Below are positions 1 to 28,274 of a stretch of 28,274 nucleotides of DNA, one piece after another (positions within the stretch are counted from its first letter, which is position 1; each line of letters begins with the position of its first letter). The notes under the pieces are model-generated. The model searched no databases, had not been told where the DNA came from, and saw nothing but the letters and a program-made list of their open reading frames with translations. The DNA is from a virus. The stretch lies in the UHGV virus genome UHGV-1752292. One strand, given 5' to 3'. Both the position numbers and the translations under genes were made by a program.

Positions 1-316
1 ACCTTTTGTGTAGTAGGTTTGGATAATGTAAAAGTCAAAAAATTCTTTTCCAAAGCTCTCAATATCTTTTTTAATATACTCAGAAGAAGTCTCATAAGTC
101 ATCCAATCACTTTCCTTAGTGACTATCTTCTTCCGAGTCTTACCAGCAACTTTTCTTTTGGTCACGCTATTAAACTGTTTCCTTCCGATATAATATTGTC
201 CAGTCTTCTTACAGTGTACTAAATAGACAAAGCCAAAATGTTTAGTGGGGTCAACTTCCCCACATAAAGATACCCAATGACCATAGGTAGGGCAATTACC
301 AAATCCTTTAATCTTC
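1..316 (-). CDS. GIY-YIG family homing endonuclease, N-terminal part (gene runs off the window start)
   Basis: Minus-strand ATG at 314-316 with GGGAG about 10 nt upstream; open frame to position 1 with no stop. Translation MKIKGFGNCPTYGHWVSLCGEVDPTKHFGFVYLVHCKKTGQYYIGRK shows GFVY...YYIG spacing typical of the GIY-YIG motif. Not in the ORF track because it is truncated. Confidence 0.45.
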
Positions 317-1348
317 ATTCATACAAGGCTCCCAATTATATTTCTTAAAAGTGAAATTATCTTTTGGATTTCTCTCTTGATATGCTATCCAGAAATGCTG
401 TTCCATTAACTCTAACGGTGTCTTTGTAACAGTCTGTCCATCCCATGACACATAGGTATAAGAGTCTTTTTTAGCATAGAGTTCATAGATAGCGTCAAGA
501 CACTCTTTATAGGTCTCTTTACCATCTAAAGCATTCATCACAGCTACTTTACCAGCACCTTTTAGTCCGAAGTAGTTGTCTGCATTATCTCCAGCAACAG
601 CCTGATAACACAAGAATTTAAAACCTACACCAACTGTTTTTGCAGCTTTTGGTTTTGATTTGATAGGGCAATCCCAGATATTACCAACATTATTATCAGC
701 AATAAAGATTAGTGGTGATTTTTCATAAGTCATATCAATACAATAAGTCCCTTCAGCTTGTCGAAGGTCTTTGTCAATACTCATAAGAGCAGCTTTCTTA
801 CCCATCTTTTCAGCTTTAGCAATTACGATTGAATCGGCTTCGAAGCCACCCTTTAAGAGTTTGAACTCTGGTCTTGACAGAAGATACTCACGACAAGCAA
901 CTAAGTGTGTTGGTGTGACAGCCTCTTTACGGTTACCTTGATATTGGTGCTCAAGACCTTTAATGTCTTTATGTTTATGTACACCCTTCTCTGTTAAATA
1001 ACCTACCCAAGTTCTTTCTTTACCAACAACCTTAAGCCATTCCTGAAGAACCTGTTGAGTAGCCATGATAGCTTCTTTTTCACTCTTAGCCTCTTTCCAA
1101 GTCTGTCTTTCCCATTCATCTTCATCAAATGTCAGGCCAAGCTCTTCCACAAGGATTCTCTGGTCTGCTAACCATCTTGCAGCATCTTTCGCATTATCAA
1201 ATGGCTCAGATTCTTCTGCTGTGAGTTTATTGACGTATTTATATTTTGCTTTCTCAACTACACAAGCACCTTTATAGGCAATACTGTCAGAGTCGATAAA
1301 GACATGTGTAACTGAATCGGGAAGTTTTGTTAGTGTATACTTCTCCAT
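308..1348 (-). CDS. 5'-3' exonuclease / flap endonuclease (T7 gp6-like, FEN/PIN fold)
   Basis: 346 aa; N-terminal VFIDSDSIAY acidic cluster and central MSIDKDLRQ motif resemble the metal-binding motifs of T7 gp6 / T5 D15-type exonucleases; GGAGAG RBS 7 nt upstream of the ATG. Confidence 0.7.
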   Translation of the reverse strand: MEKYTLTKLPDSVTHVFIDSDSIAYKGACVVEKAKYKYVNKLTAEESEPFDNAKDAARWLADQRILVEELGLTFDEDEWERQTWKEAKSEKEAIMATQQVLQEWLKVVGKERTWVGYLTEKGVHKHKDIKGLEHQYQGNRKEAVTPTHLVACREYLLSRPEFKLLKGGFEADSIVIAKAEKMGKKAALMSIDKDLRQAEGTYCIDMTYEKSPLIFIADNNVGNIWDCPIKSKPKAAKTVGVGFKFLCYQAVAGDNADNYFGLKGAGKVAVMNALDGKETYKECLDAIYELYAKKDSYTYVSWDGQTVTKTPLELMEQHFWIAYQERNPKDNFTFKKYNWEPCMNED

Positions 1349-1366
1349 TGTGGCTCTCCATATGAA

Positions 1367-1393
1367 AAAGCCCCATACTAAGTACAGGGCTTT
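1367..1393 (-). terminator. Putative intrinsic terminator/attenuator between the SSB and exonuclease genes
   Basis: Hairpin AAAGCCC / GGGCTTT (7 bp, about 13-nt loop); on the minus-strand transcript the stem is followed by a U-run. Weak-to-moderate and probably partial, since the exonuclease gene follows directly. Confidence 0.35.
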
Positions 1394-1410
1394 AAAGTAA
1401 CTTTTAGAGA

Positions 1411-2268
1411 TTAGTCTTCTGTATCGAAGTCTTCATCTTCTTCGTCATCTGGGTCTGGCAAGTCTTCATCGTCACCATCATCAGAATCATTCGAAGGTTT
1501 GTGGTCTTTTGCGTCTTCTTCAGTGATTTCACCGTTATCTTCGACACCATCAAGACCAAGCATAGCCAGTTCGTCTTCATCCAGTTCAGGTTCACCGTTA
1601 GCACCGTTACCACCAGTGTAAGGTACAAGGGTGTCAATGATAAACTGTTCCTGAATAGGTTTTGTCAGAACATTGTTCTCAAAAGTGTAGAAGTGAGTAG
1701 AAAGAATCACACTACCAAAAGAACCGTTACCAACTGCAATATCTGGATGAATTACATCATAGTTCTTGTCATCTTCATGTTTATCAGATGCTTGAGCTTT
1801 GATTTTCTTCATCGGCTGTTTAACAGCTACACGCTTACCATTTACTTCTTCAATCAGCATTACAGGGAATGACTGTTTAGCTGTCCACACAGCACCATCT
1901 TTATAAGCTGCTGCACGACTTACTTTCAAGATGTAGTAAGTGTCTGCTTCAAATGGTGGTTTGCAACCAAACTTCTCTTCGAAGTCATCTGCATCAACTG
2001 CTTCAGTAGTAACTTTATCCCAGCCTTCTGGATTTTTCTTAGACTTAGTAAACTCTTTAAACAGTTTGTTACCGTCTTCTGCCAGAATTGATACGCTGTA
2101 GTTACAGTCTTTGCCTGGGAATTTCTTATCAATAGACTTACCTTTTCCCGGACGTGGTGAAGTGTTCAGGTAATAAAACCAGACATCTTTCAGCAGGTAA
2201 CGCAGAGTTTGACGTTCAGTACCGTTGTACTTCTCTACCGGAGCTTTCATTTTAACAACTTTAGACAT
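1411..2268 (-). CDS. Single-stranded DNA-binding protein with acidic C-terminal tail (T7 gp2.5-like)
   Basis: 285 aa ending in a long Asp/Glu-rich tail (…DDGDDEDLPDPDDEEDEDFDTED), the hallmark of gp2.5-type SSBs; position next to primase-helicase and exonuclease genes. Confidence 0.55.
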   Translation of the reverse strand: MSKVVKMKAPVEKYNGTERQTLRYLLKDVWFYYLNTSPRPGKGKSIDKKFPGKDCNYSVSILAEDGNKLFKEFTKSKKNPEGWDKVTTEAVDADDFEEKFGCKPPFEADTYYILKVSRAAAYKDGAVWTAKQSFPVMLIEEVNGKRVAVKQPMKKIKAQASDKHEDDKNYDVIHPDIAVGNGSFGSVILSTHFYTFENNVLTKPIQEQFIIDTLVPYTGGNGANGEPELDEDELAMLGLDGVEDNGEITEEDAKDHKPSNDSDDGDDEDLPDPDDEEDEDFDTED

Positions 2269-2304
2269 TATTTAAACCTCTATCTCAATTTATGAAGAGT
2301 ACCA

Positions 2305-2334
2305 ATTCTAGTTTGTTGATACTCTATTGTCAAA
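2305..2334 (-). promoter_or_regulatory. Sigma70-like promoter upstream of the SSB gene (minus strand)
   Basis: On the minus strand TTGACA (plus 2329-2334) - 18 nt - TAGAAT (plus 2305-2310), about 35 nt upstream of the SSB start codon. Confidence 0.35.
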
Positions 2335-2340
2335 TACTAA

Positions 2341-2490
2341 TTACTGGAAGTTGTGCTTATCTTTAGAAGCTGCTTTACGTGCAGTTTTTCCAGTTCTTAC
2401 ACGTTTTTCTTCATAGTATTTTGCTGGTTTTCCAGCAGTGGCTTTTAAGGAATCCCCAAAAACTTTTTCAAATGCTTTAGAGTGTTTCAT
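2341..2490 (-). CDS. Small basic hypothetical protein (49 aa)
   Basis: Not in the ORF track (under 60 aa). ATG at 2488-2490 overlaps the TGA stop of the upstream ORF (ATGA coupling); GGAG 7 nt upstream. Translation MKHSKAFEKVFGDSLKATAGKPAKYYEEKRVRTGKTARKAASKDKHNFQ is Lys/Arg-rich. Confidence 0.3.
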   Translation of the reverse strand: MKHSKAFEKVFGDSLKATAGKPAKYYEEKRVRTGKTARKAASKDKHNFQ

Positions 2491-2780
2491 GATATTCTCC
2501 GATATACTTGATATTCAAACACATTTTCTTTAATTATAAACAGCCAACTAATATTATGCTGAGGCAGCGCAATGACGACTGTAATCATGTTCTGGTGGAA
2601 GTCTTCTTTTATCTCAACTTCTCCATCGCATTTCATGAGGAGCATTCTATAGAACCTATCAATCTTTGTCAAACACTCTTCCTGAAATTTATTTAAACTT
2701 TTTTCTTCAAAGAAGGGTGTGAACCCCTCTCTTTTATAGCTATCACTCAGTTTCGAATGGGCAGTCATCCGCATCCTCAC
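2487..2780 (-). CDS. Hypothetical protein
   Basis: 97-aa ORF in the operon; 5' end overlaps the primase-helicase stop by 38 nt, so the true start may be an internal Met; stop overlaps the start of the next small ORF. Confidence 0.35.
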   Translation of the reverse strand: MRMRMTAHSKLSDSYKREGFTPFFEEKSLNKFQEECLTKIDRFYRMLLMKCDGEVEIKEDFHQNMITVVIALPQHNISWLFIIKENVFEYQVYRRIS

Positions 2781-4734
2781 TTAATACAGGTGGAATCGTT
2801 GAGCTTTGACGCTGCTCTTCAGTATAGACTTCACCAGTCTCACGGTCAAACACTTCATCCTCATAATGTGGCAAAGAGTCATCATAATGGTCTTCAGCTT
2901 CACCAATACCAAACTGTTGGCGAATATTTTCTGCTGCACCATCAATATCAACACCACATCCAGAAGCTTTGATAAGACGTCCTGTATCTGGATTGTACCA
3001 AGTATGACCAGCAATACCTGTTGATTTACCATGACGACGACACTTAGTTAACTTGATTTTTGTCAAGTTTTTCTTAACAGGGTCTGGGTCAACCTTGTTA
3101 CGCATTAACAGAATGTTGTTCATAGAAATCTGGAAATACGCACCAGAGCCTTTAATATCCTCTTCAGAGATATCTCCACCTTCAGAGTTAGCCTTCTGAC
3201 CACCTGCACTCTTACGAACGTGACAGACGTTCACTTGTGCATACTGGTAGCGTTTGCAACGACGCAATAGCTCAGATAAAACTTCCTCTTCATCCGTATC
3301 TGAACGTGACAGAGCCAACGTAATAGGGTCAAGAATAATAATCTTACAGTCTAAGCTGTTAACAAGATAGTCAACAAACTCCAGCAAGTTATCTTGGTCA
3401 ATTGCCCCTTGATGGTCTACGATGTGGATACGACGACCTTTAGATAGTTCTGCGTGTGCTTCCTTCAATTCATCCCAATCACGTTCGTCATAAGGAATCT
3501 CAGCAATCTGCTTGCTAAGGTGGATTGCACAGAGCATCTCCATCAACTCTTCATAGGTATCCTCTACAGGAATTACACCAATATTGTAATCGGTATCTTT
3601 CCAAGCTGTGTAAATCATTTCACGAGTGTATGCTGATTTACCCACTGAAGATGGTGCTGCCAGAGTTGTAATCTCACCTAGACCATAACCACCATAAGTC
3701 AGCCTGTTCAAATCTCCGAAAGATTCTGGGAAAGGAATCAATGGAATCTGACCACGGTTCTTCATTGCCTCAAAACCATCTGCAAAGTTCTTGATACCAG
3801 CAGGGCAGTAACGAGGTGCATTGTAGATACGCTGCTTAAACCCTTCAAGAACTGTATCTTTCTCTTTATAGAACTTTGTCCACCATTCGTTAAGGTCTTT
3901 TACACCTTCTGGATACTGGAATAAACGAACCTTCTCAATAGGGAGAATGCCAGCAGCCTCTTTAGTGGCTTTAGCACCTGCTTCATCGTTATCAAAGCAC
4001 AAGTAAATCTCATCAAATGATGTGATGTACTGATAGTTGTCTTTGATAGACTTAATGTTTGCACCCGATGGAACAGATACGTGACAGTAATTCTTACGAC
4101 GAGACTTGTCCTTAATCGCAAGAGAAGTCATATAGATTGCTGTCGCACATTCCATCTCACCTTCCCAGATGAAGAGACGGTTACCACCTTCTGGAGCAAT
4201 CCATGAGCCGAACATTGCCAGTTCACCTTTAATGTCTCCAACACCACCAGAAAAGTCTTTTAACTTACCACGTAGGTGCTCTTTTGGGTGGTCTTCTGGG
4301 TAACGGTGACGAACACGGTAGCCAACATGCTCTAGCTTGCCATCTTCATTGCGTTTGTAAGTTGGGTAGAAATGCGCATCAATTTCACCATCACTGTCAA
4401 TATCAACCTTAATACCCAAACGCTCAAGAACTTTTGCAGGAATCTTCCTGTCTTTCAAGTCCATTGCTTCAAGGTTTTCTTTCACATCGTCTAAATCCAT
4501 TCCACGGAAAGTACGGTTTTTATTGTCTGAACCAGTAGAATAAGTGCTCACGATTTGTCCTTTATCAAAATCCCACTCTGGGAAACCTTTGTTACAACTA
4601 AAGCAAGTCATTGAATAAGAATCATCGTCATGATGATAGATTGAACCAGCATCTGATGAACCACAACGTGGACATGCACAATGACCAACAAACTGACCAG
4701 CCTCTTTCAATTTACGACCTTTAGACATTAGCAC
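2743..4734 (-). CDS. Bifunctional DNA primase-helicase (T7 gp4-like)
   Basis: 663 aa; N-terminal Cys4 zinc ribbon (CPRCGSSD…CFSCNKGF) resembling the T7 gp4 primase Zn motif; central acidic TOPRIM-like region; C-terminal DnaB-like helicase with Walker A (APSSVGKSAYT) and Walker B-like IILDPIT. Confidence 0.85.
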   Translation of the reverse strand: MLMSKGRKLKEAGQFVGHCACPRCGSSDAGSIYHHDDDSYSMTCFSCNKGFPEWDFDKGQIVSTYSTGSDNKNRTFRGMDLDDVKENLEAMDLKDRKIPAKVLERLGIKVDIDSDGEIDAHFYPTYKRNEDGKLEHVGYRVRHRYPEDHPKEHLRGKLKDFSGGVGDIKGELAMFGSWIAPEGGNRLFIWEGEMECATAIYMTSLAIKDKSRRKNYCHVSVPSGANIKSIKDNYQYITSFDEIYLCFDNDEAGAKATKEAAGILPIEKVRLFQYPEGVKDLNEWWTKFYKEKDTVLEGFKQRIYNAPRYCPAGIKNFADGFEAMKNRGQIPLIPFPESFGDLNRLTYGGYGLGEITTLAAPSSVGKSAYTREMIYTAWKDTDYNIGVIPVEDTYEELMEMLCAIHLSKQIAEIPYDERDWDELKEAHAELSKGRRIHIVDHQGAIDQDNLLEFVDYLVNSLDCKIIILDPITLALSRSDTDEEEVLSELLRRCKRYQYAQVNVCHVRKSAGGQKANSEGGDISEEDIKGSGAYFQISMNNILLMRNKVDPDPVKKNLTKIKLTKCRRHGKSTGIAGHTWYNPDTGRLIKASGCGVDIDGAAENIRQQFGIGEAEDHYDDSLPHYEDEVFDRETGEVYTEEQRQSSTIPPVLSEDADDCPFETE

Positions 4735-4921
4735 CTCTTCGTTGTAGTTCTGCCTTCAATCCATTTTCAATCTTGTTCAGTTCATGAATTTCATCTGCAA
4801 TCTCTTTCCTTCGTGATTCAACTCTCTTAAGACGTTCAATCATTACCTCATTGGAAAGAGATGAGAGTTCCACTAAACGGTGGTCAATAACTTTAAAATT
4901 GTCTTTTACTCTCATCTTCAT
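4721..4921 (-). CDS. Hypothetical small coiled-coil protein
   Basis: 66-aa ORF between the dNMP kinase and primase-helicase genes; stop overlaps the primase-helicase start by 14 nt; charged heptad-like sequence. Confidence 0.4.
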   Translation of the reverse strand: MKMRVKDNFKVIDHRLVELSSLSNEVMIERLKRVESRRKEIADEIHELNKIENGLKAELQRRGANV

Positions 4922-4929
4922 TATCTCTT

Positions 4930-5673
4930 TTAAACTTTAATGATGGCTCTTAGCTTGTTCTCAAGGTCTGCAAGAGTACCATTATTATGAATAATGTCAC
5001 GCTCATATTTTGTAGAAATCCCATTTTCTGAAACATGTGATGAAACTTTGTCCACATTGTCTCTTTTTACTTCAATAGTTTGGTGTGCAAATCTACTCAG
5101 CCATTCAGCTTCAGAGTCAAATCTTAAATCACTGATTAAGACAAAACCATATTGATTTCTAAGTGAGCACATTTCATGGAATCTAACCATTCTTTTTTCA
5201 AGGTCTTTAGACCAGAACTTGTCGCCCATTACTTTACGGACAACTTCAGTACCCCAAATCTGTTGAATTTGTCTTGATGAGAATTTATACTTTTTGCTAA
5301 ACCCCAGACGTGTCAATAGAGTCGGTTTAGCAACCTTCTTAAGCTCCATGATTAATCGTCCGGTTAACTCTGACATAAGCTTGAAGTCCATATGGTAACG
5401 TTCATCCCTGAAGGTGAACTCCATAGCTTCCGTAACTTTAAACATCAGTTCATGATATGATAAGTCAAATACCTGCGGAGTCTCTTTAGTTTCACCATAC
5501 AGGTCATTCCAAGTCAGGTCAAATATCTTTGATGCAGACAGTTTAAGGTTGTCTGCAAAGGCCATTACAGCAACATTGTAGCCGTGCTCATCCTCTAAGA
5601 TGTTCTTCACAATAGAACATGAGGTGTCTTTTCCAGAACGTGCCTTTCCAGTAAATGCGATAATATTACTCAT
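4930..5673 (-). CDS. Deoxynucleoside monophosphate kinase (T4 gp1-like)
   Basis: 247 aa; N-terminal P-loop IAFTGKARSGKDT matches the phage dNMP kinase motif (T4 gp1 GVKRSGKDT); GGAG RBS. Confidence 0.65.
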   Translation of the reverse strand: MSNIIAFTGKARSGKDTSCSIVKNILEDEHGYNVAVMAFADNLKLSASKIFDLTWNDLYGETKETPQVFDLSYHELMFKVTEAMEFTFRDERYHMDFKLMSELTGRLIMELKKVAKPTLLTRLGFSKKYKFSSRQIQQIWGTEVVRKVMGDKFWSKDLEKRMVRFHEMCSLRNQYGFVLISDLRFDSEAEWLSRFAHQTIEVKRDNVDKVSSHVSENGISTKYERDIIHNNGTLADLENKLRAIIKV

Positions 5674-5690
5674 TTTATCTCCATTAATTA

Positions 5691-5717
5691 CTAAAAAGCC
5701 CCCAACTAAGGAGGCTT
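5691..5717 (-). terminator. Intrinsic terminator (minus strand)
   Basis: On the minus-strand RNA: AAGCCUCC - uuaguu - GGGGGCUU (8-bp stem with one G-U pair) followed by UUUUU; sits in the 61-nt gap between the 266-aa ORF and the dNMP kinase gene. Confidence 0.45.
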
Positions 5718-5734
5718 GTAAGATTTATAAAGAC

Positions 5735-6535
5735 TTAGTGCAGTTGCTCAGCAGACTCTTTTTCAGCCATAGCTGAGATTTGCTTCACAAAATCATCACC
5801 GAAGTTAATGCGTAGTTTCTCTTCAATGATTGAAGCACCAATGTTCACCAAAACATCATTGATTGCTTGCATACTAACGCCACCAGTCATTTCCTCAATG
5901 AACTCAATACTCACACCCATCATCTGTGACAGTTGGATTAGTGCAACGATATTCATCATCGTAGAGATAGCTGGAATCATCAGTGCAACTTTCACCTGAA
6001 GTGGTTCAATGTCAGCTACAGAGTCATTTTCAACAGCTTCTTCCAAAGACTCTTTAGTTTGCTGGATAATCTCTTTGATTCGTGGGTTTAATTCTTCTAC
6101 GCCCCAATCAAGTTTTTCATATCGTGAAAGTTTCTCTTCCATGCGCTTCTCAAGAGCAGCCATAACAGCACTAGTTGATGAAATTAACAGGTCAATTAGT
6201 TCATCATTACCTGCGAGTAGTAGCAAGTCTTTTTCTTCAGTGGTCATGGCAATATAGTCATTTTTCTGCATCTCATAAAAAATGAACTCTGCAAGAGCAT
6301 CAACACCTACAACGATAGATGCTAAAGCAAGTGTTTTGTCGCAAAGCATCATGTTGACCTGTTCTGCAAAAGCACCGTTATCAGACTTGTCTTCAGGCAA
6401 GTTATAGCTTGCAGGCATAAACTGTTCTGTGTAGTTGTTGCCACGAAGAATCATAGCCATGCTTTCTACGGCATTGATTAAGAATGCTTCATCAACACCT
6501 TTCTCTTCAAGCATCTTTTCTACATCGATATTCAT
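5735..6535 (-). CDS. Hypothetical acidic protein
   Basis: 266-aa ORF, visibly rich in Glu/Asp with few Lys/Arg; no recognisable catalytic motif; second gene of the leftward operon. Confidence 0.5.
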   Translation of the reverse strand: MNIDVEKMLEEKGVDEAFLINAVESMAMILRGNNYTEQFMPASYNLPEDKSDNGAFAEQVNMMLCDKTLALASIVVGVDALAEFIFYEMQKNDYIAMTTEEKDLLLLAGNDELIDLLISSTSAVMAALEKRMEEKLSRYEKLDWGVEELNPRIKEIIQQTKESLEEAVENDSVADIEPLQVKVALMIPAISTMMNIVALIQLSQMMGVSIEFIEEMTGGVSMQAINDVLVNIGASIIEEKLRINFGDDFVKQISAMAEKESAEQLH

Positions 6536-6536
6536 A

Positions 6537-6959
6537 TTATTTCTCTCTCAGTTGGTTAAGTTTCTTTCTAGAACATTTTAAGTTTTCGGATGAAGAAAAG
6601 TCAAGTGTCTTTTCAGAACGTGGATAGTAATGTCTATCCCAAGAAGTTTCAACATCGTTAATCAGTGACGCTAGATTACACAGGTCTGTACCACTTTGCA
6701 ACCTCTTTTTAAGAGAATCTAGTAAAGCAACTGTGTCTTTAGCTTTACGTCTCGCTGTAGCAACATCTTTCATATGCTCAAATACAGAGCATTTTAAGTC
6801 ATCTTCATAGTTTTCAGACAACTCTATTTCATGTTGTATATCAACCATTCTCCTGTGATGGTGAGCATATTCCCGTTGAGCAGCAATGTCAAGTTCTTCC
6901 AACTTCTGCAAAGCCCTAACAAAGTCAGCTATGTCTGGGTGAACAAACATTTTCTGCAT
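6537..6959 (-). CDS. Hypothetical protein (first gene of leftward operon)
   Basis: 140-aa ORF directly downstream of the divergent AT-rich control region; no recognisable motif. Confidence 0.5.
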   Translation of the reverse strand: MQKMFVHPDIADFVRALQKLEELDIAAQREYAHHHRRMVDIQHEIELSENYEDDLKCSVFEHMKDVATARRKAKDTVALLDSLKKRLQSGTDLCNLASLINDVETSWDRHYYPRSEKTLDFSSSENLKCSRKKLNQLREK

Positions 6960-7216
6960 GTAAGCCTCTTTTAAGTAACTATTAAGTTTTAATCTTTTAT
7001 CTTAACGTATTCTATACGTTATACTTTAAAGCTTTTTAAAAGCTATTAAATAATCTTTTAAGAGTTTTAAAGTATCTGTATAGTTAAACTGTTAAGTAAC
7101 CTTTTAAGTAAAAACCCACTTCGCAAAGATTAACACCTTGTCAAGTACATTGTCAACTTGCTTTTTATAATTTTTTGCAGTAATGTATGAGGTTAATGAT
7201 TTTAGAGGGAGTAAAA
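6960..7216. promoter_or_regulatory. Divergent AT-rich intergenic control region
   Basis: About 255 bp of AT-rich non-coding DNA between divergently transcribed operons; TATAAT at 7166-7171 about 45 nt upstream of the polymerase start; near-palindrome AGCTTTTTAAAAGCT (7030-7044); recurring CTTTTAAG(A/T) motifs. No clean -35 could be paired with the -10. Confidence 0.4.
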
Positions 7217-9359
7217 ATGGAAAACGTAGATTTTAAAAACTTACATTTAGTTGGTGATACAGAGACTGATGGTTTACTCCTTGAGTTCACTAAGGTGCAC
7301 GTAATGGCTTTCGCAGACTATAAATCTGACGATGAAGAGCCTCCTGTATGGGTCTTTACAGATGAGCCTATCCTCGGTCACAAGTATACCAAGTACATTA
7401 AGGGTGGCTTGCGTGAAGGTGTTGAGTTTGCGTTAAAGGCAAAACGACTTTGCATCCATAATGGTTTAGGGTATGACTGGTGGGTTTTCAATCATATTGC
7501 ACCTGATTTGTGGAACTTTGATAATCCAAAGTGTAAGCCGTGGAGTAATTTCTTTCAGGATTCTCTTATCCAGTCTCGTGTTCAGTGGATGGATAGACCA
7601 ACTCCAAAGGGCTATAAAGGTGCTCATGGCTTGGCAGCATGGGGTGCTCGTGTTGGTGTACGTAAACCAGAGATTGAACATTGGGGTGTGTGGAATGCAG
7701 AAATCTTCACTCGTGTTGTAGAAGATATTCGTATTAACGCCAAAACTAAACGTGCACTGGATAATGAATATCTCAAGCTAAAGAAGTGTGGCGTAGATAC
7801 TTATGAAACCTACATGCGAGCTAAAGAAACATCTTTCTGGATGAGTCAACAAGCTATCAATGGTTGGAAAGCTGATAAAGAGCTTATGGAGTTCCATGTA
7901 AAGGAACTTGACAAGTTGACTAATGAACTTGCTTCAGAGGTTGAACCACATCTACCTCCAACTATTAAGACCAAAGGTAAAGTCACTGGAGAAGAGTTTG
8001 CAAAAGCTTGGAATGAGTATGTTGAAACATTCGGTCATGCAGATGGACTGAAGAGGATTACCAAGTACCCTAAGACAAAGTATCGTCAGCAGGTACGTAA
8101 CGGTGAGATGCAGACATATGAAATCAAGCCATTTGGTAAACCAACTACCAAAATTTTTAACATTGAAAAGCGGAATTGCTATACACCAACCAACTCCGTA
8201 ACTGGTGAAGAGTACAAGGAAGGTTTTGTAGCAATGAAGGATGCTCGTGCAATTTGCAATGAGTTGAATGCAAAGATTGGTAAGAAGTGCAAAGACTGGA
8301 AGCCAGTAAAAACAGTTAAAACTGTGAAGTACTATAATAGCCATGTTGTTAACCACTTTGAACTTGAGTCAAGTCGCTACACAGGTTTGATTGATGCACC
8401 ATATACACCAATTGAGTTCGAAGTTTCTCGTATGACTCAAGTAGCAGTTGTTAAAGACTACTTGAAATCAGTTGGTTGGATTCCAGATGACTGGAACTAC
8501 AAGAAAGACTCAGATGGTCGTCCTGTTAAGGTTTGTCGTTTCAAAGACAACAAAAAGATGATTACAAAACATCCTAAGTGGGATGAGATGGTGGAACGGT
8601 GTGGTTTGAGTTATGTTGAACATGAAGGTGTCCAGTACATTGAACATAACTGGTCTGTGAAGAAGTACACAGATTTGCTTGAACCTTGCTTAATCCGTAC
8701 TTCACCAAAACTTACTGAATCATCTTATGATACGATTGAAGGTGAACTTGGACAGAAGATTGCTAAGTACTACACTTTGATGCACCGACGCAGAACTATT
8801 GAGAACTCAAAGGATGATGAAAAAGGTTGGTTGAACCAGATTCGTCCTGATGGTCGCCTTAGTGCTGGTGCAATGGTGTTTGGTACTTCAACTGGACGTA
8901 TGACACAATATGGTATTGTAAACGTACCATCTGGTGCTGCTGTCTATGGAGCGCCTATGAGGGAGGTTTGGATTTGCGAGGAAGGGACTAATATCGTTTC
9001 AGTTGACCAGAACTCTGCACAGCTTGTTTTACTGTGCAACTTTATGGGTGATAAAGACTTCACCAAAGCGGTAACTGAAGGTAAAGAGTTTGTAGAGTTC
9101 ACTAAACAGGATGATGGACGATACTACTGCAAGCATCTTGATAAGTACCTAAATCCAGAGGCTGATAAATATTGTCGTTACGATGCTGATAACGATTTGT
9201 ATGAAGTCTACACAGGTACTGATGCGCATACACTTAACAGTATCTATTTTGCATTGAACAAAGAAGAAGATATTATCCGTTGTAGAGAGACACAGGATGA
9301 GGAACTTCTTCACGAGATAACTAAAGGCCGTAAGAAGGCTAAGAATGGTATCTATGCGT
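7217..9359 (+). CDS. DNA polymerase (family A, T7 gp5-like), exon 1
   Basis: ATG at 7217 preceded by AGAGGGA (the track ORF starts in-frame at 7187). 3'-5' exonuclease Exo I motif VGDTETDGL near the N-terminus; motif A-like IVSVDQNSAQL; frame runs into the first half of motif B (AKNGIYA) before the intron. Exon end set by the predicted P1 helix (see findings). Confidence 0.8.
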
Positions 9360-10164
9360 CAGTGGCGCATGTAAAACGTTGTGAATTGCTGGAAGCCTAA
9401 GTCTTAAAAGATATGGTAATCAGCAGCGAAGTCTCTGTTAGGACTCCTATAGTAGAAATGGGAGAGAGACAATGGTAGGTTATAAAGAGAGAGTTTGTTC
9501 CAGATGTGGCGAAGAGTTTAAGCCATATCAGTACAATCAAAAACGTTGCAGAAACTGCGTTCTTGAAGTAGACAGGAGAGCAGCAAGCCGTGTCATAGAA
9601 AAGGTATGTCCAAGCTGCAATAACCAATTCACACCTAGAACAGCAAGACAGACATATTGCAGTTCTGCATGTGGAGAAAAGGGAAAGGTAAAGAACTACT
9701 ACTTAAGGACTTACGGCCTAGAAAGAGAAGAGGTTGAAGAGTTGTTAAGTAAATGTGGCCATAAGTGCCAAATCTGTGGCGGTGAAGGTTTCATCATGAA
9801 TGGTTCAAGACATAAAGCTAAACTTGTTGTTGACCATGACCACAAAACAGGTAAGGTGAGAGGGATGTTGTGCCACAACTGTAACAGAGGTCTTGGCTTG
9901 TTCTCAGACAGTGTAGATAATATGCAGAGAGCAATTGCATACCTTAGTAAACAATAGTATTTTAGAGTTCCTAACAGAGAAACGTTCAGAGACTATCGAA
10001 AAGCATACTTAATGTATGAACTGAGTAGAGTAGGGTGGTAAGCTAATGACCATTCCCAAGTGCAACGGTAGTATTACTACTACGTGATATAGTCCGACAC
10101 TCCGTAGAAATGCGGAGAAGTTCATAAGAGAACTGGTACACCTTGCGAGTGTATTGACCAGATG
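9360..10164 (+). mobile_element. Group I self-splicing intron (805 nt) carrying a homing endonuclease ORF
   Basis: P-like element AATTGCTGGAAG (9384-9395) pairing with Q-like AATCAGCAGC (9418-9427); R-like GTTCAGAGACTA (9984-9995) and S-like GATATAGTCC (10086-10095) able to form P7; predicted P1 with U-G pair at the 5' splice site; intron ends in G10164; ORF sits between Q and R (P6 loop). Confidence 0.7.
9472..9957 (+). CDS. Intron-encoded HNH homing endonuclease (Endonuclease VII-like)
   Basis: 161 aa; VVDHDHKTGKVRGMLCHNCNRGLGLF matches the T4 endonuclease VII / HNH core (DHDH…GKVRG.LC..CN); two N-terminal CxxC pairs; GGGAGAGAGA RBS upstream. Confidence 0.8.
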   Translation: MVGYKERVCSRCGEEFKPYQYNQKRCRNCVLEVDRRAASRVIEKVCPSCNNQFTPRTARQTYCSSACGEKGKVKNYYLRTYGLEREEVEELLSKCGHKCQICGGEGFIMNGSRHKAKLVVDHDHKTGKVRGMLCHNCNRGLGLFSDSVDNMQRAIAYLSKQ

Positions 10165-10721
10165 TATTGTTCGGTGCAGGTGATGAGAAGTTTGCTAAGA
10201 CAATTAAGACTGCAACTACTCAGGAAGGTGCACTGACTAAACAGACTTACTTTATTCGTTTGCCTAAAATTAAGAAGCTGCTAGATGACTTGGAAGCTGA
10301 CTACAAAGCGACTAAAAAGGCACTTGAAGAGGTATTTGGTAAGACTGCTGCAATCTCTAAAGGGGGTTTTGTAAAGGTTGCTGGAGCTTGGTTGTGGTGT
10401 AAATCTCCACATAAGTTATTGAATTATTTGCTTATGGGTTCGGAAAGCCAGATTCAGAACGAGGCAATTAACCTCGCTTGCCGTCGTATGATTGACGAAG
10501 GTTTGATGAAGTTAAACGGTCGCAAACCAGCTATAGGTGCTCGTTTATTGTGCTCCTATCACGACGAGACGAGTTGGGAATGCCCAGAAAGTATGACGGC
10601 AGAGGTGAAAGCTGTTACTGATTGGTATTACGGACAAGCCTCTAAGAACTTAGGGCTTAAGAGTGAAACACTAGTAACTGGTACTGGTAAGGTTGGTAAG
10701 TCGTGGTTGGAAGTACATTAA
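10165..10721 (+). CDS. DNA polymerase (family A), exon 2
   Basis: Begins in the second half of motif B (LFGAGDEK, compare T7 YGAGDEK) and contains motif C (SYHDE). The track ORF 10167-10721 starts at TTG, which is not a genuine initiation codon here. Confidence 0.75.
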
Positions 10722-10731
10722 TGGTGTCAAA

Positions 10732-11259
10732 ATGATTACACAAGAACGTTTAAAGGAGCTACTACACTATGACCCCGAAACAGGGGTCTTTACTTGGCTT
10801 CGTAGAGATGGTGACTCAAGGGCTGTTAAAGTCTTTAACAGTCAGTACGCAGGACAGGTAGCGGGGAGCATCCAGATTGACTCAACTGGCCATAAACAGC
10901 TAACTATCTATTTTGACAAGAAAGCACATAAAGCGCACAGACTCGCATGGCTGTATGTGTATGGGAGTTTACCGAGAGGGATTATTGACCATGTTAATGG
11001 GGACTCTCTTGATAACAGGATTGTAAACTTAAGAGAAGCAGATGACTGTCAAAGTGCTTGGAATAAAAGCAAACTAGCCACCAATAAATCAGGCTATAAG
11101 GGTGTAAGTCTGAAGAAGAAGACTGGTAGGTGGGTTGCACAAATAAGCTATAAAGGTAAAAAGATGTTCTTAGGCTACTACGACACACCAGAAGAAGCCC
11201 ATAAAGCTTACTGTGAAGCTGCTATAAAACTCCACGGAGAGTTTGCAAAACTATCTTGA
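10732..11259 (+). CDS. Free-standing HNH homing endonuclease with AP2-type DNA-binding domain
   Basis: ATG at 10732 (track ORF starts at TTG 10693); HNH_3-like motif HRLAWLYVYG…IDHVNGDSLDNRIVNLR followed by AP2-like SGYKGVS…GRWVAQISYKGKKMFLGYYDTPEEAHKAY. Confidence 0.7.
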   Translation: MITQERLKELLHYDPETGVFTWLRRDGDSRAVKVFNSQYAGQVAGSIQIDSTGHKQLTIYFDKKAHKAHRLAWLYVYGSLPRGIIDHVNGDSLDNRIVNLREADDCQSAWNKSKLATNKSGYKGVSLKKKTGRWVAQISYKGKKMFLGYYDTPEEAHKAYCEAAIKLHGEFAKLS

Positions 11260-11310
11260 CAAGGTGCTCATGGAAGAGTATCTTATACTATATCTTGTAT
11301 AGGAGGCCAT

Positions 11311-11523
11311 ATGACACTTGCAGACGTTATTCAGCAACTTCACGACAATTGCTATACTCCAGAGTTGATTCAAGAGATGCTTATTGTGGTGATGCCTAGT
11401 AAGTTCGTAAAAGGTTTTAATAGTGAATCTTTAAAGTCTGCGCATATCCTTATTGTTGACGGTAAGATTGCAAGAGACCGTACAGGAGTCCTCAAGGGTG
11501 AACGTATTAGTATTGGCCTCTGA
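11311..11523 (+). CDS. Hypothetical protein
   Basis: 70-aa ORF with strong RBS AGGAGG 6 nt upstream; a possible TTGACA-N17-TATCTT promoter lies at 11256-11284. Confidence 0.45.
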   Translation: MTLADVIQQLHDNCYTPELIQEMLIVVMPSKFVKGFNSESLKSAHILIVDGKIARDRTGVLKGERISIGL

Positions 11524-11540
11524 GTATTGGGAGTACCAAA

Positions 11541-11696
11541 ATGAAACGCAAAGTAAAATTATTTAGCTTATATGGAAGAGTCGGTAAAGGTTTTGATTGG
11601 CAACTGCTACGTTCAGATGTTAAAAGCAACGAGTTAGCACAGCTTATTATAAACTATCGACGAACGTACAGAGAGGTAGAACATCGTGAACAGTAA
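11541..11696 (+). CDS. Hypothetical small protein (51 aa)
   Basis: Not in the ORF track; ATG at 11541 with GGGAG RBS; stop overlaps the GTG start of the next ORF. Confidence 0.3.
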   Translation: MKRKVKLFSLYGRVGKGFDWQLLRSDVKSNELAQLIINYRRTYREVEHREQ

Positions 11697-11940
11697 AATT
11701 GAAAAGTCTGATGAAGTTATCAGAAGCAAAGACAAAGCTACATCCCTAATCGCTGACGCTTGGAGCAGAGGCTTAGATTACGAATGGTATCTTAGTGTAT
11801 GCCAAGAGTTATCAGTCTCCCCAGCATCAAAAGAAACTTTCGATAAACTCTACGTAGTTTGCCAAGATGGGTACAATGAAGCCATGCTTCAAAACTGCAT
11901 GAGTTTAATCAACCCAAAAGCATCTGACTTATTCTTTTAA
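11686..11940 (+). CDS. Hypothetical protein
   Basis: 84-aa ORF, probable GTG start with GAGGTA RBS about 8 nt upstream. Confidence 0.4.
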   Translation: MNSKIEKSDEVIRSKDKATSLIADAWSRGLDYEWYLSVCQELSVSPASKETFDKLYVVCQDGYNEAMLQNCMSLINPKASDLFF

Positions 11941-11949
11941 GGTGAAGAT

Positions 11950-12156
11950 ATGGAAGCCCTAGTAAACTATATCTACTGTTATGATGTTGTTCACTCCACT
12001 ACAACGGTAGCTCAACGTAATCCAATCGTCCCACGAGAGGGGGAGTTGGTTCGAATTGAGGGTTGGACTTACACTGTGGAAAGCATCATTCATAAGTTTG
12101 ATGTTGCTGGTGATGTTCAGGTTATCGACGTAGAGATTGGTGGTAAGAGAAAATGA
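11950..12156 (+). CDS. Hypothetical protein
   Basis: 68-aa ORF, AAGGTGAAG RBS; stop overlaps the next start (ATGA). Confidence 0.45.
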   Translation: MEALVNYIYCYDVVHSTTTVAQRNPIVPREGELVRIEGWTYTVESIIHKFDVAGDVQVIDVEIGGKRK

Positions 12157-12371
12157 CTGTAGAAGATAAATTTAAGAACGCAGTTCTTACAGAAGATGGT
12201 GAGCTTGAAACATTCATTCTTCGTGTTGATGGTAAGCTATTCCGGTGTCGTTGTGGGTCAAACTGTTTCCATAAACCAGATAAAAATGACTTAGAGCTTT
12301 ACGCATGTAATGCTTGTTACACTTGGTATCACTCAGAGGTTAAAAATGACAATTCTGTACAAACAAAATAA
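12153..12371 (+). CDS. Hypothetical small zinc-ribbon protein
   Basis: 72 aa with CRC…C and C..C pairs (FRCRCGSNCF…ACNACY). Confidence 0.45.
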   Translation: MTVEDKFKNAVLTEDGELETFILRVDGKLFRCRCGSNCFHKPDKNDLELYACNACYTWYHSEVKNDNSVQTK

Positions 12372-13449
12372 AGATGGCTCTTTTAACGTCTGGTCATGCG
12401 TTGCTGTAGGTGACAAAGTTATTACAACCTACGGTAAAGAAAATGGCAAGATGATGTTTGAAGAGTATACAGCAGAACCTAAAAACATCGGTAAAAAGAA
12501 TGAGCGTAACGCTGAACAGCAAGCTCTCTTTGAAGTTGCTGCTAAGTATAAAAAGCAGGTTGACCGCAAAGGTTATGCTTACACAAAAGAGTCTGCACAG
12601 AATACTGAGAAGGTAGGTGTGCAGCTTGCTCATGATGCTGCAAAGGTTAGTCATGCAAAGTATCTGAAGTTCCCTGCTGATGCTCAACCGAAACTTGATG
12701 GTGTACGTTGTAGGATTTCAAGGAACTTGAGCATTGGCAGTGTATTTACAGCATACTCTCGTGAGAATACTGTTTACAAAATCCCTACTGAACTAATACC
12801 TGACATTATGGCAATGTTAAGGCTCCACAAAGATGTTGATGAGTTTGATGGTGAGATTTATGCTCATGGGTGGGACTTAGAAGATATTGTCTCTATGATT
12901 AAAAATGAAGACAATCCTGACCGACACCTACTCAAGTTTTACTGGTACGATATCTGTGATAGTACTAAGACGTGGCCTGAGCGTAGAGATATCATTGAGA
13001 CTTCACCATTGAATGACTTCAGAGACGGCTGTAAAGTTGTTCCTGTTAAGTCTCGTCGTGTAAATTCTTGGGAAGAGTTTGATGAAGCTCATGATAAGTG
13101 GGTTGAAGCTAAGTTTGAAGGTGCAATGTACCGTTCAATCTCTGAAGACTCCTTCTATGAGTGTTGTCACCGTTCATACTTCTTGATTAAGCACAAGAAG
13201 ATGCACACTGAAGAGTTTAAAGTGACTGGTGTAAAGACTGATAAGCGTGGTCATGGCAAGTTCGTTGTAGAGACTCTTCCTAACGTCTTTGTAGATGTCT
13301 CATGGAAGACTACTCATGAGAAGAAACAGTATCTTGCTGAGCATCCTGAAGAGTTTATCGGGAAACCTCTAACGGTTCAGTTCCAGAAGATGACTCGTAA
13401 GGGTTCTTTACAGTTCCCTGTTGGGCTAGTTATTAGGGATTATGAATAA
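12346..13449 (+). CDS. ATP-dependent DNA ligase
   Basis: Start chosen at ATG 12346 (GAGG 6 nt upstream) rather than the in-frame track start at 12310, which overlaps the upstream ORF; adenylation motif I KLDGVRC. Confidence 0.7.
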   Translation: MTILYKQNKDGSFNVWSCVAVGDKVITTYGKENGKMMFEEYTAEPKNIGKKNERNAEQQALFEVAAKYKKQVDRKGYAYTKESAQNTEKVGVQLAHDAAKVSHAKYLKFPADAQPKLDGVRCRISRNLSIGSVFTAYSRENTVYKIPTELIPDIMAMLRLHKDVDEFDGEIYAHGWDLEDIVSMIKNEDNPDRHLLKFYWYDICDSTKTWPERRDIIETSPLNDFRDGCKVVPVKSRRVNSWEEFDEAHDKWVEAKFEGAMYRSISEDSFYECCHRSYFLIKHKKMHTEEFKVTGVKTDKRGHGKFVVETLPNVFVDVSWKTTHEKKQYLAEHPEEFIGKPLTVQFQKMTRKGSLQFPVGLVIRDYE

Positions 13450-13456
13450 AAAGTTG

Positions 13457-13484
13457 TTGACATAGATAATTTGGTGAGTATACT
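13457..13484 (+). promoter_or_regulatory. Near-consensus sigma70-type promoter
   Basis: TTGACA (13457-13462) - 16 nt - TATACT (13479-13484); flanked by a 9-bp inverted repeat (13472-13480 / 13505-13513) spanning the -10 element and predicted start. Confidence 0.5.
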
Positions 13485-13515
13485 GAGCAGCATAAACCAA
13501 CGGGTACTCACCAGC

Positions 13516-13556
13516 ATCACTTAAGAGTCTTCTAAGAGGGTTTTTAAGTGATGTCT
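13516..13556. repeat. 41-nt palindromic element, copy 1
   Basis: ATCACTTAA - 19 nt - TTAAGTGAT (9-bp perfect arms); spacer contains the direct repeat TAAGAG…TAAGAG. 40/41 identical to copy 2. Confidence 0.7.
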
Positions 13557-13608
13557 GGTAAAGTATGGTTCTGTCCGGTAATGCGATGTATGCTATGGTT
13601 TGGTGTGG
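13554..13608 (+). repeat. Pentanucleotide repeat array 1 (11 units, consensus T-N-N-G-G)
   Basis: tctgg taaag tatgg ttctg tccgg taatg cgatg tatgc tatgg tttgg tgtgg: strict 5-nt register with G enriched at positions 4-5. Confidence 0.65.
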
Positions 13609-13614
13609 GTAGTT

Positions 13615-13649
13615 AGTCTCAGCTACATTAAAATGAGACTTACCTTTTT
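13615..13649 (+). terminator. Unit-1 terminal hairpin with downstream T-run (possible terminator)
   Basis: AGTCTCA - gctacattaaaa - TGAGACT (7-bp stem), then tacc and TTTTT (13645-13649); the 4-nt gap before the T-run makes terminator function uncertain. Confidence 0.35.
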
Positions 13650-13675
13650 AAAAGGTCTTTAAGAGGGTCTTTTAA

Positions 13676-13745
13676 TGAGGTTTGTTATGGTCAGGTATGG
13701 TGTGGTGTTGTAAAGTTTGGTGCGGTCAGGTTAGGCTTGGTATGG
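13676..13745 (+). repeat. Pentanucleotide repeat array 2 (14 units, consensus T-N-N-G-G)
   Basis: tgagg tttgt tatgg tcagg tatgg tgtgg tgttg taaag tttgg tgcgg tcagg ttagg cttgg tatgg; preceded by a degenerate copy of the TAAGAGGG element (13655-13675). Confidence 0.7.
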
Positions 13746-13751
13746 GTAGTT

Positions 13752-13777
13752 AATCGAAACTACATAAAAATTCGATT
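13752..13777 (+). other. Unit-2 terminal hairpin (conserved loop, different stem)
   Basis: AATCGAA - actacataaaaa - TTCGATT; an alternative mutually exclusive hairpin GTAGTT - aatcga - AACTAC (13746-13763) overlaps it. Confidence 0.5.
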
Positions 13778-13779
13778 AC

Positions 13780-13820
13780 ATCACTTAAGAGTCTTCTAAG
13801 AGGATTTTTAAGTGATGTCT
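13780..13820. repeat. 41-nt palindromic element, copy 2
   Basis: ATCACTTAAGAGTCTTCTAAGAGGATTTTTAAGTGATGTCT; one substitution relative to copy 1; 264 bp downstream of copy 1. Confidence 0.7.
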
Positions 13821-13877
13821 AGTCAGGTATTGTCCGGTATGGCAAAGCATGGTTCGGTTCGGCAGGGCTTGGTATGG
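13818..13877 (+). repeat. Pentanucleotide repeat array 3 (12 units, consensus T-N-N-G-G)
   Basis: tctag tcagg tattg tccgg tatgg caaag catgg ttcgg ttcgg caggg cttgg tatgg in 5-nt register. Confidence 0.65.
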
Positions 13878-13883
13878 AAGGAT

Positions 13884-13909
13884 GGCAGTAGCCTTATAAA
13901 AAATCTGCC
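13884..13909 (+). other. Unit-3 terminal hairpin
   Basis: GGCAG - tagccttataaaaaat - CTGCC; A-rich 3' half of the loop as in units 1 and 2. Confidence 0.4.
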
Positions 13910-13912
13910 AAA

Positions 13913-13963
13913 TAAGCTATAAAATCTGTTGACAAGTCAGGTGTTATAGCTTATTTTTATACT
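13913..13963 (+). promoter_or_regulatory. 10-bp inverted repeat enclosing a TTGACA hexamer, followed by T-run and TATACT
   Basis: TAAGCTATAA (13913-13922) / TTATAGCTTA (13944-13953) flank TTGACA (13929-13934); TTTTTAT then TATACT (13958-13963) about 40 nt upstream of the 14002 start. -35/-10 spacing of 23 is non-canonical, so this could be an operator, a terminator-like hairpin or a promoter. Confidence 0.3.
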
Positions 13964-14001
13964 CAACGTAATACAAGATTTAATATAACTTTGAGGTCAT
14001 T

Positions 14002-14385
14002 ATGAAAAAGATTTTATTAGCTGCTGCAATGGTTATGGCAATGAATTTACCAGTCAATGCAACAGAACTTCCAAATGTGGACTTATCAGGTGTTCCAGAA
14101 GATACTTGCCAGATTGTAAAAGGTGTTGCTCTGGCTAATGGTGAGTTGCTTAAACCAATCTCTGAAGAGTCTTTAACAGAGATGACTGATAAGGTAACTG
14201 ACTATCAGTATCGTGTTCTTGCAGAGTATTTCCTGCAATCTGCAAATATTAAAGAGAAGCACCCTGATGATATTGATGCGCAGGCTATGCTTAATCATCG
14301 TATCCAGTTTAAAGAGGATTTGATGCAAAAAGCTATGTATGGTGTTGAGTATTTCTTAGAAAACAGAAGCTGCACAGGTATTTGA
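14002..14385 (+). CDS. Small secreted/periplasmic protein with cleavable signal peptide
   Basis: 127 aa; N-terminus MKKILLAAAMVMAMNLPVNA/TE has the positively charged n-region, hydrophobic core and AxA-type cleavage site of a Sec signal peptide; GAGG RBS. Confidence 0.5.
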   Translation: MKKILLAAAMVMAMNLPVNATELPNVDLSGVPEDTCQIVKGVALANGELLKPISEESLTEMTDKVTDYQYRVLAEYFLQSANIKEKHPDDIDAQAMLNHRIQFKEDLMQKAMYGVEYFLENRSCTGI

Positions 14386-14386
14386 T

Positions 14387-14599
14387 ATGGCTCTTAAAAA
14401 GTTACATCCCAGAAGCGGTTATGGTAAGATAATTGATGATACAGACGGCTTTACAGTCTTTACAGTTATCTGTCAAGATGATTCACAGATTGAAAAGGCT
14501 CTTGATGATTATCTTAACGATGAACGTGAAAAGGTTAGGGCTACAAACATAGATTCATTGATTGACACTTCACGAAAACGGAAGAAGAAAGATGAATGA
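14387..14599 (+). CDS. Hypothetical protein
   Basis: 70-aa ORF starting 1 nt after the preceding stop; charged, Lys-rich C-terminus. Confidence 0.45.
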   Translation: MALKKLHPRSGYGKIIDDTDGFTVFTVICQDDSQIEKALDDYLNDEREKVRATNIDSLIDTSRKRKKKDE

Positions 14600-14891
14600 G
14601 GTTTTTGACCCTTATGCTCCACAAGATGATTGGGAGGCTGACAGAGAGGCTGAAATGGAGAGTTATATTTGTCCAATGGATGTAGACGAAATGAGAGACT
14701 TCGTTGCACATCGTTTTAAGAGAGAGATTAAATCCAGAGGTCTTTCTCAAGAGCAAGTTGCTAAAATTTGTGGTATCTCTCAGGCTCGTGTATCCAACAT
14801 AATCAACCTCACTGGTAATGTCTCTCTTGAGTTTATGTTGGAAGTATGTGAAAAATTTGGTGTTAATTTTAATTTAAGGTTGGCAGATTAA
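14592..14891 (+). CDS. Helix-turn-helix (XRE-like) DNA-binding protein
   Basis: Start chosen at ATG 14592 (MNEVFDP…), overlapping the preceding ORF by 8 nt; LSQEQVAKICGISQARVSNIINLTGNVSLEFMLEVCEKFGV resembles the Cro/CI-type HTH. Confidence 0.5.
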   Translation: MNEVFDPYAPQDDWEADREAEMESYICPMDVDEMRDFVAHRFKREIKSRGLSQEQVAKICGISQARVSNIINLTGNVSLEFMLEVCEKFGVNFNLRLAD

Positions 14892-14892
14892 T

Positions 14893-15252
14893 ATGAAACG
14901 TGAAAACATTATCCACTCTGAAAACTTTGCATTAGGCTTTTATGGTGTACCAACTCACCTTGAAAAGTATTATGGTGTGAAGATTCTTTCCAATCTCATT
15001 ATGGCCTACAAAGATGGTAAGATTAAGCATACTGAGAAGAAACGCGTCATGGGTTATATGGCTGTAGGTTCAGCAATCTCAAACATTAAGCTGGAAACAA
15101 CTAGCAGTCAGATTGTGAAAGACCACTTCATCAAAGAGCTTTACCACAATCTTGATGGTGTAGATGTTCAGGCTGTTTGGCTGGATGTTGATGGTCACAA
15201 CTACACAAGTTTCGTTTTCAAAAACGATGACATCAAGTGTCTGTTCCCATAA
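14893..15252 (+). CDS. Hypothetical protein
   Basis: 119-aa ORF, tightly packed in the operon; no recognisable motif. Confidence 0.45.
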   Translation: MKRENIIHSENFALGFYGVPTHLEKYYGVKILSNLIMAYKDGKIKHTEKKRVMGYMAVGSAISNIKLETTSSQIVKDHFIKELYHNLDGVDVQAVWLDVDGHNYTSFVFKNDDIKCLFP

Positions 15253-15265
15253 TAGGTGATTAACT

Positions 15266-15781
15266 ATGATTGATATCTACTTACAAGATACTCATGCAGA
15301 CTTCCTTAAAGTGATGCTTAAAAAGTTTATGGCTTCACAGTATGAGAATGAAGCATCTTTTAAAATAGTTACATGTGGCGACGAAGCTGGTTTTGTTGAG
15401 ATTGAACATGAAGGTACTGGAAAGACTGTTTGTAAGTTACCTGATAGTATGTTCTCTAGCACGTTCTTAACAAAGACTAGTATAAATGTTAAGCTTGTAC
15501 CTCAGATTGAAACATACTCTGGTACAGATTATCCTAAAGGTTTTAAGTCACTGATGAAGTACTTCTTAGATGACTTTGTGAGCAATCTTCTGCGAGAGGT
15601 AAAAGAAAGTCGTACAGTGTTGACTGTAGAGAATATGGGAGGCACTATTAGGGTTACTTCTGACTGCTTTGTTATGAGCCTTTTCGACTTCGTTCCTAAG
15701 AACTTTGATGGTATTCTGGATGAAGAAGATGACTGTGTAGACTTTATATTGGTTCTTGAGCCAGTTTTTGAGGTTAAGTAA
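15266..15781 (+). CDS. Hypothetical protein
   Basis: 171-aa ORF with acidic C-terminal stretch (DGILDEEDDCVDF); no recognisable motif. Confidence 0.5.
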   Translation: MIDIYLQDTHADFLKVMLKKFMASQYENEASFKIVTCGDEAGFVEIEHEGTGKTVCKLPDSMFSSTFLTKTSINVKLVPQIETYSGTDYPKGFKSLMKYFLDDFVSNLLREVKESRTVLTVENMGGTIRVTSDCFVMSLFDFVPKNFDGILDEEDDCVDFILVLEPVFEVK

Positions 15782-16042
15782 ATGAAAATTGAACACTGTT
15801 ATGAGTCTGATGGAACACCTATCCGATGCCCACATTGTGGGTGTACAGACTTACAAGGTGAGGTAAGTGAAATAGTCAACGGTCATATCGCTGAAGAGAG
15901 TACAAGGTGTACAGGATGTAATGAAATCATTGCTTTCTGGGCTTATGGTTCATACCAACCCACACCACACTTAATCTACCATAGCAATAAAGCTGTGAAG
16001 AATGTTATCAACTGGTTTATTAAGAAAGGATTTACAAAATGA
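15782..16042 (+). CDS. Hypothetical zinc-ribbon protein
   Basis: 86 aa with CPHCGC … CTGC pairs; stop overlaps the DHFR start (ATGA). Confidence 0.45.
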   Translation: MKIEHCYESDGTPIRCPHCGCTDLQGEVSEIVNGHIAEESTRCTGCNEIIAFWAYGSYQPTPHLIYHSNKAVKNVINWFIKKGFTK

Positions 16043-16584
16043 TTAAATTAATCTTCGCAAGTGGTGAAAGTGGGGAGTTTGGTACTCCAACTGGTATGCC
16101 GTGGCCTCGACATAAACAGGATATGCAAGAGTTTAAGAGACTTACTAAAGGTAACTTAGTAGTCATGGGTAATGAAACTTTTAAGACTCTGGGTAGTAAA
16201 CCATTACCAGAACGTACAAACCTCGTCTTAACGAACTCTGTTCCATATTTGGGTATAGACTTTGACAAAGACGATGTAATGTATGCTAAAGCTAGTAAAG
16301 AGTCTTTTGGAGCATTTTTGAAGTATCTTGATAGCTCTATTGATGAAGATGTCTTTGTAATTGGTGGTGCAGGTGTTCTTGTCGATGCTTTGCCGTATGC
16401 TGGTGTAGTTTTCCATACAGTTTTCCATAAAGTTACTGAAGAGGCCACTGTGTATTTACCTTTTGAAAACTTCTTTGAGAAGCTGTATGATAACCGTGTA
16501 TTTACAAAGGTACAGTCAAAACCATCAGAGGATGGTAAAGCAACCTTTGAAATTTATGTTCCACAAGTAAAAGGACACTTTTGA
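16039..16584 (+). CDS. folA: Dihydrofolate reductase
   Basis: 181 aa; GMPW motif, LVVMGNETFKTLG…LPER and VIGGAGVLVDALPYA segments match the DHFR fold (T4 frd-like); adjacent to thymidylate synthase. Confidence 0.75.
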   Translation: MIKLIFASGESGEFGTPTGMPWPRHKQDMQEFKRLTKGNLVVMGNETFKTLGSKPLPERTNLVLTNSVPYLGIDFDKDDVMYAKASKESFGAFLKYLDSSIDEDVFVIGGAGVLVDALPYAGVVFHTVFHKVTEEATVYLPFENFFEKLYDNRVFTKVQSKPSEDGKATFEIYVPQVKGHF

Positions 16585-16585
16585 T

Positions 16586-17485
16586 ATGTCACAAGCAGAT
16601 ACAAGTTACAAAAATATCCTGAACCATGTTTTATCAGTCGGTGAACTGCGTACTACACGAACTGGAGACGTTATCTCTGCATTTGCTCCACCACAATTTC
16701 GTTTTGATATGAGAACTGGTTTCCCACTCTTAACATCTAAACAGGTGTTTACACGGCAAGTTATTGGGGAAGCTCTATGGTTCCTGAATGGTGAGAATAA
16801 ACTTGGTGAACTCCGTTACCGCACTTGGGGTGAAAATGATGGGGAACGCTGGACTATCTGGTCAGATGATTTTAAACGCTGGTTAAGCTCTAATTATTCT
16901 TCTGAACAAGATTGGTTAGAAGATGCAGGTGGAAGAATCTACGGAGTTCAGTGGAGAAACTTTGAAGGCCATAATGGTTGTGTTGTAGACCAACTAGAGA
17001 CCTTAGTAACGAAGATGAAAGGTGATATCACAGACCGTTACATGCTTGTTAATGCTTGGAATGCAGCAGATATTGCAGCAAACTCAATGGCTTTAGCACC
17101 TTGTCACGTTCTGTTTCAGATTTATATCACTAACGAGGGTGAAGTTGATTTGCAATGGTATCAGCGTTCAGTAGACACCTTTTTAGGACTCCCGTTTAAT
17201 ATTGCATCTTATGGTTTTATTCTGGAAGTTCTTTGCAAGATGACTGGATACACTCCACGGTACTTGATAGGTGTCTTTGGAGATACTCAGATTTATCAGA
17301 ACCATATGAAACAGGTTTATGAACTGATGAACAATGAAGAGTTCCATGCACCTACTTTTGAGATTGGTGTGCAGCTTAACACTCTAAGTGACCTTAAACA
17401 TCTTACTGCAAGTGATTTTATTGGTGGCATTAACAACTACCAACATGCAGGGAAGATTGAAGCACCTTTATCAGTAGGCAAGTAA
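16586..17485 (+). CDS. thyA: Thymidylate synthase
   Basis: 299 aa; active-site ALAPCHVLFQ (Pro-Cys-His) and conserved DLQWYQRS-type region; immediately downstream of DHFR as in T4 frd-td. Confidence 0.85.
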   Translation: MSQADTSYKNILNHVLSVGELRTTRTGDVISAFAPPQFRFDMRTGFPLLTSKQVFTRQVIGEALWFLNGENKLGELRYRTWGENDGERWTIWSDDFKRWLSSNYSSEQDWLEDAGGRIYGVQWRNFEGHNGCVVDQLETLVTKMKGDITDRYMLVNAWNAADIAANSMALAPCHVLFQIYITNEGEVDLQWYQRSVDTFLGLPFNIASYGFILEVLCKMTGYTPRYLIGVFGDTQIYQNHMKQVYELMNNEEFHAPTFEIGVQLNTLSDLKHLTASDFIGGINNYQHAGKIEAPLSVGK

Positions 17486-17529
17486 AACAAAAAAAGGCTC
17501 CCGTAAAAAGGAGCCTTAAACTTTATTTT
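17484..17529. terminator. Bidirectional intrinsic terminator between convergent operons
   Basis: Hairpin AAGGCTCC - 8-nt loop - GGAGCCTT (17494-17517) between the thymidylate synthase stop (17485) and the stop of the minus-strand 123-aa gene (17523). Minus-strand RNA gets a direct U-run (A-run 17484-17493); plus-strand RNA gets TTTATTTTT slightly downstream. Confidence 0.6.
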
Positions 17530-17894
17530 TCAGTATTCTTTGTGTTCTTTTCAGTAATAGCTTGGAGGGCTGATACTGATTGAGCCAGATTGTTCACACT
17601 ATCAGAGAATTTATCAAGAGTCTTAGTAAGTTTTGCGTTCTCACCCTTAACATTCTCTAACTGGACTTTCTGGTTCTCCATCCCTAGCTGAAGCAGCCTC
17701 ATATCAGACTGTAAATCACGAATAGCTGAATAATTACTTTTGGAATAATTATCTAACTGCTGTAACTTTGTTGTGATAGACACTTCTTGCTTACCATCCG
17801 AGACTTGCATGGTGGTATACATCCCAATAACACTAAAAATACCAACTACAATTGCACCAATATTATTTTTAAAAGCTTCCTCCAGCCACTTCAT
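17523..17894 (-). CDS. Membrane-anchored coiled-coil protein (possible spanin-like or lysis-associated)
   Basis: 123 aa; N-terminal hydrophobic helix (IGAIVVGIFSVIGMYTT) then Gln/Leu-rich coiled-coil-like sequence; last gene of the late operon; start overlaps the previous stop (ATGA). Confidence 0.4.
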   Translation of the reverse strand: MKWLEEAFKNNIGAIVVGIFSVIGMYTTMQVSDGKQEVSITTKLQQLDNYSKSNYSAIRDLQSDMRLLQLGMENQKVQLENVKGENAKLTKTLDKFSDSVNNLAQSVSALQAITEKNTKNTEK

Positions 17895-18088
17895 TTATTC
17901 TCCCCCTTAAAAGCTTTTTCTAAGTTATCTACGAACTCATCATCAATAGGTGTGTCTGTTTTACTCGCAAGGTATCTTGCAAGCCTAAAGAACACTTTCT
18001 CAATCATGTATTCACTTAGAAGGGATAAAATGAGTTTCCAGAAGAAGCTACCTAGATTTTTTAGAAGAATTGCTAGGATTGTAGGCAT
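17891..18088 (-). CDS. Small membrane protein (possible holin-like)
   Basis: 65 aa with hydrophobic segment ILAILLKNLGSFFWKLILSLL and charged C-terminus; GAGGTGA RBS; sits between the tail fiber gene and the 123-aa membrane protein. Confidence 0.35.
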   Translation of the reverse strand: MPTILAILLKNLGSFFWKLILSLLSEYMIEKVFFRLARYLASKTDTPIDDEFVDNLEKAFKGENK

Positions 18089-18107
18089 TTAATCACCTCA
18101 TCAGCCA

Positions 18108-18147
18108 AGATGGTGAGAATATCCATAAAGAATATTAACACCATCTT
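18108..18147 (-). other. Perfect 9-bp inverted repeat (hairpin) between tail fiber and small membrane-protein genes
   Basis: AAGATGGTG (18108-18116) / CACCATCTT (18139-18147) with a 22-nt AT-rich loop; no adjacent U-run, so probably a processing or regulatory hairpin rather than a terminator. Confidence 0.35.
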
Positions 18148-18167
18148 AACAATCAGTCAATAAGGGA

Positions 18168-20738
18168 TTAAGCAGTTCTTACCCAAGCCATTAACTTATA
18201 GAACTGGTTAGTAACACTAAATGCCGAACCAGAACCTGTACTACCAGTGTTACCACTAACTGTGTGGCTGTGAGCACCAATACCTACAGAGTGGGAATGG
18301 TCGCCAGCACCGCTTGTAGTACCAGACCATGTATGTGTATGGTCACCAGTTGTGTTGGTGTTAGGGAACTTGTTATCCTTTCTGTCAAGCCAGTCAAGTG
18401 TTCTAGGCAGACCGTTACCAATGGTTGTATACCCGTACAAAGCATCACCGCCGTTAACTAATAGTAGACCTAAGTGATGAGCGTGGTTACCAGCAGCACT
18501 TGTTGTACCACTTACAGAGTGAGCATGACCACCAGTACTGTTAGTTCCCTTTGTACCATAATCAAAAGATGAAGTGGTAGCAGAGAAACTGTGAGTGTGC
18601 GATGGTAAATTACCAACAGCTAACGTTACAGAATCTGAACCACCAGTTGTAGCAACATCTGAACCGTTTGCTGCTGCGATTCTGATAGTTCTACCAACAC
18701 CATTGTTCAGGTACGTCCAAGTTAGACCAGGAAGTGCTGTATTAGGGTCAACATTACTGTTAAACCACGTTACAATACCTACTGGATAGATTTTGTTAAG
18801 GTCTGTAGAGTCACTAATTGCCTGTGCAATCTTCTGGTCAGTTTCTGATTTAGTATATGCACCAATATCTGAAGGTGTTGGCTTCAAGAGACTAGTGTAA
18901 TAGTAAGCAATTGTGCCAGCAACATAGCCAGATGGAGCGTTGTCAGATGTCTCTGGAGTCTCAAACAATTGTACTGCTGCATTAGATGATGACTGAACCC
19001 TAGCTGTCATAGCGTTTAGATAGCCACCAACTACGCAATAAATGTCATAGTTAACACCTCTGGTGTTAACATACCCAATTTGGGTTACAACAGCATTCGG
19101 TGAGTTTTTCCATGCAACAACATTTAAGCCTTTTGGGTTACCATTCCCTGTCCTAAGAACAATTTCTGTTTTACAGGCTTGGTCAATTACGCCAAAGTTA
19201 AATCCAGCCCCCCCAAACAGTTCAATCACTGCTGTTGATGTGCCCTGCGGCATACTGACAGTAGCAATCTTAGCCCATTTAATATCACCACCAGTATTGA
19301 ATCCGGTGCTTCTTACTCTCAGATACCTATTATCAGCAGATGATTTGTTATAGTATCGGTCATCAATGTTAGTCCAATCAGAAGGTTGAACTTGACCATT
19401 AACTCTGACTGTTTTGTTCAGTAAGAAGTCATCTTGCATGAAGATAGTAGTACCAGCCCTATCATTGTGAATAATGAATTTAGATGGGTTTTCTCTTTCG
19501 CCATTCCCGATGTACCACCTTCTCACATTATCAGCGTTATAACCAGCAAAGTATAGTGCATTATCCTGAACAGTGTTTCTTAGCTGTAACGATAGGTCAT
19601 CTTGGAGAATAACTTGTGTAGACCTGAAAATGTTCATGTTACTGAGTTTAGCAAGATTACTCAAAGTTCCTGCTGGAATGTATCTAGAGTCAATGTTAGT
19701 CCAATCAGAAGGTTGAACTTGACCAACAACCCTAAGCTGCTTGTTAAATTCAGCATAACCATTATCAAGTCTAAGATTAGTGTTATATACATAGTTGTGA
19801 ATGAATACAGCAGGTGTAGCATCACCATTACCTACAAACCACCTATCAGAGTCATCATAACTTTCACCTTTGATGTATAGCGAAGACTTTGCTATAGGAC
19901 TTTTTAACCTTAAAGCAGCACTGTCACTGATGATGGTTAGAATTCTGCTAAACGTGTTCGCGCCACTGAAAGTATTATCACCATTTAACTGTGCAAATCT
20001 CTGATTAGCTGCTGTCTGAGTAAAGTATCTAGCATCTAAGTTAGAGAAGTCAGAGGGTTGTACTTGACCAGTGATTGATAAAGACCTATTAACAGAGATA
20101 TTACTTGCAACAGTCAAGGCTGAATTATATTTGTTATTGTACAGCTTCACTTCATTAGAGCCATTACTACCAACACCAACCCACCATCTAGCCGAACCAT
20201 CTAGGTCTACACCTTCAATATATTGTGCATTATTTGCATTTTGGCTTCTAAGGTGAAGTAAGTTACCATCCCCTTGAATTCGCTGAGACCCAGAGAATGT
20301 GTTTGTTACAGCAAGCCTTGCATATCTTGCATCATTCTCTTCATTAGTTCTCATCCCAAGTTCATTAGGGCTTGGCTTATTCAGAGTATGATAAACAGTT
20401 GCCGACCTTGAAGCATCTGCAATAGTTAGTCTAAGGCCGTTTGCGTTGATTTTAAAAGTCTTTAAAACATCCCCAATAGTAATCTCAGAAGAGCCTGTTG
20501 GGTCAAATACTGCCTTACCACCATAAAGTAACTTAACAATACCTAAATCCCCAGTCATAGTGCTTCCAGCAATCTGAACAAACCTTTCTAGTTTGAAGGA
20601 AGCTAAGAAGTCTTGATAAGTCATTCGACGGTCTTCATCACCAAGCATTTCAGGTCTCTTTTTAACCCTAACATGAAGAAGGTCATCTGAACGGATTGTA
20701 TCGATTGAGTTTAATTCACTCAACTTGTAATCTGTCAT
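18168..20738 (-). CDS. Tail fiber protein (long, with internal tandem repeats and His-rich C-terminal tip)
   Basis: 856 aa; three ~105-aa tandem repeats each ending in GQVQPSD(W/F)(T/S)N(I/L)D.RY; C-terminal HxH-rich region (HTHSFS…GGHAHSVSG…GNHAHHLG…GDHSHSVGIGAHSHTVSG) with SFDYGTKG motif; AGAGGAAAA RBS. Confidence 0.7.
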   Translation of the reverse strand: MTDYKLSELNSIDTIRSDDLLHVRVKKRPEMLGDEDRRMTYQDFLASFKLERFVQIAGSTMTGDLGIVKLLYGGKAVFDPTGSSEITIGDVLKTFKINANGLRLTIADASRSATVYHTLNKPSPNELGMRTNEENDARYARLAVTNTFSGSQRIQGDGNLLHLRSQNANNAQYIEGVDLDGSARWWVGVGSNGSNEVKLYNNKYNSALTVASNISVNRSLSITGQVQPSDFSNLDARYFTQTAANQRFAQLNGDNTFSGANTFSRILTIISDSAALRLKSPIAKSSLYIKGESYDDSDRWFVGNGDATPAVFIHNYVYNTNLRLDNGYAEFNKQLRVVGQVQPSDWTNIDSRYIPAGTLSNLAKLSNMNIFRSTQVILQDDLSLQLRNTVQDNALYFAGYNADNVRRWYIGNGERENPSKFIIHNDRAGTTIFMQDDFLLNKTVRVNGQVQPSDWTNIDDRYYNKSSADNRYLRVRSTGFNTGGDIKWAKIATVSMPQGTSTAVIELFGGAGFNFGVIDQACKTEIVLRTGNGNPKGLNVVAWKNSPNAVVTQIGYVNTRGVNYDIYCVVGGYLNAMTARVQSSSNAAVQLFETPETSDNAPSGYVAGTIAYYYTSLLKPTPSDIGAYTKSETDQKIAQAISDSTDLNKIYPVGIVTWFNSNVDPNTALPGLTWTYLNNGVGRTIRIAAANGSDVATTGGSDSVTLAVGNLPSHTHSFSATTSSFDYGTKGTNSTGGHAHSVSGTTSAAGNHAHHLGLLLVNGGDALYGYTTIGNGLPRTLDWLDRKDNKFPNTNTTGDHTHTWSGTTSGAGDHSHSVGIGAHSHTVSGNTGSTGSGSAFSVTNQFYKLMAWVRTA

Positions 20739-20753
20739 TATAAATTTTCCTCT

Positions 20754-20775
20754 AAAAAGGGGCTACCAAGCCCCT
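20754..20775 (-). terminator. Intrinsic terminator between the two tail fiber genes (minus strand)
   Basis: AGGGGCT - acca - AGCCCCT (7-bp GC-rich stem); on the minus-strand RNA it is followed by UUUU. Probably partial, since the long fiber gene starts 16 nt downstream. Confidence 0.45.
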
Positions 20776-20784
20776 GTAAAGAAA

Positions 20785-21957
20785 TTAAGCTGTTCTCTGC
20801 CATACATACAGGACGAAGGATGGCTGTTCAATATTAACCGCCTGACCTCCACCAACACTATTTGTGTTTCCACTATGTGTATGCTCAGAAGAAGAAACTA
20901 CCACAGTGCCACTATGTGTATGTGAACCAATACCGACTGTGTGGCTGTGAGCACCAATACCAACTGCGTGGCTGTGGTTACCAGATGCACCAGATGTAAC
21001 GCTAAAACTGTGTGAGTGTGCACCGTCACTAGATGTCCTTGATGTTCTCCATGCACCACCACCATTAGAGTCAGCTACAGCATTACCAGTACCATCATTT
21101 TCTCTAGGGTACACATCATGGTTGTGAGTGCCATCTGTACTTGTGTTACCTGATACGTTGTGTGTATGGTTACCAGTTGTATTAGTCTCTTTTGTTCCAT
21201 AGTCGAAAGAGCTGGTAGCCTTAGTTCCATAGTCAAAAGCTGAAATTGACACAGTTGCATTATGAGTGTGACCACCACCACTAAGAGACACAGAGTGAGA
21301 GTGTTGAGGCATGTTATTAACTGACAAAGTGACAGTTGAAGAACCAAATACAGAACCTGCTGGTCTTGTGTCAGAGTCATAACCAACCAATGCTCTACCT
21401 TTTGAAACTAACTCCCAAGTACCTCCACAAATTAAATATGTAGAAGGGTTTGCAGAGTTCATGGAAAGATGGATAGTACCTACTGGATAGGAAGCCTGAA
21501 CAGCCTTGTACAAGTTATTTACTGCTCTTGCTGTAGCGTACTTATCTGCATCTTCGTTATAAAGGTTAGATGTTGTCCAGTTCTGAACATTACTTAAACC
21601 AACCTGTGCCTTAGTTGTATTGTGTGGGTTACTCTTGTCCTTGATATGCTGTTGAATAAGATTATTAACCTCTTCTGAAGACATAATCTGTAGATTTGCT
21701 CTTGCCTCAGCTACATTAACAATATCTGATAAGTTATTTGCAGCAACTAACTGAAGAGCATTAATAACATTATCTAAACCAATTTGTGTTTTAGTAACAC
21801 CATGAGGGTTATTTCTTAGGCTTGAGTGTGGAGCAAGTAATTGCTCAAGAGTGCATCTCTTATCCTCAATACCCTGCTTAAGATGGAAGATATCACTAAG
21901 GTCAATTGGTAAGGCTGCTTGAGGTAAGGCACTAATTTGAATTTCACCTACTGCCAT
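20785..21957 (-). CDS. Tail fiber protein (short paralog with His-rich C-terminal tip)
   Basis: 390 aa; C-terminal HxH repeats (HSHSVSLSGGGHTHNAT…GNHTHNVSG…GAHSHSFSV…GNHSHAVGIGAHSHTVGIGSHTHSG), duplicated SFDYGTK motif, and C-terminus …WQRTA paralleling …WVRTA of the 856-aa fiber. Confidence 0.7.
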   Translation of the reverse strand: MAVGEIQISALPQAALPIDLSDIFHLKQGIEDKRCTLEQLLAPHSSLRNNPHGVTKTQIGLDNVINALQLVAANNLSDIVNVAEARANLQIMSSEEVNNLIQQHIKDKSNPHNTTKAQVGLSNVQNWTTSNLYNEDADKYATARAVNNLYKAVQASYPVGTIHLSMNSANPSTYLICGGTWELVSKGRALVGYDSDTRPAGSVFGSSTVTLSVNNMPQHSHSVSLSGGGHTHNATVSISAFDYGTKATSSFDYGTKETNTTGNHTHNVSGNTSTDGTHNHDVYPRENDGTGNAVADSNGGGAWRTSRTSSDGAHSHSFSVTSGASGNHSHAVGIGAHSHTVGIGSHTHSGTVVVSSSEHTHSGNTNSVGGGQAVNIEQPSFVLYVWQRTA

Positions 21958-21959
21958 TA

Positions 21960-28274
<6,315 letters not shown>

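Follow-up and report, generated by a model that had tools for sequence, protein, structure and literature searches.

Two probable selfish elements and a GIY-YIG look-alike among the replication genes of a Felix O1-like phage

Here we report the analysis of a 28,274-nt stretch of viral DNA (UHGV-1752292; hereafter the window), in which a Felix O1-like phage (Felixounavirus) has its replication module. We consider it highly probable that the module contains two real selfish elements, namely a polymerase intron with its EndoVII-type open reading frame (ORF) and a free-standing HNH-AP2 gene, together with one look-alike, a GIY-YIG gene. Domains, intron borders, presence/absence polymorphism, mosaic flanks and selection regimes are read from the sequences; cleavage activity, target sites, in vivo splicing and the direction of transfer are inferred. 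Intron-borne EndoVII-motif endonucleases and HNH-AP2 genes of Felix O1-like phages are published, and there are parallels for the overall reading (PMC6083498, PMC2790892, PMC3728262); what is added here is that a free-standing HNH gene lay downstream of every ORF-less intron counted. The literature searched yielded neither enzymology nor splicing data on any Felixounavirus, this phage included.

The original prediction had placed homing endonucleases of three families in this module. All three ORFs lie at, or at most 2 nt from, the predicted positions (Table 1), Pfam profiles support the GIY-YIG (SegE-type), Endonuclease_7 and HNH_3 plus AP2 domains, and the larger ORFs elsewhere in the window yielded no fourth endonuclease domain. 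Mobility was judged element by element with the refuting condition that came with the prediction, namely ubiquity at an identical position among relatives and no sign of mobility. The claim held for the intron with its ORF and for the HNH-AP2 gene, both of which are polymorphic, but not for the GIY-YIG gene, which is conserved at a fixed position.

Table 1. Position, strand and supporting evidence of the features in the window.
Feature	Position	Strand	Evidence or remark
GIY-YIG nuclease gene, 5' two-thirds (106 of ~165 codons)	1..318	-	Pfam SegE_GIY-YIG; cut by window edge
5'-3' exonuclease gene	308..1348	-	Weak NCBIfam 5'-3' exonuclease / Pol I N-terminal matches; exodeoxyribonuclease annotation in relatives
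DNA polymerase (family A) exon 1	7217..9359	+	Likely start ATG 7217, RBS GAGGGAG upstream
Divergent exon 1 tract	8950..9359	+	74-77% identity to most close relatives; 91-99% to Barry, BPS17L1, EC6
Group I intron, 805 nt	9360..10164	+	Junction against intronless wV8; Rfam; pairings read from sequence
EndoVII-motif (DHHRN) endonuclease, 161 aa, in P6a loop of intron	9472..9957	+	Pfam Endonuclease_7 E=9.5e-20
DNA polymerase exon 2	10165..10721	+	Mosaic ancestry
Free-standing HNH-AP2 homing endonuclease gene, 175 aa	10732..11259	+	Pfam HNH_3 1.6e-13, AP2 1.1e-12
Hairpin GACCCC-GAAACA-GGGGTC, then TTTACTT; candidate attenuator	10771..10788	+	39 nt into HNH-AP2 ORF
Promoter-like site TTGACA-17-TATCTT for downstream gene	11256..11284	+	10/12 matches, best in 4.7 kb

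Judged from its sequence, the interruption of the polymerase gene (which has an additional in-frame ATG at 7187) is a true group I intron. Its removal restores the reading frame of intronless relatives with a junction (KNGIYA/LLFGAGD) identical to that of wV8; the unspliced translation would end at a stop codon at 9398-9400, and self-splicing of the RNA would keep the polymerase functional. The intron is inserted at the Leu codon that follows KNGIYA, in polymerase motif B (O helix). When aligned to T7 DNA polymerase (RDNAKTFIYG/FLYGAG), the site falls between the equivalents of G527 and F528, which we take from the T7/Pol I equivalence to be about 763/764 in Escherichia coli Pol I. The polymerase of Felix O1 itself has 906 aa and is uninterrupted (PMC3185647).

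The P1 helix pairs 9354-9359 with 9365-9370 (AUGCGU/GCGCAU) and has a U.G pair at the splice site; the final base of the intron is G, and the arms of P6a lie at 9432-9443 and 9969-9980. Because the ORF splits the ribozyme, Rfam family RF00028 matched the window intron only in two halves (24.3 and 15.4 bits, both below threshold), and the ORF-less intron of BPS17L1 (L002), 99% identical in the shared parts, scored 63.8 bits (gathering score 50). The minimum-free-energy fold of the ORF-less copy was unremarkable (z = -1.45). Two intron types are distinguished by a compensatory change in P6 (GUCUCU/AGAGAA to GCCUCU/AGAGGA).

The comparison with relatives lacking the endonuclease genes, which had been proposed as a check, defined both the intron boundaries (against wV8) and the precise insertion point of the HNH-AP2 gene. 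Relatives show three states, with no intron, an intron without ORF or an intron with ORF; about 97 of some 270 related genomes carry the intron, 41 of them with the ORF. The intron and ORF of the window are 99.3% identical to those of phage SP4 and the surrounding 10.7 kb 94.7%, which suggests a recent transfer of the intron together with its ORF. The ORF-less introns comprise two independent forms, a clean one of 268 nt and one of 311 nt with an ORF remnant; those of the warpig type retain the stem of P6a and the 3'-terminal part of the ORF and therefore arose by deletion.

Around the intron and the HNH-AP2 gene, about 1 kb is mosaic (74-99% identity), whereas identity is an even ~96% over the remainder of the polymerase gene. 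Against 17 close relatives, identity is 94.7-97.8% at positions 7187-8949, 74-99% in the 410 nt preceding the intron site and 76-94% in exon 2, with breakpoints a few hundred bases apart. We read the divergent tract at the end of exon 1 as a probable co-conversion tract. Synonymous divergence from Barry (dS) is 0.79 in exon 2 and 0.20 in exon 1. The polymerase and exonuclease genes had both been proposed as recombination hotspots; the mosaic flanks support this for the polymerase gene.

The start codon of the HNH-AP2 gene lies, as predicted, 11 nt after the polymerase stop (10719-10721), and the gene is inserted exactly between this stop and the promoter for the downstream gene, the -35 hexamer of which overlaps the HNH-AP2 stop codon. 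The protein matches PHROG 99 (1.6e-71), and its AP2 half matches plant AP2/ERF structures (ERF/WRI1). Its ORFs are intact, with dN/dS values of 0.1-0.3; for the gene of the window the values are 0.11-0.18. The slot is empty in wV8, Barry, EC6 and the genome L005, is occupied by the gene of the window in 61 of 273 records and holds paralogues of 47-54% identity in others, which agrees with a mobile gene. Six HNH endonuclease genes have been reported in Felix O1 (PMC3185647). Co-transcription with the polymerase gene is probable, and the hairpin within the ORF, which recalls the internal terminator of T4 mobE, is a candidate attenuator. Its stem codons show no synonymous variation in any HNH-AP2 paralogue found by the peptide motif of the hairpin, and in many viral contigs the same stem with a U-run after it acts as a terminator outside coding sequence. 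There is no general excess of terminator-like sites (2 against an expectation of 2.4).

The HNH-AP2 endonuclease would spread by cutting genomes without the gene near its own insertion point, and its target probably lies in the final ~25 bp of the polymerase coding sequence. The synonymous substitutions that go with an HNH gene are concentrated there, at 10698-10718, and include a serine switch from AGC to TCG; they may simply be linked co-conversion tracts rather than immunity changes.

Downstream HNH genes were present with 44 ORF-less introns and absent from none, and present with 14 and absent from 20 ORF-bearing introns, with states derived for most records from match spans and annotations instead of sequence and with about 10 of the ~56 ORF-less records missing from the list. 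The association is strong (Fisher 7e-10; 4e-6 after collapsing near-identical isolates), in tests that ignore phylogeny. This co-occurrence is consistent with trans homing of the type described for mobE: at 557 bp from the intron site, the HNH-AP2 gene is near enough that its repair tracts could take the intron with them.

The association might also reflect shared ancestry only, that is, one haplotype sampled many times, and the many near-identical isolates (REP5-12, SUT_S720/820/920, BPS17W1/15S6/17S6) as well as the lack of phylogenetic correction lend this some weight. We nevertheless regard it as rather unlikely, since the 268-nt and the 311-nt forms each occur with A-type and B-type HNH genes (47-51% identical), and an extra small ORF may be present or absent in either. 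Such combinations mean that the parts have recombined repeatedly, yet no ORF-less, HNH-free genome was seen, whereas the other two intron states occur both with and without HNH.

We give less credence still to a second explanation, in which the HNH-AP2 enzyme cuts the intronless polymerase allele at the intron site and the intron shields its carrier from self-cleavage. It would account for the HNH gene downstream of every ORF-less intron and for the short distance between the two, but the HNH slot is occupied in at least 11 intronless genomes of the sequence sample and in at least 15 GenBank records. Within 75 nt on either side of the intron site, the HNH-bearing genomes L017, L019 and L025 differ from the HNH-free L005 and L010 by at most a few scattered synonymous substitutions, and no position there separates HNH-bearing from HNH-free genomes. 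On this explanation an intronless, HNH-bearing genome would therefore be its own target. Substitutions that do discriminate sit instead at the polymerase gene's 3' end. Trans homing alongside a free-standing HNH-AP2 gene remains the reading we prefer.

The GIY-YIG ORF starts on the minus strand at ATG 318-316 (316 in the original prediction) and leaves the window after 106 codons. As predicted, its start overlaps the exonuclease stop (TAA 310-308), by 11 nt. The fragment matches Pfam SegE_GIY-YIG with E=1.3e-20 and the complete 165-aa protein of the closest relative with E=9.4e-28 (residues 21-138); it also matches PHROG 447, labelled 'NAD synthetase'. The predicted structure was too poor for use (pLDDT 54.6), and the fold and catalytic geometry are therefore taken solely from the Pfam match.

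It is improbable that each of the three genes encodes an active homing endonuclease that moves on its own, with both the exonuclease and the polymerase gene as marker-exclusion loci. All three have the right catalytic domains, the SegE-type domain recalls the T4 Seg proteins, which are free-standing homing endonucleases, and some GenBank records use the label 'GIY-YIG homing endonuclease'. However, in 261 of 296 matching records, Erwinia phages included, the GIY-YIG gene comes directly after the exonuclease gene, so it fails the ubiquity test, and a gene fixed everywhere leaves no empty sites for homing. The protein is 86-100% identical across the genus, with dN/dS values of 0.00-0.05 although dS is saturated, a constraint equal to that of the exonuclease gene. 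Some 30 unrelated viral contigs encode distant homologues (40-46% identity), which are syntenic, directly upstream of a primase-helicase gene. A survey of GIY-YIG position, conservation and dN/dS gave no evidence that the exonuclease gene is a marker-exclusion locus driven by this gene.

These comparisons indicate that the GIY-YIG gene, which is strongly conserved and fixed in the replication module, codes for a small nuclease and behaves unlike a homing element. Its product shares the GIY-YIG catalytic domain (SegE Pfam type) with the homing endonucleases T4 Seg and I-TevI, but at 165 aa has no detected DNA-binding domain outside the 118-residue catalytic domain and is under strong purifying selection at its syntenic position; it behaves more like a housekeeping nuclease than like a Seg element. 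A comparison with stand-alone GIY-YIG nucleases of small size, T4 endonuclease II for example, may be more apt. What is mobile at the exonuclease/GIY-YIG junction of relatives is instead an HNH-AP2 paralogue, which separates the two genes in wV8, EC6 and Moogle; in the window this junction is unoccupied.

The EndoVII-type ORF is intron-borne, as had been predicted, since it lies inside the mapped intron. It matches PHROG 307 'endonuclease VII' (2.8e-43), and its closest solved structures are Hpy99I (2e-7) and T4 endonuclease VII (0.013), aligned over CxxC...DHDH...R...CxxCN. The N-terminal half carries zinc-ribbon-like CxxC pairs, the C-terminal half CQIC(99), DHDH(121), R130 and CHNCN(134-138), and dN/dS against Barry is 0.04. 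By analogy with characterised phage intron endonucleases, the enzyme would introduce breaks or nicks into polymerase alleles without the intron in co-infected cells; in repair, with the intron-bearing genome as template, these alleles would receive the intron and part of the flanking exon. Although its Pfam family is 'Recombination endonuclease VII' and every catalytic residue of T4 EndoVII is conserved, it is very hard to see in this ORF the Holliday-junction resolvase of the phage (T4 gp49 equivalent), in the intron by chance and with no homing role, because its absence from about 85% of relatives means that it is not an essential resolvase, its motif lies C-terminal behind zinc-ribbon-like modules as in the endonuclease clade and not the resolvase clade, Fang et al. 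assign the orthologues of JH2, EC6 and FSL SP-010 to the endonuclease clade (PMC6083498), and its best structural relative is the sequence-specific enzyme Hpy99I.

Fang et al. (2018) listed the EndoVII-motif (DHHRN) endonucleases of the Felix O1-like phages JH2, EC6 and FSL SP-010 only as 'intron-encoded' (PMC6083498). The element of the window does not differ essentially: gene, intron and host gene are the same, the motif is C-terminal with all DHHRN residues present, and intron and ORF match those of EC6 and FSL SP-010 at 91-99%. Splice junctions, insertion site, ORF-less derivatives and population frequencies of introns of this type were not found in the literature searched. Group I introns with HNH endonucleases in family-A polymerase genes are known from other phages (PMC3428280): SPO1, SP82 and Bastille (I-HmuI, I-HmuII, I-BasI), Pf-WMP3 (I-PfoP3I), phiL7, and the T7-like PhiI and W31 (I-TslI). 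As in these, the unspliced transcript of the window stops soon after exon 1, and as in PhiI, W31 and Pf-WMP3 the endonuclease ORF sits in the P6a loop; however, the insertion sites listed there (674, 676, 881) differ from the motif B site, and their endonucleases have a classical HNH motif instead of the EndoVII/DHHRN motif. The two-domain architecture of the HNH-AP2 protein is that of the Felix O1, RB49, Trichodesmium and Tetrahymena proteins of Magnani et al. 2004, as cited in PMC5318435, and Felix O1 belongs to the same phage group; the copy in the window occupies the slot after the polymerase gene, and paralogues of relatives (41-54% identity) occupy that and other slots.

The closest functional parallel may be T4 mobE, which mediates trans homing together with the nrdB intron and its defunct I-TevIII (Wilson & Edgell 2009, PMC2790892). 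Both mobE and the HNH-AP2 gene are free-standing, intergenic genes of the HNH superfamily adjoining a conserved gene with a group I intron. Both lack a promoter of their own and are positioned for co-transcription, have a hairpin shortly past the start codon (27 nt in mobE, 39 nt in the window) and carry the promoter of the downstream gene at their 3' end. In the mobE system and in Felix O1-like relatives alike, an endonuclease-less intron within co-conversion distance persists only alongside a free-standing endonuclease. The host genes differ (polymerase, nrdB), and the HNH_3 plus AP2 protein is no homologue of mobE. By this analogy the arrangement fits trans homing like that of mobE; unlike T4 nrdB/mobE, the intron of the window keeps its own intact endonuclease and therefore represents a doubly armed stage.

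The first 11.3 kb of the window have matches in 263 phage records (80-96% identity), almost all of which are Felix O1-like myoviruses (Felixounavirus, Ounavirinae) with Escherichia, Salmonella, Shigella and Citrobacter as hosts; the best match is Escherichia phage Barry (96.1% over 1-10699). The gene order agrees with that of annotated relatives. Besides the GIY-YIG ORF, the minus strand has genes for a 5'-3' exonuclease, a 285-aa protein, a primase-helicase and a dNMP kinase, plus two others; the plus strand has a family-A DNA polymerase gene that is split in two, small ORFs and the genes for DNA ligase, DHFR and thymidylate synthase, with tail genes after them. The stretch 9160-11523 is covered to at most 87% by any single record of the phage collection, and phages DE7 and PC79-13 share the architecture of the window with more divergent parts. 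A tRNA scan of the whole window found none. The two gene blocks are separated by a divergent intergenic region that may contain divergent promoters or a replication origin; the sign of the GC skew flips near 7000. Felixounavirus polymerase, intron and HNH sequence was also encountered, at 83-93% identity, in records MG065664/MG065668 (Campylobacter phages A132, A126) and GU169904 (Staphylococcus phage SA1), which suggests that these are mis-assigned or contaminated assemblies.

The original prediction, three families of homing endonucleases embedded in one replication module, is confirmed but was already known, and one of the three elements had been misread. The three ORFs exist, and Pfam confirms the domains claimed for them, namely SegE_GIY-YIG (74.3 bits, 1.3e-20 for the fragment in the window; 97.4 bits, 9.4e-28 for the complete 165-aa protein of Barry), Endonuclease_7 (9.5e-20), and HNH_3 (50.5 bits, 1.6e-13; cut-off 24.8) together with AP2 (48.5 bits, 1.1e-12; cut-off 33.3); NCBIfam has no model for any of them. 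Mobility is upheld for the intron with its ORF and for the HNH-AP2 gene, both of which have empty sites in relatives, but not for the GIY-YIG gene. The gain and loss of endonuclease genes between and within conserved genes has been described as the main difference among Felix O1-like phages (Moreno Switt et al. 2013, PMC3728262). The finding is thus ordinary for this group, and its practical value lies in annotation. The coordinates of the features are listed in the table.

Features of the replication module, with identities of the compared segments to 17 close relatives
Feature	Position	Strand	Remarks
GIY-YIG ORF	1-318	-	ATG 318-316; 106 codons, then window edge
5'-3' exonuclease gene	308-1348	-	stop 310-308; 11-nt overlap with GIY-YIG ORF
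Left part of intergenic region and adjoining ORF	6537-7186	-	most conserved segment of the comparison, 97.5-99.5%
Divergent intergenic region	6960-7216
Intergenic region and polymerase 5' end			98-99%
Polymerase, uniform part	7187-8949	+	94.7-97.8%
410 nt before intron site	8950-9359	+	74-77% in 13 relatives, 85% in one, 91-99% in three
First Rfam RF00028 half-match	9348-9503	+	24.3 bits
P1, exon strand	9354-9359	+	AUGCGU
Predicted group I intron	9360-10164	+	805 nt
P1, intron strand	9365-9370	+	GCGCAU
Stop codon in unspliced RNA	9398-9400	+
12-bp helix extending P6	9432-9443 with 9969-9980	+
EndoVII-type ORF	9472-9957	+	161 aa
Second Rfam RF00028 half-match	9909-10117	+	15.4 bits
Polymerase exon 2	10165-10721	+	76-94%
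HNH-linked synonymous differences	10698-10718	+	last eight polymerase codons
HNH-AP2 gene	10732-11259	+	ATG begins 11 nt past polymerase stop, as predicted
Hairpin within HNH-AP2 ORF	10771-10788	+	GACCCC-GAAACA-GGGGTC, then TTTACTT
Small ORFs	11541-11696, 11686-11940

The interruption of the polymerase gene was delimited by alignment with the uninterrupted gene of phage wV8 and is a predicted self-splicing group I intron. Joining 9359 to 10165 yields ...KNGIYALLFGAGDEKF..., in agreement with wV8, and restores the uninterrupted frame, with junction codons GCG-TTA-TTG (...KNGIYA-LLFGAGD...) identical to those of wV8. P1 consists of six pairs, with U9359.G9365 at the splice site; the intron ends in ...CAGAUG with a terminal G, and an early stop codon would end translation of the unspliced RNA. 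At the gathering threshold (score 50), Rfam found nothing in the whole window, and the intron was recovered only with an E-value threshold and via an ORF-less relative; the two half-matches remain sub-threshold because the 538-nt ORF insert splits P6. The ORF-less copy in Salmonella phage BPS17L1 reaches 63.8 bits (E=4.3e-16) and is 99% identical to the window intron over the shared 267 nt; its P6 is short, with a compensatory U-A to C-G change. Together with the restored junction, P1 and the terminal G, this copy bears out the claim that the EndoVII-type gene is intron-borne. The minimum-free-energy fold of the ORF-less intron does not stand out from shuffled sequences (z = -1.45), which is usual for group I introns.

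Relative to T7 DNA polymerase, the insertion point falls within motif B, the O helix (RDNAKTFIYG|FLYGAG), which we take, from the standard T7/Pol I equivalence, to be at about position 763/764 of E. coli Pol I. For polymerase introns of other phages, PMC3428280 lists sites 674, 676 and 881, and it is of modest wider interest that the O-helix site is not among these three. The ORF occupies the loop of the helix extending P6, the same position as in the polymerase introns of T7-like phages and Pf-WMP3 (PMC3428280). The searched literature yielded no description of a Felixounavirus polymerase intron, and no introns were reported in the genome paper of Felix O1 (PMC3185647), which, like wV8, is intronless. 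Most GenBank records are annotated 'DNA polymerase (x2)' and have no intron feature, and some name the intron ORF 'DNA polymerase I'. Partial matches to the ribozyme core (P3-P7; 73-85%) were also detected in unannotated stretches of other phages in the collection (Flavobacterium, Bacillus, Staphylococcus, Vibrio (ICP1), Lactococcus and N4-like Escherichia phages), which probably represent further unannotated group I introns within this broad family.

The intron ORF encodes a predicted homing endonuclease with DHHRN / EndoVII motif (F-CphI family), with CQIC99-102, DHDH121-124, R130 and CHNCN134-138 in its C-terminal part and CxxC pairs ahead of this motif in its N-terminal half. Its zinc-binding and catalytic motif can be aligned with those of Hpy99I and T4 endonuclease VII. 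The ORF is intact wherever it is present (dN/dS 0.04 against Barry). The EndoVII-motif proteins of JH2, EC6 and FSL SP-010 have been listed as DHHRN-family members that are intron-encoded (Fang et al. 2018, PMC6083498), and the searched literature contained no enzymology of any Felixounavirus copy. We predict that the enzyme would cut wV8 polymerase DNA at most a few tens of bp away from GGTATCTATGCAC|TGCTGTTCGG.

The HNH-AP2 gene is a candidate free-standing homing endonuclease gene, judging from its precise insertion and from empty sites in close relatives. The insert precisely fills the space between the polymerase TAA and a promoter-like site (TTGACA-17-TATCTT), which in the HNH-free wV8, EC6 and related locus L005 is found 6 nt past the polymerase stop. 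This slot is either empty (61 nt) or occupied by a small ORF, by the gene of the window (61 of 273 records at coverage of at least 80%), or by paralogues (47-54% protein identity) with or without the small ORF. Motif DHVNGDSLDNRIVNLR is intact, and the C-terminal (AP2) half aligns to solved plant AP2/ERF domains (WRI1/ERF). The differences most strongly linked to the presence of the HNH gene lie within the final eight polymerase codons; all are synonymous, among them a switch between six-fold serine codons, AGC to TCG. The predicted cleavage site on wV8 polymerase DNA is near AAAAGCTGGCTTGAAGTACACTAA. HNH-AP2 genes of Felix O1 were described by Magnani et al. 2004, as cited in PMC5318435. Further downstream, the small ORFs between 11500 and 11950 have matches in few of the 23 related loci, mainly in EC6 and L023, and the 84-aa ORF among them has no Pfam domain; the region is a further variable patch.

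A hairpin followed by a short T-rich stretch begins 39 nt into the HNH-AP2 ORF, where it encodes D-P-E-T-G-V. In all HNH-AP2 paralogues that were selected through their peptide motif (41-92% protein identity), GAC CCC ... GGG GTC, the codons of the stem, are invariant and the neighbouring codons vary synonymously, and a similar peptide stretch in the primase-helicase gene (NPDTG) has no such stem. The idea that GACCCC...GGGGTC might mark HNH-AP2 genes of other phages was rejected: a scan of viral contigs returned at least 120 sites, almost all of them non-coding terminators with U-runs, and the stem is therefore a common terminator shape rather than a family marker.

Identity to the 23 related loci was determined in 150-nt bins and then by segment. 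The polymerase gene had been predicted to be a recombination hotspot, and the 3' third agrees with this: the 410 nt before the intron site and exon 2 are mosaic, in contrast to the uniform upstream part. Within exon 2, different bins have different closest relatives. Even Barry, the closest phage overall, is 99-100% identical to the window in the exon-1 flank and the ribozyme but 91% in the ORF and 85% in exon 2, with a dS of 0.20 for exon 1 and 0.79 for exon 2. Such a mosaic would be expected of repeated repair tracts from two nearby cut sites, and the contrast between the uniform 5' two-thirds and the mosaic 3' third of the gene is of modest wider interest.

The GIY-YIG gene shows a different behaviour. 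It occupies the same exonuclease junction in 261 of 296 matching records, Erwinia phages included, with protein identities of 95-100% in the core clade and 86-87% in the Moogle/phiSUSP1 clade. Its dN/dS is 0.00-0.05, with dS reaching saturation, and the constraint equals that on the neighbouring exonuclease gene. Measured against what the original prediction itself named as its refutation, namely presence at identical positions without signs of mobility, this gene does not behave as a homing endonuclease gene. The domain spans residues 21-138 of the 165-aa Barry protein; Pfam found no second, DNA-binding domain, and a comparison with PDB sequences returned only noise. An AF2 model (mean pLDDT 54.6, from an alignment of five sequences) was too poor to judge the fold, and a wider homologue search from the fragment returned only six clusters. 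In about 30 unrelated viral contigs from the environment (L059-L089, IMG/VR), homologues with 40-46% identity directly precede a gp4-like primase-helicase gene on its upstream side, a synteny that suggests a conserved role in replication modules. The label 'NAD synthetase' of PHROG 447, copied in many GenBank records, has no Pfam support, the GIY-YIG domain being the only one found, and is probably a propagated annotation error. In wV8 (L031), Si3 (L046), the Moogle group (L054) and EC6 (L058), an HNH-AP2 paralogue is inserted between the exonuclease and GIY-YIG genes, which overlap directly in the window, where this slot is empty; from this comparison, the mobile occupant of the junction in relatives is the HNH-AP2 paralogue. 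The GIY-YIG gene of EC6 is frameshifted into ORFs of 87 aa and 91 aa and could be a pseudogene or reflect a sequencing error.

The intron is polymorphic at a fixed site. It is present in 96-97 of approximately 270 related records: 41 carry the intron with ORF, about 56 the intron only, and about 170 are intronless. All intron-bearing alleles read GCGU|UAUUG at the insertion site; the sequence sample includes 19 intronless alleles, and 17 of these carry GC(A/C)C on the exon-1 side. The intronless phiSUSP1/2 (L006, L007) have the intron-type flank GCGT at the equivalent of 9356-9359, as would be expected after precise intron loss. Intron and ORF are 99.3% identical to those of phage SP4, whose surrounding 10.7 kb are only 94.7% identical, which points to recent lateral transfer. 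The ORF-less introns exist in two forms, a clean form of 268 nt and a form of 311 nt that retains the P6a stem together with the extreme 3' end of the ORF and therefore arose by deletion.

The ORF-less introns are associated with the downstream HNH gene. Records were collected with synthetic queries consisting of ORF-less intron, exon 2, empty slot and downstream gene, which give HNH records no ranking advantage; spans and annotations were readable for 88 of the about 97 intron-bearing records, and most states were inferred from spans. Among the matches listed, every one of the 44 distinct ORF-less records has an additional 500-730 bases in the slot, which the annotated records assign to an HNH endonuclease, and no ORF-less, HNH-free genome was found among the intron-bearing records read. 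An HNH gene is present with 14 of the ORF-bearing introns and missing with 20, and the intronless genomes of the sequence sample divide into 11 with and 8 without one. The association is significant by Fisher's exact test (7e-10, or 4e-6 with near-identical isolates collapsed), in tests that ignore phylogeny. Each of the two ORF-less forms is found alongside A-type as well as B-type HNH genes, and the parts have therefore recombined repeatedly. This restriction of disarmed introns to loci with a free-standing endonuclease nearby is of modest wider interest and, together with the role of the fixed GIY-YIG nuclease, the only aspect that might repay experiments.

Strict collaborative homing, with the HNH enzyme cutting at the intron site, was rejected: intronless genomes with and without the HNH gene have no distinguishing substitution within +/-75 nt of that site, and a cut there is for this reason unlikely. 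A tentative reading, to which we give somewhat less than even credence, is that the polymerase locus represents a time series of endonuclease turnover with the window as an intermediate, and, independently of this, that the GIY-YIG protein of Ounavirinae is a replication-module nuclease that is domesticated or was never selfish. An intron with its own EndoVII-type endonuclease would first gain an HNH-AP2 neighbour 557 bp downstream, giving the doubly armed state of the window, DE7 and PC79-13; the intronic ORF would then be deleted, with remnants left in the warpig type (the ORF-less form with an ORF remnant), and the disarmed intron would finally survive only as a passenger of the repair tracts of the HNH gene. 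Felixounavirus genomes appear to include every stage of this turnover, with the window doubly armed, and both sets of genomes for crosses on this reading have already been isolated. Being easily grown and in wide use for biocontrol, Felixounaviruses would be a convenient system for testing trans homing outside T4.

The closest worked-out parallel is mobE of phage T4. This free-standing HNH gene lacks a promoter, contains a hairpin terminator 27 nt past its AUG and has the promoter of the downstream gene in its 3' end; it mobilises the nrdB intron next to it, which has a defunct endonuclease of its own (PMC2790892). The layout of the window is the same, including the hairpin in the HNH-AP2 ORF, which resembles the internal terminator of mobE. 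Collaborative-homing loci have been proposed to arise by turnover of endonuclease genes ('HEGs') (Barth et al. 2023, PMC10448857), and the turnover reading, if true, would provide population-scale evidence both for trans homing of the mobE type and for this origin of collaborative homing.

Follow-up and report, generated by a model that had tools for sequence, protein, structure and literature searches.

A probable mobile group I intron of the IA2 type in the motif B codons of a Felix O1-like phage DNA polymerase gene

The td and nrdB introns of phage T4 consist of a phage IA2 core with an endonuclease open reading frame (ORF) looped out from P6a, an arrangement that we also found in a Felix O1-like phage, within its DNA polymerase gene. 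In both T4 genes, the upstream exon runs into an early stop codon within the intron, and homing is accompanied by co-conversion of flanking exon markers. Unlike the element described here, the T4 introns possess P2, reside in genes of nucleotide metabolism and encode GIY-YIG (I-TevI) or HNH (I-TevIII) enzymes. IA2 introns have also been described in family A polymerase genes, namely those of PhiI/W31 (I-TslI), Pf-WMP3 (I-PfoP3I), SPO1/SP82 (I-HmuI/II), Bastille (I-BasI) and phiL7 (PMC3428280). Our locus shares with them the insertion into a conserved polymerase motif, P7.1 and P7.2 with a GUA-containing linker, an endonuclease ORF in P6a, a U·G pair at the splice site and a terminal G; the lack of P2 has a parallel in the Pf-WMP3 intron, itself modelled on that of PhiI/W31 (PMC3428280). 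However, those introns interrupt the positions corresponding to residues 674, 676 and 881 of Escherichia coli Pol I (PMC3428280), whereas ours lies elsewhere; they encode classical HNH nickases, whereas the endonuclease found here carries an Endo VII (DHHRN) motif; and their splicing was proven by experiment, whereas the splicing proposed below is predicted from sequence.

The window, i.e., the whole stretch of 28,274 nucleotides (nt) that was analyzed, is a Felixounavirus segment with approximately 95% identity to Escherichia phage JLBYU32. Its family A polymerase frame starts with the ATG at position 7217, which is preceded by GAGGGAG and whose equivalent is the start in most GenBank relatives (translation could alternatively begin further upstream, with the ATG at 7187 or 7196), and ends at a UAA stop codon at 9398-9400 with the C terminus ...AKNGIYASVAHVKRCELLEA. 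A second polymerase ORF, which begins with LFGAGDEK, occupies positions 10167-10721. A preceding sequence-only reading had described both the stop at 9400 and the resumption of the frame as LFGAGDEK, and they are present at those coordinates; its count of 17 intron codons after position 9359 has to be corrected, as the first ORF ends with 13 sense codons and a stop codon that stem from the intron. The stop codon itself sits within the internal loop of P5. We consider it highly probable (roughly 93%) that positions 9360-10164 constitute a mobile phage IA2-type group I intron that, in a Felix O1-like myovirus, has entered the gene for the essential family A DNA polymerase at the codons of the O-helix (motif B); self-splicing, the activity and target of the endonuclease, and homing are what we infer for it. 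This reading is carried by the anatomy of the element (Table 1), its homology to siblings that score as RF00028, the exactness with which the ligated exons match intron-less alleles and the patchy distribution of alleles.

Table 1. Coordinates of the predicted intron, its structural elements and the interrupted polymerase gene within the window
Feature	Position	Strand	Description
Polymerase exon 1	7217..9359	+	714 codons and the first base of codon 715; partial Pfam DNA_pol_A match
P1 hairpin	9353..9371	+	exon UAUGCGU (9353-9359) with internal guide GCGCAUG (9365-9371); loop CAGUG (9360-9364) is the P10 guide
Group I intron	9360..10164	+	805 nt; IA2-like (P7.1/P7.2, without P2); terminal G10164; missing from intron-less alleles
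5' core	9377..9428	+	P3 5' strand 9377-9383; P4 9387-9392/9420-9425; P5 9395-9397/9415-9417; P5a 9401-9404/9409-9412, loop UAAA; P6 5' strand 9426-9428
P6a	9432..9980	+	12-bp stem 9432-9443/9969-9980, closing a 525-nt loop with the endonuclease gene
Predicted intron-encoded endonuclease	9472..9957	+	161 aa, intact, in the P6a loop; Pfam PF02945, 9.5e-20
3' core	9983..10161	+	P6 3' strand 9983-9985; P7 9989 and 9991-9995 with 10090-10095; P7.1 10004-10008/10014-10018; P7.2 10033-10039/10049-10055; P3 3' strand 10061-10067; P8 10068-10073/10078-10083; P9 10100-10106/10111-10117, GAAA loop; P9.1 10120-10123/10130-10133; P9.2 10134-10141 with 10149-10152 and 10157-10160
Polymerase exon 2	10165..10721	+	last two bases of codon 715 to the stop; partial Pfam DNA_pol_A match

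When position 9359 was joined to 10165 in silico, we obtained a frame of 2700 nt with zero internal stops that encodes 899 amino acids and reads ...AKNGIYALLFGAGDEK... across the predicted RNA junction ...UAUGCGU/UAUUGUUC... (...GGUAUCUAUGCGU/UAUUGUUCGGUGC... as DNA; here and below, the slash marks the junction). The product aligned gap-free with the intron-less alleles of phages Felix O1, UAB_Phi87 and LF82P5, whose uninterrupted target sequence reads ...ATCTACGCCCTGTTATTTGG... in Felix O1 and ...ATCTATGCACTGCTGTTCGG... in UAB_Phi87. Similarly, the alignment with residues 517-638 of T7 DNA polymerase ran through the junction and motif B without a gap (T7 517-TRDNAKTFIYGFLYGAGDEK versus 704-GRKKAKNGIYALLFGAGDEK of the spliced protein). 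The Pfam DNA_pol_A model matched the spliced protein over a stretch spanning the junction (residues 699-895) with 53.1 bits, versus a gathering score of 34.3, while the separate halves reached 17.6 and 25.2 bits, both below it. We took a contiguous motif B (R-x3-K-x3-Y/F-x3-Y/F-G) together with a DNA_pol_A match as the mark of a family A enzyme, and the spliced protein has both. The sequence-only reading had predicted these splice sites, a motif B restored with the T7 spacing and a mature polymerase of about 899 amino acids, and had named alignment with intron-less homologues as a check; the comparisons bear it out on each of these points.

The pairings flanking the junction were also found as predicted. 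In P1, AUGCGU (9354-9359) pairs with GCGCAU (9365-9370), with U9359·G9365 marking the 5' splice site, and the additional pair U9353·G9371 lengthens the helix to 7 bp. In P10, CAGUG (9360-9364) pairs with UAUUG (10165-10169) over 5 bp, two of which are G·U, and the last base of the intron is G10164. All seven P1 pairs, as well as P10, are invariant across 16 distinct intron variants, while the third codon positions of the exon just upstream vary. With 9359/10165, and with no other junction, the homologue-like A-L-L reading coincides with a terminal G and with a U·G pair at the 5' splice site. The interruption lies midway in the O-helix, one residue past the conserved Tyr and between the equivalents of T7 G527 and F528, which we take to correspond to approximately Pol I 763/764, assuming the standard equivalence of T7 Y526 and Pol I F762.

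Most GenBank relatives are annotated with two "DNA polymerase" coding sequences (CDSs) plus an endonuclease, which would suit a genuinely split gene whose N-terminal (727 amino acids) and C-terminal (184 amino acids) products are translated separately and associate without RNA splicing. TTG 10167 could in principle initiate translation of the second piece; nevertheless, it is the sole in-frame start candidate and has no obvious Shine-Dalgarno sequence upstream, and the first product would bear the 13 intron-encoded residues. Moreover, the two proteins would be parted in the midst of the O-helix, in the intron-less relatives a single uninterrupted ORF reads through exactly the junction that was predicted, and a conserved group I core lies between the pieces, with P1, P10 and the terminal G exactly at the frame-restoring positions. 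We therefore regard separate translation as very improbable.

The covariance model for group I introns, RF00028, yielded two separate partial matches in the window, at 9348-9503 and 9909-10117 (24.4 and 15.4 bits); the better of the two had an E value of 8e-4 locally and, over the whole window, 24.3 bits and an E value of 0.022. Apart from these, the 28-kb window gave no group I signal, and a scan for a second intron added no RF00028 match at E<=0.5. At the Rfam gathering threshold (cut-off 50 bits), which is an operational threshold and not a biological criterion, the window sequence had zero matches because the alignment is disrupted by the 525 nt that the ORF adds to P6a. In contrast to the window, ORF-less siblings at the same site scored 60.6, 62.1 and 62.9 bits (E of approximately 1e-14), and the core of one relative, the intron of phage EC106, equals that of the window except for two L5 loop bases. 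Hence, the Rfam check proposed in the sequence-only reading came out positive for the siblings and below the cut-off for the window itself, and the group I assignment stands on the former and on the mapping of all core helices.

To the structural model, the window conformed completely: every helix was mapped and 90 of the 90 model pairs are standard. Across the 16 variants, the 90-pair model (P1 to P10) was 99.9% paired, versus 27 to 44% when partners were slid, and the two unpaired cells both fell in peripheral P6a. Compensatory changes from U-A to C-G occurred at two pairs and in 13 cells, a value reached by 0 of 500 shuffles: U9432-A9980 in P6a is C-G in six variants, the ORF-less ones with a short hairpin, and U10072-A10079 in P8 is C-G in seven. 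Nine one-sided helix changes (in P7.1, P7.2, P8, P5a and P3) retained pairing throughout. Since the felixounavirus copies vary little (mean column identity of 96%), covariation within the family rests on these two pairs; across genera, the intron of Pseudomonas phage JHP (Pakpunavirus) keeps P1, P3, P4, P5, P7.1, P7.2, P8, P9 and P9.1 with different sequences. Thermodynamic folding of the ORF-less intron did not discriminate (z = -1.39); the minimum-energy fold recovered P1, P3, P4, P5, P8 and P9, the P3/P7 pseudoknot being beyond its reach. A scan of positions 6900-11400 for promoters and terminators found promoter-like sites to be rarer than in shuffled sequences and no noteworthy signal inside the intron. 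As to the subgroup, IA2 introns are recognized by P7.1 and P7.2 between P7 and the 3' strand of P3 and by a GUA-containing linker (PMC3428280), and our locus has P7.1 at 10004-10018, the linker AACUGAGUAGAGUAG and P7.2 at 10033-10055.

The low score of the window itself, as well as the abundance of free-standing HNH genes in these genomes, might suggest that some other insertion mimics an intron, whether it is an intein or a cassette with a free-standing endonuclease, or arises from faulty assembly or by chance. Being out of frame and rich in stop codons, the insert is no intein. The identical architecture recurs in dozens of independent genomes, and the ORF-less versions keep the site and score as RF00028; these scores and the structure test effectively refute such explanations, to which we assign next to no likelihood.

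A more subtle alternative is that the intron is real but does not act as an autonomous ribozyme here, whether because it depends on a protein cofactor, splices inefficiently owing to its L5 loop or uses a slightly different junction. Of the 16 variants, 14 have a GNRA tetraloop in L5, whereas the window and JLBYU32 have UAAA, which might weaken a tertiary contact. Furthermore, the exon 1 frame enters the intron by 41 nt, through the 5' strands of P1, P3 and P4, and therefore translating ribosomes could interfere with folding. However, the UAAA allele recurs in at least one other viable phage of independent isolation, JLBYU32, and the polymerase is essential; the helices of the catalytic core are all intact, and no junction other than 9359/10165 suits the U·G pair, the terminal G and the reading frame at once. 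We judge this alternative to be unlikely.

The ORF in the P6a loop is preceded by a GGGAGAG Shine-Dalgarno sequence (9460-9466). A local hairpin over the latter (9444-9450/9458-9464) was not significant (z = -1.49) and is a hint only. The deduced protein has two N-terminal CxxC pairs and, in its C-terminal part, a complete Endo VII (DHHRN) nuclease motif (C99QIC, D121-H122-D123-H124, R130 and C134HNC-N138), and it matched phrog_307 (2.8e-43), Hpy99I (2e-7) and T4 endonuclease VII (0.013). On these grounds, the ORF is predicted to encode a DHHRN-type (beta-beta-alpha-metal) homing endonuclease. It shares the C-terminal arrangement CX2C...DHDH...R...CX2C-N and all catalytic residues with F-CphI and the DHHRN family, and its architecture fits the "endonuclease clade" (PMC6083498). 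F-CphI is free-standing and adjoins the psbA intron of cyanophage S-PM2, whereas the protein described here is encoded within its intron and has the two additional N-terminal CxxC pairs. Neither this ORF nor the wide spread of the element had been mentioned in the sequence-only reading.

The intron in Felix O1-like phages is already known, widespread and noted in print. Approximately 97 of approximately 261 related phage records contain the intron core and approximately 43 the endonuclease. Intron-less, ORF-less, ORF-deleted, ORF-truncated and ORF-intact alleles coexist among close relatives, as expected of a homing element: the ORF-less form of 268 nt, with a short P6a hairpin, occurs in Meda and BPS17W1, the ORF-deleted form of approximately 310 nt in EC106, garuso and S19cd, and VpaE1 has a truncated endonuclease ORF. 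Felixounavirus copies (Meda MH586731, EC6, FSL SP-010, JLBYU32, SEP1, BPS17W1, EC106 and others) have the same insertion site and exon flanks (TATGCGT/TATTGTT) as the window, with 96 to 100% identity in the core and 80 to 99% in the endonuclease, and the window differs from them at the level of the allele only, in combining the full-length ORF with the UAAA L5. The Meda CDS in GenBank is a two-piece join whose span equals 2700 + 268 nt, the Meda phage paper mentions the intron, and Fang et al. 2018 listed the EC6 and FSL SP-010 endonuclease proteins as intron-encoded. In the searchable literature, we found no experimental demonstration of splicing of this intron or of activity of its endonuclease. 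Scanning IMG/VR with a core pattern retrieved only five near-identical loci, which consequently added little diversity.

Related introns were also found in two genera unrelated to Felixounavirus. The JHP intron is homologous to that of the window, with which it has in common CAUGUAAAAC..GUGUGAAUU, the GAGUAGAGUAGG linker and GAUAUAGUC; it lies in the same codon and phase (KYG-T/GT versus IYA-T/TA), and its Endo VII endonuclease is 42% identical to ours. In the Yersinia Berlinvirus Altay-2017, the endonuclease is 49% identical and the intron has the same P9.1 sequence, GUUCAUAAGAGAAC; this intron also interrupts motif B of the polymerase, but 11 nt upstream (RDNAKTF/IYGF). In both, the ORF extends into the P7 region, whereas that of the window ends within the P6a loop. 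Core matches obtained by blastn in the N4-like phages ZQ2 and MIF8 are real group I introns (92 to 94 bits) but lie in the RNA polymerase 2 gene; they are related to the intron of the window through the ribozyme core only.

For the intron proposed here, splicing would follow the group I pathway. In the pre-mRNA, the end of exon 1 and the internal guide would form P1, with U9359·G9365 at the cleavage site, and a guanosine bound in P7 would attack 3' of U9359. P10 would align exon 2, allowing the freed 3'-OH of U9359 to attack 3' of the terminal G10164, and ligation would yield the mRNA for the 899-amino-acid polymerase, ...AKNGIYA-LLFGAGDEK.... As to homing, the endonuclease most likely acts on the intron-less polymerase alleles of relatives that infect the same cell, cutting them close to the point of insertion; along with the intron, repair would then copy the synonymous changes in the adjoining exon sequence that P1 and P10 require. 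These changes are invariant among intron carriers, the distribution of intron and ORF is patchy, and degenerate copies exist, which points indirectly to homing.

The finding leaves the current understanding unchanged, as it is ordinary and already known, and it is chiefly of practical use. In most of their GenBank records, these widely used biocontrol and therapy phages have the polymerase annotated as two genes plus "endonuclease VII", whereas the correct product would be one 899-amino-acid enzyme made after the predicted RNA splicing. The insertion into the O-helix adds to the cases in which introns target essential genes at their most conserved codons. With all five allele forms coexisting in close relatives, the locus would be a convenient natural system in which to study homing endonuclease dynamics and competition between phages of enterobacteria. 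An intron endonuclease of phage PhiPA3 reportedly acts as a weapon in mixed infections. It is a tentative thought that a separate hotspot of intron homing, outside the published Pol I 674/676/881 catalogue, exists in the O-helix at the codons just past the nucleotide-discriminating Tyr (T7 G527/F528), that related pairs of intron and Endo VII endonuclease have reached it in unrelated genera, namely Felixounavirus and Pakpunavirus, which share the exact nucleotide, and Berlinvirus, at a distance of 11 nt, and that the endonuclease may likewise serve as a weapon against intron-less felixounaviruses in mixed infections.

The polymerase frame opens at ATG 7217, preceded by GAGGGAG and with alternative in-frame starts at ATGs 7187 and 7196, and runs to a stop codon at 9398-9400, the protein ending ...AKNGIYASVAHVKRCELLEA. 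A second ORF extends from TTG 10167 to 10721 and begins LFGAGDEK. The sequence-only reading had thus located the frame break and its resumption correctly; its 17 intron codons at the end of the first ORF were an error, the intron-derived tail being 13 sense codons plus the stop. Taken separately, the two pieces matched Pfam DNA_pol_A with 17.6 bits (profile positions 93-185) and 25.2 bits (218-379), both under the cut-off of 34.3. When position 9359 was joined to 10165 in silico, a 2700-nt ORF with zero internal stops was obtained, which encodes 899 aa and reads ...GRKKAKNGIYALLFGAGDEKFAK....

This junction was tested in three independent ways, against intron-less alleles, T7 polymerase and Pfam. 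Many felixounaviruses, including Felix O1, possess an uninterrupted polymerase gene; the Felix O1 genome paper, which reports one polymerase of 906 aa, found the genome to be free of introns, as is correct for Felix O1. A query of 400 nt of the predicted ligated exons gave one contiguous match to intron-less alleles, gap-free across the junction (slash; window, ...TATGCGT/TATTGTTCGG...; UAB_Phi87, ...TATGCACTGCTGTTCGG...; Felix O1, ...TACGCCCTGTTATTTGG...), and Y-A-L-L-F-G is encoded there by the spliced window, UAB_Phi87 and Felix O1 alike. The spliced protein also aligned with T7 DNA polymerase without a gap over the junction (T7 517-TRDNAKTFIYGFLYGAGDEK), which places the intron between the residues that correspond to T7 G527 and F528, one position past the O-helix Tyr526 (T7 numbering). 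Against Pfam DNA_pol_A, it scored 53.1 bits, above the gathering score, in a single stretch (699-895) that spans the junction. Shifting either boundary by one base resulted in A-S-L or A-V-L, plus loss of the U·G pair or the terminal G, and the junction is therefore unique. Collectively, the three tests agree with the splice sites, the product of about 899 aa and the motif B of T7 spacing that had been proposed, and the comparison with intron-less homologues suggested at that time gave the same junction.

In the whole window, Rfam yielded no matches at gathering thresholds. At relaxed thresholds, the group I intron model RF00028 matched in two parts, 9348-9503 (24.4 bits, P1 to P6) and 9909-10117 (15.4 bits, P7 to P9), and the 28-kb window holds no other group I signal. 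This split is explained by the relatives, in which three other forms of the intron occupy the same site: an ORF-less form of 267-268 nt with a short P6a hairpin (SSBS18_WS_10_728, BPS17W1, Meda, REP8, L27 and phiWec174), an ORF-deleted form of ~310 nt with a clean deletion and the long P6a stem kept (EC106, garuso and S19cd), and an ORF-truncated form of 780 nt with the ORF down to 101 aa (vB_EcoM-VpaE1). The window shares the ORF-intact form (801-805 nt) with JLBYU32, allfine, EC6, Si3 and others. Short forms scored 60.6, 62.1 and 62.9 bits against RF00028 (gathering score of 50; E ~1e-14), and the EC106 copy differs from the window intron, P6a loop excluded, only at two bases of the L5 loop. 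Because the copies are nearly identical, the Rfam result for the short forms carries over to the window and upholds the proposed group I identity.

Predicted structural elements of the polymerase intron (window coordinates)
Element	5′ strand	3′ strand	Remark
P1	9353-9359	9365-9371	AUGCGU 9354-9359 with GCGCAU 9365-9370; U9353·G9371 extends helix to 7 bp
P10	9360-9364	10165-10169	CAGUG with UAUUG
P2			absent; J1/3 = UAAAA
P3	9377-9383	10061-10067	
P4	9387-9392	9420-9425	
P5	9395-9397	9415-9417	
P5a	9401-9404	9409-9412	
P6	9426-9428	9983-9985	
P6a	9432-9443	9969-9980	closes 525-nt loop
P7	9989, 9991-9995	10090-10095	
P7.1	10004-10008	10014-10018	
P7.2	10033-10039	10049-10055	
P8	10068-10073	10078-10083	
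P9	10100-10106	10111-10117	GAAA loop
P9.1	10120-10123	10130-10133	
P9.2	10134-10141	10149-10152 and 10157-10160	
Terminal G		10164	last intron base

The P1, P10 and terminal G of the sequence-only reading recur in this model, P1 being longer by one pair, and every one of its 90 pairs is of a standard type in the window. Across 16 distinct variants, a shallow sample with a mean column identity of 96%, pairing was found in 99.9% of cells, compared with 27-44% when partners were slid by 1-3 columns. Both sides changed in P6a (U9432-A9980 to C-G in 6 of the 16 variants) and in P8 (U10072-A10079 to C-G in 7), and the 13 doubly changed cells were reached by none of 500 shuffles. All nine one-sided changes (P3, P5a, P7.1, P7.2 and P8) exchange Watson-Crick and wobble pairs, and only two cells, both in peripheral P6a, were unpaired. 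The L5 tetraloop (9405-9408) is UAAA in the window and JLBYU32 and GNRA (GUAA, GAGA or GGAA) in all 14 other distinct variants; the non-GNRA loop may weaken a tertiary contact. Since group I chemistry is established as two transesterifications, the window copy would be spliced in the same way, with P1, P10 and the terminal G as guides. The phage-type subgroup IA2 was assigned to polymerase introns of T7-like phages because they lack P2 and have P7.1/P7.2 with a GUA-containing linker (PMC3428280), and the window intron resembles them in these features. Taken as a whole, the element is typical of phage IA2 group I introns, and its P6a carries a gene for an Endo VII-type homing endonuclease.

The ORF at 9472-9957 (161 aa), preceded by GGGAGAG, lies entirely inside the P6a loop. 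Its product matched Pfam Endonuclease_7 (9.5e-20), PHROG "endonuclease VII" families (2.8e-43) and, among solved structures, the nuclease domain of the restriction enzyme Hpy99I (2e-7) and T4 endonuclease VII (0.013). Besides two N-terminal CxxC pairs, it contains C99xxC, D121-H-D-H124, R130 and C134xxC-N138, the "DHHRN" motif, C-terminal as in the endonuclease clade of Fang et al. 2018 (PMC6083498). In that study, proteins of EC6, FSL SP-010, JH2 and 2 JES-2013 were given as intron-encoded (PMC6083498); EC6 and FSL SP-010 are among the nearest matches to the window. A small hairpin at 9444-9464 (CUCCUAU/AUGGGAG; local fold z = -1.49, not significant) could sequester the endonuclease Shine-Dalgarno sequence; an equivalent CUCCU/AGGAG hairpin occurs in one diverged intron copy.

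Many Felix O1-like myoviruses (genus Felixounavirus; 261 phage records) have a polymerase locus that matches the 3.5-kb region with 88-95.5% identity. Escherichia phage JLBYU32 is the top match, and Salmonella phages SP4 and SEP1, among others, come next. The surrounding order is that of the Felix O1 replication module: exonuclease, primase/helicase and dNMP kinase, then, transcribed divergently, polymerase, ligase, DHFR and thymidylate synthase. Eleven nt past the polymerase stop, a free-standing 175-aa ORF with HNH_3 and AP2 domains begins at ATG 10732 (10732-11259, plus strand; Pfam, 1.6e-13 and 1.1e-12, respectively; phrog_99, 1.6e-71). This second homing-type gene next to the polymerase is optional, since JLBYU32, the closest relative, lacks a gene at this position, where Meda, BPS17W1 and EC106 have one annotated as HNH endonuclease (position and annotation only). 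Just after the thymidylate synthase gene, a weak Rfam match to the sRNA STnc100 (17485-17569, minus strand; 24.9 bits, gathering score of 47, E=0.1) is probably due to chance.

In rough counts, with duplicate records included, the intron core occurs in ~97 of the ~261 related phage records and the endonuclease, at ≥60% identity, in ~43. Intron-less, ORF-less, ORF-deleted, ORF-truncated and ORF-intact alleles coexist among close relatives; in VpaE1, EC106, garuso and S19cd, the intron is present in decayed form. This mixture is what a homing element is expected to produce as it goes through cycles of invasion, decay and loss, and we infer homing of the window intron. The exon bases in P1/P10 (TATGCGT/TATTG) are identical in all 16 intron-plus variants and are set apart by synonymous differences from all intron-less alleles examined, and third-codon positions directly outside P1 are variable. 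This pattern fits co-conversion together with selection for P1/P10 pairing.

Related introns were found in more distant phages. Pseudomonas phage JHP (Pakpunavirus, MK443265.1) carries at 2324-3033 a homologous 710-nt group I intron (39 bits against RF00028 with the ORF in place), whose Endo VII-type endonuclease is 42% identical to that of the window. The insertion affects exactly the homologous nucleotide, codon and phase of motif B; splicing in silico yields a 904-aa ORF with KYG/CTYGAQAGK aligned with IYA/LLFGAGDEK, a family A polymerase left unannotated in the record (two entries of "hypothetical protein"). The JHP intron supports the structural model from well outside the shallow set of variants, since it retains P1, P3, P4, P5, P7.1, P7.2, P8, P9 and P9.1 with different sequences, for example in P3 (CUGUGUG/CGCACAG versus CGUUGUG/UGCAACG in the window) and P4 (UCAGG/CCUGA versus UGCUGG/UCAGCA). 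The polymerase intron of Yersinia phage Altay-2017 (T7-like Berlinvirus, OR809231.1, 2320-2999) also encodes an Endo VII-type protein, which has 49% identity to the window endonuclease, and shares the P9.1 sequence; however, it is inserted 11 nt upstream of the Felix site (RDNAKTF/IYGFLYGAG), and the record annotates the polymerase as several fragments. The N4-like Escherichia phage ZQ2 (460-703) and Erwinia phage MIF8 (2455-2702) carry unannotated group I introns (91.8 and 94.4 bits against RF00028) with similar 5′ cores; unlike the window intron, these lie within the RNA polymerase 2 gene, and an unannotated ORF comes after them. By the standard equivalence of T7 Y526 and Pol I F762, we take the window site to be approximately Pol I 763/764. 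The published list for phage family A polymerases has introns at 674, 676 and 881 (E. coli Pol I numbering; PMC3428280); motif B is therefore a further intron site.

The element itself is already known and ordinary, and the literature searched yielded no experiments on splicing of this intron or on cleavage by its endonuclease. The paper on Meda mentions the intron, and the GenBank CDS of Meda is a two-piece join spanning 2968 nt (2700 + 268), which is free of internal stops when read with the predicted boundaries. Most other relatives' records list two polymerase CDSs and an "endonuclease VII". In practical terms, database annotations of this polymerase gene are mostly wrong.

What the first reader, a model, noticed from the sequence alone, without database searches (positions are those of the whole stretch)
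13450..13990. Promoter-driven locus of three tandem units, each with an array of 11-14 pentanucleotide GG repeats
Directly downstream of a near-consensus promoter (TTGACA-N16-TATACT, 13457-13484) lie three ~130-nt non-coding units. Each has a run of 11-14 pentamers in strict 5-nt register with G at positions 4-5 and usually T at position 1 (13554-13608, 13676-13745, 13818-13877), e.g. tatgg tcagg tatgg tgtgg … tttgg tgcgg tcagg ttagg cttgg tatgg. A 5-nt period is incompatible with coding, and the short ATG-initiated ORFs here are stop-rich. A triplet plus 2-nt spacer repeated 11-14 times is the geometry by which ring-shaped or multimeric RNA-binding proteins (TRAP-type GAG/UAG arrays) and sRNA sponges (CsrB/RsmZ GGA arrays) capture protein. 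GG runs separated by 3-nt loops could also form two-tetrad G-quadruplexes, and iterated short motifs next to hairpins resemble replication origins. I could not match this to any element family I know.
Basis: partly seen in the sequence, partly recalled or inferred. Interest (0 to 1): 0.88.

Follow-up and report, generated by a model that had tools for sequence, protein, structure and literature searches.

The report
Effector-less VIPR guide-RNA array in phage
The three GG-repeat units are guide RNAs (vrRNAs) of a VIPR system, a CRISPR-like, phage-borne RNA-guided DNA-silencing system first described in two 2026 preprints, but here the gene for the protein that reads the guides has been deleted, so the guides can only work with protein borrowed from a related phage.

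Summary
Three tracts of 11, 14 and 12 pentamers in strict 5-nt register (Y-N-N-G-G) lie downstream of a near-consensus sigma-70 promoter, and the periodicity is far above chance.

They are not a protein sponge, a G-quadruplex or a replication origin. They are vrRNAs of a type II VIPR system (Viral Interference Programmable Repeat; bioRxiv 2026). One Vipr (RAMP) protomer binds each GGY. The variable NN dinucleotides pair with double-stranded DNA, skipping every third target base.

Features that fit:
- The window is from a Felix O1-like phage.
- Each tract ends in a 32-nt pseudoknot tail with strong covariation.
- All three guides match genes of an E. coli satellite element at 79-83% of NN, always with the skipped base on the codon wobble position.

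One feature fails: vipr and its accessory gene vap1 are absent. The locus equals that of a vipr-positive relative (L148) minus a 1,276-bp block holding one vrRNA, vipr and vap1. The deletion joins two copies of a repeated leader.

About half of Felix O1-like phage records carry such arrays without vipr. In my sample, the single guides of five such phages match vipr itself. That point is absent from the main text of the discovery preprint.

Verdict: a known kind, in an effector-less form.

The parts
13457..13484 (+). Sigma-70-type promoter P1 (TTGACA-16 nt-TATACT) that would drive the vrRNA array
   Evidence: 11 of 12 consensus matches. Conserved upstream of the first unit in all Felix-like loci.
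13515..13553 (+). 5' leader hairpin of unit 1 (CATCACTTAAGAGTCTTCTAAGAGGGTTTTTAAGTGATG). Its 3' arm, TTAAG TGATG, is already in pentamer register.
   Evidence: The near-identical leader of unit 3 folds as a ~19-bp hairpin. The same leader precedes many units in relatives.
13554..13608 (+). vrRNA1 guide tract, 11 YNNGG repeats. NN code: CT AA AT TC CC AA GA AT AT TT GT.
   Evidence: Register and periodicity. Identical to unit 1 of the vipr-positive contig L148. Matches 9 of 11 NN in a satellite gene, L172 7668-7699, with the skipped base on the wobble position.
13609..13640 (+). vrRNA1 3' tail, an H-type pseudoknot (GTAG-tt-AGTCTCA-g-CTAC-attaaaa-TGAGACT)
   Evidence: Covariation test: 93% of cells paired, 9 of 11 pairs with compensatory changes, 0 of 500 shuffles as good.
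13650..13673 (+). 5' leader hairpin of unit 2 (AAAAGGTCTTTAAGAGGGTCTTTT). The deletion junction that removed vrRNA+vipr+vap1 lies in this repeated leader (about 13643-13680).
   Evidence: Folds as a 12-bp hairpin. The alignment to L148 places the crossover within GGGTCTTTTAATGAGG.
13676..13745 (+). vrRNA2 guide tract, 14 YNNGG repeats. NN code: GA TT AT CA AT GT GT AA TT GC CA TA TT AT.
   Evidence: Identical to unit 3 of L148. Matches 11 of 14 NN in a satellite gene, L172 5642-5682, minus strand, with the skipped base on the wobble position.
13746..13777 (+). vrRNA2 3' tail pseudoknot (GTAG-tt-AATCGAA-a-CTAC-ataaaaa-TTCGATT)
   Evidence: Stem 2 is fully compensated relative to the vrRNA1 tail.
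13779..13817 (+). 5' leader hairpin of unit 3
   Evidence: ~19-bp hairpin. The fold of the whole unit has z = -4.0.
13818..13877 (+). vrRNA3 guide tract, 12 YNNGG repeats. NN code: CT CA AT CC AT AA AT TC TC AG TT AT.
   Evidence: Identical to unit 4 of L148. Matches 10 of 12 NN in a satellite gene, L175 5431-5465, minus strand, with the skipped base on the wobble position.
13878..13909 (+). vrRNA3 3' tail pseudoknot (AAGG-at-GGCAG-tag-CCTT-ataaaaaat-CTGCC)
   Evidence: Both stems covary with the other tail classes. This is the commonest tail of the last unit, seen in 37 of 115 units.
13929..13957 (+). Second sigma-70-type promoter (TTGACA-17-TATTTT) for the downstream 127-aa signal-peptide ORF. 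It marks the end of the vrRNA locus.
   Evidence: 10 of 12 consensus matches.

Best explanation
The locus is an array of three vrRNAs (guide RNAs) of a type II VIPR system of the SUSP1 / Felix O1-like clade.

Established for SUSP1 by the preprints:
- Each unit yields a roughly 95-100-nt RNA made of 11-14 YNNGG repeats and a 32-nt 3' pseudoknot.
- One Vipr protomer, a ~20-kDa RAMP protein, binds each GGY.
- The protomers form a helical filament that presents the NN dinucleotides.
- The NN dinucleotides pair with a double-stranded DNA target while every third target base is skipped.
- The result is transcriptional silencing.

Shown here:
- This locus has every RNA feature of that system.
- All three guides are directed at genes of a roughly 12-kb satellite element in E. 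coli chromosomes.
- The effector gene vipr and the accessory gene vap1 are absent from the window.
- The locus is a deletion derivative of a vipr-positive array. Recombination between two copies of the repeated unit leader removed one vrRNA, vipr and vap1 (1,276 bp).

Inferred:
- The RNAs are still made from the intact promoter.
- They can act only if Vipr is supplied in trans by a co-infecting vipr-positive relative.
- On its own this phage carries guides without an effector.
For: Repeat tracts:
- The 5-nt register is far above chance.
- In 39 related loci the GGY positions are kept (last G 98%, Y 99%) while NN is hypervariable. Register and the terminal TATGG are invariant.
- The tracts are no more structured than shuffles, z about 0.

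Tail:
- The pseudoknot has 9 of 11 compensatory pairs, and 0 of 500 shuffles do as well.

Link to Vipr:
- In a blind scan of viral contigs, heterogeneous YNNGG arrays sit next to one protein family, on the same strand, in 33 loci.
- That protein matches PDB 36pp 'SUSP1 Vipr protein' at E = 5e-127.
- The papers describe vrRNAs of 9-16 YNNGG repeats with a pseudoknot tail, the 1-nt skip rule, and satellite targets.

Targets of the window's guides in only 7 satellite loci:
- 9/11, 11/14 and 10/12 NN matched.
- The skipped base is the codon wobble position in all three.
- Shuffled-guide maxima are 7-8.
- Binomial expectation is 4e-6 to 2e-4.
- There is no self-target in the window.

Loss of the effector:
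- The array is identical to that of vipr-positive L148 apart from the 1,276-bp block.
- vipr and vap1 are absent from the window, tblastn E > 2.
Against: - No transcript data exist for this phage. Expression is inferred from the promoter and from SUSP1 small-RNA sequencing in the paper.
- Only 28 kb of a roughly 86-kb genome is visible, so a vipr copy elsewhere cannot be formally excluded. In all 118 vipr-positive Ounavirinae records, however, the gene occurs once, and it lies beside the array in every such locus I examined.
- Target matches are 79-83%, not perfect, and only 7 satellite variants were examined.
- vrRNA1 has several degenerate repeats (TAAAG, TTCTG, TAATG, CGATG, TATGC).
- The VIPR mechanism itself rests on two preprints from one laboratory.
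Confidence: 0.9

Rival explanations
1. Inert relic. The array is a recent leftover of the cassette deletion. It may still be transcribed, but it has no function and will decay or be lost.
For: - The window's units are 100% identical to those of vipr-positive L148, although the aligned blocks of flanking DNA are about 80-95% identical, which suggests a recent event.
- vipr-less arrays have fewer units (1-3 against 3-5) and a slightly lower share of canonical YNNGG pentamers (0.74 against 0.80).
- No vipr-like DNA occurs in 5,426 E. coli genomes, so the host cannot supply the protein.
Against: - About half of Ounavirinae records with arrays lack vipr, including Felix O1 itself.
- Those arrays still keep the last G at 98% and Y at 99%, and 30 of the 35 sampled units are distinct.
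- 6 of 29 vipr-less guides still match satellites at 80% or more.
- Independent guides in vipr-less phages converge on the vipr gene. Drift does not predict that.
Confidence: 0.35
2. Trans-acting orphan guides. vipr-less phages keep vrRNAs in order to load Vipr made by a co-infecting vipr-positive relative. That Vipr is then either directed to their own choice of targets (here the satellite) or, in the single-unit phages, turned against the rival's own vipr gene.
For: - GGY integrity is kept in vipr-less arrays.
- The window's guides still match satellite genes in phase.
- 5 of 26 guides found only in vipr-less phages match the vipr cassette at 80% or more. The figure is 0 of 56 for guides of vipr-positive phages and 0 of 410 for shuffles, whose maximum is 0.64.
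- The vipr matches fall at four different sites, and the three coding-sequence sites are in codon phase.
- Vipr is 96-100% identical across the subfamily, so any guide should load onto any Vipr.
Against: - The evidence is purely computational.
- The window's own guides do not target vipr.
- The frequency of co-infection is unknown.
- The benefit of silencing a rival's vipr is not obvious, because vipr-positive guides mostly hit satellites rather than phages.
Confidence: 0.4
3. A protein sponge or decoy RNA (TRAP-, CsrB- or Racr-like) that titrates an RNA-binding protein and has no targeting role.
For: The periodic protein-binding geometry is real: one protomer binds per repeat. In a vipr-less phage the RNAs could soak up a rival's Vipr.
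Against: - The NN positions carry specific, in-phase matches to satellite genes. A pure sponge would not need them.
- The triplet is GGY, not GAG/UAG or GGA.
- The tracts are unstructured rather than GGA-in-loop hairpins.
Confidence: 0.08
4. A structural DNA or RNA element: two-tetrad G-quadruplexes, an R-loop-primed replication origin, or iterons.
For: GG runs are spaced by 3 nt, the non-template strand is strongly G over C, and the locus lies in the replication-gene neighbourhood next to DNA ligase.
Against: - The first G of the GG is the least conserved constrained position (77-82%), whereas a quadruplex needs both Gs.
- Strict register and a pyrimidine at position 1 are not needed for a G-quadruplex or an R-loop.
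- Cryo-EM shows the GGY bases flipped into protein pockets.
- The co-occurring protein is a RAMP, not a replication initiator.
Confidence: 0.02

Closest known systems
Type II VIPR system of Escherichia phage SUSP1 (vipr, vap1 and vrRNAs; bioRxiv 10.64898/2026.04.26.720920 and 10.64898/2026.04.26.720927)
   Same: - YNNGG repeat tracts of 11-14 units.
- A hypervariable NN code.
- A 3' pseudoknot tail.
- The same genomic slot, between DNA ligase and the 127-aa ORF.
- Guides matching the E. coli satellite under the 1-nt skip rule with wobble phasing.
- No self-targeting.
   Different: vipr and vap1 are missing, and only three vrRNAs remain, driven from one promoter.
Class 1 CRISPR crRNA with its Cas7 (RAMP) backbone
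   Same: A RAMP protein oligomerises along a guide RNA and flips out bases at a fixed period. The variable guide is capped by a conserved structured handle.
   Different: - The period is 5 nt with 3 bases sequestered and 2 pairing, against 6 nt with 1 flipped.
- The target is read with gaps.
- There is no repeat-spacer array and no acquisition genes.
- It is carried by a virus.
Orphan CRISPR arrays and phage-encoded RNA anti-CRISPRs or mini-arrays (from my own knowledge, not checked here)
   Same: Guide or repeat RNAs are carried without the effector genes and depend on, or interfere with, an effector made by another genome.
   Different: - The system is different (VIPR).
- The orphan RNAs here are full-length guides with credible targets, not bare repeat mimics.
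- Function in trans is untested.
TRAP-binding (G/U)AG arrays of the Bacillus trp leader (from my own knowledge)
   Same: About 11 triplets are spaced by 2 nt and read by a homo-oligomer at one subunit per repeat.
   Different: - The triplet is GGY, not GAG/UAG.
- The protein forms a helical filament, not a closed ring.
- The spacer nucleotides carry information.
- The output is DNA targeting, not attenuation.

Membership tests
VIPR (type II, SUSP1 clade) vrRNA | 9-16 tandem YNNGG repeats with conserved GGY and hypervariable NN | tested here: met
   11, 14 and 12 repeats. Periodicity z = 7-8. Across 82 unique arrays, position 5 is G in 98%, position 1 is Y in 99%, position 4 is G in 77-82%, and positions 2-3 are near random.
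VIPR (type II, SUSP1 clade) vrRNA | Invariable 3' tail folding as a pseudoknot | tested here: met
   32-nt H-type pseudoknot after each tract. 93% of cells paired, 9 of 11 pairs compensatory, 0 of 500 shuffles as good, slid controls 28-39%.
VIPR (type II, SUSP1 clade) vrRNA | NN code matches natural DNA targets under the 1-nt skip rule, with the skipped base at the codon wobble position | tested here: met
   vr1 9/11, vr2 11/14 and vr3 10/12 NN in E. coli satellite genes, all in wobble phase. Shuffled-guide maximum 7-8.
VIPR (type II, SUSP1 clade) vrRNA | No self-targeting of the carrying genome | tested here: met
   The best self matches in the 28-kb window are 5-6 NN of 11-14, which is background level.
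VIPR (type II, SUSP1 clade) locus | Adjacent vipr gene (minimal RAMP protein, about 195 aa) | tested here: not met
   tblastn of Vipr against the window gives only noise, E > 4. The gene is present next to the arrays in 20 of 39 related loci and in 118 Ounavirinae records. The window equals L148 minus the cassette.
VIPR (type II, SUSP1 clade) locus | Accessory gene vap1 (146 aa) after vipr | tested here: not met
   tblastn E > 2.
VIPR (type II, SUSP1 clade) vrRNA | Expressed as roughly 100-nt RNAs that co-purify with Vipr | not testable with these tools
   Only a promoter match is available here. Small-RNA sequencing and pull-down exist for SUSP1 in the paper.
TRAP-type (G/U)AG binding array | GAG/UAG triplets spaced by 2-3 nt, and a TRAP protein in the host or phage | tested here: not met
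   The conserved triplet is GGY. The partner protein is a RAMP with a solved structure, PDB 36pp.
CsrB/RsmZ-type sponge | GGA motifs presented in hairpin loops | tested here: not met
   GG is followed by a pyrimidine in 99% of repeats. The tracts fold no better than shuffles. There is no Rfam match.
G-quadruplex array | Four or more intact GG runs, with function independent of register | tested here: inconclusive
   GG runs exist, but the first G is dispensable in 18-23% of repeats while the register is never broken. This fits protein reading, not tetrads.

The most novel reading that the evidence does not exclude
Effector-less vrRNA arrays are not debris. They are a strategy: Felix O1-like phages that lack vipr keep intact guides that load the Vipr protein of a co-infecting rival. 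In multi-unit arrays such as this window's, the borrowed effector is pointed at the shared satellite parasite. In the single-unit phages (Felix O1, phiWec174, EC6, SP3, and one guide of the two-unit NBSal004) it is turned against the rival's own vipr gene, making the guide an RNA 'anti-VIPR'. This would be guide-RNA piracy between viruses. It is not mentioned in the main text of the discovery preprint, which I searched for it.
Probability: 0.35. Interest if true: 0.85.

Novelty: new member of a known kind. Interest (0 to 1): 0.6.

Why it matters
VIPR is a newly described, minimal RNA-guided DNA-recognition system proposed to predate CRISPR.

This window shows the RNA half of such a system surviving without its protein half. 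The comparison set shows this is common: about half of Felix O1-like phage records.

If these orphan guides work in trans, effectors can be pirated by RNAs from rival genomes. That is a new layer in virus-virus conflict, and a natural precedent for supplying only guides to reprogram a resident effector.

The finding also warns annotators. These 550-nt 'intergenic gaps' are usually left unannotated in phage records or given spurious small ORFs, but they are guide arrays with readable targets.

Tried and rejected
- Rfam gathering and E-value scans found nothing meaningful. Tandem Repeats Finder misses the arrays because the units differ. No tRNA is present.
- Coding: the short ORFs (21, 12 and 37 aa) are not conserved in Shigella phage Z31, so this was rejected.
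- Before the protein link appeared I considered several ideas from memory: a TRAP-like ring binder, a CsrA sponge, anti-Shine-Dalgarno pairing, binding of tRNA 3' RCCA ends by GGU (as in RNase P L15), boxA/boxC-like antitermination signals, an R-loop origin, primase sites, and Chi-like or RecA-preferred GT-rich DNA. None explained strict register together with hypervariable NN. All became unnecessary once the Vipr link was found.
- Pfam, NCBIfam and PADLOC gave no hits on Vipr or vap1.
- Target hunt in IMG/VR with 9-repeat exact seeds: the vr2 seed gave no hit. The vr3 seed gave 14 hits. Thirteen are one unrelated conserved gene motif that does not extend beyond the seed (19 of 24 bases). The fourteenth (L128) reaches 10 of 12 NN but was found through the seed, so it is not significant. 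This was a false lead.
- First attempt to find the satellite used the wrong gene, baseplate hub 25633-26610. It gave no E. coli DNA match and no chromosomal protein homologue. The right gene was the homologue of SUSP1 agp017, window 26951-27748.
- The array region itself has no match in E. coli genomes. The 7 satellites examined carry no arrays and no vipr.
- The satellite target genes have no Pfam or PHROG match.
Full report
**1. The observation**

The region between the DNA ligase gene (12310-13449) and a 127-aa signal-peptide ORF (14002-14385) holds three pentamer tracts:
- 13554-13608, 11 pentamers.
- 13676-13745, 14 pentamers.
- 13818-13877, 12 pentamers.

The periodicity is far above chance:
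- G autocorrelation peaks at lags 5, 10, 15 and 20, with z = 7.2, 7.8, 6.5 and 5.1 against 2000 shuffles.
- It is depleted at the lags in between.
- No other place in the 28-kb window has 10 of 11 G in register.

The promoter TTGACA-16-TATACT at 13457-13484 matches 11 of 12 consensus positions. A second promoter at 13929-13957 closes the locus. Rfam, ARAGORN and Tandem Repeats Finder are silent here.

**2. Origin and conservation**

The window is from a Felix O1-like myovirus (Felixounavirus, Ounavirinae). 259 phage records match the 1.5 kb around the locus, and 231 match the non-coding part alone.

In relatives from three genera (Felixounavirus, Suspvirus, Mooglevirus) the same slot holds 1 to 5 units. 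Across 82 unique arrays from 39 loci:
- The pentamer register is never broken.
- The last G is kept in 98% of repeats.
- Position 1 is T or C in 99%.
- The first G is kept in 77-82%.
- Positions 2-3 are nearly random.

Nearly all arrays end in TATGG. The short ORFs that can be read in the window are not conserved. This pattern means selection on a periodic T/C..GG motif, with free or diversifying dinucleotides between.

**3. Finding the family**

I scanned IMG/VR for six consecutive GGT-NN repeats. Besides true microsatellites, this returned dozens of unrelated viral contigs with heterogeneous YNNGG arrays.

I clustered the ORFs around those arrays. One protein family of 185-258 aa is present in 33 loci. 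It lies beside the arrays and on their strand (immediately adjacent in most loci). It includes the 195-aa gene that sits inside the array of many Felix-like phages.

That protein has no Pfam, NCBIfam or PADLOC match. It matches PDB entry 36pp, 'SUSP1 Vipr protein', at E = 5e-127.

The literature search then found two bioRxiv preprints from April-June 2026. [quoted passage not shown]
- Vipr is a minimal RAMP protein.
- vap is an accessory gene.
- vrRNAs consist of 9-16 YNNGG repeats followed by an invariable tail, which is a pseudoknot in the SUSP1 clade.
- Cryo-EM shows one Vipr protomer per repeat in a right-handed helical filament.
- G, G and Y are flipped into protein pockets, and the two N bases are presented for pairing.
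- Target DNA is read with every third base skipped.
- The outcome is transcriptional silencing.
- In the SUSP1 clade, 18 of 20 guides with identifiable targets hit a satellite phage in E. coli genomes.

**4. Membership tests on the window**

(a) Repeats: met (section 1).

(b) Tail: met. The 32 nt after each tract fit one H-type pseudoknot template. Stem 1 pairs columns 1-4 with 15-18. Stem 2 pairs columns 7-13 with 26-32.
- The window's three tails are GTAG/CTAC with AGTCTCA/TGAGACT, GTAG/CTAC with AATCGAA/TTCGATT, and AAGG/CCTT with GGCAG/CTGCC.
- On 15 distinct tails, 93% of cells pair and 9 of 11 pairs show compensatory changes.
- 0 of 500 shuffles do as well, and slid controls pair at only 28-39%.
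- Caveat: these tails fall into about four classes, so the independent events are few.

(c) Guide tract unstructured: met. The three tracts fold no better than shuffles, with z = -0.10, 0.07 and 0.05.

(d) Targets: met.
- I located the satellite through the window's homologue of SUSP1 agp017 (26951-27748). It matches 474 of 5,426 complete E. coli genomes at 92-94% identity in the best matches, over 544 nt.
- I fetched seven variants of the roughly 12-kb island.
- Under the NN-x rule, vr1 matches 9/11 NN in a 236-aa gene annotated 'transposase' (L172 7668-7699).
- vr2 matches 11/14 NN in a 184-aa hypothetical gene (L172 5642-5682, antisense).
- vr3 matches 10/12 NN in the homologous 185-aa gene of another variant (L175 5431-5465, antisense).
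- In all three the skipped base is the codon wobble position.
- Shuffled guides reach at most 7-8. Binomial expectations over the sequence searched are 4e-6 to 2e-4.
- The mismatches fall mainly on degenerate pentamers and on the constant terminal TATGG.

(e) No self-target in the window: met.

(f) vipr and vap1: not met. tblastn finds nothing in the window.

**5. What happened to the effector**

The vipr-positive IMG/VR contig L148 carries four units. Its units 1, 3 and 4 are identical to the window's vr1, vr2 and vr3. The 350 nt from vr2 to the downstream gene are 100% identical, although the aligned blocks of flanking DNA are only about 80-95% identical.

The window lacks exactly L148's unit 2, vipr and vap1 (1,276 bp). 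The junction lies inside the leader that precedes both unit 2 and unit 3 (TTTTTAAAAGGTCTTTAA..GGGTCTTTTAATGAGG). This points to recombination between direct repeats.

**6. How common is the effector-less state**

- Vipr (at least 90% identical) is encoded in 118 Ounavirinae records, once per record. It sits beside the array in every vipr-positive locus I examined.
- Arrays are present in 231-259 records.
- Among Salmonella phages the ratio is 17 records with vipr against 75-77 with arrays.
- In my 39 loci, vipr-positive phages have 3-5 units apart from one locus that is cut off by its contig end. vipr-less phages have 1-3 units.
- Array integrity is almost the same: canonical YNNGG 0.80 against 0.74, and the last G at 98% in both.
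- vipr-like DNA is absent from 5,426 E. coli genomes, so the host does not supply the protein.

**7. An unexpected pattern among the relatives** (not in the window itself)

I scanned all guides against all held sequence. The best matches were guides of vipr-less phages against the vipr gene of vipr-positive relatives:

| Guide carried by | Target in the vipr cassette | NN matched |
|---|---|---|
| Felix O1a and phiWec174 | codons 157-167 | 10/11 |
| EC6 | codons 13-21, antisense | 8/9 |
| SP3 | codons 1-10 including the start codon, antisense | 9/10 |
| NBSal004 (second guide) | 122 nt upstream of vipr | 12/14 |

The three coding-sequence matches are in codon phase.

- 5 of 26 guides found only in vipr-less phages reach 80% or more on the vipr cassette.
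- The figure is 0 of 56 for guides of vipr-positive phages, and 0 of 410 for shuffles (maximum 0.64).
- The NBSal004 site lies partly in G-rich array sequence and deserves more caution.

Independent guides converging on vipr are hard to explain by drift. They suggest that orphan guides use a rival's Vipr against the rival's own vipr gene.

The discovery preprint's main text reports vrRNAs that target other VIPR systems in a Pseudomonas clade. It does not mention effector-less arrays. Its supplements were not available to me. No other paper in the library mentions vrRNAs.

**8. Verdict**

The finding is a genuine and striking element, and its kind is now known: a type II VIPR vrRNA array.

The proposed functions (sponge, G-quadruplex, origin) were not.

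The window's copy is a deletion derivative that lacks the effector. Its guides are intact and still match their satellite targets. Whether they are a fresh relic or are used in trans cannot be decided computationally. I put roughly one third on 'relic' and somewhat more on 'usable in trans'.

**9. Limits**

- There are no expression data for this phage.
- Only 28 kb of the genome is visible.
- Only seven satellite variants were examined.
- My sample of 39 loci was not random.
- Sequences are related, so counts of pentamers and tails overstate independence.
- The mechanism rests on two preprints from one laboratory.

Noticed in passing
L003 2594-2658 (Salmonella phage FO1a); L166, L163, L142/L165, L160 (related vipr-less phages); targets in L145, L148, L151, L156 and others: The vrRNAs of vipr-less Felix O1-type phages match the vipr gene of vipr-positive relatives under the 1-nt skip rule. 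Four distinct sites are hit at 8/9 to 12/14 NN, and the three coding-sequence sites are in codon phase. No guide from a vipr-positive phage and no shuffled guide does this.
   Followed up: partly
window 13515-13553, 13650-13673, 13779-13817: Each vrRNA is preceded by a stable leader hairpin of one of two classes, both containing GTCTTYTAAGAGG. The preprint text I read does not mention it. It could be a processing or termination signal. It is also the direct repeat across which the vipr cassette was deleted.
   Followed up: partly
window 26951-27748 (- strand); L170-L176: This 265-aa tail or baseplate gene has a chromosomal copy in 474 of 5,426 complete E. coli genomes, 92-94% identical in the best matches (lower in other variants). 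The copy lies in a roughly 12-kb island holding a tape-measure gene, a Dam-like methylase, an HTH gene and serine recombinases. The island is inserted in mdtG, a DUF72 gene, or near tonB. It is the satellite targeted by the guides.
   Followed up: yes
L099 1-800; L123 3560-3990; L057; L059 4860-7400; L089; L114: Other viral contigs show different vrRNA array layouts. These include at least 8 units separated by a ~43-nt GC-rich hairpin (L099), back-to-back tracts punctuated by GGCAG (L123, L057), and tracts of up to 37-52 repeats (L059, L114), well beyond the 9-16 reported.
   Followed up: no
L002, L004-L006, L008, L100, L145-L156 (vipr genes): Vipr is 96-100% identical in protein across three Ounavirinae genera. 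In the window/L148 comparison the surrounding DNA is about 80-95% identical. This suggests the cassette moves horizontally or is under very strong constraint.
   Followed up: no
window 7187-9400, 9472-9957, 10167-11259: The family-A DNA polymerase ORF (737 aa) is followed by a free-standing endonuclease VII / HNH-type ORF (161 aa) and then two more ORFs. In phage wV8 the polymerase is one 907-aa gene. The polymerase here may therefore be split by a homing-endonuclease insertion.
   Followed up: no
L007, L015, L017-L021, L048, L049, L102-L107 (58-60-kb viral contigs): Perfect (TCGGG)5-10 microsatellites recur in one group of ~58-60-kb phage genomes. Other contigs carry (TCAGG)n, (TCTGG)n and (TTAGG/TAAGG)n. 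These are homogeneous repeats, not vrRNA-like arrays, and I did not examine them further.
   Followed up: no
window 13472-13513: An 8-bp inverted repeat (GGTGAGTA ... TACTCACC) brackets the -10 element and the first ~25 nt downstream of promoter P1. It is conserved in relatives. It may be a regulator binding site or a leader structure.
   Followed up: no
GenBank records MN850564.1 (humlepung), NC_012749.1 (wV8), KY654690.2 (Mijalis), MZ501086.1 (Bas63): Public annotations label parts of these arrays as 'repeat_region' or 'DR_4', or place small hypothetical CDSs over or beside them. None annotates them as RNA genes.
   Followed up: no

Follow-up and report, generated by a model that had tools for sequence, protein, structure and literature searches.

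VIPR was reported in 2026 as a system of RNA-guided DNA recognition and has been proposed to be older than CRISPR (bioRxiv 10.64898/2026.04.26.720920, 10.64898/2026.04.26.720927). As described in these two preprints, its guide, the vrRNA, is an RNA of about 100 nt that carries 9-16 YNNGG repeats and a conserved pseudoknot tail of about 40 nt and follows a 1-nt-skip rule (10.64898/2026.04.26.720920, 10.64898/2026.04.26.720927). In the mechanism published there, one protomer of Vipr, an ancestral RAMP protein, binds per GGY, and the helical filament that results exposes the NN dinucleotides; these pair with double-stranded DNA while every third target base is skipped, and the complex represses transcription. 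Natural targets of vrRNAs lie in competing mobile elements. The published text also states that satellites encode vrRNAs of their own and indicates that the catalogue of VIPR loci was compiled by protein search, so that guide-only phage loci lie outside of it.

Among the described systems, VIPR type II of Escherichia phage SUSP1, consisting of Vipr, vap1 and vrRNAs (PDB 36pp), is closest to the locus analyzed here. Both contain an array of units with 11-13 GGY/NN pentamers and a pseudoknot tail, located on the plus strand behind what appears to be a host-type promoter, as well as guides against E. coli satellites in which the skip falls on the wobble position. Our locus is also homologous to the locus that holds vipr in related phages. 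Unlike SUSP1 VIPR, however, it contains neither vipr nor vap1 and lacks one guide that is present in its vipr-bearing counterpart. The guide-only vrRNA loci of the E. coli satellite targeted by SUSP1-clade VIPR are similar in their Felixounavirus-type tail and in the absence of vipr, but they are part of a chromosomal element that meets Vipr upon infection by a helper phage, whereas here the guides reside in the lytic phage itself.

Guide or repeat RNAs without cognate effector genes are known from orphan CRISPR arrays and from the solitary repeat units of phages (RNA anti-CRISPRs), and such effector-less RNA loci may be used in trans or as decoys. Orphan CRISPR arrays have a repeat-spacer layout, whereas vrRNAs place 2-nt information units in a 5-nt scaffold, and we know of no decoy activity demonstrated for vrRNAs. 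A comparable period is present in the trp leader of Bacillus, where the (G/U)AG-N2-3 repeats bound by TRAP comprise a 3-nt unit found in about 11 copies at 5-nt intervals, each unit being bound by one subunit. TRAP subunits close into an 11-mer ring and recognize nothing but the triplets, the spacers being devoid of information; in contrast, the Vipr filament on a vrRNA is open and helical, and here it is the 2-nt spacers that convey the message.

Organization of the array

The window, by which we refer to the whole stretch of 28,274 nucleotides of UHGV virus genome UHGV-1752292 that was analyzed, derives from a Felix O1-like phage (Felixounavirus). Between a DNA ligase gene on one side and a gene encoding 127 aa (starting at 14002) on the other it contains a gap without ORFs (13450-14001), which is occupied by three tandem units of about 130 nt each with a near-consensus sigma-70 promoter ahead of them. 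Every unit combines a 17-bp hairpin with 11-13 GGYNN pentamers, all in phase, and with a tail of 38 nt that forms a pseudoknot, and all three units can be aligned with one another. Within the tracts up to 9 of 11 GG dinucleotides were in phase at a period of 5, compared to at most 4 elsewhere in the 28-kb window, and the period-5 GGYNN signal was found nowhere else in the window and on the plus strand only. The same spacing holds in related phages, where 62 of 64 unique units had a hairpin end and a tail separated by a whole number of 5-nt steps. This kind of array is already known, as the vrRNA array of VIPR, and we assign a probability of about 0.88 to the region being a three-unit vrRNA array of the SUSP1 clade, type II, in a Felixounavirus. 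Since a tblastn search with Vipr finds nothing in the window and the homologous site holds vipr in relatives, it is an array and not a complete VIPR system.

An Rfam scan of the whole window at the gathering threshold returned 0 matches. Pfam, PHROGs and NCBIfam provided no function for the small neighbor genes and none for Vipr, and initial literature searches on Felixounavirus non-coding RNAs and on Felix O1 or GGU repeats gave no lead. In existing records the array is annotated as a repeat_region in phage humlepung as well as two other entries, while spurious small ORFs have been called within it in phage UAB_Phi87.

Closer examination of the tracts revealed that vrRNA A (13552-13606, plus strand) comprises the 11 pentamers TGTCT, GGTAA, AGTAT, GGTTC, TGTCC, GGTAA, TGCGA, TGTAT, GCTAT, GGTTT and GGTGT, with the guide dinucleotides CT AA AT TC CC AA GA AT AT TT GT, and is identical to a tract in the vipr-bearing loci L019 and L008. 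The tract of vrRNA B (13679-13743, plus strand) has 13 pentamers (dinucleotides TT AT CA AT GT GT AA TT GC CA TA TT AT) and that of vrRNA C (13816-13875, plus strand) has 12 (CT CA AT CC AT AA AT TC TC AG TT AT). G at position 2 followed by a pyrimidine at position 3 was present in 9/11 (A), 12/13 (B) and 12/12 (C) pentamers, and a perfect GGY in 5/11, 10/13 and 8/12, respectively (45-77%). GGY content is low in unit A, yet the identical unit A is present in vipr-bearing phages. The first pentamer base may also be A or U, but G-Y is maintained at positions 2-3. These phages have tracts of 9-19 pentamers, and in other viral contigs 59-71 pentamers were in phase.

Each tract is followed on the plus strand by a tail that folds as a pseudoknot. 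The tail of vrRNA A (13607-13644) is an H-type pseudoknot with the helices S1 GUAG/CUAC and S2 AGUCUCA/UGAGACU that leads into a U-run, and the corresponding helices are GUAG/CUAC and AAUCGAA/UUCGAUU in vrRNA B (13744-13781) as well as AAGG/CCUU and UGGCAG/CUGCCA in vrRNA C (13876-13913). In a model derived from 18 distinct tails, 12 pairs form two interleaved helices with 87.5% of cells paired, and 9 of the 12 pairs were changed on both sides, while slid controls, with the partner moved by 1-3 columns, were only 26-45% paired. All three tails of the window fit this model.

The putative array promoter is of sigma-70 type (13457-13484, plus strand; TTGACA-16-TATACT) and agrees with the consensus at 11 of 12 positions. 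It is the best consensus match between positions 6500 and 18500 and is kept in relatives, Felix O1 included. Transcription from this site should proceed on the plus strand through the array, and each unit would then yield a hairpin, pentamers and a pseudoknot tail, with Vipr loading on the GGY. A vrRNA is expected to be a stable species of about 100 nt that co-purifies with Vipr; what the window offers in this respect is the promoter-like site and terminator-like hairpins.

Predicted targets of the guides

Read by the 1-nt-skip code, all three guides matched coding sequences in a set of 16 hand-picked satellite fragments: guide A at 20 of 22 positions in a 236-aa satellite CDS (L153:11607-11638), guide B at 24 of 26 positions in a 184-aa satellite CDS (L161 and L162, position 973, minus strand; L161:973-1010), and guide C at 22 of 24 positions in a 184-aa satellite CDS (L156:6968-7002, minus strand; also L164 and L165). 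Among 300 shuffled guides there was none with a score as high as those observed, and the best guide site within the window itself was no higher than 73%. Coordinate arithmetic placed the skipped base at codon position 3 (wobble) for 3/3 guides. Judged by these matches, the guides probably point at two genes of a satellite of about 10-14 kb that is integrated in E. coli chromosomes; strain C4 (NZ_CP010121) is one carrier.

The bait by which satellites were recovered was a 265-aa gene adjoining the tape measure gene; the 325-aa baseplate hub gene failed in this role at both the DNA and the protein level. Exact full-length 1-nt-skip patterns of guides B and C had no match in IMG/VR; natural targets carry 1-2 mismatches and are therefore missed by exact patterns. 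In four of nine satellites there was a vrRNA whose pseudoknot tail resembles that of the phages (Felixounavirus type), with vipr missing from the element.

Absence of vipr and comparison with related phages

Vipr had no tblastn match in the window, and the 146-aa ORF found 3' of vipr in relatives (vap) is not in it; the window covers 28 kb of a genome of ~87 kb, the remainder of which may in principle hold vipr. A protein family of about 200 aa adjoins arrays of this kind in 31 of 49 diverse viral loci and was identified as the 'SUSP1 Vipr protein' of PDB 36pp (E=1.5e-127). Related Felixounaviruses carry the Vipr gene and an accessory gene inside the same array, as was the case for vipr in 14/14 vipr-bearing loci fetched (99-100% identity). 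A single Vipr place was found by tblastn in each of the 60 vipr-bearing records listed, and 131 places in 130 records overall.

The window corresponds to the vipr-bearing locus L019 minus 1.28 kb, a segment that comprises one guide, vipr and vap. The two alignment blocks of L019 meet inside the hairpin repeat at 13643-13680 (plus strand), which is the vipr-vap deletion junction. Felix O1 and JK55, whose genomes are complete, show the same state, with the array present and Vipr absent. Overall the array was found in 231-259 records and Felixounavirus-type Vipr in 118, so that about half of the array-bearing records are without vipr. A guide-only state of phages is not mentioned in the two VIPR preprints as far as reading and term searches covered them.

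With no vipr in the window, the guides depend for any action on Vipr provided in trans, e.g. by a co-infecting vipr-bearing relative. The array may be an inert remnant, in which vipr and vap were lost by recombination between hairpin repeats and the guides linger because there has been too little time for decay, an explanation to which we give not quite an even chance. The three window guides recur unchanged in L019, with 91-97% identity in the flanks, the unit number is lower in vipr-less than in vipr-bearing arrays (1-3 compared to 4-5), and at blastn sensitivity no source of Vipr was present in 5,426 complete E. coli genomes, nor was one found in satellites, all of which is consistent with such a loss. 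The array itself likewise had no blastn match in E. coli genomes. On the other hand, about half of the array-bearing records are vipr-less, and orphan arrays of 1, 2 or 3 units occur in at least 11 loci with promoter, hairpins and tails that look intact. GGY integrity was 70% in orphan arrays versus 76% in vipr-bearing loci, values without clear separation, and decay is thus not shown. Moreover, 9 of 18 orphan guides still match satellites (29 of 43 for vipr-linked guides), and 15 of the 18 were absent from the vipr-bearing sample.

It is possible, though on balance doubtful, that the orphan array instead works in trans, its guides being loaded by the Vipr of a co-infecting relative or the RNA serving as a decoy that soaks up Vipr. 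Guide-only loci that borrow Vipr exist already in the satellites described above, whose own vrRNAs are noted in the VIPR preprint, and the orphan arrays retain a near-consensus promoter. Vipr was at least 99% identical across vipr-bearing Felixounaviruses, and guides with these tails should therefore be compatible with it. Repeated recent deletions fit these data equally well, however. A broader proposal, which we regard as speculative and rather unlikely, is that the guide-only arrays of lytic Felixounaviruses, the type phage Felix O1 included, are selected and not debris; they would borrow the Vipr of co-infecting relatives to silence a shared satellite, or act as an RNA decoy, and the conserved hairpins would serve both as processing or boundary signals, by which every guide becomes a module of its own, and as sites of recombination where vipr-vap is gained and lost.

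Hairpins, dyads and the operator explanation

The first-pass annotation of this DNA had centered on palindromic elements in the gap. The 41-nt element it described at 13516-13556 and 13780-13820 is present in both places with a single base difference (G to A), and a 37-nt core of it matched twice in the window where 0 matches were expected. Its arms ATCACTTAA (13516-13524) and TTAAGTGAT (13544-13552) are perfect, and the stem extends to 17 bp when G·U pairs are included. This type 1 hairpin occupies 13516-13552, where its structure is conserved with compensatory changes, and 13780-13816, where repeat search and structure comparison identified the same palindrome, on the plus strand in both cases. 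The degenerate third copy proposed at 13655-13675 is real as well and represents a second, homologous hairpin type, AAAAGGUCUUU-AAG-AGGGUCUUUU (type 2, the hairpin of the deletion junction).

Between the two types, 5 of the 17 stem pairs were changed on both sides and remained paired; because the split separates just two paralogous hairpin types, these compensatory changes amount to few independent events. G·U or U·G pairs are nearly invariant at three positions of the stem; on the opposite strand these would give C·A. TAAGAG, located at the stem apex and loop, is free to vary in relatives (CUAAGA, UGAAAA, UAAACA, UGGAGA), with a 20-nt insertion in one case. The retention of G·U pairs together with compensatory changes, while the TAAGAG loop varies, argues that the hairpins are plus-strand RNA structures. 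They sit exactly between one tail and the following tract, and the same hairpins were present at every vrRNA start, even upstream of vipr in other phages. We infer that they form the boundaries of the units, be it as processing or stability elements or as filament stops. Inter-guide hairpin spacers and their role did not appear in the two preprints as far as reading and term searches covered them.

There are two further dyads in the gap. A perfect 9-nt inverted repeat, TGGTGAGTA/TACTCACCA, was confirmed by inverted-repeat search at 13472-13480/13505-13513 and spans the -10 box of the promoter and the leader (13472-13513); its 5' arm lies upstream of the likely transcription start, so no RNA hairpin is possible. 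The dyad reported around the TTGACA at 13929 proved larger than claimed, with arms of 19 nt (13910-13928 and 13938-13956) that are 89% complementary. As RNA, 13910-13956 folds on the plus strand with -17.8 kcal/mol (z = -4.5) and is followed by a U-run, which makes it a probable intrinsic terminator, and its loop contains the -35 box of a promoter-like site that may serve the 127-aa gene (13929-13957, plus strand; TTGACA-17-TATTTT, 10 of 12 consensus positions). The dyad is read more simply as a putative terminator of the array that overlaps the next promoter; an operator role is conceivable for it and for the -10 dyad.

These features bear on the reading originally favored, according to which the palindromes are DNA operators with the XRE-type HTH protein (14592-14891) as their candidate binder; in a wider form, this protein or some other repressor acts on TTAAGAG dyads to control the promoters of the gap. 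Operators of XRE/Cro-type repressors would be expected to show half-sites conserved in double-stranded DNA, at a promoter and irrespective of strand. Palindromes by promoters typically serve this purpose, a gene for an HTH_3 protein follows 0.6 kb downstream, and the dyads at 13472-13513 and 13910-13956 do overlap promoter elements, namely a -10 box and the -35 box of the second promoter. The 41-nt palindromes, however, are not on the promoter but 30 and 290 nt downstream of it, and they keep register with the guide units, one per RNA unit inside the region predicted to be transcribed, and also precede vipr elsewhere. Their stems need G·U pairs that are possible only in plus-strand RNA, compensatory changes retain the pairing, the apex is variable and tolerates a 20-nt insertion, and nothing ties the HTH protein to the palindromes, all of which renders it very improbable that the palindromes are operators. 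TTAAGAG is indeed more frequent in the window than expected (16 versus 7.3), with 3 copies in the array and most of the others in coding sequence. A copy at 7058, to which attention had also been drawn, exists in an AT-rich divergent region without hairpin or pentamer context, and no link to the array is therefore seen. The fallback offered in the same annotation, by which every element might constitute the hairpin at the 5' side of an sRNA unit, was essentially right, in that each palindrome precedes one guide RNA unit. The period-5 GGYNN tracts between the palindromes, the dominant signal of the region, were not listed in it.

Least credible of all is a function of the G-rich tracts without Vipr, as a transcription-primed (R-loop) replication origin, two-tetrad G-quadruplexes or a TRAP-like ring site: although the promoter is strong, the non-template strand is G-rich and C-poor, the location is among replication genes and about 11 period-5 repeats resemble TRAP sites, the tolerance of A or U at pentamer position 1 with G-Y kept at positions 2-3 is not what quadruplexes require, the variable tract length excludes a fixed ring, the period is accounted for by a dedicated protein partner whose filament structure has been solved, and the NN dinucleotides carry target information. 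Besides these three candidates, primase-site arrays, Chi-like sites, an anti-Shine-Dalgarno or tRNA-CCA sponge, a type III antitoxin-like RNA and a boxA-like element within the hairpin were considered and dropped, in each case on the identified partner protein and the variable tracts.

Implications

Read as a vrRNA array, the locus illustrates that the RNA half of VIPR can be recognized by sequence alone, from a period-5 GGYNN tract followed by a pseudoknot tail. For annotation, this explains the intergenic repeat_region and the spurious small ORFs in related phages. About half of the array-bearing Felix O1-like phages are without vipr and yet keep promoters, tails and satellite-directed guides, which raises testable questions as to whether guide-only arrays have a role in trans or as decoys, and how gain and loss of the vipr cassette at the hairpin repeats come about.

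Guide RNA array anatomy

The window derives from a Felix O1-like phage (Felixounavirus), as 259 phage records, nearly all of that group, matched positions 13400-14050 in a blastn search. An ORF-free gap of 552 bp (13450-14001), flanked by an ATP-dependent DNA ligase gene (12310-13449; Pfam and PHROG matches) and a gene starting at 14002 for a 127-aa protein with no assigned function, holds three units, A, B and C, arranged in tandem, diverged from one another and each about 130 nt long. This array belongs to a kind first described in 2026, the guide RNAs (vrRNAs) of the Viral Interference Programmable Repeat (VIPR) system. According to the available parts of two preprints (bioRxiv 10.64898/2026.04.26.720920 and 10.64898/2026.04.26.720927), VIPR combines Vipr, called an ancestral RAMP protein, with vrRNAs consisting of 9-16 YNNGG repeats and a 3' tail, which is a pseudoknot in the SUSP1 clade. 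Each GGY is bound by one Vipr protomer to form a helical filament. Pairing with double-stranded DNA occurs through the NN dinucleotides and skips every third target base, which in natural targets is codon position 3. The complex acts as a transcription repressor, and the main target of SUSP1-clade guides is an E. coli satellite element.

The anatomy of the window array agrees with this description point by point. The units are preceded by the region's best sigma-70-like promoter (TTGACA-16-TATACT, 13457-13484), and each contains a hairpin, 11-13 GGYNN pentamers strictly in phase (11, 13 and 12 in the three tracts) and a conserved 38-nt element, in this order. The period-5 GG signal, confined to the plus strand, reached 9/11 in phase in the array versus no more than 4 in the rest of the 28 kb, and the predicted fold of the full array transcript far exceeded that of shuffled sequence (z = -6.6). 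Among 18 distinct phage and satellite tails, 87.5% of cells paired as an H-type pseudoknot, with two-sided changes at 9 of the 12 pairs, while sliding the partner by 1-3 columns reduced pairing to 26-45%. Rfam returned no match for the window.

Both dyads that the first-pass annotation had placed at promoter elements exist. One is longer than claimed, with 19-nt arms (13910-13928/13938-13956) and a predicted fold of -17.8 kcal/mol followed by a U-run, and is probably the array terminator, its loop containing the next promoter's -35 box. The other (13472-13513), conserved in relatives, is a perfect 9-nt inverted repeat whose arms enclose the array promoter's -10 box and leader; it may represent a genuine regulatory site, and a transcription start near 13491 would preclude an RNA hairpin.

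Palindromes as RNA hairpins

The two 41-nt palindromes are present with perfect 9-nt arms and a single base difference (a search with the 37-nt core gave two matches versus none expected), as is the diverged third copy at 13655-13675. Their proposed role as DNA operators is unsupported, and nothing connects the XRE-type HTH protein suggested as their binder to any of the elements. Instead, they are RNA hairpins (type 1 for the two palindromes, type 2 for the third copy) set in the interval from one guide's tail to the next guide's first pentamer. This conclusion follows from the consensus fold of 17 pairs obtained from 28 distinct copies, in which five pairs change on both sides between types 1 and 2 with pairing kept, three are near-invariant G·U or U·G pairs that can form only in plus-strand RNA, and the apex, including TAAGAG, varies, with a 20-nt insertion in one phage. 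The alternative offered in the first-pass annotation, a 5' hairpin of an sRNA unit, came close. Since tract and tail together measure about 95-105 nt, equal to the reported size of mature vrRNA, we infer that the hairpin would serve as a boundary or processing element outside the mature guide. The available parts of bioRxiv 10.64898/2026.04.26.720920 and 10.64898/2026.04.26.720927 contain no mention of inter-guide hairpins.

TTAAGAG is in about twofold excess in the window (16 versus 7.3 expected). The copy at 7058, previously mentioned with the palindromes, has no related context. A 21-bp tandem repeat (7034-7077; two copies, 78% matches), unrelated to the vrRNA hairpins, lies in an AT-rich divergent region with leftward genes on one side and a 737-aa ORF at 7187 on the other.

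Related arrays and identification of Vipr

The array precedes the 127-aa gene in 23 related viral contigs with one to three units, and 14 of these have a second array block located 1.3 kb upstream, with two intervening ORFs that encode 195 and 146 aa. Among the matches listed from a scan of IMG/VR for GGTNN repeated six times in a row, at least about 49 unrelated contigs carried non-coding arrays of 9-71 GGTNN-type pentamers with diverse NN. When flanking ORFs were clustered, one family of about 200 aa adjoined the arrays in 31 of these 49 loci and included the Felixounavirus 195-aa ORF. This family lacks Pfam, PHROG function and NCBIfam annotation, and its protein matches PDB 36pp, "SUSP1 Vipr protein" (E=1.5e-127).

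Non-coding GGYNN arrays were widespread in unrelated IMG/VR contigs among the matches listed (L028-L147; for example L063:2217-3406, L051:3396-3843 on the minus strand, L121:1845-3304 and L060:8967-10720 on the minus strand). Their architectures included 13 units each with a GGAAU GGUUU end, unit gaps of only 3 nt and, in others, 58-71 pentamers running in phase. Next to seven of the listed arrays lay a second family, of about 160-175 aa, which may be an accessory gene. Published annotations place small "hypothetical protein" ORFs (phage UAB_Phi87, L002:3054-3268) or a bare "repeat_region" (humlepung, L001:3232-3281) on vrRNA arrays, likely mis-annotations of non-coding RNA.

Predicted satellite targets of the guides

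A satellite was found via the phage 265-aa baseplate gene: among 5,426 complete E. coli genomes, 474 contain a fragment 92-94% identical to it. Nine satellites, together with seven further copies of one target gene, were scanned with the NN-x pattern of each guide. Guide A matched a 236-aa CDS with a transposase annotation at 20/22 positions (satellite L153:11607, plus strand), guide B 24/26 in a 184-aa hypothetical CDS (satellite fragments L161 and L162, position 973, minus strand), and guide C 22/24 in the same gene family as the guide B target (satellite L156:6968, also L164 and L165). Shuffling the order of each guide 300 times never gave a score as high as that observed (null maxima 19, 21 and 20), and the skipped base fell on codon position 3 at all three sites, as in the preprint's natural targets. 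Within the window no comparable site was found (at most 73% match).

The satellite is a mosaic of about 10-14 kb in E. coli chromosomes (L148:5944-20110, L149-L156), present in roughly 470-560 of the 5,426 genomes and inserted at mdtG, in a DUF72 gene beside yecD or between yciI and tonB. It encodes a recombinase, Dam methylase, HTH, tape measure and baseplate, the latter gene sharing 92-94% DNA identity with window positions 26951-27748 across 68% of its length. Four of the nine satellites encode one vrRNA each with a Felixounavirus-like pseudoknot tail, all on the minus strand (L152:5180-5229, L153:6918-6982, L154:6927-6991 and L156:5068-5132); the second helix of one variant covaries, with GUCG/CGAC in place of GGUAG/CUACC. 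The satellites examined lack vipr, so the Vipr for their guides must come from an infecting phage.

Orphan arrays and the vipr-vap cassette

Both vipr and the accessory gene vap are absent from the window. The related contig L019 carries the identical three guides together with a fourth unit, vipr and vap. Its alignment to the window consists of two blocks meeting inside the type-2 hairpin (window ~13643-13680), and in L019 two direct copies of this hairpin sequence, each about 38 bp long, flank the extra 1.28 kb. On the simplest reading of this alignment, the cassette would have been lost, or reciprocally gained, by recombination between hairpin repeats. Neither hairpin spacers as recombination points nor guide-only arrays in lytic phages come up in the available parts of bioRxiv 10.64898/2026.04.26.720920 and 10.64898/2026.04.26.720927.

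Arrays without vipr are not rare. The array was detected in 231-259 phage records versus 118 with a Felixounavirus-type Vipr, and neither Felix O1, which has one unit, nor JK55, which has three, encodes a Vipr or Vap homologue anywhere in its complete genome. The Felix O1 unit occupies an unannotated gap of the 86-kb genome (L027:12631-12914; NC_005282 57631-57914), with promoter, hairpin, tract and pseudoknot; six of its 11 pentamers have a perfect GGY. No vipr-like DNA was found in the E. coli genome collection.

By sequence, the orphan arrays, those in phages without vipr, do not look decayed, with GGY integrity of 70% versus 76% in vipr-linked arrays and matches to the sampled satellites for 9/18 versus 29/43 guides. 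That the orphan guides are remnants, as recent debris, is a reading to which we give a little under even odds. It is rather doubtful that they work in trans, either loaded by the Vipr of a co-infecting relative or as a decoy. Between unit C of the window and that of JK55 (L158:12770-13520, reverse complement), both vipr-less, guide dinucleotides differ at 1/24 and the GGY scaffold at 5/36 positions, the reverse of the usual pattern, in numbers too small to interpret.

Where present, vipr lies at ~954-1680 in contigs L003-L025. Across 14 phage contigs, protein identity is 99-100% for both Vipr and Vap, versus about 91-97% for array-flanking DNA, which suggests that the vipr-vap cassette moves between Felixounaviruses by recombination.

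Follow-up and report, generated by a model that had tools for sequence, protein, structure and literature searches.

The segment at 13457–13909 of the window, by which we mean the whole 28,274-nt stretch of viral DNA that was analysed, is very probably an array of three vrRNA genes of the type II VIPR system, SUSP1 clade, and the hairpins that close its three units are very probably the 3' tails of those RNAs. We assign the three units to the VIPR vrRNAs because their anatomy, the covariation of their tails, the presence of Vipr in relatives and the satellite targets of their guides all match the published description of that system. The pseudoknots proposed for the tails are an instance of a feature already described in 2026, and the residual novelty is modest and confined to three points: that the array is an orphan, that it became one through recombination at an inter-unit hairpin, and the hairpin as such.

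VIPR is a phage RNA-guided DNA-silencing system reported in two preprints of 2026 (bioRxiv 10.64898/2026.04.26.720920 and 10.64898/2026.04.26.720927). Its RAMP protein, Vipr, polymerises on a vrRNA of 9–16 YNNGG repeats with one protomer per repeat, the GGY bases being flipped out and the NN bases pairing with DNA such that one base is skipped per repeat. In the SUSP1 clade the vrRNA has an invariable 3' tail of ~40 nt, for which a pseudoknot was deduced from compensatory changes in five sequences, and cryo-EM shows the tail pseudoknot capping the 3' end of the SUSP1 vrRNA. Engagement of the target runs 3' to 5' from the tail, and in SUSP1 the bound Vipr complex represses transcription of the target. 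The SUSP1 vrRNAs are ~100 nt long, co-purify with Vipr and have satellite targets, and the discoverers propose that the system is older than CRISPR (bioRxiv 10.64898/2026.04.26.720920 and 10.64898/2026.04.26.720927, for all of these points).

Genomic context of the array

The window belongs to a Felix O1-like myophage of the genus Felixounavirus, and 260 phage records align with the neighbourhood of the array at 80–99% identity. Felix O1-like phages are applied in Salmonella typing and biocontrol. The array sits in a non-coding gap of 552 nt (13450–14001), bounded on its 5' side by a DNA ligase gene (12310–13449, + strand) and on its 3' side by a gene of 127 amino acids that starts at 14002. 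Identification of the tails gives a putative function to what has been a conspicuous unannotated gap of these phages; the Felix O1 genome paper and the PhageMaP and CRISPRi-ART papers do not mention the region.

The gap consists of a strong promoter followed by three units of ~132 nt. The promoter is of the sigma-70 type (13457–13484, + strand), with TTGACA and TATACT separated by a 16-nt spacer and 11 of 12 positions matching in a consensus scan, and transcription would start near 13491. A leader with this promoter lies 5' of the first unit in all of the relatives, and the promoter probably drives transcription of the whole three-unit array. A search of the region against Rfam 15 gave no gathering-level matches, and only two chance eukaryotic matches at E values up to 1, while ARAGORN gave no tRNA or tmRNA match. 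Nor did a scan of 12800–14600 find an intrinsic terminator, the tail stems being A+T-rich with loops of 12–16 nt and not having the G+C-rich stem, 3–8-nt loop and directly following U-run by which such terminators are recognised.

Unit anatomy and guide tracts

Each unit begins with a G·U-rich 5' hairpin, continues with 12 or 13 GGY/NN pentamers and ends in a tail of ~33 nt. The pentamer tracts span 60–65 nt and repeat strictly every 5 nt; G-Y, mostly as GGT, is the only part that is kept, and the NN dinucleotides between are hypervariable. All three lie on the + strand. The tract of unit 1 (U1, 13548–13607) has 12 pentamers with NN in the order GA CT AA AT TC CC AA GA AT AT TT GT; that of U2 (13680–13744) has 13, with TT AT CA AT GT GT AA TT GC CA TA TT AT; and that of U3 (13812–13876) also has 13, with GA CT CA AT CC AT AA AT TC TC AG TT AT. 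The repeat numbers of 12, 13 and 13, all in phase, lie within the 9–16 tandem YNNGG repeats of described vrRNAs. The 5-nt period holds at 11–12 of 12 positions, as against a maximum of 6–8 in shuffled sequence, and in U3 all 13 of the 13 G-Y positions fit it. We found no other GGY/NN tract on either strand of the window, the period being confined to the array and to its + strand.

Among 30 related loci we found 94 homologous units, in which the tracts vary from 8 to 20 pentamers and are whole and in phase without exception. As in described vrRNAs, these homologues are hypervariable in NN and in the number of repeats and conserved in the GGY bases and flanks, the flanks falling into a few discrete types. 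Across 79 distinct tracts, conservation is 0.98 at G2 and 1.0 at Y3, both figures being inflated by the use of these two bases as the detection criterion for tracts, and 0.73–0.78 at G1; all 16 NN dinucleotides occur. Local 10-nt duplications are seen in the tracts of relatives, and these indicate that the tracts lengthen and shorten through slippage. From the start of the tract to the end of the tail, the predicted RNAs are 93–98 nt long. Degenerate arrays of the same kind were found in many unrelated phage contigs by a pattern scan of IMG/VR with seven or more GGTNN followed by GGT.

Predicted pseudoknots at the 3' ends of the units

The preliminary description of this DNA had placed a stem-loop at the end of each unit, and all three are present at those positions on the + strand. 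In the tail of U1 (13608–13640, type i), AGTCTCA (13615–13621) pairs with TGAGACT (13634–13640) across the hairpin loop GCTACATTAAAA; in that of U2 (13745–13777, type ii), AATCGAA (13752–13758) pairs with TTCGATT (13771–13777) across ACTACATAAAAA; and in that of U3 (13877–13909, type iv), GGCAG (13884–13888) pairs with CTGCC (13905–13909) across TAGCCTTATAAAAAAT. We refer to these helices as stem 2. A further helix, stem 1, is formed by GTAGT (13609–13613) with GCTAC (13622–13626) in U1 and by GTAGT (13746–13750) with ACTAC (13759–13763) in U2. This helix had been noticed previously in both units and is indeed there, but it had been thought to exclude the main hairpin, whereas the two helices share no nucleotides and both covary. 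It had also been attributed to the first two units only, overlooking its equivalent in U3, where AAGG (13878–13881) pairs with CCTT (13892–13895).

The strands follow each other in the order S1a-L1-S2a-(L2)-S1b-L3-S2b, and because S1a-S2a-S1b-S2b is an interleaved order and both helices covary, we predict that each tail is an H-type pseudoknot of two interleaved helices with feasible loops. Types i and ii combine a 5-bp stem 1 and a 7-bp stem 2 with a loop 1 of a single nucleotide and an A-rich loop 3 of 7 nt. Loop 1 of U1 is position 13614, and loop 3 is ATTAAAA (13627–13633) in U1, ATAAAAA (13764–13770) in U2 and ATAAAAAAT (13896–13904) in U3. The proposal that the shared A-rich hairpin loop is a free recognition site for a protein or RNA fares badly under this structure, in which the 5' half of that loop supplies the 3' strand of stem 1 and the A-rich rest forms loop 3.

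A tail element lies 3' of all 94 of the 94 units in the 30 related loci, and the tails sort into four discrete sequence types: type i, GTAGT-T-AGTCTCA-GCTAC-ATTAAAA-TGAGACT; type ii, GTAGT-T-AATCGRA-RCTAC-ATWAAAA-TYCGATT; type iii, GTGGA-T-GGTAG-TA-GCCAC-GTTAAAAAT-CTACC; and type iv, AAGGA-T-GGCAG-TA-GCCTT-ATAAAAAAT-CTGCC. The partners of stem 1 change together between types (GTAG/CTAC, GTGG/CCAC and AAGG/CCTT). Variation is also seen within types, one stem-2 pair of type ii being G-C, G·U or A-U, and stem 1 of type iv having a G·U variant, CTTT.

An alignment of homologous loci had been suggested as a check on covariation, and the alignment that we built supports both stems. Over 17 distinct tails, 95.3% of cells are paired compared with 74.1% in shuffles, and 10 of the 12 pairs vary on both sides, although the alignment was built by hand around the proposed structure and the 17 rows represent only four related types, which reduces the number of independent compensatory events to a few. 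Pairing is 90.6% in helix 1 and 99.0% in helix 2, with compensatory changes in each, and falls to 29–54% when the 3' partner is slid along the alignment. The earlier reading that stems are kept by compensatory change, and that selection thus acts on RNA structure, is borne out by this double-sided variation. The published pseudoknot is now backed by 94 units from 30 loci, as against the five sequences of the discovery paper.

A lone hairpin in one of these tails is not beyond chance, because the window contains 31 perfect 7-bp hairpins with loops of 8–16 nt where mononucleotide shuffles contain 9–35, and because the isolated tails fold weakly (-5.2 to -7.8 kcal/mol, z -1.1 to -2.5); the significance of the tails lies in their position and conservation. 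Folding with nested programs, another suggested check, returned the main stem for U1 and U3, but the minimum-energy fold of U2 is stem 1 and not stem 2.

The tail types have fixed places in the arrays. In the relatives, a type B inter-unit hairpin comes after type i and a type A hairpin after type ii, whereas type iii always precedes the protein gene and type iv is always last in the array, in all relatives including SUSP1. The four vrRNAs of SUSP1 (locus L017) have tails of types iii, i, i and iv, such that its vrRNAs 2 and 3 are of the type of U1. The pseudoknot seen by cryo-EM is that of SUSP1 vrRNA1, which has a tail of type iii, a type absent from the window. The preliminary description had left the hairpins unconnected to the GGY/NN tract that lies directly 5' of each.

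Hairpins between the units

The G·U-rich hairpin at the 5' end of each unit is also on the + strand. That of U1 (13515–13553, type A) has 17–18 bp, several of them G·U, and extends with its 3' arm into the first pentamer; that of U2 (13642–13681, type B) folds at -12.8 kcal/mol and contains a crossover site discussed below; and that of U3 (13779–13817, type A) folds at -21.1 kcal/mol (z -7.3). As + strand RNA, the U1 hairpin has a folding energy of -17.5 kcal/mol (z -6.3) as opposed to -8.6 for the - strand. In 34 distinct copies, 93.8% of cells are paired and three wobble pairs are invariant; six pairs differ at both partners when types A and B are compared, and the loops are free in sequence and length. 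The pattern of pairing identifies the inter-unit hairpin as a conserved RNA structure, and we assign it to the + strand because of the G·U pairs and the large asymmetry in folding energy.

The hairpin is most likely removed from the mature vrRNA, because the 93–98 nt that are left without it fit the ~100 nt of the SUSP1 vrRNAs. We infer that it is a processing signal that releases the individual vrRNAs, in which case the transcript would be cut at or near the G·U-rich hairpins to give RNAs of 93–98 nt. We found no mention of the inter-unit hairpin in either preprint (bioRxiv 10.64898/2026.04.26.720920 and.720927).

Vipr genes of related phages

Directly 3' of arrays of the GGTNN type, at least 15 unrelated contigs carry genes that have an N-terminal motif in common, and all of the members of this array-linked family that were tested belong to phrog_4652; Pfam holds no family for Vipr or for the tested phrog_4652 members. 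Felixounavirus relatives carry a phrog_4652 gene of 195–200 amino acids between two arrays. The family profile matches PDB 36pp_D, 'SUSP1 Vipr protein', at E = 1.7e-79, the protein of a Felixounavirus relative is 97% identical to it (E = 1e-127), and an AlphaFold model of the relatives' Vipr has a pLDDT of 96. With such a protein, one Vipr protomer would occupy each GGY/NN repeat of the window RNAs, with GGY flipped out and NN exposed for gapped pairing with DNA. Neither vipr nor vap lies beside the array in the window itself; the missing vipr affects the completeness of the VIPR system at this locus and not the identity of the RNAs.

Predicted targets in a satellite island

The published rule, with one skipped nucleotide per repeat, was applied to the three guides of the window. 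The U1 pattern, with 22 fixed bases, has one exact match in IMG/VR, at 353–384 of contig L151, where the chance expectation is ~0.01 on a rough estimate that takes IMG/VR as ~1e11 bases. Including the upstream GA, 24 of 24 bases match at 350–384 of L151, in frame within an open reading frame of 236 amino acids, and every skipped base falls at codon position 3. The gene is also present in an E. coli island of ~11 kb, found for example in strain XJ55, that carries a serine recombinase, a tape-measure gene and a baseplate gene and occupies three different integration sites in the genomes examined; against the same gene in four E. coli satellite variants, U1 matches at 20–23 of 24 bases. U2 matches a neighbouring gene (L152, 12274–12311, - strand) at 23 of 26 bases, including an unbroken run of 10 exact NN, and the best target of U3, in another island variant (L157, 6009–6046, - strand), matches at 22 of 26. 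Shuffled guides reach at most 16–19 in the same scoring.

Exact pattern scans of IMG/VR with U2 and U3 gave no matches, and neither did the U3 pattern in exact form in GTDB genomes or U2 and U3 with up to three mismatches in L151. There are no self-targets within the window, the best scores there, 16–18 of 24–26, being at chance level. Among the vrRNAs of other Felix-like phages, many match the island with three or fewer mismatches, where random guides have 4–12. As scored here, the three guides match one family of E. coli satellite phages, and the gapped matches fall in a competing mobile element and, for U1, leave the skipped bases at wobble positions, as described for vrRNAs. The product of the island's baseplate gene is ~86% identical in protein sequence to that of the window open reading frame at 26951–27748, and we infer that the guides are aimed at a satellite phage whose tape-measure and baseplate genes are common to Felix-like phages. 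A bound complex would repress transcription of its target. One island variant has a vrRNA of its own, with a further distinct stem-2 sequence; a satellite tail in L157 has GTCG/CGAC as stem 2.

Alternative explanations for the array and its tails

Taken as plain stem-loops without a pseudoknot, the tails might protect the 3' end, signal processing or act as weak terminators. The main stem that nested folding gives in U1 and U3 would accord with this, as would a T-run located 4 nt 3' of the type i stem, but covariation extends to stem 1, its G·U variant CTTT included, the minimum-energy fold of U2 prefers stem 1 over stem 2, the scan found no intrinsic terminator, and the cryo-EM structure of a SUSP1 vrRNA resolves a 3' pseudoknot; we consider plain stem-loops very improbable. 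A structural switch between two mutually exclusive helices is what nested-only folding programs would suggest, since they are forced to pick one helix, but it is scarcely credible for helices that use disjoint nucleotides and whose loops suit an H-type pseudoknot, with 1 nt over a deep groove of 7 bp and 7 nt over a shallow groove of 5 bp, and the structure has been published as a pseudoknot. The likelihood that the array acts as DNA, whether as an R-loop origin, a cluster of primase sites, G-quadruplexes or an antisense rut site, is next to negligible. Its non-template strand is G-rich and C-poor and lies behind a near-consensus promoter, and the pentamers resemble T7 primase sites; however, the G·U pairs are conserved and folding differs between the strands, both of which indicate RNA, and a DNA element fails to explain GGY with free NN, the link to Vipr across unrelated phages, and the gapped, in-frame targets. 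These same three properties led us to reject, besides two-tier G-quadruplexes, a primase cluster, an R-loop origin and an antisense rut site, a sponge for tRNA CCA ends, ToxI-like repeats of a type III toxin-antitoxin system, and binding sites for a TRAP-like ring protein of the host. The vrRNA array with pseudoknot tails is the reading that we retain.

Loss of vipr and vap

A tblastn search for vipr and vap found neither in the 28-kb window, the other ~58 kb of the genome lying outside it. A close relative, L013, carries vipr and vap between two arrays. Window positions 13440–13679 match L013 3628–3867 at 238 of 240 bases, and window positions 13680–14010 are identical to L013 5144–5474 (331 of 331), such that the window switches from array A to array B of L013 inside the type B hairpin. 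The stretch of L013 that is missing from the window is 1,276 bp long and contains a second vrRNA with a type iii tail, vipr, vap and a terminator. The comparison shows that vipr and vap went with the deletion of 1,276 bp from one type B hairpin to another, which leaves the guides without an adjacent protein partner, and the near-identity of the flanks to L013 points to a very recent event. More generally, recombination between array repeats is a frequent cause of loss of the vipr-vap cassette, and the guides then remain without the protein. Neither preprint was found to mention this orphan, vipr-less state (bioRxiv 10.64898/2026.04.26.720920 and.720927).

It is close to an even proposition that the array is a decaying relic of the deletion, without function in this phage, that survives only because the event is so recent. 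The close match of both flanks to a vipr+ relative accords with this, as does the finding that Vipr is encoded neither in the satellite loci nor in the window. However, vipr-less arrays are common, being found in 9 of the 27 related array-bearing loci, and in the phage collection there are 231 array-positive records compared with 118 that have Vipr at 90% identity or more. The complete genome of EC6 (86,231 bp) keeps one intact unit with vipr and vap absent genome-wide. The vipr-less loci differ in architecture, with at least three kinds (one, two or three units) and NN strings that are mostly unique; GGY is as intact in them as in vipr+ phages (G1 conservation of 0.73 and 0.78 respectively); and some vipr-less guides, those of L014 and L027, still match the satellite with 2–3 mismatches. 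The fuller proposition, that orphan arrays are maintained and not leftovers in the roughly one-third to one-half of Felix-like phages that have them, EC6 included, and that the inter-unit hairpin is a processing signal, we regard as unlikely. If orphan arrays were maintained, their guides might be loaded in trans by the Vipr of a co-infecting vipr+ relative, they might titrate a rival's Vipr, or they might serve as homology arms for loss and regain of vipr-vap at the inter-unit hairpins. The orphan guides may be inert, used in trans, or decoys.

Comparison with other systems

VIPR is an example of phage-borne RNA-guided DNA recognition with a non-contiguous code. The window array resembles the VIPR type II SUSP1 clade in its 12–13 GGY/NN pentamers, its pseudoknot tails (~33 nt here, in a family of ~33–40 nt) and its layout, its tail types being those of SUSP1 vrRNAs 2–4, and in having the same kind of satellite target with a 1-nt skip and relatives whose Vipr is 97% identical. 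It differs in being an orphan from which vipr and vap are deleted, and in having no tail of the type seen by cryo-EM, type iii, whose place is always just 5' of vipr.

As with the crRNA handle of class 1 (Cas7/RAMP) CRISPR systems, a conserved structured element caps the variable guide, along which RAMP protomers assemble with a fixed period, and the array lies behind a leader promoter. The vrRNA period, however, is 5 nt, with three bases flipped and two pairing, where that of CRISPR is 6 nt with one flipped; the vrRNA guide is non-contiguous and its cap is a pseudoknot; and the vrRNA array is without identical direct repeats, a Cas6 hairpin or acquisition genes. The RNA anti-CRISPRs (Racr), which are solitary CRISPR repeats borne by phages, are similar in being guide-like RNAs in a phage without the cognate effector, although a pure decoy would have no need of the good satellite matches that the orphan guides retain.

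The frameshift pseudoknots of luteoviruses are H-type structures with short interleaved stems, a loop 1 of 1–2 nt and an A-rich loop 3 of 7–9 nt, and the A-rich loop 3 of H-type pseudoknots can occupy the minor groove of stem 1. The window tails share this architecture as a structural analogy, but the vrRNA tail is non-coding, has no slippery site and caps a ribonucleoprotein filament. The (G/U)AG repeats bound by TRAP in Bacillus trp leaders likewise have conserved triplets, separated by 2-nt spacers, that encircle an RNA-binding protein oligomer, an analogy that points to a protein taking up 5 nt per subunit. TRAP differs from the vrRNA system in its triplet, its protein fold and its function, which is attenuation.

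Loss of the vipr-vap cassette

In L013, a vipr-containing relative nearly identical to the window in its flanks, near-identical type B hairpins lie on both sides of the cassette formed by vipr, which encodes the RAMP protein that uses the vrRNA guides, and its companion gene vap (3833–3867 and 5107–5143), and comparison with these hairpins places the deletion junction of the window within its own type B hairpin at 13642–13681. Among the relatives that lack vipr, the units are arranged in at least three distinct ways, a diversity that suggests repeated and independent losses of the cassette. Phage EC6 (NC_027369.1; loci L153 and L154) carries an intact vrRNA unit at about 44,800–44,850 in the record, with ten of ten GGY repeats and a tail of type iv, the array-end form; neither vipr nor vap is found anywhere in the complete EC6 genome, and this single unit is an orphan guide at the genome level.

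Hairpin and operator-like elements in and downstream of the array

Some type A inter-unit hairpins contain a loop insertion of about 24 nt (TTTAAATTATATTCGATAGAGTATCTCATAGGG) and retain the outer stem, as seen near 5240–5280 in the relatives L009, L010, and L026, and near 5385–5425 in L016. Downstream of the array in the window, an inverted repeat at 13910–13956 has 19-nt arms (AAATAAGCTATAAAATCTG and CAGGTGTTATAGCTTATTT) that are 89% complementary and separated by a 9-nt gap, and it is kept in all relatives, 3' of the last (type iv) tail. The repeat encloses the -35 motif TTGACA (13929–13934) of the promoter of the downstream 127-residue signal-peptide gene, and it looks like an operator.

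The satellite island matched by the guides

The satellite gene targeted by the first unit (U1) encodes a 236-residue product (14046–14756 in satellite locus L152) and is also present in L156 and L157. Its RefSeq annotation, which looks doubtful, is 'transposase' in several genomes; in one other it reads 'hypothetical protein'. The L157 variant of the island has a vrRNA of its own, with 13 repeats on the reverse strand (reverse complement 13078–13142), and the tail, GGTGGAT-TGTCG-TAG-CCAC-GTTAAAAAT-CGAC, represents another stem-2 variant of the pseudoknot. A search of satellite loci L151 and L152 found no vipr. The baseplate-protein ORF of the window (26951–27748, minus strand) shares about 86% protein identity with the baseplate gene of the vrRNA-targeted E. 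coli island.

Related arrays in other phages

Many degenerate (GGTNN)n arrays are present in unrelated phage contigs (L042–L045, which are one 189 kb IMG/VR contig, and L048, L050, L061, L081, L102, and L114), and these probably represent other VIPR types. Some of the arrays follow one another head to tail with no spacer, others have a different conserved hairpin between them, and others lie 5' of glycosyltransferase or epimerase genes, with terminator-like hairpins after the arrays. In L055, L057, L085, L088, L090, L092, and L109, degenerate GGTNN arrays are directly flanked by tRNA-like sequences marked by the TΨC-arm motifs GGTTCGATTCC and GTTCGACTCC, and this placement between tRNA-like sequences suggests that tRNA-processing enzymes may free the vrRNAs in these phages. 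The phage-collection record GU169904.1 (Staphylococcus phage SA1, 147 kb) contains a Felix-like ligase region, an array, and a 99% identical Vipr, and is probably chimeric or contaminated.

Follow-up and report, generated by a model that had tools for sequence, protein, structure and literature searches.

ORF87 of Felix-O1-like phages belongs to a narrow family of predicted Sec-exported three-helix proteins with a possible role in protecting the infected-cell envelope

Introduction

What does the first open reading frame past the repeat locus of a Felixounavirus genome encode, where in the infected cell would its product act, and what might it do there? We address these questions for the window, a stretch of viral DNA of 28,274 nucleotides in which the repeat locus occupies positions 13515-13880 and the ORF of interest follows at 14002-14385 on the plus strand. 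The window is from a Felixounavirus, and about 200 Felixounavirus genomes match a 1.9-kb region of it at 92-96% identity. Typing of Salmonella and E. coli, biocontrol and therapy cocktails all make wide use of Felix-O1-like phages. An earlier note on this DNA, made from the sequence alone, had described the ORF as the first gene after the repeats and as part of an early region. It had proposed that the 127-amino-acid product carries a textbook Sec signal peptide and is exported as a mature protein of about 107 residues, and had pointed to an upstream palindrome flanking a TTGACA hexamer.

Results and Discussion

The ORF is a real and transcribed gene of Felix-O1-like phages

The coding sequence (14002..14385, plus strand) comprises an ATG start codon, 127 codons in total and a TGA stop. 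A Shine-Dalgarno sequence, GAGG, can be read 5 nt before the ATG (13993..13996, plus strand) and is conserved as GAGG or GGAGG in relatives. The protein matches PHROG 4332, to which no function is assigned, from end to end (residues 1-127 against profile positions 1-126 of 126; E 2.8e-66). It is the ortholog of Felix O1 ORF87 (NP_944938), a protein of 127 aa and pI 4.8, from which it is no different in itself (equal length, 98.4% amino acid identity); only the upstream spacer differs. Identity to P0001 is 97%. ORF87 is also listed as pVOG VOG4947 and occurs as a hypothetical protein in more than 250 Ounavirinae genomes, so it is already represented in databases.

In Felix O1, the ORF87 transcript was RT-PCR positive and maximal at 25 min after infection, and the same 25-min ("middle") class also holds ligase (88), DNA polymerase (96), ORFs 83 and 84, and thymidylate synthase (80) (PMC3185647). 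ORF87 is therefore transcribed, and belongs to the replication-phase class and not to the 5-min class. The ORF does follow the repeat locus directly, as the earlier note had it, but the early region suggested there is only partly borne out, the transcript peaking in the middle class (PMC3185647). In the literature we found no functional study of the gene; only the Felix O1 genome paper carries data on ORF87. The full-length match to PHROG 4332, the occurrence in 259 phage records, the low dN/dS and the RT-PCR-positive ortholog together identify 14002-14385 as a real and strongly conserved gene of Felix-O1-like phages, transcribed in the case of the Felix O1 ortholog.

Two tightly packed genes follow on the plus strand (14387..14891), encoding a 70-aa protein (p70; 14387-14599) and an HTH_3 regulator (14592-14891), and the stop codon of the 14002-14385 ORF almost touches the next ATG at 14387. 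The genes for the signal peptide protein, the 63-70-aa protein and the HTH protein remain together in every lineage examined. Family members share this position, with the DNA ligase gene upstream and the 63-70-aa gene and the HTH_3 regulator immediately downstream. For example, the order in phage nataliec is DNA polymerase, HNH endonuclease, small ORFs, DNA ligase, the ORF87-family gene, the 70-aa ORF and the HTH regulator, beyond which lie three ORFs, dihydrofolate reductase (DHFR), thymidylate synthase and then a convergently oriented "holin" gene and tail fibers.

The family is narrow and diverges strongly between genera

An exhaustive phmmer search with the mature domain against 1.84 billion cluster representatives returned four real clusters and one false positive, the repetitive cluster P0008, which was rejected. 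A profile search of a set of 5.8 billion proteins yielded 33 clusters at 90% identity; those with a longest contig above about 65 kb sit on contigs of 67-91 kb. The family splits into four lineages, every one of which occurs in Ounavirinae that infect Enterobacteriaceae, namely, in members of Felixounavirus, Mooglevirus and Suspvirus and of an uncultured lineage. Its most divergent member, P0007, comes from a metagenomic contig of 74 kb with unchanged gene order, and tblastn with this member uncovered no further phage groups.

By tblastn, 259 records of the phage collection contain the gene; identity is at least 90% in 215 of them, 60-80% in 1 and below 60% in 43. The neighboring p119 gene was present in 258 Felix-, Moogle- or Susp-type records and in 43 records of more distant Ounavirinae (Erwinia, Hafnia and phage ST-3). 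Judging from this comparison of 259 with 258 records, essentially no Felixounavirus, Mooglevirus or Suspvirus genome lacks ORF87, a core gene among the Ounavirinae of Enterobacteriaceae hosts. In more distantly related Ounavirinae (Erwinia, Hafnia, ST-3), ORF87 is absent or unrecognizable, and a positional analog was rejected because the trio of signal peptide protein, p70 and HTH genes is missing there. Kolesnikvirus has an unrelated 292-aa lipoprotein nearby instead.

Within Felixounavirus, the gene is under strong purifying selection, with dN/dS of 0.028-0.043 at dS of 0.16-0.24. Between genera, ORF87 is the most diverged gene of the block, at 30-34% identity versus 52-86% for most neighbors: p70 52-63%, DHFR 54-67%, p119 60-71%, the HTH regulator 60-77%, thymidylate synthase 68-84% and ligase 85-86%. 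The sole neighbor of comparable divergence is p171 (32-41%).

A Sec signal peptide is predicted throughout the family

Residues 1-20 (MKKILLAAAMVMAMNLPVNA; 14002..14061, plus strand) are predicted, by heuristic scoring and by comparison, to form a Sec signal peptide that signal peptidase I (SPase I) would cut after Ala20, between VNA and TE. The n-region contains two Lys, the h-region consists of 13 uncharged residues with a best 10-residue Kyte-Doolittle mean of 2.73, and the cleavage site is preceded by Pro at -4, Val at -3 and Ala at -1. In this heuristic scoring, the window protein thus combines the charged n-region, the h-region of 7-15 residues and the small residues at -3/-1 of a Sec/SPase I leader, so that the textbook signal peptide of the earlier note is present as described; the same features were seen in all 33 family clusters. 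A second hydrophobic segment was looked for beyond the leader and not found, the maximum 19-residue mean in the mature part being 0.71. The two strands of the window hold 434 start/ORF combinations encoding 50 aa or more; 3 of them passed a crude leader filter, and among these 14002-14385 was the sole ATG-initiated gene.

Comparison extends this prediction to four diverged lineages (Felix type, SUSP/Moogle type, Sf13/ESh22 type and P0007), at about 30-35% identity to the window protein. In members of all four, an N-terminal MKK is followed by an uncharged stretch of hydrophobic residues and, at residues 18-20, by a small-x-small site (VNA, ASA, AVA or AYA); across the lineages, 4-9 of 18-19 leader residues are held in common with the window protein. 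Cys36 and Cys124 are invariant in all 33 clusters. Two invariant cysteines in the mature part are the pattern expected of a structural disulfide in the oxidizing periplasm. A natural recombinant pattern is found in Shigella phage vB_SflM_004, which has Moogle-like neighbors: its DNA is of the Felix type over the promoter, 5'UTR and leader and of the Moogle type from the cleavage-site codons onward. This swap exactly at the predicted cleavage site indicates that the leader is an interchangeable targeting module.

We consider it very likely that the precursors of the ORF87 family are exported by Sec and cleaved, as predicted, and export of the mature product of about 107 residues, as proposed earlier, gains strong support from the leaders, the cysteines and the leader swap. 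A product that stays unexported could arise by translation from an internal Met (M10, M12 or M14), three in-frame Met codons being present inside the leader, or the N terminus could serve as an uncleaved membrane anchor. However, the Shine-Dalgarno sequence is spaced for Met1, MKK does not vary, and lineages without the internal Mets retain the leader architecture. In addition, a 13-residue core followed by P-x-x-A is too short for a stable anchor, and the two invariant cysteines suit an oxidizing compartment. Both forms of this alternative together appear highly improbable to us.

The predicted cleavage is that of SPase I. A lipobox, [LVI][ASTVI][GAS]C, was looked for at the end of the leader and not found, and the window protein has no Cys in residues 1-35. 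Sf13-type leaders do contain a Cys7 following I-A-L, at the start of the h-region, which is too N-terminal for a lipobox. A lipoprotein processed by SPase II was ruled out on the missing lipobox. Weak database matches of the window protein were confined to other Sec leaders, namely, those of fimbrial StaA (18 bits, NCBIfam) and of T4 Spackle (residues 1-25).

The mature domain is modeled as a three-helix bundle with polar conservation

The mature part is an acidic domain of 107 aa (14062..14382, plus strand), described here by an AlphaFold (AF2) model and by segment conservation. The model obtained from the single sequence was poor (pLDDT 49). Modeling with the 33-sequence family alignment gave a mean pLDDT of 88.2 and a pTM of 0.76, with blocks over residues 21-127 at 87-99 and mostly above 90. 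Helices are predicted at residues 31-45, 55-86 and 93-121, and the short helix 1 packs against the upper half of a long antiparallel helical hairpin. Cys36 (codon 14107-14109) is positioned within helix 1 and Cys124 (codon 14371-14373) just past helix 3; from this model topology and the invariance of both residues, we infer a Cys36-Cys124 disulfide.

Across lineages, the most conserved segments are the loop 46-54 (GELxKPxS) and the C-terminal RxCxG. Most variable are residues 71-107, the distal half of the hairpin, in which 2-3 of 16, 0-1 of 6 and 1-4 of 15 residues match the window protein in three sub-segments. This polar distribution suggests a binding surface at the conserved end and a tip that is either free to vary or bears specificity.

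The earlier note had called for a structure prediction, and the confident three-helix model now available resembles no known family. Pfam contains no domain that matches the window protein and returned nothing significant over all 33 members. Searches of NCBIfam, PADLOC and PDB sequences (profile) were likewise without significant result, the StaA match of 18 bits representing leader similarity. Foldseek found no match below E 0.6 in the PDB, and the single return from BFVD was the family's own Sf13 member. Generic antiparallel three-helix bundles (domain I of ribosome-recycling factor, syntaxin Habc and designed binders) share 2-12% identity with the model, a resemblance at the level of the fold only; they are unrelated in biology and location, and their Foldseek E-values are all above 0.6. 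The ORF87 protein belongs to no characterized family, and these comparisons revealed no exclusion, lysis or inhibitor protein related to it by sequence or fold.

A possible role at the envelope of the infected cell

The earlier note had suggested superinfection exclusion, receptor masking or cell-wall modulation, a reasonable choice of candidate roles. Small exported proteins of virulent coliphages classically serve in superinfection exclusion. In phage T4 it involves Spackle (Sp, gp61.3), a periplasmic inhibitor of the gp5 tail lysozyme. By analogy only, ORF87 is similar to Spackle in several respects: both come from virulent E. coli myoviruses, both are small precursors (97 aa for Spackle versus 127 aa for the window protein) with a cleavable MKK-type Sec leader (predicted here for ORF87) and two cysteines in the mature part, and both genes lie among replication genes. 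Homology to Spackle was rejected, with an hhalign probability of 17.9% and only residues 1-25, the leaders, aligned. Pfam identified no lysozyme or peptidoglycan-hydrolase domain in the ten tail, baseplate and spike ORFs of the window, a scan that covers the window only, the tape-measure protein and other virion genes lying outside it. A literal Spackle mechanism is thus left without an identified target among the baseplate and spike genes present here. Llp of T5 and Cor of T1, phi80 and N15 are Sec-exported lipoproteins that act in the envelope to block reinfection. The window protein resembles them in being phage-encoded and, by prediction, Sec-exported; unlike them, it has neither a lipobox nor a Cys near the cleavage site, and no homology was found.

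Exclusion of a second infection, or protection of the envelope, functionally comparable to what Spackle does for T4, would be our best guess at the role of ORF87, and we rank it first while regarding it as tentative. It is consistent with a gene that is core within a genus and diverges fast between genera. A conserved target in the host would suit the conserved end of the model no less than one in a phage.

Phages of E. coli, Salmonella, Shigella and Citrobacter all preserve the conserved end, which is what a target shared by these hosts would lead one to expect, and the family is absent from the Ounavirinae of Erwinia and Hafnia. Both observations would suit a protein that manipulates the host envelope rather than acting on an incoming phage. 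Such a protein could inhibit a periplasmic nuclease, protease or lytic transglycosylase, block a stress sensor, alter the display of the LPS core so as to mask the receptor or counter an envelope defense. However, there is no match to known inhibitor families or to defense-related models, a protein directed at a conserved host target would not be expected to diverge as much overall as this one does, and the data point to no candidate target that could be named. We regard this alternative as unlikely.

Regulation of lysis timing has also to be considered. T4 RI is a small antiholin that acts in the periplasm with an uncleaved SAR domain and binds holin T. A periplasmic ORF87 protein might similarly bind the periplasmic part of a lysis protein (holin, spanin or endolysin) and delay or tune lysis. 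Like RI, the window protein is a small phage protein that would act in the periplasm, according to the location predicted here, and it is predicted to be helical. The annotated "holin" (17523-17894, minus strand) has a single membrane segment at its N terminus, and its long periplasmic coiled coil might offer a docking site to a helical partner; transcription in the middle phase suits a lysis regulator. There is, however, no similarity to RI: homology was rejected at an hhalign probability of 0.2%, and the short 13-residue core followed by a good AxA site favors cleavage, in contrast to the uncleaved SAR anchor of RI. Moreover, the "holin" is 80-84% identical in lineages in which ORF87 is only 30-42% identical. 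This mismatch argues weakly against a coevolving partnership of the RI/holin type, and coevolution with the "holin" was rejected on these values. Lysis inhibition of Felix O1 was not reported in the literature found. A function in lysis timing is, in our estimate, distinctly unlikely. In the resulting order, tentative exclusion stands first, manipulation of the host envelope or counter-defense second as an unlikely option and lysis timing third with a still smaller share, the remainder falling to something else altogether.

An arbitrium-like system, in which ORF87 would be a secreted signal and the HTH protein its receptor, was rejected; the outer membrane of other cells is a barrier that a periplasmic protein of 12 kDa cannot pass, and the idea has no support.

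Taken as a whole, the explanation that we favor, which we hold to be plausible while stopping short of calling it probable, is that the ORF87 ortholog is an exported three-helix periplasmic protein, with protection of the infected cell against a second infection at the envelope as the leading, tentative candidate role. In this scheme, host sigma-70 RNA polymerase would transcribe the gene from a conserved near-consensus promoter, as the first cistron of a tight string that encodes the signal peptide protein, the 70-aa protein and the HTH regulator and leads onward to DHFR and thymidylate synthase. An upstream palindrome would act as an intrinsic terminator closing a variable cassette (repeats and sometimes two extra ORFs) and would overlap the gene's own promoter. 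The 127-aa precursor would be exported by Sec and cut after Ala20 by signal peptidase I, releasing a soluble, acidic periplasmic protein of roughly 12 kDa. This protein would fold into a three-helix bundle whose short helix 1 is tied to the C terminus by the Cys36-Cys124 disulfide. Loop 46-54 (GELxKPxS), the start of helix 2 and the C-terminal RxCxG would form the conserved end, and the hairpin tip, residues 71-107, would be almost free to vary. Through the conserved end, the protein may bind a periplasmic or envelope partner stoichiometrically.

A more far-reaching version of the exclusion reading assigns a task to the variable tip as well. The conserved end would dock on a fixed envelope component, and the hypervariable hairpin of helix 2 and helix 3 would recognize tail-tip or DNA-ejection proteins of incoming phages of the same kind, with every allelic type (Felix, Moogle, Sf13 and SUSP) thereby defining a genus-specific exclusion group. 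With ORF87, virulent myoviruses would then have a new class of periplasmic immunity factors that stands structurally apart. We put this combined reading forward as a long shot.

If exclusion is indeed the function of ORF87, the family would constitute a second, unrelated solution to the job of T4 Spackle. If secondary infection is excluded or the envelope altered, interference between related phages might affect the behavior of cocktails. On present grounds, the product is an ordinary conserved hypothetical phage protein with a well-supported, predicted cellular address. What is added here is the comparative case for export and for the disulfide, a confident fold with polar conservation, a natural leader swap and the promoter and terminator architecture. 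Small, predicted to be soluble and confidently modeled, the protein is a cheap and well-defined target for experiment in a phage group of therapeutic use.

The upstream region combines a conserved predicted promoter with a probable terminator

A sigma-70 promoter, P2, is predicted before the gene (13929..13957, plus strand), consisting of TTGACA (13929-13934), a 17-nt spacer and TATTTT (13952-13957); TATACT follows directly at 13958-13963. P2 overlaps an inverted repeat (13910..13956, plus strand) with arms at 13910-13928 and 13938-13956 and a 9-nt loop. The arms are complementary at 17 of 19 positions, the outer 13 bp perfectly, and the -35 element TTGACA of P2 lies inside the loop, confirming the palindrome around a TTGACA hexamer that had been noted before. 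A second predicted promoter, P1 (TTGACA-16-TATACT; 13457..13484, plus strand), is located proximal to the ligase gene. In the window, P1 leads into the repeat locus, and P2 and the hairpin stand before the gene.

About 90 bp of this upstream DNA (roughly 13878-13966) are 100% identical among the window, nataliec, Felix O1, Moogle, SUSP1 and vB_SflM_004, although the proteins encoded just behind it share only about 33% of their residues. The hexamer TTGACA does not vary among any of the lineages examined. In Sf13, ESh22, L014 and L016, the gene begins 85-270 bp past the preceding ORF (ligase or, in L016, a 205-aa ORF after ligase); TTGACA-16-TATACT, the homolog of P1, is placed directly ahead of the gene, and the hairpin is absent. 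The hairpin was found only where something intervenes between the preceding gene and the ORF87-family gene.

As RNA, the hairpin folds with a dG of -17.8 kcal/mol (z -3.9), and 0 of 200 shuffled sequences fold as well. It is flanked by an A-tract, AAAUAA, upstream and by a U-tract, UUAUUUUUA, downstream. The distant lineage L005 keeps the hairpin at -16.9 kcal/mol, with one A-U pair changed to G-C and two G.U changes that pair on the plus strand only. Measured against a typical terminator, the stem is AU-rich, the loop has 9 nt, a consensus scan missed the element, and the comparison consists of just two distinct sequence versions. Rfam gave no match to the upstream region. From the A-tract/stem/U-tract layout, the pairing changes in L005 and the restriction to loci with an intervening cassette, we regard the palindrome, with moderate confidence, as an intrinsic terminator or insulator, predicted to close the variable upstream cassette and overlapping the promoter of the gene.

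The dyad symmetry of the palindrome is centered on the -35 element, a Cro/CI-type HTH gene is part of the same gene string in every lineage, and the element is 100% identical between genera whose coding DNA has diverged. It might therefore act as an operator in double-stranded DNA, at which, for example, the HTH_3 regulator from two genes downstream would repress or activate the embraced promoter. The centers of the arms, however, are about 34 bp apart, far beyond the usual dimer operator. The G.U-compatible changes at two arm positions of L005 break the symmetry of the DNA and preserve RNA pairing on the plus strand, and a further arm pair of L005 is changed from A-U to G-C. In addition, Sf13, ESh22, L014 and L016 possess the HTH gene and not the palindrome, and the order of A-tract, stem and U-tract is that of an intrinsic terminator. 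An operator function of the palindrome is doubtful on this evidence, and we retain the terminator as the preferred reading. A better candidate for an operator of the downstream HTH protein is the motif ATACAA-AT-T-ATATA in the 5'UTR, which is present in all lineages.

The length of the spacer upstream of the gene varies among related phages, from 282 bp in Felix O1 through 553 bp in the window to about 1.8 kb, including two extra ORFs, in nataliec, Moogle and SUSP1.

The ligase-ORF87 spacer

The spacer that separates the ligase gene from ORF87, the gene for a small protein predicted to be exported (14002-14385, + strand), is hypervariable, based on a comparison of window positions 13450-14001 with loci L001, L002, L003, L004, L008 and L013 of related phages. 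It spans 85 bp in Sf13, 157 bp in ESh22 and 282 bp in Felix O1, where it contains one unit of a hairpin plus GGT-rich sequence. In the window, the 553-bp spacer contains three GGT-rich tracts, two of which are preceded by a CATCACTTAAGAG...AAGTGATG hairpin, and in nataliec, Moogle and SUSP1 it extends to ~1.8 kb and includes two additional ORFs of 588 and 441 bp. Judged by sequence comparison, the spacer behaves as a cassette, with the predicted ligase-proximal promoter P1 (13457) and the hairpin carrying the predicted promoter P2 (13910-13957) as its limits.

We identify Shigella phage vB_SflM_004 (L011 3899-4109) as a natural recombinant at the ORF87 locus. Its promoter, 5'UTR and signal-peptide codons are of the Felix type, and the sequence becomes Moogle-type at the cleavage-site codons and beyond. 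The invariant promoter region is probably a recombination anchor.

The ORF87 5'UTR contains the motif ATACAA-AT-T-ATATA (window ~13966-13990, with equivalents in L004, L005, L013, L014 and L016), located downstream of the promoter and ahead of the ribosome-binding site. Every lineage retains this motif, even where the promoter is of the other type, and it may serve as an operator for the HTH regulator encoded downstream (14592-14891) or as a translational element. An extended sequence, TTGACAAG(..)GGTG(T/C)T, is common to several intergenic TTGACA sites (window 11256 and 13929 on the + strand, 7144 on the - strand), which may constitute a phage-specific promoter subclass.

The trio of ORF87, the 70-aa ORF p70 and the HTH regulator is absent from Kolesnikvirus (Salmonella phage ST-3, L017; Erwinia phage phiEa21-4, L009). 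Directly upstream of the Kolesnikvirus p119 homolog is a predicted lipoprotein of 292 aa (MKKLLKNIVIAAAMVIGATSLTAC...; L017 2516-3394 in ST-3, and gp81, L009 13824-14702, in phiEa21-4), a predicted exported protein that differs from the ORF87 product and lies at a similar position.

Polymerase and lysis genes

The family-A DNA polymerase gene, a single 2.7-kb ORF in nataliec and Felix O1, is split in the window (7187-10721, + strand) into pieces of 737 aa (7187-9400, +) and 184 aa (10167-10721, +), the latter matching positions 218-379 of 381 of Pfam DNA_pol_A. The ~770 bp inserted between them, probably an intron or a homing-endonuclease insertion, contain an Endonuclease VII-family ORF (9472-9957; PF02945, E 9.5e-20).

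Lysis-gene assignments among these phages look unsettled. The product of the ORF called 'holin' in relatives (17523-17894, - strand) has a single N-terminal membrane segment followed by a coiled coil of ~90 residues, a topology equally typical of an i-spanin. Upstream of this ORF and overlapping it, a 65-aa ORF (17891-18088, - strand) is the counterpart of a product of the distant lineage L005 that matches PF26925 (Phage_PM2_Gpl).

Follow-up and report, generated by a model that had tools for sequence, protein, structure and literature searches.

Tail fibre genes of a Felix O1-like phage: mosaic structure of the long fibre and its conserved seams

Felixounavirus fibre pairs and the locus

Pairs of fibre genes have been described for the Felixounavirus phages Felix O1 (gp76/gp77; Whichard et al. 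2010, PMC3185647), VpaE1 (gp74/gp75; Simoliunas et al. 2015, PMC4690856) and Bas63, whose short tail fibre (STF) gp26 and long tail fibre (LTF) gp27 were studied by cryo-EM and described as collar, needle and head (Sci Adv 2025, PMC12609058). Conserved N-termini and variable tips of Felixounavirus fibres were noted in these studies (PMC3185647, PMC4690856, PMC12609058), and the Bas63 genes are ordered wedge 2 (489 aa), wedge 1 (285 aa), platform, STF and LTF (PMC12609058). A related receptor-binding tip is that of T4 gp37 (PDB 2XGF, Bartual et al. 2010). In T4 a single tip of this kind is carried on a kinked fibre of four proteins (gp34-37), and it requires the chaperones gp57A and gp38.

In T-even phages the distal fibre genes are said, from the work of Tetart, Desplats and Krisch in 1998 and of Tetart et al. 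in 1996, to recombine between conserved motifs. Short nucleotide motifs including His-rich boxes reportedly flank variable adhesin segments there and act as crossover points, the reported outcome being swapped or duplicated segments and an altered host range.

The window, meaning the whole 28,274-nt stretch of DNA analysed here (UHGV-1752292), showed 93-95% nucleotide identity to Felixounavirus genomes and is assigned by sequence to these Felix O1-like myoviruses. The genes were syntenic in the order baseplate J, 285 aa, 100 aa, STF, LTF, small membrane protein and holin-like gene, with convergent thyA/dhfr after the latter at the end of the syntenic run. All relatives carry a 100-aa gene at the equal position; by position only, the ORF of the window is a putative counterpart of the Bas63 LTF-platform protein gp25. 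Genus, gene order, fibre sizes and T4 gp37-like tips at both C-termini agree with the known Felixounavirus fibres, as do the repeated beta-rich shaft domains of the LTF with short conserved motifs between them. The preliminary description had not recognised that both fibres are already described for Felixounavirus. The locus is of an ordinary, known kind, and differs in that its LTF combines alleles in a new way: the exact LTF sequence was absent from a collection of 15 billion proteins, the best full-length match (98%) was a metagenome fragment (P0001), and deposited phages offered at best a match of about 73%. Taking the explanation as a whole, we consider it highly probable that region 18168-21957 encodes both baseplate fibres of a Felixounavirus phage, 390 aa and 856 aa long, with a diversity driven by recombination (Table 1).

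Table 1. Features of the fibre locus (positions in the window; aa, residues of the respective protein).
Feature	Position	Strand	Remarks
100-aa ORF	21960..22262	-	ORF call; directly upstream of STF
STF gene, 390 aa	20785..21957	-	ORF; counterpart of Felix O1 gp76, VpaE1 gp74, Bas63 gp26
STF N-terminal baseplate-binding and shaft part, aa 1-153	21499..21957	-	kept across relatives
STF collar domain, aa 154-264	21166..21498	-	spanned by Pfam Gp10_C (aa 154-264); aligns to 2XGF collar and T4 gp10
STF outgoing needle strands and variable head, aa 265-330	20968..21165	-	aligns with 2XGF needle and head
STF returning needle strands with HxH, and C-terminus, aa 331-390	20785..20967	-	holds 26-nt stretch 20936-20961
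GC-rich hairpin and T run	20754..20775	-	stem 20769-20775 / 20758-20764, loop 20765-20768
LTF gene, 856 aa	18168..20738	-	ORF; counterpart of Felix O1 gp77, VpaE1 gp75, Bas63 gp27
LTF N-terminal attachment region, aa 1-145	20304..20738	-	near-invariant
Repeat 1 body, aa 146-220	20079..20303	-	variable cassette; D1-2/JN01/Mushroom-type allele
Junction 1, aa 221-255, GQVQPSDFSNLDARYFTQT.ANQRFAQL	19974..20078	-	conserved; inferred breakpoint 20052-20058 inside
Repeat 2 body, aa 256-336	19731..19973	-	variable cassette; closest allele VpaE1-type, 76% nt
Junction 2, aa 337-366, GQVQPSDWTNIDSRYIPAGTLS	19641..19730	-	holds 36-nt repeat copy 19690-19725
Repeat 3 body, aa 367-445	19404..19640	-	variable cassette; P54-type allele, 92% nt
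Junction 3, aa 446-467, GQVQPSDWTNIDDRYYNKSSADNRY	19338..19403	-	holds 36-nt repeat copy 19363-19398
Domain 4, long form, aa 468-615	18894..19337	-	beta-rich; Mushroom-type allele, 90% nt
Linker, collar and outgoing needle strands, aa 616-744	18507..18893	-	conserved; SFDYGTK, HTH714, HAH738; inferred breakpoint 18819-18846
LTF head, aa 745-808	18315..18506	-	variable cassette; vB_SeBD_211/P54-type allele, 91-95% nt
LTF returning needle strands (HSH814, HSH823) and C-terminus	18168..18314	-	conserved; 26-nt stretch 18259-18284 inside

Domains and His-rich tips of the two fibres

The preliminary description had taken both genes for tail fibres with a paralogous His-rich tip, and this was confirmed: the two proteins were 36% identical over 252 aa (E 5e-28), and both matched 2XGF (E 3e-20 for the LTF, 1e-26 for the STF), T4 gp10 matching the STF as well. 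The near-identical C-termini that it had pointed out (...KLMAWVRTA in the LTF, ...VLYVWQRTA in the STF) were verified, and the SFDYGTK motif was found in both fibres as it had claimed, once in the LTF and twice in the STF (AFDYGTK, SFDYGTK), where FDYGTK is duplicated at the end of the collar domain. The alignments indicate homology of both tips to T4 gp37 over collar, needle and head, with the common motifs SSFDYGTKGTN and HSHSVGIGAH.HTV, HxH repeats, and gp37_trimer repeats in the shaft. Six HxH motifs (+HHxH) in the Bas63 LTF and seven reported in its STF (PMC12609058) compare with six (+HAHH, the extra His lying beside the head) and nine in the LTF and STF tips of the window. In contrast to T4, each fibre is here a single polypeptide from baseplate to tip, and Felixounavirus phages have two paralogous tips; a Pfam scan of the neighbouring ORFs revealed no gp38/gp57A-like gene.

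Each fibre would form a homotrimer with a C-terminal gp37-type tip made of collar, six-stranded beta needle and small variable head. The HxH motifs would line the needle axis and bind iron, Fe coordination being known in T4. As the chain would reverse at the head, the head sits mid-way in the His-rich sequence, and by analogy with T4 it may touch the receptor, which in Felixounavirus is LPS. The LTF would gain a shaft of three gp37_trimer repeat domains and a fourth domain. AF2 modelled the LTF monomer poorly (mean pLDDT 52, below 50 in the tip), so that support for the tip fold comes from sequence homology and the published Bas63 map.

Among 38 STFs, column identity was 0.86-0.97 in aa 1-153 and lowest, 0.23-0.53, in aa 265-330, the putative receptor-contact region. 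Pfam Gp10_C matched the STF at 2e-17; on LTF aa 616-744 it stayed under the cut-off (23.3 vs 27 bits), a region that the 2XGF alignment covers. Three tandem repeats had been proposed for the LTF, and the three stood (aa 125-236, 237-345 and 346-460; 31-38% mutually identical, E 1e-14 to 1e-20; three Pfam gp37_trimer matches, E 1.3e-64), their length being 109-115 aa rather than about 105 aa. Domain 4 had no Pfam match, and its AF2 model displayed beta strands at pLDDT 50-81. Other relatives have a shorter, unrelated form at this position, which in the Suspvirus SUSP1 matches Pfam gp37_C.

The hairpin between the fibre genes

Five nucleotides upstream of the LTF Shine-Dalgarno sequence AGAGG lies the hairpin AGGGGCT-TGGT-AGCCCCT, followed by a T run; the 71 nt around it have a folding energy of -19 kcal/mol (z = -2.6). 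With its short T tract the element narrowly fails the T-tract criterion of the terminator scan, so the hairpin is not in the list of that scan. By sequence it corresponds to t76, a predicted rho-independent terminator between both fibre genes of Felix O1 (gggggctgtacagccctcttt, -12.5 kcal/mol; Table 2 of PMC3185647). The stem was kept in 38 of 38 loci while the loop varied freely, and an Erwinia phage has a different yet complementary stem before a long T-rich tract. The terminator proposed in the preliminary description thus stands as a conserved hairpin, but four divergent relatives (L035-L038) keep the stem and have lost the U tract (CCCCTATAAAGAGG, CCCCTAGAAAGAGG), an argument that the element does more than terminate or that its conserved role is a different one. 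Most likely it is a weak (leaky) intrinsic terminator or a 3'-end stabiliser of the late transcript, a prediction that is the least certain point of our analysis. The differential expression of the two fibres, of which the hairpin was first taken as a sign, is conjectural, given the U tract lost in divergent relatives and the Bas63 virions, which bear both fibres around a six-fold baseplate (PMC12609058).

A possible, if somewhat less probable, alternative is that the hairpin does not terminate at all and either shields the upstream STF message, once processed, from 3' exonucleases or sets the accessibility of the LTF ribosome binding site, tuning translation and not transcription. Besides losing the U tract, the four divergent relatives retain the Shine-Dalgarno spacing, and in the minimum-free-energy fold UUUCUUUA pairs with UAGAGGAA, extending the stem and sequestering the Shine-Dalgarno sequence. 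Moreover, the six-fold Bas63 baseplate bears both fibres (PMC12609058), so that a need for a large dose difference is not evident. The 4-5 U that follow the hairpin in this phage and most relatives, the call of t76 and the T-rich tract of the Erwinia relative argue for the terminator.

Cassettes, seams and repeats of the long fibre

The LTF was compared with about 180 relatives, and alleles were typed in 129 LTFs. Many of these sequences are metagenome contigs, and assemblers can make chimeras at exactly the conserved seams. Typing yielded nine alleles of repeat 1, 18 of repeat 2, 19 of repeat 3, six of domain 4 and 15 of the head, which occurred in 80 combinations over the five cassettes. From relative to relative, nucleotide identity per segment flipped between about 45% and 76-95%; repeat 1, for instance, was 88-92% identical to D1-2, JN01 and Mushroom and about 45% to other relatives. 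The N-terminus, collar block and C-terminal strands stayed at about 85-98%, roughly the backbone level, and the short junctions at 65-93%. LTF aa 1-145 formed a single cluster at 80% aa identity in the 129 LTFs (nucleotide identity 90-95% in comparisons with seven Felixounavirus relatives, 73% with SUSP1), and aa 616-744 showed 85-94% to Felixounavirus relatives and 75% to SUSP1. The LTF tip showed 96-98% identity to those of phages with a much more divergent LTF overall. EC106, with a 98% identical STF (aa), has an LTF tip of only 75% identity. On these comparisons the LTF is a mosaic of five variable cassettes with conserved junctions between them. The core mosaic was visible among cultured isolates alone.

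All four inferred breakpoints of this LTF (gene nucleotides 681-687, 1013-1059, 1347-1356 and 1893-1920) fell in conserved seams. The interval of the second, 19680-19726, overlaps one 36-nt repeat copy, and the third, 19383-19392, lies inside the other. Homologous recombination among related phages would be the source of fibre diversity. Its seams would be the collar block, the GQVQPSD.. junctions and the His boxes (SFDYGTK, GIGAHSHTV), and the 36-nt and 26-nt perfect repeats would belong to these seams. Since cassette alleles are only about 45% identical, crossovers can resolve only in the flanking seams. We infer that crossovers caused the mosaic pattern, beyond being merely compatible with it; the LTF head would be the receptor-contact cassette.

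The three junctions resemble one another, so copying out of register can place a cassette in a different slot. In L054 repeat 2 was copied into slot 3 as a perfect 345-nt tandem duplication, in another relative (L044) repeats 1 and 3 agree at 99.6% over 281 nt, and one allele family (90-95% aa identity), depending on the phage, occupies slot 1 or, as in isolate D1-2, slot 3. Likewise, the His boxes common to both fibres allow heads to pass between them. STF and LTF of isolate UAB_Phi87 share 113 identical nucleotides, and 200 nt at 91%, in a tract spanning FDYGTK, head and HSHTVSG, and those of Mushroom are 85% identical over 195 nt; phages of the UAB_Phi87/Mushroom type have one head allele common to both fibres, and the shared part is bounded by the FDYGTK and HSHTV motifs. 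The suggested swapping of tips has this head sharing in relatives in its favour; between the two tips of this phage no recent exchange was visible (best patch 49 nt at 84%). The literature searched held no description of the cassette-by-cassette mosaic, the copying across slots or the head sharing. Compared with T-even phages, the same logic would extend here to a three-slot cassette array of shaft repeats and to two paralogous fibres per genome.

A change of fibre length through the repeats, proposed in the preliminary description, found little to sustain it: about 180 complete LTFs had three repeats each, and three further loci had a truncated ORF. We consider it rather unlikely that two-repeat LTFs of 745 aa are real products of unequal crossover between junction repeats in nature. 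Such LTFs with an intact frame and two gp37_trimer matches (P0092, P0123) do occur. Three contigs (32.9, 50.5 and 88.8 kb) carry this form; two of them were retrieved, which stem from different samples and have normal synteny. The fusion point lies inside GGTCAAGTTCAACCTTCTGATTGG.CTAACATTGA, the same stretch that holds the 36-nt repeat in the window. However, these contigs are 99.9% identical to L054 and differ only by its one extra 339-nt unit. As the 345-nt perfect duplication of L054 exceeds the assembler k-mer (contig names k111_...), collapse to one copy is an expected artefact, and the two-repeat contigs may be assembly collapses. Furthermore, no cultured phage has the two-repeat form, and the Bas63 study reports no variation of repeat number among ICTV species (PMC12609058).

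The 26-nt identity between the fibres (18259-18284 = 20936-20961, encoding GIGAHSHT(V)) was exact as first described, whereas the repeat within the LTF (19363-19398 = 19690-19725, encoding GQVQPSDWTNID), also exact and with the reported spacing of 327 nt, measured 36 and not 35 nt. In 500 synonymous-codon shuffles preserving the proteins, the longest STF/LTF match averaged 14.8 nt (maximum 25) and the longest LTF self-match 13.3 nt (maximum 29); neither 26 nor 36 nt was reached in any shuffle. Protein conservation and codon usage explain neither repeat. It is therefore improbable that both are passive by-products of purifying selection on GIGAHSHTV and GQVQPSDWTNID plus codon bias, without a part in recombination, even though the encoded peptide motifs are the best conserved in the fibres, GIGAH.HTV is kept even in T4 gp37, and exact identity among relatives varies from 8 to 49 nt between junctions and from 10 to 113 nt for the longest STF/LTF match: breakpoints of this LTF lie in or overlap both 36-nt copies, and out-of-register copies in relatives end in the same motif. 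Because match lengths vary in this way, the 36-nt and 26-nt identities themselves are not conserved features. The proposal that the repeated stretches are substrates for recombination is largely supported by breakpoints in junctions and by cassette exchange in relatives, where the repeats appear to be the seams at which fibre modules get exchanged.

The fibre genes and their gp37-type tips

Over 25 kb, the window was 93-95% identical at the nucleotide level to Felixounavirus genomes such as VpaE1_ev78, GEC_vB_B1 and SPT-1. Its gene order (a Baseplate_J-like wedge protein of 489 aa, proteins of 285-287 aa and 100 aa, STF, LTF, a 65-aa membrane protein, a 123-aa holin-like protein, and convergent thyA and dhfr) agreed with that of annotated Felixounavirus relatives, in which the STF comprises ~390 aa and the LTF ~780-860 aa. 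Given this genus-level identity and the matching gene order, the two fibre genes, separated by a gap of 46 nt, are the counterparts of Felix O1 gp76/gp77, VpaE1 gp74/gp75 and Bas63 gp26 (STF) and gp27 (LTF). The window contained no tRNA genes and no excess of promoter-like sites (15 versus 13.3 in shuffled sequences). Plus-strand ORFs inside the fibre genes, antisense to conserved coding sequence, were treated as chance ORFs.

Features of the fibre locus and its surroundings
Feature	Window position	Strand	LTF gene nt	Residues	Remark
STF gene	20785-21957	minus			390-aa ORF
STF N-terminal motif, copy 1	21766-21810			50-64	
STF N-terminal motif, copy 2	21586-21630			110-124	
Hairpin	20754-20775				between STF and LTF; AGGGGCT/TGGT/AGCCCCT + T run
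LTF gene	18168-20738	minus			856-aa ORF
LTF repeat 1				125-236	nearest allele D1-2/JN01/Mushroom-like
LTF repeat 2				237-345	nearest allele VpaE1-like
LTF repeat 3				346-460	nearest allele P54-like
LTF domain 4	18894-19337			468-615	nearest allele Mushroom-like
LTF head				745-808	nearest allele vB_SeBD_211/P54-like
Direct repeat, 36 nt	19690-19725 and 19363-19398				
Breakpoint 1	20052-20058		681-687		informative-site analysis
Breakpoint 2	19680-19726		1013-1059		interval overlaps 36-nt copy 19690-19725
Breakpoint 3	19383-19392		1347-1356		within 36-nt copy 19363-19398
Breakpoint 4	18819-18846		1893-1920		informative-site analysis
Post-LTF spacer	18089-18167				past LTF stop
Inverted repeat, 16 nt	18107-18122 / 18132-18147				AT-rich, without T tract
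Promoter-like site	18160-18132	minus			TTGACT-17-TAATAT
Holin-like gene	17523-17894	minus			
Terminator-like hairpin	17494-17517				T runs on both strands
thyA	16586-17485	plus			

The two gene products had been proposed to be tail fibres with a paralogous His-rich tip, and alignment confirmed this. STF and LTF were 36% identical over 252 C-terminal residues (E 5e-28), and both aligned to the receptor-binding tip of T4 gp37 (2XGF), the LTF with aa 711-836 (E 3.4e-20) and the STF with aa 146-361 (E 1e-26), including the SSFDYGTKGTN and HSHSVGIGAH.HTV motifs. The STF collar matched Pfam Gp10_C with 64.8 bits (cut-off 27) as well as T4 gp10 structures; the LTF collar scored 23.3 bits, below the cut-off, and its collar block aligned with the STF collar. 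The LTF ends in AWVRTA and the STF in VWQRTA. The LTF has one SFDYGTK-type motif, the STF two. Six HxH pairs were present in the LTF (714, 738, 752 / 800, 814, 823), with an extra His (HAHH) beside the head, and nine in the STF (219, 230, 264, 278 / 314, 328, 337, 346, 359), forming runs on both sides of the head. The segment between the HxH runs is variable in both proteins (in the STF aa ~265-330; in the LTF the head itself).

The 2XGF structure and the Bas63 cryo-EM map (PMC12609058) both show a collar, followed by a six-stranded needle running outwards and a small head, from which the chain returns; the HxH pairs face the needle axis and bind Fe in T4. The variable stretch lies mid-way in the His-rich sequence because the chain runs out, forms the head and runs back. 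Based on sequence homology and the published Bas63 map, the C-termini of STF and LTF are predicted tips of the T4 gp37 type. By analogy with 2XGF and Bas63 the chain would double back in both window tips, and as in 2XGF these would be homotrimers with iron held by the His pairs. The fold assignment relies on homology and the Bas63 map since an AlphaFold2 model of the LTF monomer (43-sequence alignment) was uninformative at the tip; with a mean pLDDT of 52, less than 50 in the tip and moderate confidence in the three repeats and domain 4 only, it was dropped as evidence. A Foldseek search of the model against the PDB yielded weak low-TM matches, including T4 gp34 (E ~1e-3), and was likewise unusable. 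None of the five neighbouring ORFs scanned had a chaperone-type (gp57A, gp38) Pfam match, and the Sf14 paper describes related fibres as a single protein without Mu-type chaperones.

In the N-terminal part of the STF, a short motif occurs twice, 60 aa apart (NPHGVTKTQIGLDNV and NPHNTTKAQVGLSNV), and could represent the 'triple helix and turn' motif of the Bas63 fibres.

Mosaic structure of the long tail fibre and exchange between tips

The LTF consists of an N-terminus, three repeats (slots 1-3) with GQVQPSD-containing junctions, domain 4, the collar block, the head and C-terminal strands. Its three tandem repeats, noticed in the preliminary description, were recovered both by self-alignment (31-38% identity) and as three Pfam gp37_trimer matches (E 1.3e-64). 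A 26-nt stretch common to STF and LTF was exact as described; the perfect direct repeat within the LTF was also present, but measured 36 nt and not 35. In 500 shuffles that preserved both proteins and drew synonymous codons at the frequencies of the two genes themselves, STF/LTF matches were at most 25 nt and LTF self-matches at most 29 nt long, so that neither 26 nor 36 nt was reached (0/500 each). Both identities thus exceed what the conserved peptide and codon bias account for.

Comparison of the LTF with those of seven cultured isolates and one further relative revealed a mosaic. Nucleotide identity to seven Felixounavirus relatives was 84-99% in the conserved blocks (N-terminus, collar and C-terminal strands) and 65-93% in the three short junctions. 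The variable segments were ~45% identical to most relatives and 76-95% to one or two, which differed by segment. All four mosaic breakpoints of the window LTF fell into conserved seams and both 36-nt copies were touched, in keeping with the proposed role of the repeats as recombination seams. In a set of 129 LTFs (120 from a large protein collection and 9 from phage records; types defined at 80% identity), repeat 1 occurred in 9 allele types, repeat 2 in 18, repeat 3 in 19, domain 4 in 6 and the head in 15. These formed 80 five-segment combinations, and that of the window was found in one other protein only (P0001). Some phages with an LTF that is far more distant as a whole had tips 96-98% identical to the window LTF tip, and the window STF was 98% identical to the STF of EC106, the LTF tip of which is just 75% identical.

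Repeat number does not account for the LTF length classes (~780-795, 812 and 839-858 aa); these reflect head length and the existence of two unrelated domain 4 forms. Domain 4 is dimorphic within the genus: a long beta-rich form of ~148 aa without Pfam match is present in the window, Mushroom, JN01 and D1-2, and an unrelated form of ~75 aa in VpaE1, P54, EC106, vB_SeBD_211 and SUSP1; in SUSP1 the shorter form has a match to Pfam gp37_C.

Three of the database records look mislabelled. The 88-kb vB_EcoM_P54 (PV390658.1, locus L002) is recorded as Tequatrovirus/Straboviridae, yet displays Felixounavirus synteny, and 'Staphylococcus phage SA1' (GU169904.1) and 'Campylobacter phage A132' (MG065664.1) contain Felixounavirus fibre genes at 88-89% identity.

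Three cases show that, owing to the likeness of the junctions, a cassette can be copied from one slot into another. Members of one allele family, 90-95% identical at the aa level, sit in slot 1 or in slot 3 depending on the phage, and isolate D1-2 is among those with the slot-3 location. In two metagenome-derived Felixounavirus LTF genes, repeats 1 and 3 are 99.6% identical over 281 nt (L044; gene nt 436-716 and 1096-1376), and slot 3 holds a copy of repeat 2, giving a perfect 345-nt tandem duplication of period 339 (L054 3669-4393; gene nt 669-1393).

Change of fibre length through repeat number, which had been anticipated, was not borne out by the repeat counts of relatives. A two-repeat LTF of 745 aa (P0092/P0123) was encoded on three contigs, with the fusion point inside the junction motif; the contigs were 99.9% identical to L054 except for the absence of one 339-nt unit. 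As proof of length change these proteins were downgraded, because the contigs are k=111 assemblies, which would collapse the perfect 345-nt duplication of L054; such a collapse is no less probable than a genuine deletion. Three units were counted in every other complete LTF examined, no two-repeat LTF was found in cultured phages, and the Bas63 study (PMC12609058) did not find repeat-number variation. Length change is therefore unproven, and the near-constant three-unit form suggests that selection acts on fibre length. At three loci, L013, L030 (IMG/VR) and L048, the LTF ORF was truncated to 453, 541 and 251 aa, respectively, with synteny otherwise kept, which could be due to frameshifts, sequencing errors or real pseudogenisation.

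Exchange of tips via the shared His-rich motifs, also part of the preliminary description, was visible in relatives but not in the window phage, in which the best STF/LTF patch was 49 nt at 84% and gave no sign of a recent event. In all pairs compared, STF and LTF tips were 26-55% identical at the protein level. In cultured UAB_Phi87 (L014, JN225449), 113 identical nucleotides covering the head were present in STF (nt 835-947) and LTF (nt 2077-2189), and 200 nt were 91% identical. Delimited by FDYGTK and HSHTVSG, this shared patch takes in the needle on its way out, the entire head and the first of the strands that run back. As the head-covering stretch is identical in each, both fibres of UAB_Phi87 may bind the same receptor. 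In Mushroom, STF and LTF were 85% identical across 195 nt, and this head allele is also common to several LTFs and the 388-aa type of STF found in Salmonella phages.

Hairpins at the fibre locus

The intergenic hairpin has a stem of 7 bp with five G-C pairs and a loop of 4 nt, and folds in its context with -19 kcal/mol (z = -2.6). The following T tract reads TTTTT, the first T also closing the stem, and is succeeded by AGAGG; the hairpin was not called by the terminator scan because fewer than five T are found in eight positions after the stem. The stem was kept in 38/38 loci examined, and the loop varies freely. Erwinia phage SunLIRen has a different complementary stem and a long T tract; in the divergent loci L035-L038 the T tract is lost, and the stem and its spacing to the LTF ribosome-binding site are kept. 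In the Felix O1 genome paper (PMC3185647), this element appears among the predicted rho-independent terminators, as t76. Most likely, the hairpin is a leaky terminator or a 3'-end stabiliser. An action on LTF translation is a serious rival to this prediction, as in the predicted fold the Shine-Dalgarno sequence can be paired with the stretches on either side of the hairpin. The proposed differential expression of the two fibres, to which the hairpin had been linked, is not required by the virion architecture described for Bas63 (PMC12609058).

Two further elements were observed. A strong bidirectional terminator-like hairpin (AAGGCTCC...GGAGCCTT), corresponding to t79/t80 in the Felix O1 genome paper (PMC3185647), separates the convergent holin-like gene and thyA. 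In the spacer past the LTF, the 16-nt inverted repeat is overlapped by the promoter-like site, directly upstream of the membrane-protein and holin-like genes.

An ordinary locus with a new combination of alleles

Papers on Felix O1 (2010; PMC3185647) and VpaE1 (2015; PMC4690856) had already reported a pair of fibres with T4 gp37-like C-termini, and the Bas63 cryo-EM study of 2025 (PMC12609058) described collar/needle/head tips with HxH motifs and repeated shaft domains. Two fibres were seen in Sf14 as well. In the classic picture, which reportedly goes back to Tetart et al. 1996 and 1998, T-even phages exchange fibre segments at conserved motifs. The window LTF resembles this His-box exchange in that motifs with a conserved nucleotide sequence flank its variable segments and in that its breakpoints lie within motifs (4/4). 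As fibres, tips, shaft domains and motif exchange have already been reported, the window locus is of an ordinary, known kind with a new allele combination.

In the literature searched, Felixounavirus fibre cassette shuffling (three-slot seams, cross-slot copying and STF/LTF head sharing) was not described, and a PhageMaP preprint on Bas63 yielded nothing on fibre genes. The three-slot array with mapped seams, cross-slot copying and head sharing are modest extensions, derived in part from metagenome contigs, which could be chimeric at the same seams.

A farther-reaching reading, which we consider rather unlikely, is that the Felixounavirus LTF shaft is a three-slot combinatorial cassette array with shaft domains under diversifying selection, and that host range is set by the shaft cassettes together with the two heads. 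It is based on allele types (for slots 1-3, 9, 18 and 19 or more) that can serve in more than one slot, near-universal linkers of 30-50 nt and an allele divergence of ~45% nt on a 93% backbone; it is this extreme divergence that would place the shaft domains under diversifying selection. If so, these domains might for example engage surface glycans along the length of the fibre, or host defence might be directed at them.

For short-read assemblies of LTF genes, the locus carries the warning that differences in repeat number can be collapse artefacts. Its main value is that it can be recognised as ordinary, since the fibres, the gp37-like iron-needle tips and the hairpin are already known in Felix O1-like phages. 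These phages find wide use against Salmonella and E. coli, and host-range engineering in them could draw on exact splice points that are already used in nature: the SFDYGTK and GIGAHSHTV boxes, the GQVQPSD junctions and the position where the collar block begins. Judging from the alleles compared, shaft cassettes would tolerate other slots and a head may work on either fibre.
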